Numbered from the stretch's first letter, positions 1 through 20,757 are shown. The stretch: DNA of 20,757 nucleotides from an uncultured Bdellovibrionales bacterium (GCA_964396225.1 CAYNEL010000013.1:1-20757); one strand, 5' to 3'. Translations and numbers: made by a program. The notes: a model not told the origin generated them from the letters alone.

Positions 1-166
1 CGCCGATCTGCGGCGCGGCCAGGCCGATACCGTCCGCCGCGTGCATGCTTTCGAACATCACGGGGATGAGCGCCTGGATGTCCTGGGCGAGCGGGTCCTT
101 GACTTTCTTGGCCTTGGCCCGCAGCACGGCGGACTCGGGACCGGTGACGATGGGGAGGATGGACAT
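1..166 (-). CDS. def: peptide deformylase, N-terminal portion (gene continues past window start)
   Basis: Minus-strand translation from ATG (plus 164-166 = cat): MSILPIVTGPESAVLRAKAKKVKDPLAQDIQALIPVMFESMHAADGIGLAAPQIG, matching the conserved PDF N-terminus including the G-[IL]-G-L-A-A-P-Q motif; lies directly downstream of priA (common priA-def arrangement). Not in the ORF track because it is truncated by the window edge. Confidence 0.8.
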   Translation of the reverse strand, partial: MSILPIVTGPESAVLRAKAKKVKDPLAQDIQALIPVMFESMHAADGIGLAAPQIG

Positions 167-204
167 AGGGAAAATCGAACAGGGGGCTTCGGTCCGTAAA
201 AATA

Positions 205-2208
205 TCACGGAAAGACGGTCGGGTCAACGTCGAACGCCCAGACGACCGGCCCCGATGCAAGACGCCGGAGCACAGCTAGGACGGTAACGGGCAACGGCTC
301 TCCGGCAGGCCACCGGAGGAGGAGATGCCGGACGGCGCGGCCCCTCGGGGCCGCCGGGCGGGAGAGGGTCTCGACGCGTGTCCCAGGTGTTTCGGAAACG
401 GCCCGTTGCAACACGTCGAGAAGCCGCGCGGTCTCCCGTTCGAGGACGGAGACCTCCCGGGCTGTGCCGCGGATGAGCAGCAACCTCACGAACGGCGGGA
501 AACCGAAGGCCTCGCGGTCCGGGAGCAGCTCACGGAAGGCCGCCTCGGCGTCTCCGGTCAAAGCCCGAAAGAGCGGATTCTCGGGATGGAAGGTCTGGAT
601 AACCGCCTGGCCCTCCGAATCGGCCACTCGCCCGATGACGCTGCCCAGCTTGTGCAAGAGCTTTTCTTCGGCCCGGAAGTCGCCGGGCGCAAGAAGGTGG
701 TCGGCGTCTATCGCCCCAACCAGGGAAACCCCGGGAGCATGGAATCCCTTGATGGCCGCCTGGGTGCCGATGAGAACGTCGATCCGGCCGGCCCGGAAGG
801 CCGAGAGGAGACGGGCGTGTTCCCGGGGTTGAGCGAGGACGGAACGGTCGATCCGGCCGAGACGGGCGTGGGGGAAGCGCCGCCTCACTTCGCGCGCCAC
901 GCGTTCAGTCCCGAAGCCGACGTGCCGGAACGCGTGTCCACGGCAGACCGGGCAACGGAGAAAGGGACCGGAACGGTAGGGACAATGGAGGCAGACGAAC
1001 TGACCGGTTTCCGAAAGGACCAAGGCGCGTCCGCAATCGGGACAGCGCAGCGGCGTCCGGCACTGTTCGCACACCGAGAACCGGCTCATGCCGGCGTGGT
1101 TGATGAAGAGCAGCGCCTGCCGTCCGCGGGAGAGAGTATGTTCGAGCGCCTCGGCCAGGGGCCGGGAGAGGGGTGAAAAGTTCTGACGGTAGCGTTCCTC
1201 GCGGAGGTTGGCCAGGACGACGGCTGGGGCGGCGCGGCCAGGGAGACGCGGGAGCCGGCAATGGTTCAAGCGGCCGGTTTCGGCCTGCCGCCAGGTCTCA
1301 AGCCGGGGCAGGACAGCGGCCGACACCTCCCTCGCCCCGGTCTGCCGCGCCAACACGGATGCCGCCTCCCGCGCATCGTAACGCGGGGCCATGTCCCACT
1401 GCTTGTAACTCTCGTCCTGCTCCTCGTCCACGGCCACCAACCGGAGATCGGTGAAAGGGGCGAAGACCGCCTGACGTGTCCCCACCACGATGGCCGCCTC
1501 ACCGTTCCGGATGCGTTCCCACGCCGCACGATAGGCGCCGCGGGTGAGACGACTATGGACAAGCGCCGTACGGCCGGGGGCGTAGCGTGCGGCGCGGCGG
1601 AAGACCTCCTCGGCGAGACCTACCTCAGGCAAGAGGATGAGCGCCTGGCCAGCGCGGCGCGTCAGAGATCGGGCCACCGAGAGGAGAAGTTCCGTCTTAC
1701 CGGAACCGGAGGGCCCGGTCACCAGCGTCGGCCGCTTGAGGGCCGCAGGCGTTTTGATGAATCGGGCCGCCGCTTTCTGGGCAGTGCTCCAGCGTACGGG
1801 CGCCGACGAAGGGCTATCCACTTCCGTGTCTGCGCCGCGGTTGCGGACAGCACGTCGGGCGGGCGGCGGAGGGATGCTATGGACGAGGACGCGTCCGAGC
1901 GGGGTGAGGCAGGTGTCGGCGATATGGCGGGTGAGGGCGAGCTGGCCCGGGGTGAGGAGGGCAGCCTCGAGGACGGCCGAGATCGGGCGGTACCGATAGG
2001 GGACCCGCGAAGCCGCGGTTCGAGGACGGACGGCCAGCACGATACCACGGACCGTCCGCCGCCCGATAGGCACGGCCACAAGGGAACCGACCTCAAGATC
2101 CGCGGGACCGAGATAGGTAAAAAATGGCGCCCGGGAAAGAGGGAGGGGGGTGAGCGGCGCCACATCTGCCAGACAGTCTTGGTCACGGGGAAGGGGAGAG
2201 CGGGGCAT
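205..2208 (-). CDS. priA: primosomal protein N' (replication restart helicase PriA)
   Basis: Walker A LVTGPSGSGKTE, DEEQD (DExH-like) box, Cys4-Cys4 zinc-binding insertion (CEQCRTPLRCPDCGRALV...CLHCPY...CPVC), C-terminal helicase motifs. Start placed at ATG 2208 (MPRSPLPRDQDCLADVAPL...) rather than track GTG 2256, because a perfect TATAAT sits 6 nt upstream of this ATG and the PriA N-terminal domain alignment begins around DCLADVAPLTPLPL. Confidence 0.9.
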   Translation of the reverse strand: MPRSPLPRDQDCLADVAPLTPLPLSRAPFFTYLGPADLEVGSLVAVPIGRRTVRGIVLAVRPRTAASRVPYRYRPISAVLEAALLTPGQLALTRHIADTCLTPLGRVLVHSIPPPPARRAVRNRGADTEVDSPSSAPVRWSTAQKAAARFIKTPAALKRPTLVTGPSGSGKTELLLSVARSLTRRAGQALILLPEVGLAEEVFRRAARYAPGRTALVHSRLTRGAYRAAWERIRNGEAAIVVGTRQAVFAPFTDLRLVAVDEEQDESYKQWDMAPRYDAREAASVLARQTGAREVSAAVLPRLETWRQAETGRLNHCRLPRLPGRAAPAVVLANLREERYRQNFSPLSRPLAEALEHTLSRGRQALLFINHAGMSRFSVCEQCRTPLRCPDCGRALVLSETGQFVCLHCPYRSGPFLRCPVCRGHAFRHVGFGTERVAREVRRRFPHARLGRIDRSVLAQPREHARLLSAFRAGRIDVLIGTQAAIKGFHAPGVSLVGAIDADHLLAPGDFRAEEKLLHKLGSVIGRVADSEGQAVIQTFHPENPLFRALTGDAEAAFRELLPDREAFGFPPFVRLLLIRGTAREVSVLERETARLLDVLQRAVSETPGTRVETLSRPAAPRGRAVRHLLLRWPAGEPLPVTVLAVLRRLASGPVVWAFDVDPTVFP

Positions 2209-2250
2209 CTTTTGATTATACCCCGACGCTTTCCGGGTGAAGCCGGCTTG
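2209..2250 (-). promoter_or_regulatory. priA promoter; -10 TATAAT (plus 2215-2220) 6 nt upstream of ATG, implying leaderless/near-leaderless mRNA; weak -35 TTCACC
   Basis: Minus strand reads ...TTCACC-16/17nt-TATAAT-caaaag-ATG. No SD possible in 6 nt. Confidence 0.5.
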
Positions 2251-2284
2251 ATTCACACCCCAGGAACCGTTAGGCTGGAATCAT

Positions 2285-2866
2285 ATGCGACGCCGCAAAC
2301 TCTTCATCGGGGTGCCACTCGAGCCTGGGGCGACCAAGCGCCTCGAAAAAGCGCTCCTCCCGTATCAGCCACTCCCGATGCGCTGGGCCAGGCCGGAGCA
2401 CTACCACCTCACCGTACTCTTCATCGGTTACACCGCAGACGAACAGGTAGGGGAGATCTGCACCATGGTCGAAGAGGCGGCCCGCGCCGTACCGCCTTTC
2501 GAACTGCTTTTCGACCGTGTCACGCTCGTCCCTGAACAACTGGCCACGGGCGGCGTCCCAGAGATGCTCTGGCTCACCGGAGAAGCTAGCCAGCCGCTCC
2601 TTCACCTCCGAGAGGACCTCGAGGAACGGCTCGGCGTCTTCGTCGCCGGCAAAAAAAGCTTCCGGCCTCATATCACCCTTGGCCGGGTGCGCCTCGAACG
2701 CTGGTCCTCGCTCCAGGAGCCACCGACGATCGCCTTTGCCTTCGACAGCCTCCTATCCGTGGATACCCTGACCGTCTTCGAAAGCCTGTCCGGGAACGAC
2801 GGTGTCCGCTACGAACCGCTCGGCAGTTATCCGCTGCTCGGCGAAGAGGACGCCCCGGCCGCCTGA
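2285..2866 (+). CDS. thpR: RNA 2',3'-cyclic phosphodiesterase / 2'-5' RNA ligase family (2H phosphoesterase, ThpR/LigT-like)
   Basis: Two H-x-[TS]-x motifs in the expected positions: HLTVLF (N-half) and HITLGR (C-half); about 190 aa, typical size. Confidence 0.8.
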   Translation: MRRRKLFIGVPLEPGATKRLEKALLPYQPLPMRWARPEHYHLTVLFIGYTADEQVGEICTMVEEAARAVPPFELLFDRVTLVPEQLATGGVPEMLWLTGEASQPLLHLREDLEERLGVFVAGKKSFRPHITLGRVRLERWSSLQEPPTIAFAFDSLLSVDTLTVFESLSGNDGVRYEPLGSYPLLGEEDAPAA

Positions 2867-2885
2867 TGAAATATAGACACCCCTT

Positions 2886-3647
2886 ATGGCACACGTCTTC
2901 GGCATCTCGTGCGACAACCTAGACGACGAAACCCTGGCGGCCCGCCTCTCGGGCATGCTGGGGGACCCGCACTTCCACAGCGTCGTCTCCCTCAATCCCG
3001 AAATCCTCGTCCTGGCCCGACGCCATCCCGGCCTCGCGGAAGCGCTCCGTGCCGCCAACCTGCGCCTGCCGGACGGAGCCGGCATCCAGCTCGTCTTCTC
3101 GCTCTCGGGCGAACCGTTCCTCGGCCGCCATGCCGGCGCCGACTGCCTCCTCTCGCTCCTGGCCGAAGCCGAGTACCGCGGCTTGTCGGTCTTCTGCGCC
3201 GTCCGCCACGGCGGCCTCTCGGACTGGGTGACGGTGGCAGCCGCCCTCTCGCACCGTTTCCCGAAACTCAAGGTCTCCGGGGACGACTTCATCGTCAGCC
3301 GGACCGGGGCCGCCGACCCGAGCCGGCCCGAAAGCCTGGCTGCCCTCGAGAAAAGCGACCTTGTCTTCTGCAATTTCGGGGCGCCTGCCCAGGAACTCTT
3401 CATCGAAAGCCTGCGCTCCCTCCCCGGCATCCGGACCCGTCTCGGGATGGGTGTGGGCGGCGCCTTCGAATTCCTCACTGGCCGCCTGCTCCGCGCCCCG
3501 CGCTTCCTCCAGCGCCTCGGACTCGAGTGGTTGTGGCGGCTTATCCTCCAGCCTTCCCGTCTGCCGCGGATGTGGCGCGCCGTGGTAGTCTTCCCCTGGC
3601 TCGTCTGGTGGGAAAAAAGAAAAGACCCATCGCAAGACAGGTCTTGA
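2886..3647 (+). CDS. WecB/TagA/CpsF-family glycosyltransferase (N-acetylmannosaminyltransferase-like)
   Basis: Family signatures: SLNPE, LPDGAGI, C-terminal GLEWLWRLxxQPxRLPRMWR block. A -10-like TATAGA (2872-2877) lies 8 nt before the ATG and there is no SD. Confidence 0.8.
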   Translation: MAHVFGISCDNLDDETLAARLSGMLGDPHFHSVVSLNPEILVLARRHPGLAEALRAANLRLPDGAGIQLVFSLSGEPFLGRHAGADCLLSLLAEAEYRGLSVFCAVRHGGLSDWVTVAAALSHRFPKLKVSGDDFIVSRTGAADPSRPESLAALEKSDLVFCNFGAPAQELFIESLRSLPGIRTRLGMGVGGAFEFLTGRLLRAPRFLQRLGLEWLWRLILQPSRLPRMWRAVVVFPWLVWWEKRKDPSQDRS

Positions 3648-3683
3648 AGTGAACTCTCTGACAAACACTCTCCTTCCTCGCGA

Positions 3684-4055
3684 TCAGTCGCTGCATTCAA
3701 CGAAGATCCGGCGCGAGTTGTCCTTGAAGATGAACAACGTGCAGGAACCGGCGGAAAGGGACCGGCCCTGGCTCCGGGACGCCCGAGCCGTCGCCAGGGA
3801 GGCGACATACTCATTGAGACTGAGCGTCTGGTCGGGTCTCAGGAAGCCATCCGGTTGCTGCCAATCCGTGATTGCGGCGTCCGCCAGCTCCTCGGGCAAT
3901 CCTGCTTCCGCCCTCACTTCGACCGGATAACCGGATTGGGTGAGGTAGTATCCGACAGTCCGGAACTGCGGTTCCGCCGCCAGTCCGAGGGCCGGCAACA
4001 CGAGTAGGGCGCACACCCACATCAGTATCGACCGTGACATCTTGAAAGTACGCAT
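3684..4055 (-). CDS. small exported hypothetical protein (Sec signal peptide)
   Basis: Start chosen at ATG 4055 preceded by GGAGGA (minus strand, plus 4060-4065). N-terminus MRTFKMSRSILMWVCALLVLPALGLAAEP has the n-, h- and c-regions of a signal peptide (cleavage A-X-A). The track ORF extends further upstream to 4172, but that N-terminal extension has no RBS. Confidence 0.6.
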   Translation of the reverse strand: MRTFKMSRSILMWVCALLVLPALGLAAEPQFRTVGYYLTQSGYPVEVRAEAGLPEELADAAITDWQQPDGFLRPDQTLSLNEYVASLATARASRSQGRSLSAGSCTLFIFKDNSRRIFVECSD

Positions 4056-4171
4056 GGCGTCCTCCTTTTCGAGGATGAAACAACAGCGGGATAAAAGGTA
4101 CGGCGTGGCCCCGTTATAGCGCCTTTTTCCAAGGAAAGCAAGGCTGGCGCGCCACAGAGAAACCCGATACA

Positions 4172-5731
4172 ATGGGGAATATCCGACTTATGGCTGAAGA
4201 AAGGCAAAAAGTGAGGGTCCGTTTCGCCCCCTCTCCCACAGGCTACGTCCATCTGGGCTCCCTCCGCACCGCCCTCTACAATTTCCTCTATGCCAAAAAG
4301 CATGGCGGCGATTTTCTCCTGCGGATCGAGGACACGGACCAGAAACGCTTCGTCCCGGGAGCCCTTGAAAACCTCCTCTCCGTGCTCACCCGTTTCGGGA
4401 TGACACCAGACGAGGGGATGGCCCCAGCCAAAGAGGCACCCCCCAAAGCGACGCCTTCGGAACGTTATCCGGGCCTCGTCCACGTGGGCGGGCACGGCCC
4501 CTATGCCCAGTCCGAGCGCCTGGCCCTCTACCAGGAGAAGGCCGAGGGACTGGTGGCCGCCGGCCTAGCCTACTACTGTTTTTGCGACGAGACGCGCCTG
4601 ACGGAAGTGCGTGAGCGCCAACGGGCGGAGAAGACCGCTCCGCGCTACGACCGGCACTGCCTCAGGCTATCCAAACACGAGATCGAGGAGAAGCTCGCCG
4701 CGGGAATCCCAAAAGTCATCCGTCTCCGCATCCCGGACCACGAACGGATCATCTTGGACGACCTGGTACGCGGGCCGGTAGCTTTCGACACCGAGAACAT
4801 CGACGACCAAGTGCTGCTCAAGTCCGACGGGTTCCCGACCTATCATCTGGCGAGTGTGGTGGACGATCACCTGATGAAGATCACCCACGTGATGCGGAGC
4901 GAGGAGTGGCTCTCGAGCACGCCCAAACACCTCCTCCTCTACCGCGCCTTCCACTGGGTCCCTCCCCATTTCGCCCACTTCCCGCTCCTCCTCAATCCGG
5001 ACCGCTCCAAGCTTTCCAAACGCCAAGGCGACGTGGCCGTCGAGGATTACCTGAAACGCGGCTACCTCGAGGAAGCACTCATCAATTTCGTGGCCCTCCT
5101 CGGCTGGAACCCGGGAGAGGGGAGCGTCCAGGAAGTCTTCTCCTTGGACGACCTCACGGCCCGTTTCGACCTTGCCCATATCCACAAGGCCGGAGCGGTC
5201 TTCGACATTCAGAAACTCGACTGGCTAAACGCCCAGTACGTCAAACGCCTCGCCCCGGAAGACCTCTACGTGAGGAGCCGAACTTTCCTCGAAACCAAGA
5301 CGTTCTTCGCGGCGGCGCCCGCCGAACGCCGGACACCCGAATACATAAAAAAAGTCCTGGCCGTGGAACAGGAACGCCTCAGCCGCCTGGAACAGGTAGG
5401 TGAGGAACATCCGTATCTCTTCGAAGAACCGCGATATGAGGCGGCGCTCCTCCATTGGAAAGGCAATTCCTCCGAGGCGACCCGGGAAGCTCTGGGACGG
5501 GCACGCGATCTCTTCTCCGCCATACCGAGAGGGGAGTGGGAACGCGCGGCCCTGGCCGCCCAGCTCCTCGAGACCGCCGGGGAGAAACGGGGCGATTTCC
5601 TCTGGCCTCTCCGCGTCGCCCTTTCGGGAACCAAACAGTCCCCGCCGCCAGGGGATCTGGCTTGGGTCTTAGGACAAAGCGCTTCGCTGGAGCGTCTCGA
5701 ACAAGCCTTGAAAAAACTGAAAACGGCTTGA
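4172..5731 (+). CDS. gltX: glutamyl-tRNA synthetase
   Basis: VRVRFAPSPTGYVHLGS (class I HIGH-type motif), KLSKRQG (KMSKS motif), overall GluRS architecture with anticodon-binding C-terminal domain. Alternative start at ATG 4190 (MAEERQKVRVRF...). Neither has an SD, and TACAAT overlaps the first ATG. Confidence 0.92.
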   Translation: MGNIRLMAEERQKVRVRFAPSPTGYVHLGSLRTALYNFLYAKKHGGDFLLRIEDTDQKRFVPGALENLLSVLTRFGMTPDEGMAPAKEAPPKATPSERYPGLVHVGGHGPYAQSERLALYQEKAEGLVAAGLAYYCFCDETRLTEVRERQRAEKTAPRYDRHCLRLSKHEIEEKLAAGIPKVIRLRIPDHERIILDDLVRGPVAFDTENIDDQVLLKSDGFPTYHLASVVDDHLMKITHVMRSEEWLSSTPKHLLLYRAFHWVPPHFAHFPLLLNPDRSKLSKRQGDVAVEDYLKRGYLEEALINFVALLGWNPGEGSVQEVFSLDDLTARFDLAHIHKAGAVFDIQKLDWLNAQYVKRLAPEDLYVRSRTFLETKTFFAAAPAERRTPEYIKKVLAVEQERLSRLEQVGEEHPYLFEEPRYEAALLHWKGNSSEATREALGRARDLFSAIPRGEWERAALAAQLLETAGEKRGDFLWPLRVALSGTKQSPPPGDLAWVLGQSASLERLEQALKKLKTA

Positions 5732-5740
5732 ATAAGCCAG

Positions 5741-5768
5741 AAAGCGGCTATCATCAGCCGCTTTTTCC
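5741..5768 (+). terminator. rho-independent terminator of gltX
   Basis: GCGGCT-atcatc-AGCCGC stem-loop (5744-5761) followed by TTTTT (5762-5766), 13 nt after the gltX stop. Confidence 0.8.
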
Positions 5769-5769
5769 G

Positions 5770-5778
5770 TGGTATAAT
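5770..5778 (+). promoter_or_regulatory. extended -10 promoter TGGTATAAT for the M23 peptidase gene
   Basis: Perfect TGnTATAAT immediately after the gltX terminator T-tract; ATG of the downstream gene about 39 nt later, leader A-rich and SD-less. Confidence 0.6.
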
Positions 5779-5816
5779 GGAAACTGGTTTTTTCTGTCTT
5801 TTGCGAAAAGAAAAAC

Positions 5817-7061
5817 ATGCCCTCGCCTTCCCGCCACCCTTTCCTCCGTACCCCGATCATCCCTGCTTTAGGCCTGTTTGGGGCTCTTTTCGCTTGCTGG
5901 ACGCTCCTCGGGCCGCTGCCAGTGGCTGGAGCCGAAAGCGACGAGGAAAAGCTCAAGAAGATCAATGAGAAGATCGACGCCTACAACGAGCTCATCGAAC
6001 TCAAACAGAAACAGCAGAACACGCTCAACGTCCAGATCCAAAGCCTGGATTCGCAGGCGACAAAGCTCGAACAGGAGATCAAGAGCAACCAGGGTGAGAT
6101 CCTCTCCCTGGACACACAGATCCGGACGCTCACTGAAAAAATCGCCGAGAAGGAACGTGTCATCGTCACCCAACGCGCCCTCCTGGTCGAACTCATACGC
6201 GCCTACCAGGAAAGCCAGGGGAACGTCGAGTTCGCGCCCATCCTCGGGGCAGCCGACGCCCGGGCCGCCTGGAGAGGGGCTGATTGGACCATCGATACCG
6301 GCGGCAAGCTGGCTGAGCTCCTTGAGACCATCCAGGAGCTCCGGGACAGCCTGACCGCGGAAAAAGCGGCCCTCGACGACAAGCGCGTCCGGGCCGACTC
6401 GCTCCGCCTCCAACTCGAACAGCGGGACGCCTATCTCGATGCCACCAAACAGAGCAAGCAGAACCTCGTGACACAGGCCAAGCGCGAAGAACAGAAATAC
6501 AGCAACATCGTGGACGATCTCGAAAAGGAACGTGAGGAGATCGAGCGGGAAATCGAGGGCTTGGAATCCGGCAAAATCAGCAAACTCGACCTGAAGGACG
6601 TCCCCAAGTTCAAGCGCGGACTGCTCGGCTGGCCGTTCAAGAAGATCACCATCACCCAGGGCTACGGCAAGACCAGATTCACGCGCTGGTACACCTTCCA
6701 TAACGGCGTAGACTTCGCCGCGCCCACCGGCACGAGCGTGCTCGCAGCCGCCGACGGCAAGATCGTGGCCATCGGCAACAACGGCAAATACGCCTACGGC
6801 CGCTACGTCGCCATCGACCACGGCAACGGTCTGGTGACCATGTACGGCCACCTCTCCTCGGTTACCGCCAGGCTCGGCAGCAAGGTGAAGAAGGGCGACA
6901 CCATCGCTCGTTCCGGCAACACCGGCTATTCCACCGGACCACACCTCCACTTCACCGTCTTCGCCACCAAGTCCTTCGAGGTGGTCAAATCCAAATCCAT
7001 CGCGAGCGTCAAGGACATTCCGGTCGGCGCTACGCTCGACCCCCGCAAGTACCTGCCCTGA
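5817..7061 (+). CDS. M23-family peptidoglycan metalloendopeptidase with long N-terminal coiled coil (EnvC/PcsB/RipC-like architecture)
   Basis: N-terminal signal/anchor (IIPALGLFGALFACWTLLG...AGA-ES), about 230 aa of heptad-rich coiled coil (EKLKKINEKIDAYNELIELKQKQQ...). C-terminal LytM/M23 domain with intact catalytic HxxxD (HNGVDF) and HxH (PHLHF), so predicted catalytically competent. Confidence 0.88.
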   Translation: MPSPSRHPFLRTPIIPALGLFGALFACWTLLGPLPVAGAESDEEKLKKINEKIDAYNELIELKQKQQNTLNVQIQSLDSQATKLEQEIKSNQGEILSLDTQIRTLTEKIAEKERVIVTQRALLVELIRAYQESQGNVEFAPILGAADARAAWRGADWTIDTGGKLAELLETIQELRDSLTAEKAALDDKRVRADSLRLQLEQRDAYLDATKQSKQNLVTQAKREEQKYSNIVDDLEKEREEIEREIEGLESGKISKLDLKDVPKFKRGLLGWPFKKITITQGYGKTRFTRWYTFHNGVDFAAPTGTSVLAAADGKIVAIGNNGKYAYGRYVAIDHGNGLVTMYGHLSSVTARLGSKVKKGDTIARSGNTGYSTGPHLHFTVFATKSFEVVKSKSIASVKDIPVGATLDPRKYLP

Positions 7062-7099
7062 TCGATAGGCGGGTCATCGAGGAGATGATGGCCACCCCG

Positions 7100-7130
7100 C
7101 TCCCGCGAGGCGGCTTTATTTTATTTTGGA
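7100..7130 (+). terminator. probable terminator of M23 gene (short GC stem then TTTATTTTATTTT)
   Basis: CCGCgagGCGG stem (7103-7113) followed by T-rich tract 7115-7127. The stem is short, so confidence is moderate. Confidence 0.45.
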
Positions 7131-7329
7131 AAATTCCTATTTGTGTCCATGGAACACAAGACCCGGACCAAACTCCCCTAGCGACCTTCTTTGAAAAAAG
7201 AGGGGAGTGGATGGGCACGCTGCCCGCTACCTTTATCTGAAAGATGTGAGCCGGTGCACTCTTGAGAAAAATATGGCTGTGTCCAAATGAGCATTCGATC
7301 GATTCTGAGAGGGAAGGAGGGGTTGAAAA

Positions 7330-7434
7330 ATGTTTCCAAGGAGACAATCCCGGCCGCTGGTTTGTAAAAAACGGCTGGTTCCGGGGGAGGACGCCGCAGG
7401 ATTGAAAGAACGTTTCAGTCAGCCTGTTTCTTGA
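7330..7434 (+). CDS. candidate small ORF (34 aa, basic) with the strongest SD in the window
   Basis: GGGAAGGAGGGG (7310-7320) 9 nt upstream of ATG 7330; encodes MFPRRQSRPLVCKKRLVPGEDAAGLKERFSQPVS, stop TGA 7432-7434. It sits in a 470-bp intergenic region between convergent genes and is followed by a hairpin shared with the GGDEF terminator. No homology recognisable by eye. Confidence 0.25.
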   Translation: MFPRRQSRPLVCKKRLVPGEDAAGLKERFSQPVS

Positions 7435-7477
7435 TGGTATATGTCGCAAAAGTTACATTATGCGACTATATTGGGTA

Positions 7478-7506
7478 AGAAAAAAGGCCGCTCCAGAGCA
7501 GCCTTT
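7478..7506 (-). terminator. rho-independent terminator of the GGDEF gene (also plausible bidirectional terminator for the small ORF)
   Basis: Minus strand: GGCTGCTCTGGAGCGGCC stem-loop followed by TTTTTTCTT; 28 nt after the GGDEF stop (7534). Confidence 0.7.
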
Positions 7507-7533
7507 AAGACAATCCGTTTCTTCCGTCGCCCG

Positions 7534-8349
7534 TCATCCCCCATTCCTGTACGCCTCCAGATTGAGGACGCTGTCCGAGATGGTCGGCAGATGATGGCCG
7601 CCATGCATGATGACATACGTCATGTTCTTGCCGCGCTCCTTGGCGAGATACATGGCGGCATCCGCACGCTTCAGCGCCTCCTGCCAAACCGTACCGGCAT
7701 GCAACGCGTCTTCCGCGGTACAAAGGATGTCGGTGATCCCGATGCTGGCAGTCACCCCATGCTCACACAACAGAGGGTGCGAGCGCAAGACGCCCATCAG
7801 TCCCCCGACACGCCTGATGGTGATCGAGAGGTCGATATTCGGGAGGAGCACGGCGAACTCATCCCCGCCCAGGCGCGCGGCACAGTCGTTGTCCCGGATG
7901 AAGCTGTTGAGCACTCCGGCGACGGTACGGAGGATATCATCGCCCTTTGCATGGCCGTGGCGATCATTGACGGCTTTGAATCCGTCCAGATCGAGGATGA
8001 GGAGCGACGCGCCGCCGACGCGGATTCTCCGATTGTGGCGGTCCGCCTCTTCCCAGAGCCTCCGGACCTTGGCCATCATCCTCGTAAAGTGGGACTCCAG
8101 CCCTTTGCGATTATAGAGGCCTGGCAGAAGTGTGTCGTGTTGCAGGGCTTGTTCGAGTCTGTGGATGATTTTCCGATCCTGTGAGCGCTCATCCATGAGA
8201 AGCCGGACTTGCCGAAAGAGCTCATCGCAGTATCCTCTGCAGGCGCGCTTCTCGCGGCGCAACCTCACATTGCCAACAGCCAGCCATGACACGACACTGA
8301 GTACGACCAGTGCGGAGCTTACGAGACCAATCCATGCAAACGTAGACAT
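7534..8349 (-). CDS. membrane-anchored diguanylate cyclase (GGDEF domain, intact GGDEF and RxxD I-site)
   Basis: Start at ATG 8349 preceded by AGGAGG (plus 8357-8362) at 7-nt spacing. The track's upstream extension MVKMFSFF... lacks an RBS. N-terminal TM helix (FAWIGLVSSALVVLSVVSWLAV), linker, then GGDEF domain LLILDLDGFKAVNDRHGHAKGDDIL...RDNDCAARLGGDEFAVLLP (RxxD I-site 5 residues before GGDEF). Confidence 0.88.
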   Translation of the reverse strand: MSTFAWIGLVSSALVVLSVVSWLAVGNVRLRREKRACRGYCDELFRQVRLLMDERSQDRKIIHRLEQALQHDTLLPGLYNRKGLESHFTRMMAKVRRLWEEADRHNRRIRVGGASLLILDLDGFKAVNDRHGHAKGDDILRTVAGVLNSFIRDNDCAARLGGDEFAVLLPNIDLSITIRRVGGLMGVLRSHPLLCEHGVTASIGITDILCTAEDALHAGTVWQEALKRADAAMYLAKERGKNMTYVIMHGGHHLPTISDSVLNLEAYRNGG

Positions 8350-8420
8350 GCTCTTGCCTCCTGTCCGAGGATTTCCAAAAAGCCTAAAAAGGGTCTGTGG
8401 GATGTCAAAGAAACTAAACA

Positions 8421-8449
8421 TTTTTACCATAAAAAATAAGCCTTGTCAA
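8421..8449 (-). promoter_or_regulatory. candidate promoter of GGDEF gene: -35 TTGACA (in terminator loop, plus 8444-8449), 17-nt spacer, -10 TAAAAA (plus 8421-8426)
   Basis: Consensus -35 with correct spacing to an A/T-rich -10; would place the TSS about 55 nt before ATG 8349, giving a leader containing the AGGAGG SD. Confidence 0.45.
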
Positions 8450-8458
8450 GGCTTATTT
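8431..8458 (-). terminator. rho-independent terminator after the 117-aa gene; loop carries TTGACA
   Basis: Minus strand: AAATAAGCC-TTGACAA-GGCTTATTT followed by TTT(T) then ATGG; perfect 9-bp stem. Confidence 0.75.
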
Positions 8459-8494
8459 CCGGCTTTTGTGAGAGAAGGCCGGCCGCTCGCTCCC

Positions 8495-8848
8495 CTACTG
8501 AGCTCGTTTGAATTTGACGCTAAAGAGCGGCTCGTACTTGATGTCGTTGTCGTCGGACACTTCGACCGTCTTGCCTTCCATGAGCGTCTTCATGGCGAGA
8601 TCGGAGAGCAGCTCCTGCTCGCTCGCCAGTTCGTCTTTCAATTCATCGTGTTCCGCCCAGAGGCGGCCGAGCGACTCCTGAGCCTTCAGCTCGAGCTGCT
8701 GCTTGCGGGTTTTCTGGTCCTTCAGCTTTTCGAGTAGATCCTGATATTCCCCGTCCTGGGCCAAGGCGTCACGGTATTCTTTCTTGATGCTGCGCTGGCG
8801 CTGCTTGATTTCCTGGATATGCTTGAAAACGCTCTGGAGATCCGGCAT
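8495..8848 (-). CDS. hypothetical coiled-coil protein (117 aa, charged, no TM, no Cys)
   Basis: ORF with protein-like composition: IQEIKQRQRSIKKEYRDALAQDGEYQDLLEKLKDQKTRKQQLELKAQESL... heptad-rich; C-terminal KYEPLFSVKFKRAQ. Flanked by its own terminator. Function not recognisable. Confidence 0.6.
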   Translation of the reverse strand: MPDLQSVFKHIQEIKQRQRSIKKEYRDALAQDGEYQDLLEKLKDQKTRKQQLELKAQESLGRLWAEHDELKDELASEQELLSDLAMKTLMEGKTVEVSDDNDIKYEPLFSVKFKRAQ

Positions 8849-8875
8849 ACGGTTCGGTCGTCAAGGGTTTAGAGG

Positions 8876-8903
8876 ATAAAACAAAAAATGCCCTCGGGCA
8901 TTC
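8876..8903 (-). terminator. hairpin + U-tract upstream of the 117-aa gene / downstream of msrA
   Basis: Minus strand: AATGCCC-gag-GGGCATT followed by TTTTTTGTTTT. Could terminate msrA read-through; see finding about the TATACT hexamer just upstream. Confidence 0.6.
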
Positions 8904-9081
8904 AGTTGTGTCTTCCCTAGTATACCGGAAAACGCTCCGCTTGGCTACGGGCGCTTAGTCCTGGACGGCGGCACAGTCGGAACAGCGCGGCCGAAACGCA
9001 CGGCCGGGGCATGTCGGGCGGGCGTCCGATAGGCCGCCTGTCCCCTGCCCCGTTTCCCCACTTTCGAGCGCGCCCCGCCTT

Positions 9082-9633
9082 TCATACGTGTTCCGTCTTG
9101 GACTGCTCCGCAAGCAGTGCGGCGAATTGTTGCCGCGCCTTCTCGAGCTTAGGGCTGATGACGGCCTGGCAGTACCCCGCGTTCGGATTGTTCCGGTAAT
9201 AATCGCGGTGGTAATCCTCGGCCGGATAGAATTCGGCCAGCGGTCGGACTTCGGTCACGACGGGGGCGCCATCCGCCTGATCGAGTGCGGCGATATGCGC
9301 TGTGGCCGCCTCCTGCTCGGCCTCATCGGCATAAAAGACGATCGAGCGGTACTGCGGGCCCACGTCGTTCCCCTGCCGGTCGCGGGTGGTCGGATCGTGA
9401 GTGGCGAAATGGACGGTCAGAAGGTCGCGGAACGAAATGAGCGCCGGATTGTATTCGATACGGATCACCTCGGCGTGTCCGGTCCGCCCCGTGCATACCT
9501 GTGCGTAGGTCGGGTGCGGGACGGATCCGCCAGCGTAGCCCGGCTCCACGGACACGACTCCATGGAGCATCCGAAACACCGCCTCTGTGCACCAAAAGCA
9601 TCCCCCGCCGAAGATGGCTGTCCGAGTTTTCAT
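9082..9633 (-). CDS. msrA: peptide methionine sulfoxide reductase MsrA
   Basis: Catalytic GGGCFWC motif near N-terminus, conserved HAEVIRIEYNP, HDPTTRDRQGNDVGPQYRS, FYPAEDYHRDYY blocks. Start at ATG 9633 (MKTRTAIFGGGCFWC); alternative ATG 9660. Confidence 0.9.
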   Translation of the reverse strand: MKTRTAIFGGGCFWCTEAVFRMLHGVVSVEPGYAGGSVPHPTYAQVCTGRTGHAEVIRIEYNPALISFRDLLTVHFATHDPTTRDRQGNDVGPQYRSIVFYADEAEQEAATAHIAALDQADGAPVVTEVRPLAEFYPAEDYHRDYYRNNPNAGYCQAVISPKLEKARQQFAALLAEQSKTEHV

Positions 9634-9668
9634 AGGATACAAAGCGTCTTCCTCTAGCATACCGCGCT

Positions 9669-9697
9669 TTGACGGCTCGCGGAAAGAATGTTAGAGA
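9669..9697 (+). promoter_or_regulatory. candidate promoter for the 161-aa gene: TTGACG-17-TAGAGA
   Basis: In the 100-bp divergent region between msrA and the 9737 gene; followed by a strong SD AAAGGAG (9721-9727). Confidence 0.35.
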
Positions 9698-9736
9698 GAA
9701 AGCGGTTCCCTCTCGACCAGAAAGGAGTTCTTTCCC

Positions 9737-10222
9737 ATGCCATCCGATAAGAAGGCTGAAGTTGTGTCGTTGCTGCCGCACCTGCGCCAGGCCAAGCCCC
9801 CGATTGTCACGGAACAGTTTCCCGGTCGCTTCCGGCTCGATCGTATCCCAAGCAGGCCGAAAGGTCACCGTCGGTACGTACGGGATAAGAAATCCGGGCT
9901 CCCCCATCCGGAAATCCACCAAGTCTGGGTGGAAACCGGAACAGACCACGTGTTCCAAATCAGGGGTCAAACCAACGCCCCCGGCCAGCCGGTCCTCTAC
10001 CACCTCGCACGCTACGGATTCGAGCAGACCGTCAGGCGCCTCACCGCCGAGACCCTGCTCAGAGACTTCCAGATCCTGGAAGACGCCATCCGGTCACGTA
10101 CCTGGATGGCCAGGCACTTGCGCGGACTCTGTCAGACCGGCGGCGGTCGACATCTCGGGCTCGACATCGAGACCCTGCTCCGATACCTCGGCCTCAATGA
10201 AACAGGCAACCGCATCGACTAG
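9737..10222 (+). CDS. hypothetical protein (161 aa), no recognisable domain
   Basis: Good SD AAAGGAG 9 nt upstream of ATG; balanced amino-acid composition, unlike the overlapping Ser/Pro/Arg-rich alternative frame (9669..10232). Contains HLARYGFEQ, RHLRGL and HLGLDIETLLRYLGL segments but I cannot assign a family. Confidence 0.6.
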   Translation: MPSDKKAEVVSLLPHLRQAKPPIVTEQFPGRFRLDRIPSRPKGHRRYVRDKKSGLPHPEIHQVWVETGTDHVFQIRGQTNAPGQPVLYHLARYGFEQTVRRLTAETLLRDFQILEDAIRSRTWMARHLRGLCQTGGGRHLGLDIETLLRYLGLNETGNRID

Positions 10223-10277
10223 GGCACCCTAGCGATGCGGTTTTCATTTCGAACCGATCGGGAACAGGCCTGCCCAC

Positions 10278-10406
10278 CTAGCGCGCTTTCTTCGCCTTCC
10301 CGGGCTTCTTGACGTTCTTGATGCCGGCGTTTCGCACCTTGCCTTCGAGCCGGCTCCCCGGCCGGACTCCTTTTTCCTCGCTCCGTGGTATCTTTTGCTG
10401 TGACAT
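10278..10406 (-). CDS. candidate small basic protein (42 aa): MSQQKIPRSEEKGVRPGSRLEGKVRNAGIKNVKKPGKAKKAR
   Basis: ATG 10406 (plus cat 10404-10406), stop TAG 10278-10280; GC3-rich codons consistent with host coding bias. Preceded about 28 nt upstream by an extended -10 TGGTATGAT. Not in the ORF track (below length cutoff). Lys/Arg-rich C-terminus resembles small ribosome- or nucleic-acid-associated proteins, but no specific family can be asserted. Confidence 0.3.
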   Translation of the reverse strand: MSQQKIPRSEEKGVRPGSRLEGKVRNAGIKNVKKPGKAKKAR

Positions 10407-10431
10407 AGGTTTGATTCAGAATGATAAAGGC

Positions 10432-10440
10432 ATCATACCA
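10432..10440 (-). promoter_or_regulatory. extended -10 element TGGTATGAT upstream of the 42-aa ORF
   Basis: Minus strand TGGTATGAT (TGn + TATGAT), located after two hairpin/T-tract structures that end the flotillin transcript. Confidence 0.4.
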
Positions 10441-10453
10441 CACTAGAAAAAAC

Positions 10454-10496
10454 ATCCCTCTCATTCTGTCAAAACTGCTTAAGAATGGGAAGGGAT
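10454..10496 (-). terminator. imperfect long hairpin with TTGACA in loop followed by GTTTTTTCT (second terminator-like element after flotillin)
   Basis: Minus strand: ATCCCTTCCCATTC - 16-nt loop (contains TTTTGACA) - GAATGAGAGGGAT then TTTTTT. Stem has two mismatches. Confidence 0.4.
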
Positions 10497-10511
10497 TGGA
10501 AGCAGCTGTCG

Positions 10512-10548
10512 GAAAATAAAAAGACGCCGTACCCGAAGGTCGTGCGTC
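10512..10548 (-). terminator. rho-independent terminator of flotillin gene
   Basis: Minus strand: GACGC-acgaCCttcgGGtacg-GCGTC followed by TTTTTATTTTCC, 20 nt after the stop (TAA 10569-10571). Confidence 0.7.
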
Positions 10549-10568
10549 GATCAATTGCTTTCGTTACG

Positions 10569-11906
10569 TTAGACGGGAGCGTCTTTCGAAGGTTCCGTCT
10601 TTTGACCTGTCATTTTTTCCATTATGGTCTGGCCGAGCGGACTCTGCGCGAACGCTTCGACCGCCGATGCCAGATGGGTGCCACCCTTGGAGGTGAACAG
10701 GTCCATGACGTTCGTCATACCTTCGACGGGCTTGCCCGTGTTGGCGATGACCTTGACGTCGGCCTGCTGCAGCGCTTCGGCCTGCTTGCCACCGACCACC
10801 ACGTAGCCCTTGATGCCTTCGATGGTCATCAGGTACTGCTGGTAGCCGACGTTGCCGCCGATTTCCTTCGCCAGAACGATCTGCGCTTCGACAGGAGCGA
10901 GTTGCATGGCTTTCTCGGCCGCTGCCTTCGCTTCGCCGACGGCTTGGATGCCTTGCGCATTCCTGCGTTCGGATTCGAGCTGGCCTTCGGCGATGATCAC
11001 CGTGGTCTGCTTGTCCTGCTCGGCTGCCACGACCTGCTTGTCCTTCTCGATCTCGGCCGTGCGCACTTCTTCGACGCGCTTGACCGCCATGTCACGCTCC
11101 TTGGTCTCCTTCTCTTGTGTCAGAACTTCCTGACGCGCGAGTTGGTTGGCAATGCCGACGGCCTTGTCCTTTTCGGCTGTGCGTTCACCGACGGCCTGTT
11201 CGGCCTGCTGGCGCTGGATGTCGACTTCACGCTTGGCGGTGATTTCGGCCACCTCGGCAGCCCGCATGTTCTCGGCAACGTCACGCCGGCTCTCCATCTC
11301 GATGTGTGAGGTCTTCTTCGCCATGATGTTGGAGATGACATGGCTGCCCTGACCGTCCCGGATGTCCATCAGTTCCATGGACTTGACCGGCTCGACGCCC
11401 CACTGCTTGAGCTGCTCGACGACTTCGTCCGTGAAGTCTTGGCCGAACTTGGAGCGCTGGAGCATGATGTTGTCGATCTTGTCGCCAGCAAGGACCTTAC
11501 GGACCGCGCCCTGGACAATCTGGTGCAGCTGTGCCTGGAGCTCTTCGACATTGGCCACACGCTGAGCGGCGAGTGCGGTGTCGGCGATACGGAAGAACGC
11601 CGTGATGTCGACCTTGAACGGAACGCGGTCAGCATCGTAGGCCTCGTACCCTTCGAGCGAAAGGTCGAAGTTGCTCACTGGCAGCTCGATGACCGTGACG
11701 CCGAACTTCGGAATCCAGCTCGGCCACGCGTAGTAGACGTTGCCGGCTGTCTGCCCGGTCCCGTAGGGAACCGTGGAGCGACCGCGTTGGACGATGTGCA
11801 CCATGTTGGTACTCACGACCTTGCGGTAGAGGACGGCGAGAGCGACGGCAAAGAGCGCCAAACCACCGATCAGGACAGACCCGATCAGTATGGAGATATC
11901 GAACAT
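10569..11906 (-). CDS. flotillin-like SPFH/band-7 domain protein (FloT/YqiK type)
   Basis: N-terminal TM anchor (ILIGSVLIGGLALFAVALAVL), SPFH domain, long EA-rich coiled-coil (flotillin) region AEVAEITAKREVDIQRQQAEQAVGERTAEKDKA..., C-terminal conserved flotillin tail. SD GGAGA 6 nt before ATG 11906. Confidence 0.9.
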   Translation of the reverse strand: MFDISILIGSVLIGGLALFAVALAVLYRKVVSTNMVHIVQRGRSTVPYGTGQTAGNVYYAWPSWIPKFGVTVIELPVSNFDLSLEGYEAYDADRVPFKVDITAFFRIADTALAAQRVANVEELQAQLHQIVQGAVRKVLAGDKIDNIMLQRSKFGQDFTDEVVEQLKQWGVEPVKSMELMDIRDGQGSHVISNIMAKKTSHIEMESRRDVAENMRAAEVAEITAKREVDIQRQQAEQAVGERTAEKDKAVGIANQLARQEVLTQEKETKERDMAVKRVEEVRTAEIEKDKQVVAAEQDKQTTVIIAEGQLESERRNAQGIQAVGEAKAAAEKAMQLAPVEAQIVLAKEIGGNVGYQQYLMTIEGIKGYVVVGGKQAEALQQADVKVIANTGKPVEGMTNVMDLFTSKGGTHLASAVEAFAQSPLGQTIMEKMTGQKTEPSKDAPV

Positions 11907-11943
11907 GTGCTTTCTCCTATAGAGGTCTTAAGGAACTGGTTAT

Positions 11944-11962
11944 GTTGTCTAAATGAGACAAC
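11944..11962 (-). promoter_or_regulatory. 7-5-7 perfect inverted repeat GTTGTCT-CATTT-AGACAAC overlapping predicted TSS of flotillin promoter (operator candidate or 5' stem-loop)
   Basis: Located 6-24 nt downstream of the -10 hexamer on the minus strand. Confidence 0.4.
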
Positions 11963-11967
11963 CACGT

Positions 11968-11996
11968 ATTATACTCTTTTCATATCACTTTGTCAA
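11968..11996 (-). promoter_or_regulatory. consensus sigma-70-type promoter TTGACA-17-TATAAT for flotillin
   Basis: Minus strand: -35 TTGACA (plus 11991-11996), 17-nt spacer, -10 TATAAT (plus 11968-11973). Both hexamers are perfect consensus. Confidence 0.7.
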
Positions 11997-11998
11997 TA

Positions 11999-12024
11999 CA
12001 AAAAAGAGGCTTCGGAGAGCCTCG
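11999..12024 (-). terminator. rho-independent terminator of tRNA-Gln
   Basis: Minus strand: GAGGCT-ctccga-AGCCTC followed by TTTTTTG; 10 nt after the tRNA 3' end and directly abutting the flotillin -35. Confidence 0.75.
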
Positions 12025-12033
12025 ATTCCAGTG

Positions 12034-12105
12034 CTGGGGAGGTAGGGATCGAACCTACGCATGCGGCGTCCAGAGCGCCGTGCCTTACCGCTTGGCTACT
12101 CCCCA
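12034..12105 (-). tRNA. tRNA-Gln (anticodon CUG)
   Basis: Hand-folded cloverleaf: acceptor UGGGGAG/CUCCCCA (U1:A72), U8, D-arm GCC-AAGCGGUAA-GGC, anticodon stem CGGCG/CGCCG with loop CU-CUG-GA, T-arm GUAGG-UUCGAUC-CCUAC, discriminator G73; CCA not encoded. U1:A72 + G73 are the classical bacterial tRNA-Gln features. Confidence 0.8.
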
Positions 12106-12115
12106 AAACAGAACT

Positions 12116-12142
12116 TTCAAACAAAAAAGCGATCCGTATCGC
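12116..12142 (-). terminator. rho-independent terminator ending the hyp116/ftsX/ftsE/prfB transcript
   Basis: Minus strand: GCGAT-acgg-ATCGC followed by TTTTTTGTTTG, 41 nt after hyp116 stop and only about 10 nt before the tRNA-Gln 5' end. Confidence 0.7.
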
Positions 12143-12183
12143 AACGCCTATCCTAGCAAAACTCCCCTCCCCCGGCAAGGGTG

Positions 12184-12534
12184 TCACTCTTCCTGTTTTT
12201 CTCCCTCATTCCGTATGCGATGCAGGGACAATCCCAAATCCTCCTCAAGGATCGCCTGGAGTCCTAATTCCACTTTCTGTATCTCGTCATCATAAAATAA
12301 CCGTTCTAACCTGAACCTGTCCCAATGGTTCTCCAGAGACACCTCATACCCTTGGTTTCTCTCTTCAGGGGGCTTTGTCCTTTCGGTCGCCAAGAGATGG
12401 GCGTAGCGCTTTTCTTCCAGCAAGGATTGGCTGTGTTTTTTGCGCAAGACGGCCAATTGTTCTCGAAGCGGTTTGGCCCGTATTTCGATAGCCTCTTCGA
12501 TAGGGACAGCCGGATGCGGGTCCGGAGATTCCAT
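12184..12534 (-). CDS. hypothetical cytoplasmic protein (116 aa), last gene of the ftsEX cluster
   Basis: ATG 12534 lies 24 nt downstream of the ftsX stop with AGGAGG (plus 12546-12551) upstream. No TM, acidic C-terminus (NEGEKQEE), no recognisable domain. Confidence 0.6.
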   Translation of the reverse strand: MESPDPHPAVPIEEAIEIRAKPLREQLAVLRKKHSQSLLEEKRYAHLLATERTKPPEERNQGYEVSLENHWDRFRLERLFYDDEIQKVELGLQAILEEDLGLSLHRIRNEGEKQEE

Positions 12535-12558
12535 AGCAGAGATGTCCTCCTGATAAAA

Positions 12559-13479
12559 TCAGCTCTTGAGATAGCGGTTCAGGGCCATTGAGGCCGAGAG
12601 GGCTCCCAGGCCCATCCCCATCAAGAAGAGACCCGGCACGATCGGCCAGAGGTGCGTGGCCGCGTAAGCGAAGACGCCGGCATGACTCACCATCCCGCGG
12701 GAAAGCGGGGCGGCAAACTGGATGGTGATGACGAGGAGGACGAGGGTGATGAGGGCGGCCGTGATGCCGTAGAACACCCCCTCGAAGACGGAGGGCATGC
12801 GGACATAGAGGTTGGAGGCTCCGACCAGCCGCATGATCTCGAATTCCTGGCGGCGGGAGTAGATGTTCATCCGGATGGAGTTGAACGTGACCAGTACCGC
12901 CACGGCGATGAGAACGGCTCCGAGGGCGAGGCCCGTGCGGGTGGCCACCCGGTTGATATAGGCCAGCCGGTCGATGGCTTTCTTGTTCTTCTCGTAATTC
13001 ACCCGGCTGACATCGCCCTGGAAAGGAGCCTCCTTGAGAGCGGCCGCGATAAGGTCGTACTGGTCGCTCCGGACGGCCCGGATGGTGAGTGAGGCGAGGA
13101 GCGGATTCTCGCCGATCTCCTCGAGGGCCTGGGCGATGACGGGATCGTTGCCGCTGCCGGCCCGGAAATCGGAGAGGGCCCGCTCGCGGGAAACGTATTC
13201 CACCGACGCCACCTCGCGGTACTTCTCGAGTTCGGCCTTGATCTCCTGGATGCGCGCCTCGGGCACGTCCGGATCGAACGCCAGGCTGATGTTGATGCGG
13301 CCCTCCATCGAGGAAAGGACGGCCCGCGTCCCCACTCCGAACACCACCGTCAGACTGACGATGAAGAGCGACAGGGTCATCACCGCCACAGTGGCCACAG
13401 ACAACCAGCCGTTGCGCCGGAAGTTCTGCCAGCCTTCATGGTACGTGCGAGAGAGTTTGAGGCGTTTCTGGGTCGCCAT
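12559..13479 (-). CDS. ftsX: cell-division ABC transporter permease FtsX
   Basis: Typical FtsX N-terminus (TYHEGWQNFRRNGWLSVATVAVMTLSLFIV), large extracytoplasmic loop, three C-terminal TM helices; immediately downstream of ftsE (stop-start gap 20 nt). Confidence 0.92.
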   Translation of the reverse strand: MATQKRLKLSRTYHEGWQNFRRNGWLSVATVAVMTLSLFIVSLTVVFGVGTRAVLSSMEGRINISLAFDPDVPEARIQEIKAELEKYREVASVEYVSRERALSDFRAGSGNDPVIAQALEEIGENPLLASLTIRAVRSDQYDLIAAALKEAPFQGDVSRVNYEKNKKAIDRLAYINRVATRTGLALGAVLIAVAVLVTFNSIRMNIYSRRQEFEIMRLVGASNLYVRMPSVFEGVFYGITAALITLVLLVITIQFAAPLSRGMVSHAGVFAYAATHLWPIVPGLFLMGMGLGALSASMALNRYLKS

Positions 13480-13499
13480 AGCGAGAGCGGTTTTGGATT

Positions 13500-14189
13500 T
13501 TAGGAGATGGTGTACTTACCCTTCTGCTCGTCCCGGATCACCCGGCCGCGTTCGAGGGTGACCACGCGGCGGCCGAGCTTGTCGACGATCGATTTGTTAT
13601 GAGTAGCCAGGAGGATGGTGGTGTTGAAACTGTTGATTTCCTGGAGGAGCTTCATAATCTCCCCGGTCGAGACGGGATCGAGATTTCCGGTCGGCTCGTC
13701 GGCGATGATGACCGAAGGGCCATGTACCAAGGCCCGGGCCAGGCTGACGCGCTGCTGCTCGCCACCCGAAAGCTGTCGGGGGTATTGGTCGCGTTTGGCC
13801 GACAGGCCCACGATCTCGAGGATCTGGGGCACTTCCTCGTTGATCTCCTGATCATTCCGGCCCACCACCTCGAGGGCGTAGGCCACGTTCTCAAAGACGG
13901 TCTTCCGGGGAAAGAGCTTGAAGTCCTGGAAGACGGTGCCGATGTTGCGGCGGAAGAAAGGCAGGTGTTTGCGTGGGATATCCCCCACCACCCGGTCACC
14001 GAAGTACACCTTGCCGACGGTCGGCTCCTCCTCGGCGTAGACGAGCTTCAGGAGGGTGGACTTGCCAGCGCCGCTGGCTCCCACGATGGAGACAAACTCG
14101 CCCTGTTCGAAGGTGAGGTCGATATCCTCCAGTACCGTGAGGTCCGGCGGGTAGGTTTTGGAGACTTGTTCGAAACGGATGGCTGGCAT
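13500..14189 (-). CDS. ftsE: cell-division ABC transporter ATP-binding protein FtsE
   Basis: Walker [13 protein letters not shown] signature LSGGEQQR, Walker B IIADEP, H-loop; about 229 aa as for FtsE. Confidence 0.93.
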
Positions 14190-14221
14190 AGGGACTTGGT
14201 TCAGATTGGGAGATATCCTGT

Positions 14222-14227
14222 ATTGTA
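14222..14227 (-). promoter_or_regulatory. possible internal -10 (TACAAT on minus strand) about 33 nt upstream of ftsE ATG
   Basis: Hexamer only; no convincing -35. Low confidence. Confidence 0.2.
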
Positions 14228-14241
14228 GCGTATCCCGCGGA

Positions 14242-14562
14242 TTACCGCGCGAAGAGGTATCCCGTCACGAGCGGGATAGCCACGATCACGACGGCCAGGG
14301 CTACCGCTCGGGCGGGACGGAGCCGGAGCACGAAGAACCCGAGCGCGCCGGAAACGACGAACACGAGAGCGTAACTCACTATCCAGCCCAAAACCGCAGT
14401 GTACGTAGCCACAAGCACGACTGGGAGGGCGAAAACAAGAGAGCGCAGGAAACGGACGCCGGCGGACACGGCCCGGTCGCCCAGGAGCCACGCGGCCGCG
14501 TACGCGAGCACGATCAGGAAACCGATGTTGATGGCGAACATGAGTACAAAAGAGGTTGGCAT
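14242..14562 (-). CDS. small integral membrane protein (106 aa, 3 predicted TM helices) between prfB and ftsE
   Basis: Hydrophobic segments FVLMFAINIGFLIVLAYAAAWLL, LVFALPVVLVATYTAVLGWIVSYALVFVV, ALAVVIVAIPLVTGYLF; 27 nt after the prfB stop, same strand. Confidence 0.6.
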   Translation of the reverse strand: MPTSFVLMFAINIGFLIVLAYAAAWLLGDRAVSAGVRFLRSLVFALPVVLVATYTAVLGWIVSYALVFVVSGALGFFVLRLRPARAVALAVVIVAIPLVTGYLFAR

Positions 14563-14589
14563 AGGGATGTGTGTTTCGATATTGGCAGA

Positions 14590-15685
14590 CTAAGCGCGCC
14601 GGGCGGCTTCGCGACGGAGATGGGCCTCCATGAAAGGCCGGAGCTCGCCGTCCAAGACATCGTGCACCTGGGGCGTTTCGTGCTTGGTGCGGTGGTCCTT
14701 GGCGAGGGTGTAAGGGTGGAGGACGTAGGAGCGGATCTGGTTGCCCCATTCAGCGCTCTTGTGCTCACCCTTGAGTTCACGCTCCTTGGCCGACTGTTCC
14801 TCCTTGGCCCGCTGAAAGAGCTTGGCCTGGAGGAGGCGCATGGCCTGCTCGCGGTTTTGGATCTGCGAACGCTCGCTCTGACAGGCCACCACGATCCCGG
14901 TGGGCAGGTGGGTCAGACGTACGGCGCTTTCGGTCTTGTTGACGTGCTGTCCGCCGGCCCCGCTCGAGCGGTAGGTATCCACCCTGAGATCCTCGGGCCG
15001 GATCTTGACCGTCTCGGCGTCATCGATTTCCGGCACCACCTCCACTAGGGCAAACGACGTCTGGCGGAGCTGATTGGCGTTGAAGGGCGAGAGTCGCACG
15101 AGACGGTGGACGCCTGCCTCGCTCCGGAGGTAGCCGTAAGCGAACTCCCCCGCCACCGAGAAGGTGACACTTTTGAGGCCGGCCTCAGTGCCGCGCGATT
15201 CGTCGAGGATGTCCGTCCGGAAGCCTTCGCGTTCGGCCCAGCGGAGGTACATCCGGAGGAGCATCTCCGCCCAGTCTTGGGCGTCCACCCCGCCGGCACC
15301 GGCGTGAATGGAGACGAGGGCGTCGTTCCGGTCGTACTCCCCCCCGAGGACGGCCTCGATTTCGAGAGCGTTGGCCTGGCGATCCAGGTCGGAGAGCTGT
15401 CCCAAGACATCCCGTTCGTCTTCGGGCGAGGCGGCCAGTGCCGAGAGCTCCTCGGCCGTCTTCACCGCCTCGGCGAACTCGTCGAAACGGCGAAGCGTCC
15501 CCTTGAGCCCTTCGAGCTCCTTCATCACGGCCCCGGCCCGCTTCGGGTCGTTCCAGAATCCAGGATCGGCGGCCAAGGCTTCGAGCTTGTGAATGTGCGT
15601 TTCCTTGGAGGCACGGTCAAAGATAGTCCTGCAAGCGCAGGAGTTTCTCTTTGAGGCTAGCGATCATCGGAGCCGCGCTTTCCAT
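14590..15685 (-). CDS. prfB: peptide chain release factor 2, expressed by programmed +1 ribosomal frameshift (segments 15685..15620 and 15618..14590)
   Basis: Frame 0 from ATG 15685 encodes MESAAPMIASLKEKLLRLQDYL then in-frame UGA within TAT CTT TGA C (the classical RF2 shift site, minus strand = plus 15625..15616). +1 frame continues DRASKETHIHKLEALAADPGFWNDP... through SPF (RLSPFNANQ) and GGQ (SGAGGQHVNKTES) motifs to the stop at 14590. The ORF track only reports the post-shift frame from an internal TTG. Confidence 0.9.
15616..15630 (-). other. RF2 autoregulatory frameshift site (AGGAC UAU CUU UGA C)
   Basis: Identical UAU CUU UGA C core to the E. coli prfB recoding site, with a GGA SD-like element a few nt upstream. 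Confidence 0.85.
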
Positions 15686-15694
15686 ACGGAGTGC

Positions 15695-15703
15695 AGTATA
15701 CCA
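15695..15703 (-). promoter_or_regulatory. extended -10 TGGTATACT 9 nt upstream of prfB ATG (near-leaderless transcript)
   Basis: Minus strand ...TGGTATACTgcactccgtATG; no room for SD. Confidence 0.55.
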
Positions 15704-15747
15704 CACAAACCCGCTCGCTACGACCATCGGAAACGCCCGGTCAGGGG

Positions 15748-15776
15748 TTGAAATTTTCCCAGGCGTGGGGTAGAGT
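15748..15776 (+). promoter_or_regulatory. promoter of tRNA-Thr: TTGAAA-17-TAGAGT
   Basis: -35 TTGAAA 15748-15753, 17-nt spacer, -10 TAGAGT 15771-15776; tRNA begins about 21 nt downstream of predicted TSS. Confidence 0.5.
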
Positions 15777-15803
15777 GGACCCCGTGACCGGTTCCGGAGT
15801 CAG

Positions 15804-15876
15804 GCCACCTTAGCTCAGTCGGCAGAGCGGCGCATTCGTAACGCGCAGGTCCCGAGTTCGATCCTCGGAGGTGGCT
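15804..15876 (+). tRNA. tRNA-Thr (anticodon CGU)
   Basis: Hand-folded: acceptor GCCACCU/AGGUGGC, U8 A9, D-arm GCUC-AGUCGGCA-GAGC (G18 G19), anticodon stem GCGCA/CGCGC (A31-C39 mismatch) with loop UU-CGU-AA, variable AGGUC, T-arm CCGAG-UUCGAUC-CUCGG, discriminator U73; CCA not encoded. Confidence 0.8.
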
Positions 15877-15885
15877 CACCCAACC

Positions 15886-15918
15886 AAAAACCCTCCCCGA
15901 TCGGGGAGGGTTTTCGTT
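15886..15918. terminator. bidirectional rho-independent terminator (tRNA-Thr on +, DsbA-like gene on -)
   Basis: AAAAA-CCCTCCCC-gatc-GGGGAGGG-TTTTCGTTTC: perfect 8-bp GC stem flanked by A-tract and T-tract. Confidence 0.85.
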
Positions 15919-15939
15919 TCAAACAGAATCGGTGCCAGA

Positions 15940-17037
15940 CTACTTGGCGAGCTCGGCGTCAATGGCCTGCTTCAGCTGGTCGGCCCCGACCGCCCCGCCG
16001 AAGAAGGTCCCGCCCACAAAGGTCCCGGGAGTACCCGAGATGCCAAACTTCTCACCCTCAGTCTTGTCGGCGTTCACCTTCTCGAGGTGCTTTTTGGAAT
16101 CGAGACATTCGTTGAAGGTGGCGGTGTTCAATCCGAGCTGACGGGCGTAGGTCTTGAAGGAACCCACGCCGGTGGTCTTGCCCCACTCGTCCTGCTTCTG
16201 GAAAAGGAGGTCGCCGTACTCGAAGAATTTGCCCTGATCGTTGGCGCAGGCTGTGGCCAGCGCGGCGCTCTCGGCCTGGAGATGGAAGGGCAGCGGGTAG
16301 TGCTTATAGACGTAGAGCACCTTGTCCTTGTACTCCTGAAGGAGCGGCTTCAGCTCAGTGTGGAGCGCCCGACAGAAGGGACACTGGTAATCGGAGTATT
16401 CGATGATCCGCACTTTGGCGTCCTTGTTCCCCCACACCAGATCGCCCTCGCCCACTGGTGGCAGTTCGAGGTATTTGCCGGCGGACATGCCGAGCTTGCT
16501 GGCGTCGAGGAAGTACCAGCCGTTCTCCTGCTTCTCAAAAAGCTGTTCGGCCTGGGCGAAGATACTCGTCTTCTCCACCTCGGGGGCGAAAAAGAAGGCT
16601 GGCACCGAAATGACCTCGGCCGCCTCGCGGAGAGACTTGCCGTCGGCGGTGTCGATGTCCACTTCCTTGGCCTCAAGCGTAGGCATCACCCGCCGGAGCG
16701 AGAGGAGGGCCTGGCTCGGGTCACAGTTCTCGCAGTCGGCGGTATCGGTCAGGACCTTGACCGAGACCTTGGGGTCGGCGTACGCCACCCAGGTCTTGCC
16801 GGCCATCTCGACCACGTCGGCCTTCTTGAGGGCCCGCTCCGAGTAGCCGCGGCCGCCGAAGAGCTGGACCACGTCCACGAAGAGGCTCCCCAGGAATAGG
16901 CCGCCCAGCACAATGGCGAGCGCTGTCAGGTTCTTCAACTGCTTGTCTTTCTTCTCCTCGGGCGAAAGCATCGCCCGTTCTTCCTCCGTCGCCGCCGTTT
17001 CCGCCTTGTGTTCCTCCGGTTGCATGTGTTCGGACAT
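15940..17037 (-). CDS. membrane-anchored DsbA-family thiol:disulfide oxidoreductase (thioredoxin fold, CPFC active site)
   Basis: Start at ATG 17037 (MSEHMQPEE...). N-terminal TM (LTALAIVLGGLFLGSLFV), C-terminal DsbA-like domain with IIEYSDYQCPFCRALH and conserved cis-Pro region (GISGTPGTFVGG). The track start at 17130 would overlap the upstream gene in another frame. Confidence 0.8.
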   Translation of the reverse strand: MSEHMQPEEHKAETAATEEERAMLSPEEKKDKQLKNLTALAIVLGGLFLGSLFVDVVQLFGGRGYSERALKKADVVEMAGKTWVAYADPKVSVKVLTDTADCENCDPSQALLSLRRVMPTLEAKEVDIDTADGKSLREAAEVISVPAFFFAPEVEKTSIFAQAEQLFEKQENGWYFLDASKLGMSAGKYLELPPVGEGDLVWGNKDAKVRIIEYSDYQCPFCRALHTELKPLLQEYKDKVLYVYKHYPLPFHLQAESAALATACANDQGKFFEYGDLLFQKQDEWGKTTGVGSFKTYARQLGLNTATFNECLDSKKHLEKVNADKTEGEKFGISGTPGTFVGGTFFGGAVGADQLKQAIDAELAK

Positions 17038-17098
17038 AGGTATCGTACCCAAAACGTTGAAGTGGATTAGAACCGACCGCCCATCCTCCACGCACCGC

Positions 17099-17431
17099 TT
17101 AGAAACCGCACGCGCCACCGCTCGCGCCACCGCTCGGGGCCATCACCGCCTCGCCCTTCTCCAGGGCTTCCTGTTCCATGGCGATGAGGTCATAGCGGGC
17201 CGGGTCCTCGACCAGGTAGTCCTGGAAGCCGATGGTAAGACGCGGCGCAGCCTCCGTCTTGGCCACGATGCCGAGACAGAAAGCGATGGCCGCCACGAGC
17301 ACGAAAACACGCTTGTCCTCCGCCAGGAGGGCGGAGAGGCCGCGCCGCACGGCGGCAACACCCTTCTCCGCGGCCGCTTTGGCGCGCGCCGCCGGGGTTT
17401 CCACGGAAGCGTTCTTTTCCAGTTCGTCCAT
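17099..17431 (-). CDS. small membrane protein (110 aa, single TM, Cys-containing) upstream of DsbA-like gene
   Basis: TM VFVLVAAIAFCLGIVA, Ala/Lys-rich N-terminus, C-terminal GGASGGACGF. The overlapping ORF 17143..17529 is Arg/Pro/Ser-rich (GC artefact) and rejected. Confidence 0.5.
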   Translation of the reverse strand: MDELEKNASVETPAARAKAAAEKGVAAVRRGLSALLAEDKRVFVLVAAIAFCLGIVAKTEAAPRLTIGFQDYLVEDPARYDLIAMEQEALEKGEAVMAPSGGASGGACGF

Positions 17432-17525
17432 AGGTGTGGGGGTGGTCCGCCGGAGGACTCCTCCGTGCTCCGCCGGCCGCCCGGGCTAAGGGAAAATCCG
17501 TACTCCCCAGTATACCGCCCCGGGC

Positions 17526-18359
17526 TCAATAGAACAAGTGGGTGGCCCCCTCGGCCTCGGCCTGCATGAGGACGTCCCGGACGATCTCCAGGAGTTCGGC
17601 CGGGGTGACGCTCGACTTCACCAGGAAAGCCTTGGCCCCGAGCTCGAGGCCGCGGTCGATGTCCTCCTGGCGGTTCAAGTTCGAAAAGACGATGATGGGC
17701 AGGCGCGGTAGGATTTCCGCCTGCCGGAGTTCGGTCATCACCTCGAATCCATCCTTGATCGGCATGACGATGTCCATAATGACGAGCTGGGGCCGTTCCT
17801 CCTTGATGCGCTGGAGGGCCTCCTCGCCATTGGCCGCGGTGAGCACCCTGCAGCCTTCCTTCTCGAGCGACTTCATGATGAGTTCCTGGAGCATCACCTC
17901 GTCCTCCACCACGAGGAGGGTCTTGTTCTTGAGGATCTTTTTGGCGTGAGCCCGGTAGAAAGGATCGGTTTTGCGCTCCTCGGCCATCTTGGCCATGATG
18001 AGGGCTTCTACTTTGGCGGTCAGGGCCGGTCCGTCGAACTGACCGGTCACTAGGCGGTCAGTGGCGCCGATGCGTTCGAGGAGCGCCACGGCTTCGGGTG
18101 TCTCCTGCTTCAGGACGCCGATGACGGGGATGGGCGGACGGCCGTCGGCGCGGGCCAGGGCCGCGGTGAAAGCGGCTTCGTCTAGGAGCGGCAGCTCGAC
18201 CGACAAGAGGATGAGGCTCGGTTCGAAGTCAGCGATCTTCTTGAGGCCGCTCGCCCCGTCCGCCACCGTCTCGATGGCATACCCGTACTGGTGCAGCGTG
18301 CGGGAGAGAAGCTCCACCACCATGGCATCCGCCTCGAAAATGAGGATTTTCTTGTGCAT
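17526..18359 (-). CDS. tandem receiver protein: N-terminal pseudo-receiver (lacks phospho-Asp, T/S and K) + C-terminal canonical REC; no output domain
   Basis: REC2 has D (QLVIMDIVMP), S (IIVFSNLN), K (AFLVKSS). REC1 keeps the fold (KKILIFEADAMVVELL...) but has Ser at the phospho-acceptor position (SLILLSVELP), V/L at the T/S position (VIGVLKQ) and T at the Lys position (DRLVTGQ). Confidence 0.85.
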   Translation of the reverse strand: MHKKILIFEADAMVVELLSRTLHQYGYAIETVADGASGLKKIADFEPSLILLSVELPLLDEAAFTAALARADGRPPIPVIGVLKQETPEAVALLERIGATDRLVTGQFDGPALTAKVEALIMAKMAEERKTDPFYRAHAKKILKNKTLLVVEDEVMLQELIMKSLEKEGCRVLTAANGEEALQRIKEERPQLVIMDIVMPIKDGFEVMTELRQAEILPRLPIIVFSNLNRQEDIDRGLELGAKAFLVKSSVTPAELLEIVRDVLMQAEAEGATHLFY

Positions 18360-18371
18360 ACGGGAGGGGGA

Positions 18372-19190
18372 TTATTCGGAAGCGGCGGGCACCCCGAGCG
18401 TCTCCCCTTTCTTGGCCAAAAGCTGTCTGACCCGCACCACCGCCTCCGAGAGGGTGACGTTTGATTTGACGATGAACTCGGTGGCGCCAAGCTCCTTGGC
18501 CCGCTCGAAATCGCGTTCCTGACTCAGGTTGGAGAAGATCACGATGGGCGTGAGGTCGAACGTCCGGTCGGCCCGCAGCTTCGCCAGGGCCTCGAAGCCG
18601 TCCGACTGGGGCATCACCACGTCGAGGAGAATGACGTCAGGACTGGTCTCGATCGCCTTCTTGACCGCACCCGCCCCGTCCTGGGCGAGCATGACGGTGA
18701 AGCCCTCTTCGGTGAACTTCTTCTGGAGCAACTCCTGGAGGAAAGGGTCGTCCTCGACCACGAGGATGGACGTACCCGCGTGGGCGGGGGCGGCGGCCGA
18801 GACGGGTGCCTCGTCTGGGAGGTATTTGTGGACCTTCTCGAGCACCTGCTCGGGGCTGAAATCGGCCTTGATGAGATAGTCTTTGGCGCCGAGCGAAAGT
18901 ACGCGGTCGATCTCCACCGGCTGACCAGAGTTTGAGATGACCACGACCGGGATCTTGGACAGCGTCCCGTCTTTTTTCATCCGTTCCAGGATCTCGTAGC
19001 CGTTCATACGCGGCAGGAGGATGTCGAGGAGGAGCAGGTCCGGGCGCCATTCCGAGAGGTGGGCAAAACCGCTTTCCCCGTCTTCGCGGAGCTCGGCGAC
19101 GTAGCCTTCTTCTTTCAGCTTCTCGACCAGGATCTCCCCGAGCACGCGCTCGTCTTCGATGACCAGGATTTTCTTCGGTTCTCCGGGCAT
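18372..19190 (-). CDS. tandem receiver protein REC-REC (both canonical), no output domain
   Basis: REC1: ILVIEDE..., DLLLLDILLP, VVVISNS, DYLIKA; REC2: ILVVEDD..., VILLDVVMP, IVIFSN, EFIVKS. 12 nt from next gene's start. Confidence 0.88.
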   Translation of the reverse strand: MPGEPKKILVIEDERVLGEILVEKLKEEGYVAELREDGESGFAHLSEWRPDLLLLDILLPRMNGYEILERMKKDGTLSKIPVVVISNSGQPVEIDRVLSLGAKDYLIKADFSPEQVLEKVHKYLPDEAPVSAAAPAHAGTSILVVEDDPFLQELLQKKFTEEGFTVMLAQDGAGAVKKAIETSPDVILLDVVMPQSDGFEALAKLRADRTFDLTPIVIFSNLSQERDFERAKELGATEFIVKSNVTLSEAVVRVRQLLAKKGETLGVPAASE

Positions 19191-19203
19191 AGGAATTGTC
19201 TGG

Positions 19204-20076
19204 TTAGCGGGTAGTCGGATCAGGGGTCTTCATATTGGGCACGGTGAAGAAAAAGGTAGTGCCTTTGCCTTCCTCGGTCTCGAACCAGATGCGGCCGCCG
19301 TGGCGTTCGATGATGGTTTTGGCGATGAACAGCCCGAGGCCCGAACCGTCGGTCTCGATCTTCATGGCGGCGGAAGAGCGGAAGAAACGGCTGAACATCT
19401 TGGACTGGTCGGCGCGAGCGATGCCGATGCCGGTATCGGCCACACTGCAGCGCACACCGTCGCCCTCGCGGTCGAGGCGCACCGTCACCGTCCCACCCGC
19501 CAGGGTGTACTTGACCGCGTTCTCAATGAGGTTCTGGAGGGCCGAGCGCATCTTCTCCGGATCGATCAGGGCCACCGGTAGGTCGGCCTCGGGCTCGACA
19601 TAGACCAGACTGACGTCGCGGTCGGAGGCCGGCCCCTTGAAATCCTCGACCACGGAGGCCACGATGTCCGGGAGGCGGAGAGGGAAGAACTGGTACCGGA
19701 ACTTGCCGGCCTCGATGCGACTCACGGTGAGGAGGTCGTTGATGAGGCGGATCATGCGCTCGTTGGACTCGAAGCCCTTGCGCACCAGGGATTTCTGCTC
19801 GTCCGAGAGCGGCGAGCGTTCGTCCTCGAGGAGCATGCTGAAGATCCACTTGACCGCCGAAAGCGGCGTGCGGAGCTGGTGGGCCGCCACCGAGATGAAT
19901 TCGGACTTGGTCTTGTCGAGCTCGCGCAGACGCTCGTTGGCCCGGGAAAGCTCGAGATCCTTGCGCACCAGCATGCGCGAGGCCTGGTCGAGCTCCTGGT
20001 TGATGCGCCGGAGGTCGTCGAGCTCGGGTTCCGAGCGGAGCGTGTCGGTCATAAGGGGTTCAGTCGCCGAGGACAT
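19204..20076 (-). CDS. cytoplasmic histidine kinase (coiled-coil + HisKA + HATPase_c; no TM, no sensor domain)
   Basis: H-box EFISVAAHQLRTPLSAV, N-box LIENAVKYT, G1 DTGIGI, G2 GSGLGLFIAKTII. Start ambiguous (ATG 20094, 20076 or 20052, all SD-less); 20076 chosen, overlapping the FIST gene stop by 17 nt. Confidence 0.85.
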   Translation of the reverse strand: MSSATEPLMTDTLRSEPELDDLRRINQELDQASRMLVRKDLELSRANERLRELDKTKSEFISVAAHQLRTPLSAVKWIFSMLLEDERSPLSDEQKSLVRKGFESNERMIRLINDLLTVSRIEAGKFRYQFFPLRLPDIVASVVEDFKGPASDRDVSLVYVEPEADLPVALIDPEKMRSALQNLIENAVKYTLAGGTVTVRLDREGDGVRCSVADTGIGIARADQSKMFSRFFRSSAAMKIETDGSGLGLFIAKTIIERHGGRIWFETEEGKGTTFFFTVPNMKTPDPTTR

Positions 20077-20757
20077 AGAGGACGATGGTTTCATTATGGA
20101 AAGTGGTGTTGCAACGTTCGATATGGCGCGTCTCGCCGGAAAGCGGCGCCTGTTCGCCGTACGTATAGAAGCCGATGAGCGGCACGTCGTGGCCGATGAC
20201 GTCCTGGATGGCCCGAATCTCGTCGCCGGCGTCCTCGCCGAAAAGCTTCTTGCGGGCGATGCAGTTGAAGACGATCAGTCCCCGGACCGGAGCCCCTTGG
20301 AGCGCCTGGAGGGCCTGGCCCGCGGCGATGCGTGCCATCTCGATGGCTTCTTTCTTACTGCCGATCATGAGCCGGATCTCGGCCCCCTCGGGCACCGCAG
20401 CGGCGCAGGTGATGGCGCCCTGCTCGTTGACCGAGAGCGGGTCACGGATGAGGTAGTCGTCGCTTTTAGGATCACGGATGCCCAAGGGATAGGTGATGGC
20501 CAGTTTGGCCAGGGTGTCGGCCCTGAGTTCGTCGGCGTAGCTGCCGAAATAATCCTCGTAGATGGAGATGGCGGGCTTGCCGTCCACCTCGTGGAGAATC
20601 GAACCTTCGGAGCGAGTGACCTTCATGGGCAGACCAATGGGGGCCCAGCCGTGGCGCACCCCGATGCCGAACTTGAGGGGGCCGGTCATCCCGAGGCCGG
20701 CCACGGCGCCCGAATACACCTGACCGTTCCAGTACTGGAAAGTCTGTTTGAACTGGA
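20060..20757 (-). CDS. FIST-domain sensor protein, C-terminal portion (gene continues past window end)
   Basis: FIST_C signatures: LIVFNCIARKKLFG (F-x-C-x-x-R), PLIGFYTYGEQAP, TTFHNETIVLYVLG. The reading frame stays open upstream of the track's GTG to the window edge (...FKQTFQYWNGQVYSGAV), so the gene is 5'-truncated by the window. Confidence 0.75.
   Translation of the reverse strand, partial: QFKQTFQYWNGQVYSGAVAGLGMTGPLKFGIGVRHGWAPIGLPMKVTRSEGSILHEVDGKPAISIYEDYFGSYADELRADTLAKLAITYPLGIRDPKSDDYLIRDPLSVNEQGAITCAAAVPEGAEIRLMIGSKKEAIEMARIAAGQALQALQGAPVRGLIVFNCIARKKLFGEDAGDEIRAIQDVIGHDVPLIGFYTYGEQAPLSGETRHIERCNTTFHNETIVLYVLGD

What the first reader, a model, noticed from the sequence alone, without database searches (positions are those of the whole stretch)
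17526..20757. FIST sensor - soluble HK - two output-less tandem-receiver proteins (one with a pseudo-receiver): a signalling cassette with no identifiable output
Four co-directional, tightly spaced genes (gaps -17, 13 and 12 nt) encode a FIST-domain protein, a sensor-less cytoplasmic HisKA/HATPase kinase, a REC-REC protein and a pseudoREC-REC protein. None carries a DNA-binding, enzymatic or other effector domain. The architecture suggests the separate FIST polypeptide provides the input to the kinase, and that phosphate is distributed over three functional receivers. The receiver proteins could act as phosphate sinks or branch points, or through protein-protein contacts as single-domain receivers do in some systems. 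The degenerate receiver could be a docking module. This combination (separate FIST + HK + REC-REC + pseudoREC-REC) is not a textbook two-component system and I cannot name a described system with this composition.
Basis: partly seen in the sequence, partly recalled or inferred. Interest (0 to 1): 0.7.

Follow-up and report, generated by a model that had tools for sequence, protein, structure and literature searches.

The report
FIST–kinase–double-receiver signalling cassette of Parcubacteria
The four genes are a real signalling operon, and its first three genes (a stand-alone FIST sensor-like protein, a histidine kinase and a regulator made only of two receiver domains) recur together across the tiny-genome Parcubacteria; each part resembles systems already described (NosP-type sensors, tandem-receiver regulators), so it is a new variant and not a new kind, though its kinase has an unexplained change at a catalytic residue.

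Summary
On the minus strand lie a FIST_N/FIST_C gene (cut by the contig end), a 282-296 aa HisKA/HATPase kinase with no sensor or membrane segment, a REC-REC protein and a pseudoREC-REC protein, with the stated spacings and no output domain.

A separate FIST protein feeding a sensor-less kinase is a described system (NosP-NosK/NahK). Output-less tandem-receiver regulators are also described (FrzZ; DrdR, which is pseudoREC-REC).

New here:
- The window is a Parcubacteria (CPR) contig.
- FIST-HK-REC·REC is a vertically inherited cassette: 46 of 49 related loci with enough flanking DNA carry all three genes on one strand.
- FIST is the most conserved part, while the kinase's input region varies: soluble, 2-TM, or periplasmic sensor plus binding protein.
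- The fourth gene is a lineage-restricted duplicate of the regulator whose first receiver lost Asp, Ser/Thr and Lys.
- All 70 cassette kinases carry Gln next to the phospho-His, where Glu/Asp is needed for autokinase activity in tested kinases.

Most likely FIST tunes the kinase/phosphatase balance and the receivers act through protein contacts. Ligand and target are unknown. Verdict: new variant of a known kind, moderate interest.

The parts
20060..20757 (-). 3' two-thirds of the stand-alone FIST_N+FIST_C protein gene. It is cut by the contig end; the full length is 402 aa (P0001).
   Evidence: Pfam gives FIST E 1e-18 and FIST_C E 3e-34. The NosP model scores 90 bits, E 1.5e-25, over profile positions 8-353 of 368, below the cut-off of 450. 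More than 2100 homologues were found, about 400 aa each, all FIST-only, and the named ones are Parcubacteria. The AF2 model has pLDDT 84.8, and the nearest solved fold is the FBXO22 FIST domain, E 3e-13. Residues invariant across the FIST proteins aligned here (C336, R339, H391, Y370-G-E372, GGxxGD) are kept.
19204..20076 (-). Cytoplasmic HisKA/HATPase_c histidine kinase with no sensor domain and no membrane segment. Alternative starts lie at 20094 and 20052.
   Evidence: Pfam finds only HisKA (E 4e-17) and HATPase_c (E 5e-31). No hydrophobic segment is present. The closest solved homologue is T. maritima HK853, E 4e-41. The H, N, G1, F and G2 boxes are all present.
19867..19881 (-). H-box core H66-Q67-L-R-T70. 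The residue after the phospho-acceptor His is Gln, not Glu/Asp; the Thr at +4 needed for phosphatase activity is kept.
   Evidence: The translation was verified. H-Q is found in all 70 cassette kinases that have a detectable H-box. It aligns to H260-E261 of HK853. E-to-Q and E-to-A changes at this position abolish kinase activity but not phosphatase activity in CrdS, HK853 and NtrB (PMC3510030).
18372..19190 (-). REC-REC response regulator with no output domain. Both receivers are catalytically complete; the acceptors are D56 and D190.
   Evidence: Pfam finds Response_reg twice, E 3e-46. The active-site columns E/D-D, D, S/T and K are kept in both receivers in nearly all (at least 58) of the 62 orthologues aligned; the few departures are three Ser-to-Thr changes, two acidic-pair substitutions (D to E, D to N) and one N-terminally short ORF. 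The acceptor residues were verified.
17526..18359 (-). pseudoREC-REC response regulator, a diverged duplicate of the gene upstream. The N-terminal receiver is dead (A10, S53, Leu, Thr); the C-terminal receiver is intact (acceptor D196).
   Evidence: It aligns colinearly to the REC-REC protein at 33% identity, E 3e-43. The active-site columns were checked. The AF2 model shows a full (beta-alpha)5 N-domain. Only two sequences with this pseudo-receiver were found in the 5.8-billion-protein search.
17099..17431 (-). Neighbour, not part of the conserved core: a 110-aa single-pass membrane protein with no family match.
   Evidence: It has no Pfam or NCBIfam hit and one hydrophobic segment. A homologue was found only in L003 and in same-organism contigs.
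15940..17130 (-). Neighbour, not part of the conserved core: a membrane-anchored DsbA/thioredoxin-like protein.
   Evidence: Pfam gives Thioredoxin_4 E 2e-33 and DSBA E 7e-17. It is next to the cassette only in this lineage and in L003.

Best explanation
This is the Parcubacteria version of an accessory-sensor two-component system. The conserved unit has three genes, inherited vertically together:
- a cytoplasmic stand-alone FIST protein, a distant relative of NosP;
- a HisKA/HATPase kinase;
- a regulator made only of two functional receiver domains.

In the window's lineage the regulator gene was duplicated, and the first receiver of the copy decayed into a pseudo-receiver.

Proposed mechanism:
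1. FIST binds a small cytoplasmic ligand of unknown identity (heme and/or NO in proteobacterial NosP). This step is inferred.
2. FIST contacts the DHp/CA core of the kinase and shifts its balance between autokinase and phosphatase activity. This is inferred by analogy with NosP-NosK.
3. Phosphoryl groups go to, or are removed from, three acceptor aspartates: D56 and D190 of the REC-REC protein and D196 of the pseudoREC-REC protein. The residues are shown; the transfer is inferred.
4. With no output domain, the regulators act by phosphorylation-dependent protein-protein contacts, as FrzZ and DrdR do. The pseudo-receiver serves as a fixed docking or dimerisation surface, as in PleD and DrdR. This step is inferred and the target is unknown.

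Every cassette kinase has Gln instead of Glu/Asp next to the phospho-His. The kinase is therefore probably a weak autokinase or phosphatase-biased on its own, which would make the ever-present FIST partner important for switching it. This last point is inference.
For: Domain content.

Conservation of the cassette:
- 282 related stretches were found in species-representative genomes, and the best 80 are all Patescibacteria/Parcubacteria MAGs.
- FIST, then HK, then REC·REC lie on one strand in 46 of 49 loci with enough flanking DNA.
- FIST and soluble HK genes abut or overlap, from -35 to +27 nt.
- The three proteins co-diverge, with distance-matrix correlations of 0.86-0.90.

FIST identity:
- It is colinear with the NosP profile, E 1.5e-25.
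- It has the FIST fold.
- It keeps the residues that are invariant across the FIST proteins aligned.
- Stand-alone FIST genes outside CPR also sit next to signalling enzymes: a PAS kinase in Calothrix and a nucleotide cyclase in Aliiroseovarius.

Published biochemistry:
- NosP binds and inhibits the adjacent sensor-less NosK (PMC12570481). See also PMC6769237 and PMC8846402.

Receivers and kinase:
- Both receivers are catalytically complete in nearly all of the 62 orthologues aligned; the few departures are conservative or involve one truncated ORF.
- The kinase keeps His, T+4 and the N/G1/F/G2 boxes.
- RR2 is a colinear paralogue of RR1 with a folded pseudo-receiver.

Precedents for output-less regulators:
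- DrdR and FrzZ act through protein contacts (PMC13507683, PMC13535131).
- The PleD pseudo-receiver works as an adaptor (PMC12632262).
Against: - No experiment exists on any member of this clade.
- FIST is not a NosP equivalog (90 bits against a cut-off of 450), so the ligand cannot be transferred from NosP.
- In 17 loci the kinase has its own periplasmic sensor plus a binding protein, so FIST is not simply the missing sensor.
- FIST is the most conserved of the three proteins (median identity to the window 56%, against 47% for HK and 43% for RR). That pattern is more typical of an output or core component than of an input.
- Gln at H+1 would, by published mutagenesis, abolish autophosphorylation, which questions step 3.
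- The mirror-tree partial correlations do not favour a FIST-HK link (0.42) over a FIST-RR link (0.36).
- No target of the regulators is indicated by the gene neighbourhood.
Confidence: 0.55

Rival explanations
1. FIST is the conserved downstream partner or effector, not the input. The variable kinase does the sensing, the phosphorylated REC·REC protein binds FIST, and FIST carries out the response, either as a protein-recognition module like eukaryotic FBXO22 or as an enzyme.
For: - FIST is the most conserved component and the kinase input region is the variable one.
- 17 loci have kinases with their own periplasmic sensor and an adjacent substrate-binding protein.
- In the alternative gene order, REC·REC lies 11-24 nt upstream of FIST.
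- The nearest solved folds are a substrate-recognition domain (FBXO22), then Toblerone-fold hydrolases and chorismatase.
- This reading would solve the 'no output' puzzle.
Against: - All experimental work places stand-alone FIST proteins upstream of the kinase.
- In the published accounts read here, FIST-FIST_C is treated as the sensory module both of the multidomain c-di-GMP enzymes that carry it and of auxiliary proteins of two-component systems (PMC8846402).
- In the commonest arrangement FIST abuts the kinase gene, not the regulator gene.
- The partial correlations do not favour FIST-RR.
Confidence: 0.15
2. The kinase works essentially as a FIST-regulated phosphatase. The receivers are phosphorylated by acetyl phosphate or by another kinase, and the cassette sets their dephosphorylation rate.
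For: - Gln at H+1 is found in all 70 cassette kinases, while the phosphatase Thr at H+4 is kept.
- E-to-Q and E-to-A mutants of CrdS, NtrB and HK853 are kinase-dead but phosphatase-competent (PMC3510030).
Against: - The phospho-acceptor His and all ATP-binding boxes are strictly kept, which argues for selection on autophosphorylation.
- Other kinases in the same CPR loci also lack an acidic H+1 residue (H-K in L012 and L020), so this lineage may use another catalytic arrangement.
Confidence: 0.15
3. The receiver proteins are phosphate sinks or buffers for a pathway whose real output regulator is encoded elsewhere in the genome.
For: - There are three functional receivers per kinase in this lineage and no output domain.
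- Second kinase/receiver pairs exist near the cassette in some genomes (L004).
Against: - The REC·REC gene is kept with the kinase in 46 of 49 loci and co-diverges most tightly with it (r 0.90, partial 0.61). That is the signature of a cognate main partner.
- No regulator with an output domain recurs in the neighbourhood.
Confidence: 0.1
4. The four signalling genes are juxtaposed by chance and have no functional link.
For: None beyond the absence of experiments.
Against: - The same strand, order and tight spacing are conserved across dozens of divergent genomes.
- The three proteins co-diverge.
Confidence: 0.02

Closest known systems
NosP-NosK-NosR / NosP-NahK / NosP-VpsS systems of Burkholderia, Pseudomonas, Legionella and Vibrio
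   Same: A stand-alone FIST_N+FIST_C protein is encoded next to, and co-directional with, a kinase that has only DHp and CA domains, with a response regulator in the same operon. The FIST protein binds the kinase and modulates its autophosphorylation (PMC12570481, PMC6769237, PMC8846402).
   Different: The FIST here is only a distant homologue (90 bits against the 450-bit NosP cut-off; about 30% identity to non-CPR FIST proteins). Heme or NO binding is unknown. The regulator is REC·REC, with no c-di-GMP enzyme or Hpt relay. The kinase has H-Q instead of H-E/D. The host is a CPR bacterium.
DrdR of Xanthomonas campestris (tandem-receiver orphan regulator)
   Same: It is an output-less protein with an N-terminal pseudo-receiver and a C-terminal functional receiver, the same layout as the window's 277-aa protein. 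It acts by binding PilB/PilT and FleQ (PMC13507683, PMC13535131).
   Different: DrdR is an orphan with no adjacent kinase. [quoted passage not shown] Direct sequence comparison with DrdR was not possible with these tools.
FrzZ of Myxococcus xanthus
   Same: It is an output-less regulator described as a dual response regulator with two receiver domains (search terms matched in PMC4546325 and PMC4719450). That both its receivers are phosphorylatable and that it acts through localisation and protein contacts to control motility polarity is from my own knowledge, not read here.
   Different: FrzZ is fed by a CheA-type kinase of a chemosensory pathway (own knowledge), not by a HisKA kinase with a FIST partner.
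PleD of Caulobacter (REC-pseudoREC-GGDEF)
   Same: A receiver is paired with a pseudo-receiver that serves as an adaptor for phosphorylation-driven dimerisation (PMC12632262).
   Different: PleD has the order receiver then pseudo-receiver and carries a diguanylate cyclase output.
HK853-RR468 of Thermotoga maritima
   Same: These are the closest solved structures to the kinase (E 4e-41). RR468 is essentially tied for the best match to the first receiver of REC·REC (E 1e-19, against 9.9e-20 for the top hit, a CheY-annotated chain of 6azr). The regulator is a stand-alone receiver with no output domain.
   Different: HK853 has H-E at the H-box, a membrane sensor region and no FIST partner. RR468 has one receiver.

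Membership tests
FIST domain proteins (Pfam PF08495 + PF10442) | Matches to FIST_N and FIST_C above the gathering thresholds | tested here: met
   FIST scores 68 bits (cut-off 23.2) on the truncated part. FIST_C scores 118.6 bits (cut-off 28.5). Full-length homologues carry both domains.
FIST domain proteins (Pfam PF08495 + PF10442) | FIST three-dimensional fold | tested here: met
   The AF2 model has pLDDT 84.8 and pTM 0.86. The best solved match is the FBXO22 FIST domain, E 3e-13, TM 0.5-0.6.
NosP (NCBIfam NF041558, equivalog) | Score at or above the curated cut-off of 450 bits | tested here: not met
   P0001 scores 90 bits, P0028 99 bits and P0075 89 bits. The matches are colinear over profile positions 8-353 of 368. 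This makes it a homologue, not an equivalog.
NosP-type accessory-sensor two-component system | A stand-alone FIST gene adjacent and co-directional to a kinase with no sensor domain, with a regulator in the operon | tested here: met
   for the window. The arrangement is conserved in 46 of 49 informative loci. It matches the architecture described in PMC12570481.
NosP-type accessory-sensor two-component system | FIST protein binds heme and responds to NO | not testable with these tools
   The heme-ligating residues of NosP could not be retrieved because the key papers are not held. Cys336 and His391 are invariant across the FIST proteins aligned and are kept here, but their role is unknown.
NosP-type accessory-sensor two-component system | FIST protein physically binds the kinase and changes its autophosphorylation | not testable with these tools
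   Support is indirect only: abutting or overlapping genes and co-divergence.
NosP-type accessory-sensor two-component system | The regulator carries a c-di-GMP-metabolising output or feeds an Hpt relay | tested here: not met
   Both regulators contain only Response_reg domains. The same holds for the 62 orthologues aligned.
HisKA-family bifunctional histidine kinase | Phospho-acceptor His, Thr/Asn at H+4, and N, G1, F and G2 boxes | tested here: met
   H66, T70, NLIENAVKYT, DTGIGI, FSRFFR and GSGLGL are all present. HisKA and HATPase_c score above their cut-offs.
HisKA-family bifunctional histidine kinase | Acidic residue (Glu/Asp) immediately after the His, within the motif H-E/D-x-x-T/N, which is required for autokinase activity | tested here: not met
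   The residue is Gln67 in the window and Gln in all 70 cassette kinases. It aligns to E261 of HK853. The requirement is shown in PMC3510030.
Phosphorylatable receiver (REC) domain | Acidic pair, acceptor Asp, Ser/Thr and Lys | tested here: met
   This is met for both receivers of the 272-aa protein and for the C-terminal receiver of the 277-aa protein.
Pseudo-receiver | Receiver fold that lacks the residues needed for phosphotransfer | tested here: met
   The N-terminal domain of the 277-aa protein has A10, S53, Leu and Thr at the four sites. It is still recognised as Response_reg and models as a (beta-alpha)5 fold.
Output-less tandem-receiver regulators (FrzZ / DrdR class) | Two receiver domains in one polypeptide and no other domain | tested here: met
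Output-less tandem-receiver regulators (FrzZ / DrdR class) | Acts by binding target proteins such as PilB/PilT or FleQ | not testable with these tools
   No candidate target recurs in the neighbourhood.

The most novel reading that the evidence does not exclude
The FIST-HK(H-Q)-REC·REC cassette may be a Parcubacteria-wide signalling device in which the kinase, lacking its own catalytic acid, is inactive or phosphatase-only unless the FIST protein completes or unlocks it. Alternatively, FIST may itself be the regulated output. Under this reading it would be a main sensory pathway of these reduced, host-dependent bacteria and would control behaviour, for example pili or attachment, purely through receiver-protein contacts.
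Probability: 0.15. Interest if true: 0.7.

Novelty: new variant of a known kind. Interest (0 to 1): 0.45.

Why it matters
Parcubacteria and other CPR bacteria have very small genomes and, to my knowledge, few regulatory genes, and almost nothing is known about how they sense their surroundings or their hosts. A three-gene signalling unit that has stayed together across many of their lineages, with a FIST protein about 56% identical between distant members, is a good candidate for a core sensory pathway of the group. All its parts are small soluble proteins, so they can be tested in vitro without cultivating the organism.

The invariant Gln beside the phospho-histidine is a natural version of a mutation that kills kinase activity in model kinases. 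It offers a direct test of whether an accessory FIST protein can substitute for, or gate, that catalytic function.

The lineage-specific duplicate with a dead first receiver is a young example of how a pseudo-receiver arises from a working one.

Tried and rejected
- Exact-sequence look-up of the 296-aa kinase found nothing, because the collection calls a shorter start. Look-ups of the two regulators and of P0001 gave only 1.7-4.2 kb contigs of the same organism. The upstream context therefore had to come from these contigs and from the 84% relative L003.
- Sequence searches of the PDB with the FIST fragment and with a 24-sequence profile found no solved relative. Only the fold search did.
- I tried to find which residues of NosP bind heme, to test for their presence here. 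The two primary papers are not held and the papers that are held do not say.
- Full-text searches for FIST together with Parcubacteria or candidate phyla radiation, and for Patescibacteria two-component systems, found no description of this cassette.
- The mirror-tree analysis meant to decide whether FIST co-evolves more with the kinase or with the regulator was not discriminating (partial r 0.42 against 0.36).
- The promoter and terminator scan gave nothing usable on the minus strand within the cassette.
- I considered predicting a FIST-kinase complex. The structure tool returns no interface measures and accepts only unmodified sequences, so I did not attempt it.
- The weak ThiG hit on the 277-aa protein is below its cut-off and overlies the receiver. 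I rejected it as noise from a shared fold.
- I considered a link to the DsbA-like gene and the 110-aa membrane protein downstream. I rejected them as part of the unit because they accompany the cassette only in this lineage.

Full report
**1. What is in the sequence**

The finding lies on the minus strand. Four ORFs follow one another.

- FIST ORF. It runs off the window end and stops at 20060. Its 231 translated residues match Pfam FIST (E 1e-18, last third of the model) and FIST_C (E 3e-34).
- Kinase, 20076-19204. Other possible ATGs are at 20094 and 20052; gene callers chose 20076 on one contig of the same organism and 20052 on another.
- 272-aa protein, 19190-18372.
- 277-aa protein, 18359-17526.

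The kinase matches only HisKA and HATPase_c, and each of the last two proteins matches only Response_reg, twice. NCBIfam adds nothing above any curated cut-off. A hydropathy scan finds no membrane segment in any of the four proteins.

The window appears to be a whole 20,757-bp NCBI contig: the exact 277-aa protein is on record from NCBI with a longest contig of exactly that length. That explains the truncation of the FIST gene. The full-length FIST protein of the same or a nearly identical organism is P0001, 402 aa.

**2. The receivers**

The 272-aa protein (RR1) has two complete receivers, with acceptor aspartates D56 and D190. The 277-aa protein (RR2) has an intact C-terminal receiver (D196). 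Its N-terminal receiver carries Ala, Ser53, Leu and Thr where the second acidic residue, the acceptor Asp, the Ser/Thr and the Lys should be.

RR2 aligns colinearly with RR1 over its whole length: 33% identity, E 3e-43, N-domain with N-domain and C-domain with C-domain. It is therefore a diverged duplicate of the neighbouring gene.

[quoted passage not shown] It is a folded pseudo-receiver and not a remnant. In both proteins the two receivers leave only a short linker and a tail of about 10 residues, so there is no room for an output domain.

**3. Where it comes from and how conserved it is**

The FIST fragment has more than 2100 database relatives. The best 120 are about 400-aa (a few about 313-aa) FIST-only proteins, 60-84% identical over the fragment. 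The named ones are Parcubacteria/Paceibacterota MAGs: Moran-, Kaiser-, Taylor-, Zambryski- and Nomurabacteria.

A pattern scan of one genome per species found 282 related stretches. The 80 best are all Patescibacteria MAGs, a few with evidently wrong taxon labels. I translated all six frames of these loci and searched them with the window's proteins.

- The recurrent unit is FIST, then a kinase, then ONE REC·REC protein of about 255-290 aa, all on one strand.
- Of 49 loci with at least 4.5 kb downstream and 1.2 kb upstream of FIST, 46 have both a kinase and a receiver protein in place.
- The three exceptions, plus one short locus, belong to a distinct subgroup of orphan FIST genes.
- An alternative order, REC·REC - FIST - (binding protein) - kinase, occurs in about a dozen loci. 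A few loci have one or two single receivers instead of the fused pair.
- The pairwise distance matrices of the three proteins correlate at r = 0.86-0.90, so the cassette has been inherited as a unit.
- Nearly all of the 62 REC·REC orthologues aligned keep the catalytic residues in both receivers. The few departures are three Ser-to-Thr changes, two acidic-pair substitutions and one N-terminally short ORF.

The fourth gene is not part of the conserved unit. The closest relative, L003 (FIST 83% identical), has the same four genes followed by the same small membrane protein and DsbA-like gene. No other locus has a second regulator. A search of 5.8 billion proteins found only the window's own protein and an 81% relative with the pseudo-receiver. 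The next hits are ordinary REC·REC orthologues with the Asp. That search scores only the 8000 candidates sharing the most words with the query, so rare distant copies could have been missed.

**4. The kinase varies, FIST does not**

The partner kinases fall into four forms.

| Form | Loci | Extra features |
|---|---|---|
| Soluble, about 270-310 aa (as in the window) | 30 | FIST and kinase genes abut or overlap (-35 to +27 nt) |
| 320-365 aa with N-terminal membrane segments (two in most) | 17 | none noted |
| About 425 aa | 7 | four of them preceded by a small conserved ORF |
| 560-680 aa with a periplasmic domain of about 230-260 aa between two membrane helices | 17 | often preceded by a substrate-binding protein gene |

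The periplasmic domain of the longest form is dCache plus HAMP in the one locus that carries annotation. The binding-protein genes next to these long-kinase loci are ABC_sub_bind in 12 loci and Peripla_BP_6 in 4.

FIST is the most conserved of the three proteins. Median identity to the window's copy is 56%, against 47% for the kinase and 43% for the regulator. Mean pairwise distance is 0.34, against 0.51 for each of the other two. FIST is therefore not merely a stand-in for a lost sensor: it stays even where the kinase senses something outside the cell.

**5. What FIST is**

- Full-length P0001 matches the NCBIfam NosP model colinearly (profile positions 8-353 of 368, E 1.5e-25) but at 90 bits against a cut-off of 450. 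It is a distant homologue, not an equivalog.
- Outside CPR the best matches are about 30% identical stand-alone FIST proteins. In two of three contexts inspected these sit beside a signalling enzyme: a PAS kinase in Calothrix and an adenylate/guanylate cyclase in Aliiroseovarius.
- No solved structure is detectable by sequence.
- An AlphaFold2 model (pLDDT 84.8, pTM 0.86) matches the FIST domain of human FBXO22 (E 3e-13). More weakly it matches Toblerone-fold cyclic amide hydrolases and chorismatase.
- An alignment with non-CPR FIST proteins shows that residues invariant across them are kept: the GGxxGD motif, C336, R339, Y370-G-E372 and H391. A shared ligand-binding chemistry is plausible but unidentified.

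**6.

The H-box of the kinase reads A-A-H66-Q67-L-R-T70-P-L.

- The closest solved homologue, HK853 of Thermotoga (E 4e-41), aligns its H260-E261 to this H-Q.
- The HisKA motif is H-E/D-x-x-T/N.
- Substitutions of the acidic residue abolished autophosphorylation and left phosphatase activity intact in CrdS (E372Q/A/G/D) and HK853 (E261A); NtrB E140Q/A gave the matching kinase-negative, phosphatase-competent phenotype, without in vitro confirmation (PMC3510030).
- Gln occupies this position in all 70 cassette kinases with a recognisable H-box, including the long membrane forms.
- The His, the Thr at +4 and the ATP-binding boxes are kept.
- Among the few other kinases in the same loci, one has H-E, two have H-K and two have H-Q. 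The Calothrix FIST-adjacent kinase has H-E.

Two readings remain. Either CPR kinases use another catalytic arrangement, or this kinase is weak or phosphatase-biased on its own. I cannot decide between them in silico.

**7. Comparison with what is known**

The logic of a stand-alone FIST protein plus a kinase with only DHp and CA domains plus a regulator in one operon is that of nosRPK in Burkholderia pseudomallei. There NosP binds NosK and inhibits its autophosphorylation. NosP-NahK and NosP-VpsS work in the same way (PMC12570481, PMC6769237, PMC8846402). The cassette differs in three respects: the regulator has no c-di-GMP enzyme, the FIST falls below the NosP threshold, and the H-box is unusual.

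Output-less tandem-receiver regulators are called 'widespread ... yet poorly understood' (PMC13535131). DrdR of Xanthomonas has exactly the pseudoREC-REC layout. It works by binding PilB/PilT and FleQ (PMC13507683). FrzZ is the classic two-receiver case. PleD shows a pseudo-receiver acting as a dimerisation adaptor (PMC12632262).

I found no paper describing this cassette in CPR bacteria.

**8. Verdict**

- Best explanation (confidence about 0.55): a NosP-like accessory-sensor two-component module, ancestral within Parcubacteria. FIST tunes the kinase/phosphatase balance, and the tandem-receiver proteins act through protein contacts. A recent duplication gave a pseudoREC-REC paralogue.
- Rivals not excluded: FIST as the conserved downstream partner (0.15), a phosphatase-only kinase (0.15), and the receivers as phosphate sinks (0.10).
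- It is a new variant of a known kind.
- Interest is moderate (0.45). It rests mainly on the breadth and strength of conservation in a poorly understood group with reduced genomes, and on the natural H-Q kinase, which is directly testable with purified proteins.

Noticed in passing
window 15616-15685 (- strand), joining ORF 15576..14590: The RF2 gene (prfB) has the classic programmed +1 frameshift. A short ORF starts at ATG 15685 and runs into CTT (15622-15620) TGA (15619-15617) C. An AGGA lies just upstream, and the +1 frame continues into the long PCRF/RF-1 ORF.
   Followed up: partly
window 7534-8430 (- strand): A 298-aa protein has one N-terminal hydrophobic segment and a GGDEF domain with an intact RLGGDEF motif, so this Parcubacterium seems to make c-di-GMP. 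It lies 9 kb from the cassette. No link was tested.
   Followed up: no
loci L007, L009, L010, L019, L021, L023, L047, L069, L077 (cassette between uvrB and uvrA); L022, L040, L041 (both uvrB and uvrA after the cassette); L013 (uvrB after the cassette, contig ends before any uvrA): In about 16 other Parcubacteria genomes the FIST-HK-REC·REC cassette sits inside or beside the nucleotide-excision-repair genes, often as tgt-uvrB-[cassette]-uvrA-uvrC on one strand. recG is nearby in 10 further loci. This could be plain synteny or a functional hint. It is not seen in the window itself.
   Followed up: partly
L088 31-342 and L003 9588-9893 (upstream of FIST in the same organism and in its closest relative): A protein of 101-103 aa with a weak thioredoxin-like [2Fe-2S] ferredoxin hit lies about 110 nt upstream of FIST in this lineage. 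Together with the DsbA-like gene downstream, the cassette here is flanked by redox-type proteins. Neither is conserved elsewhere.
   Followed up: partly
L012 6655-7449 (-), L020 2060-3664 (+), L051 607-1575 (-), L064 124-1095 (-): Other histidine kinases in Parcubacteria loci also lack the acidic residue after the phospho-His: H-K in two and H-Q in two. The departure from H-E/D may therefore be a wider CPR trait.
   Followed up: partly
L032 7983-10464, L077 6794-9194; L066, L075, L083: Two loci carry two FIST genes in tandem. A distinct FIST subgroup, with N-termini such as MAIIASVGSSH / MSIFASAGSSH, is encoded with no kinase or receiver gene within the fetched locus (roughly 0.8-8 kb upstream and 6.7-8 kb downstream).
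   Followed up: partly
model m2f10cbd5ea23 (P0001): After FBXO22, the predicted FIST fold matches Toblerone-fold cyclic amide hydrolases (cyanuric acid hydrolase, barbiturase) and chorismatase at E about 1e-5 to 1e-4. This hints that FIST may derive from, or still be, a small-molecule-binding enzyme-like scaffold.
   Followed up: no
L004 11460-18357: On a 1-Mb Parcubacteria contig the FIST gene is followed by a Peripla_BP_6 protein, a dCache-HAMP kinase and a REC·REC gene. Then come an RRM-domain protein gene on the opposite strand and a 63-aa ORF, followed by a second pair: a HisKA_7TM kinase and a single receiver. Signalling genes are clustered there.
   Followed up: no
record titles of L010, L015, L018, L022 and others: Several MAGs carrying this Parcubacteria-type cassette are titled 'uncultured Candidatus Saccharibacteria' or 'Gammaproteobacteria'. 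These are probably mislabelled bins.
   Followed up: no
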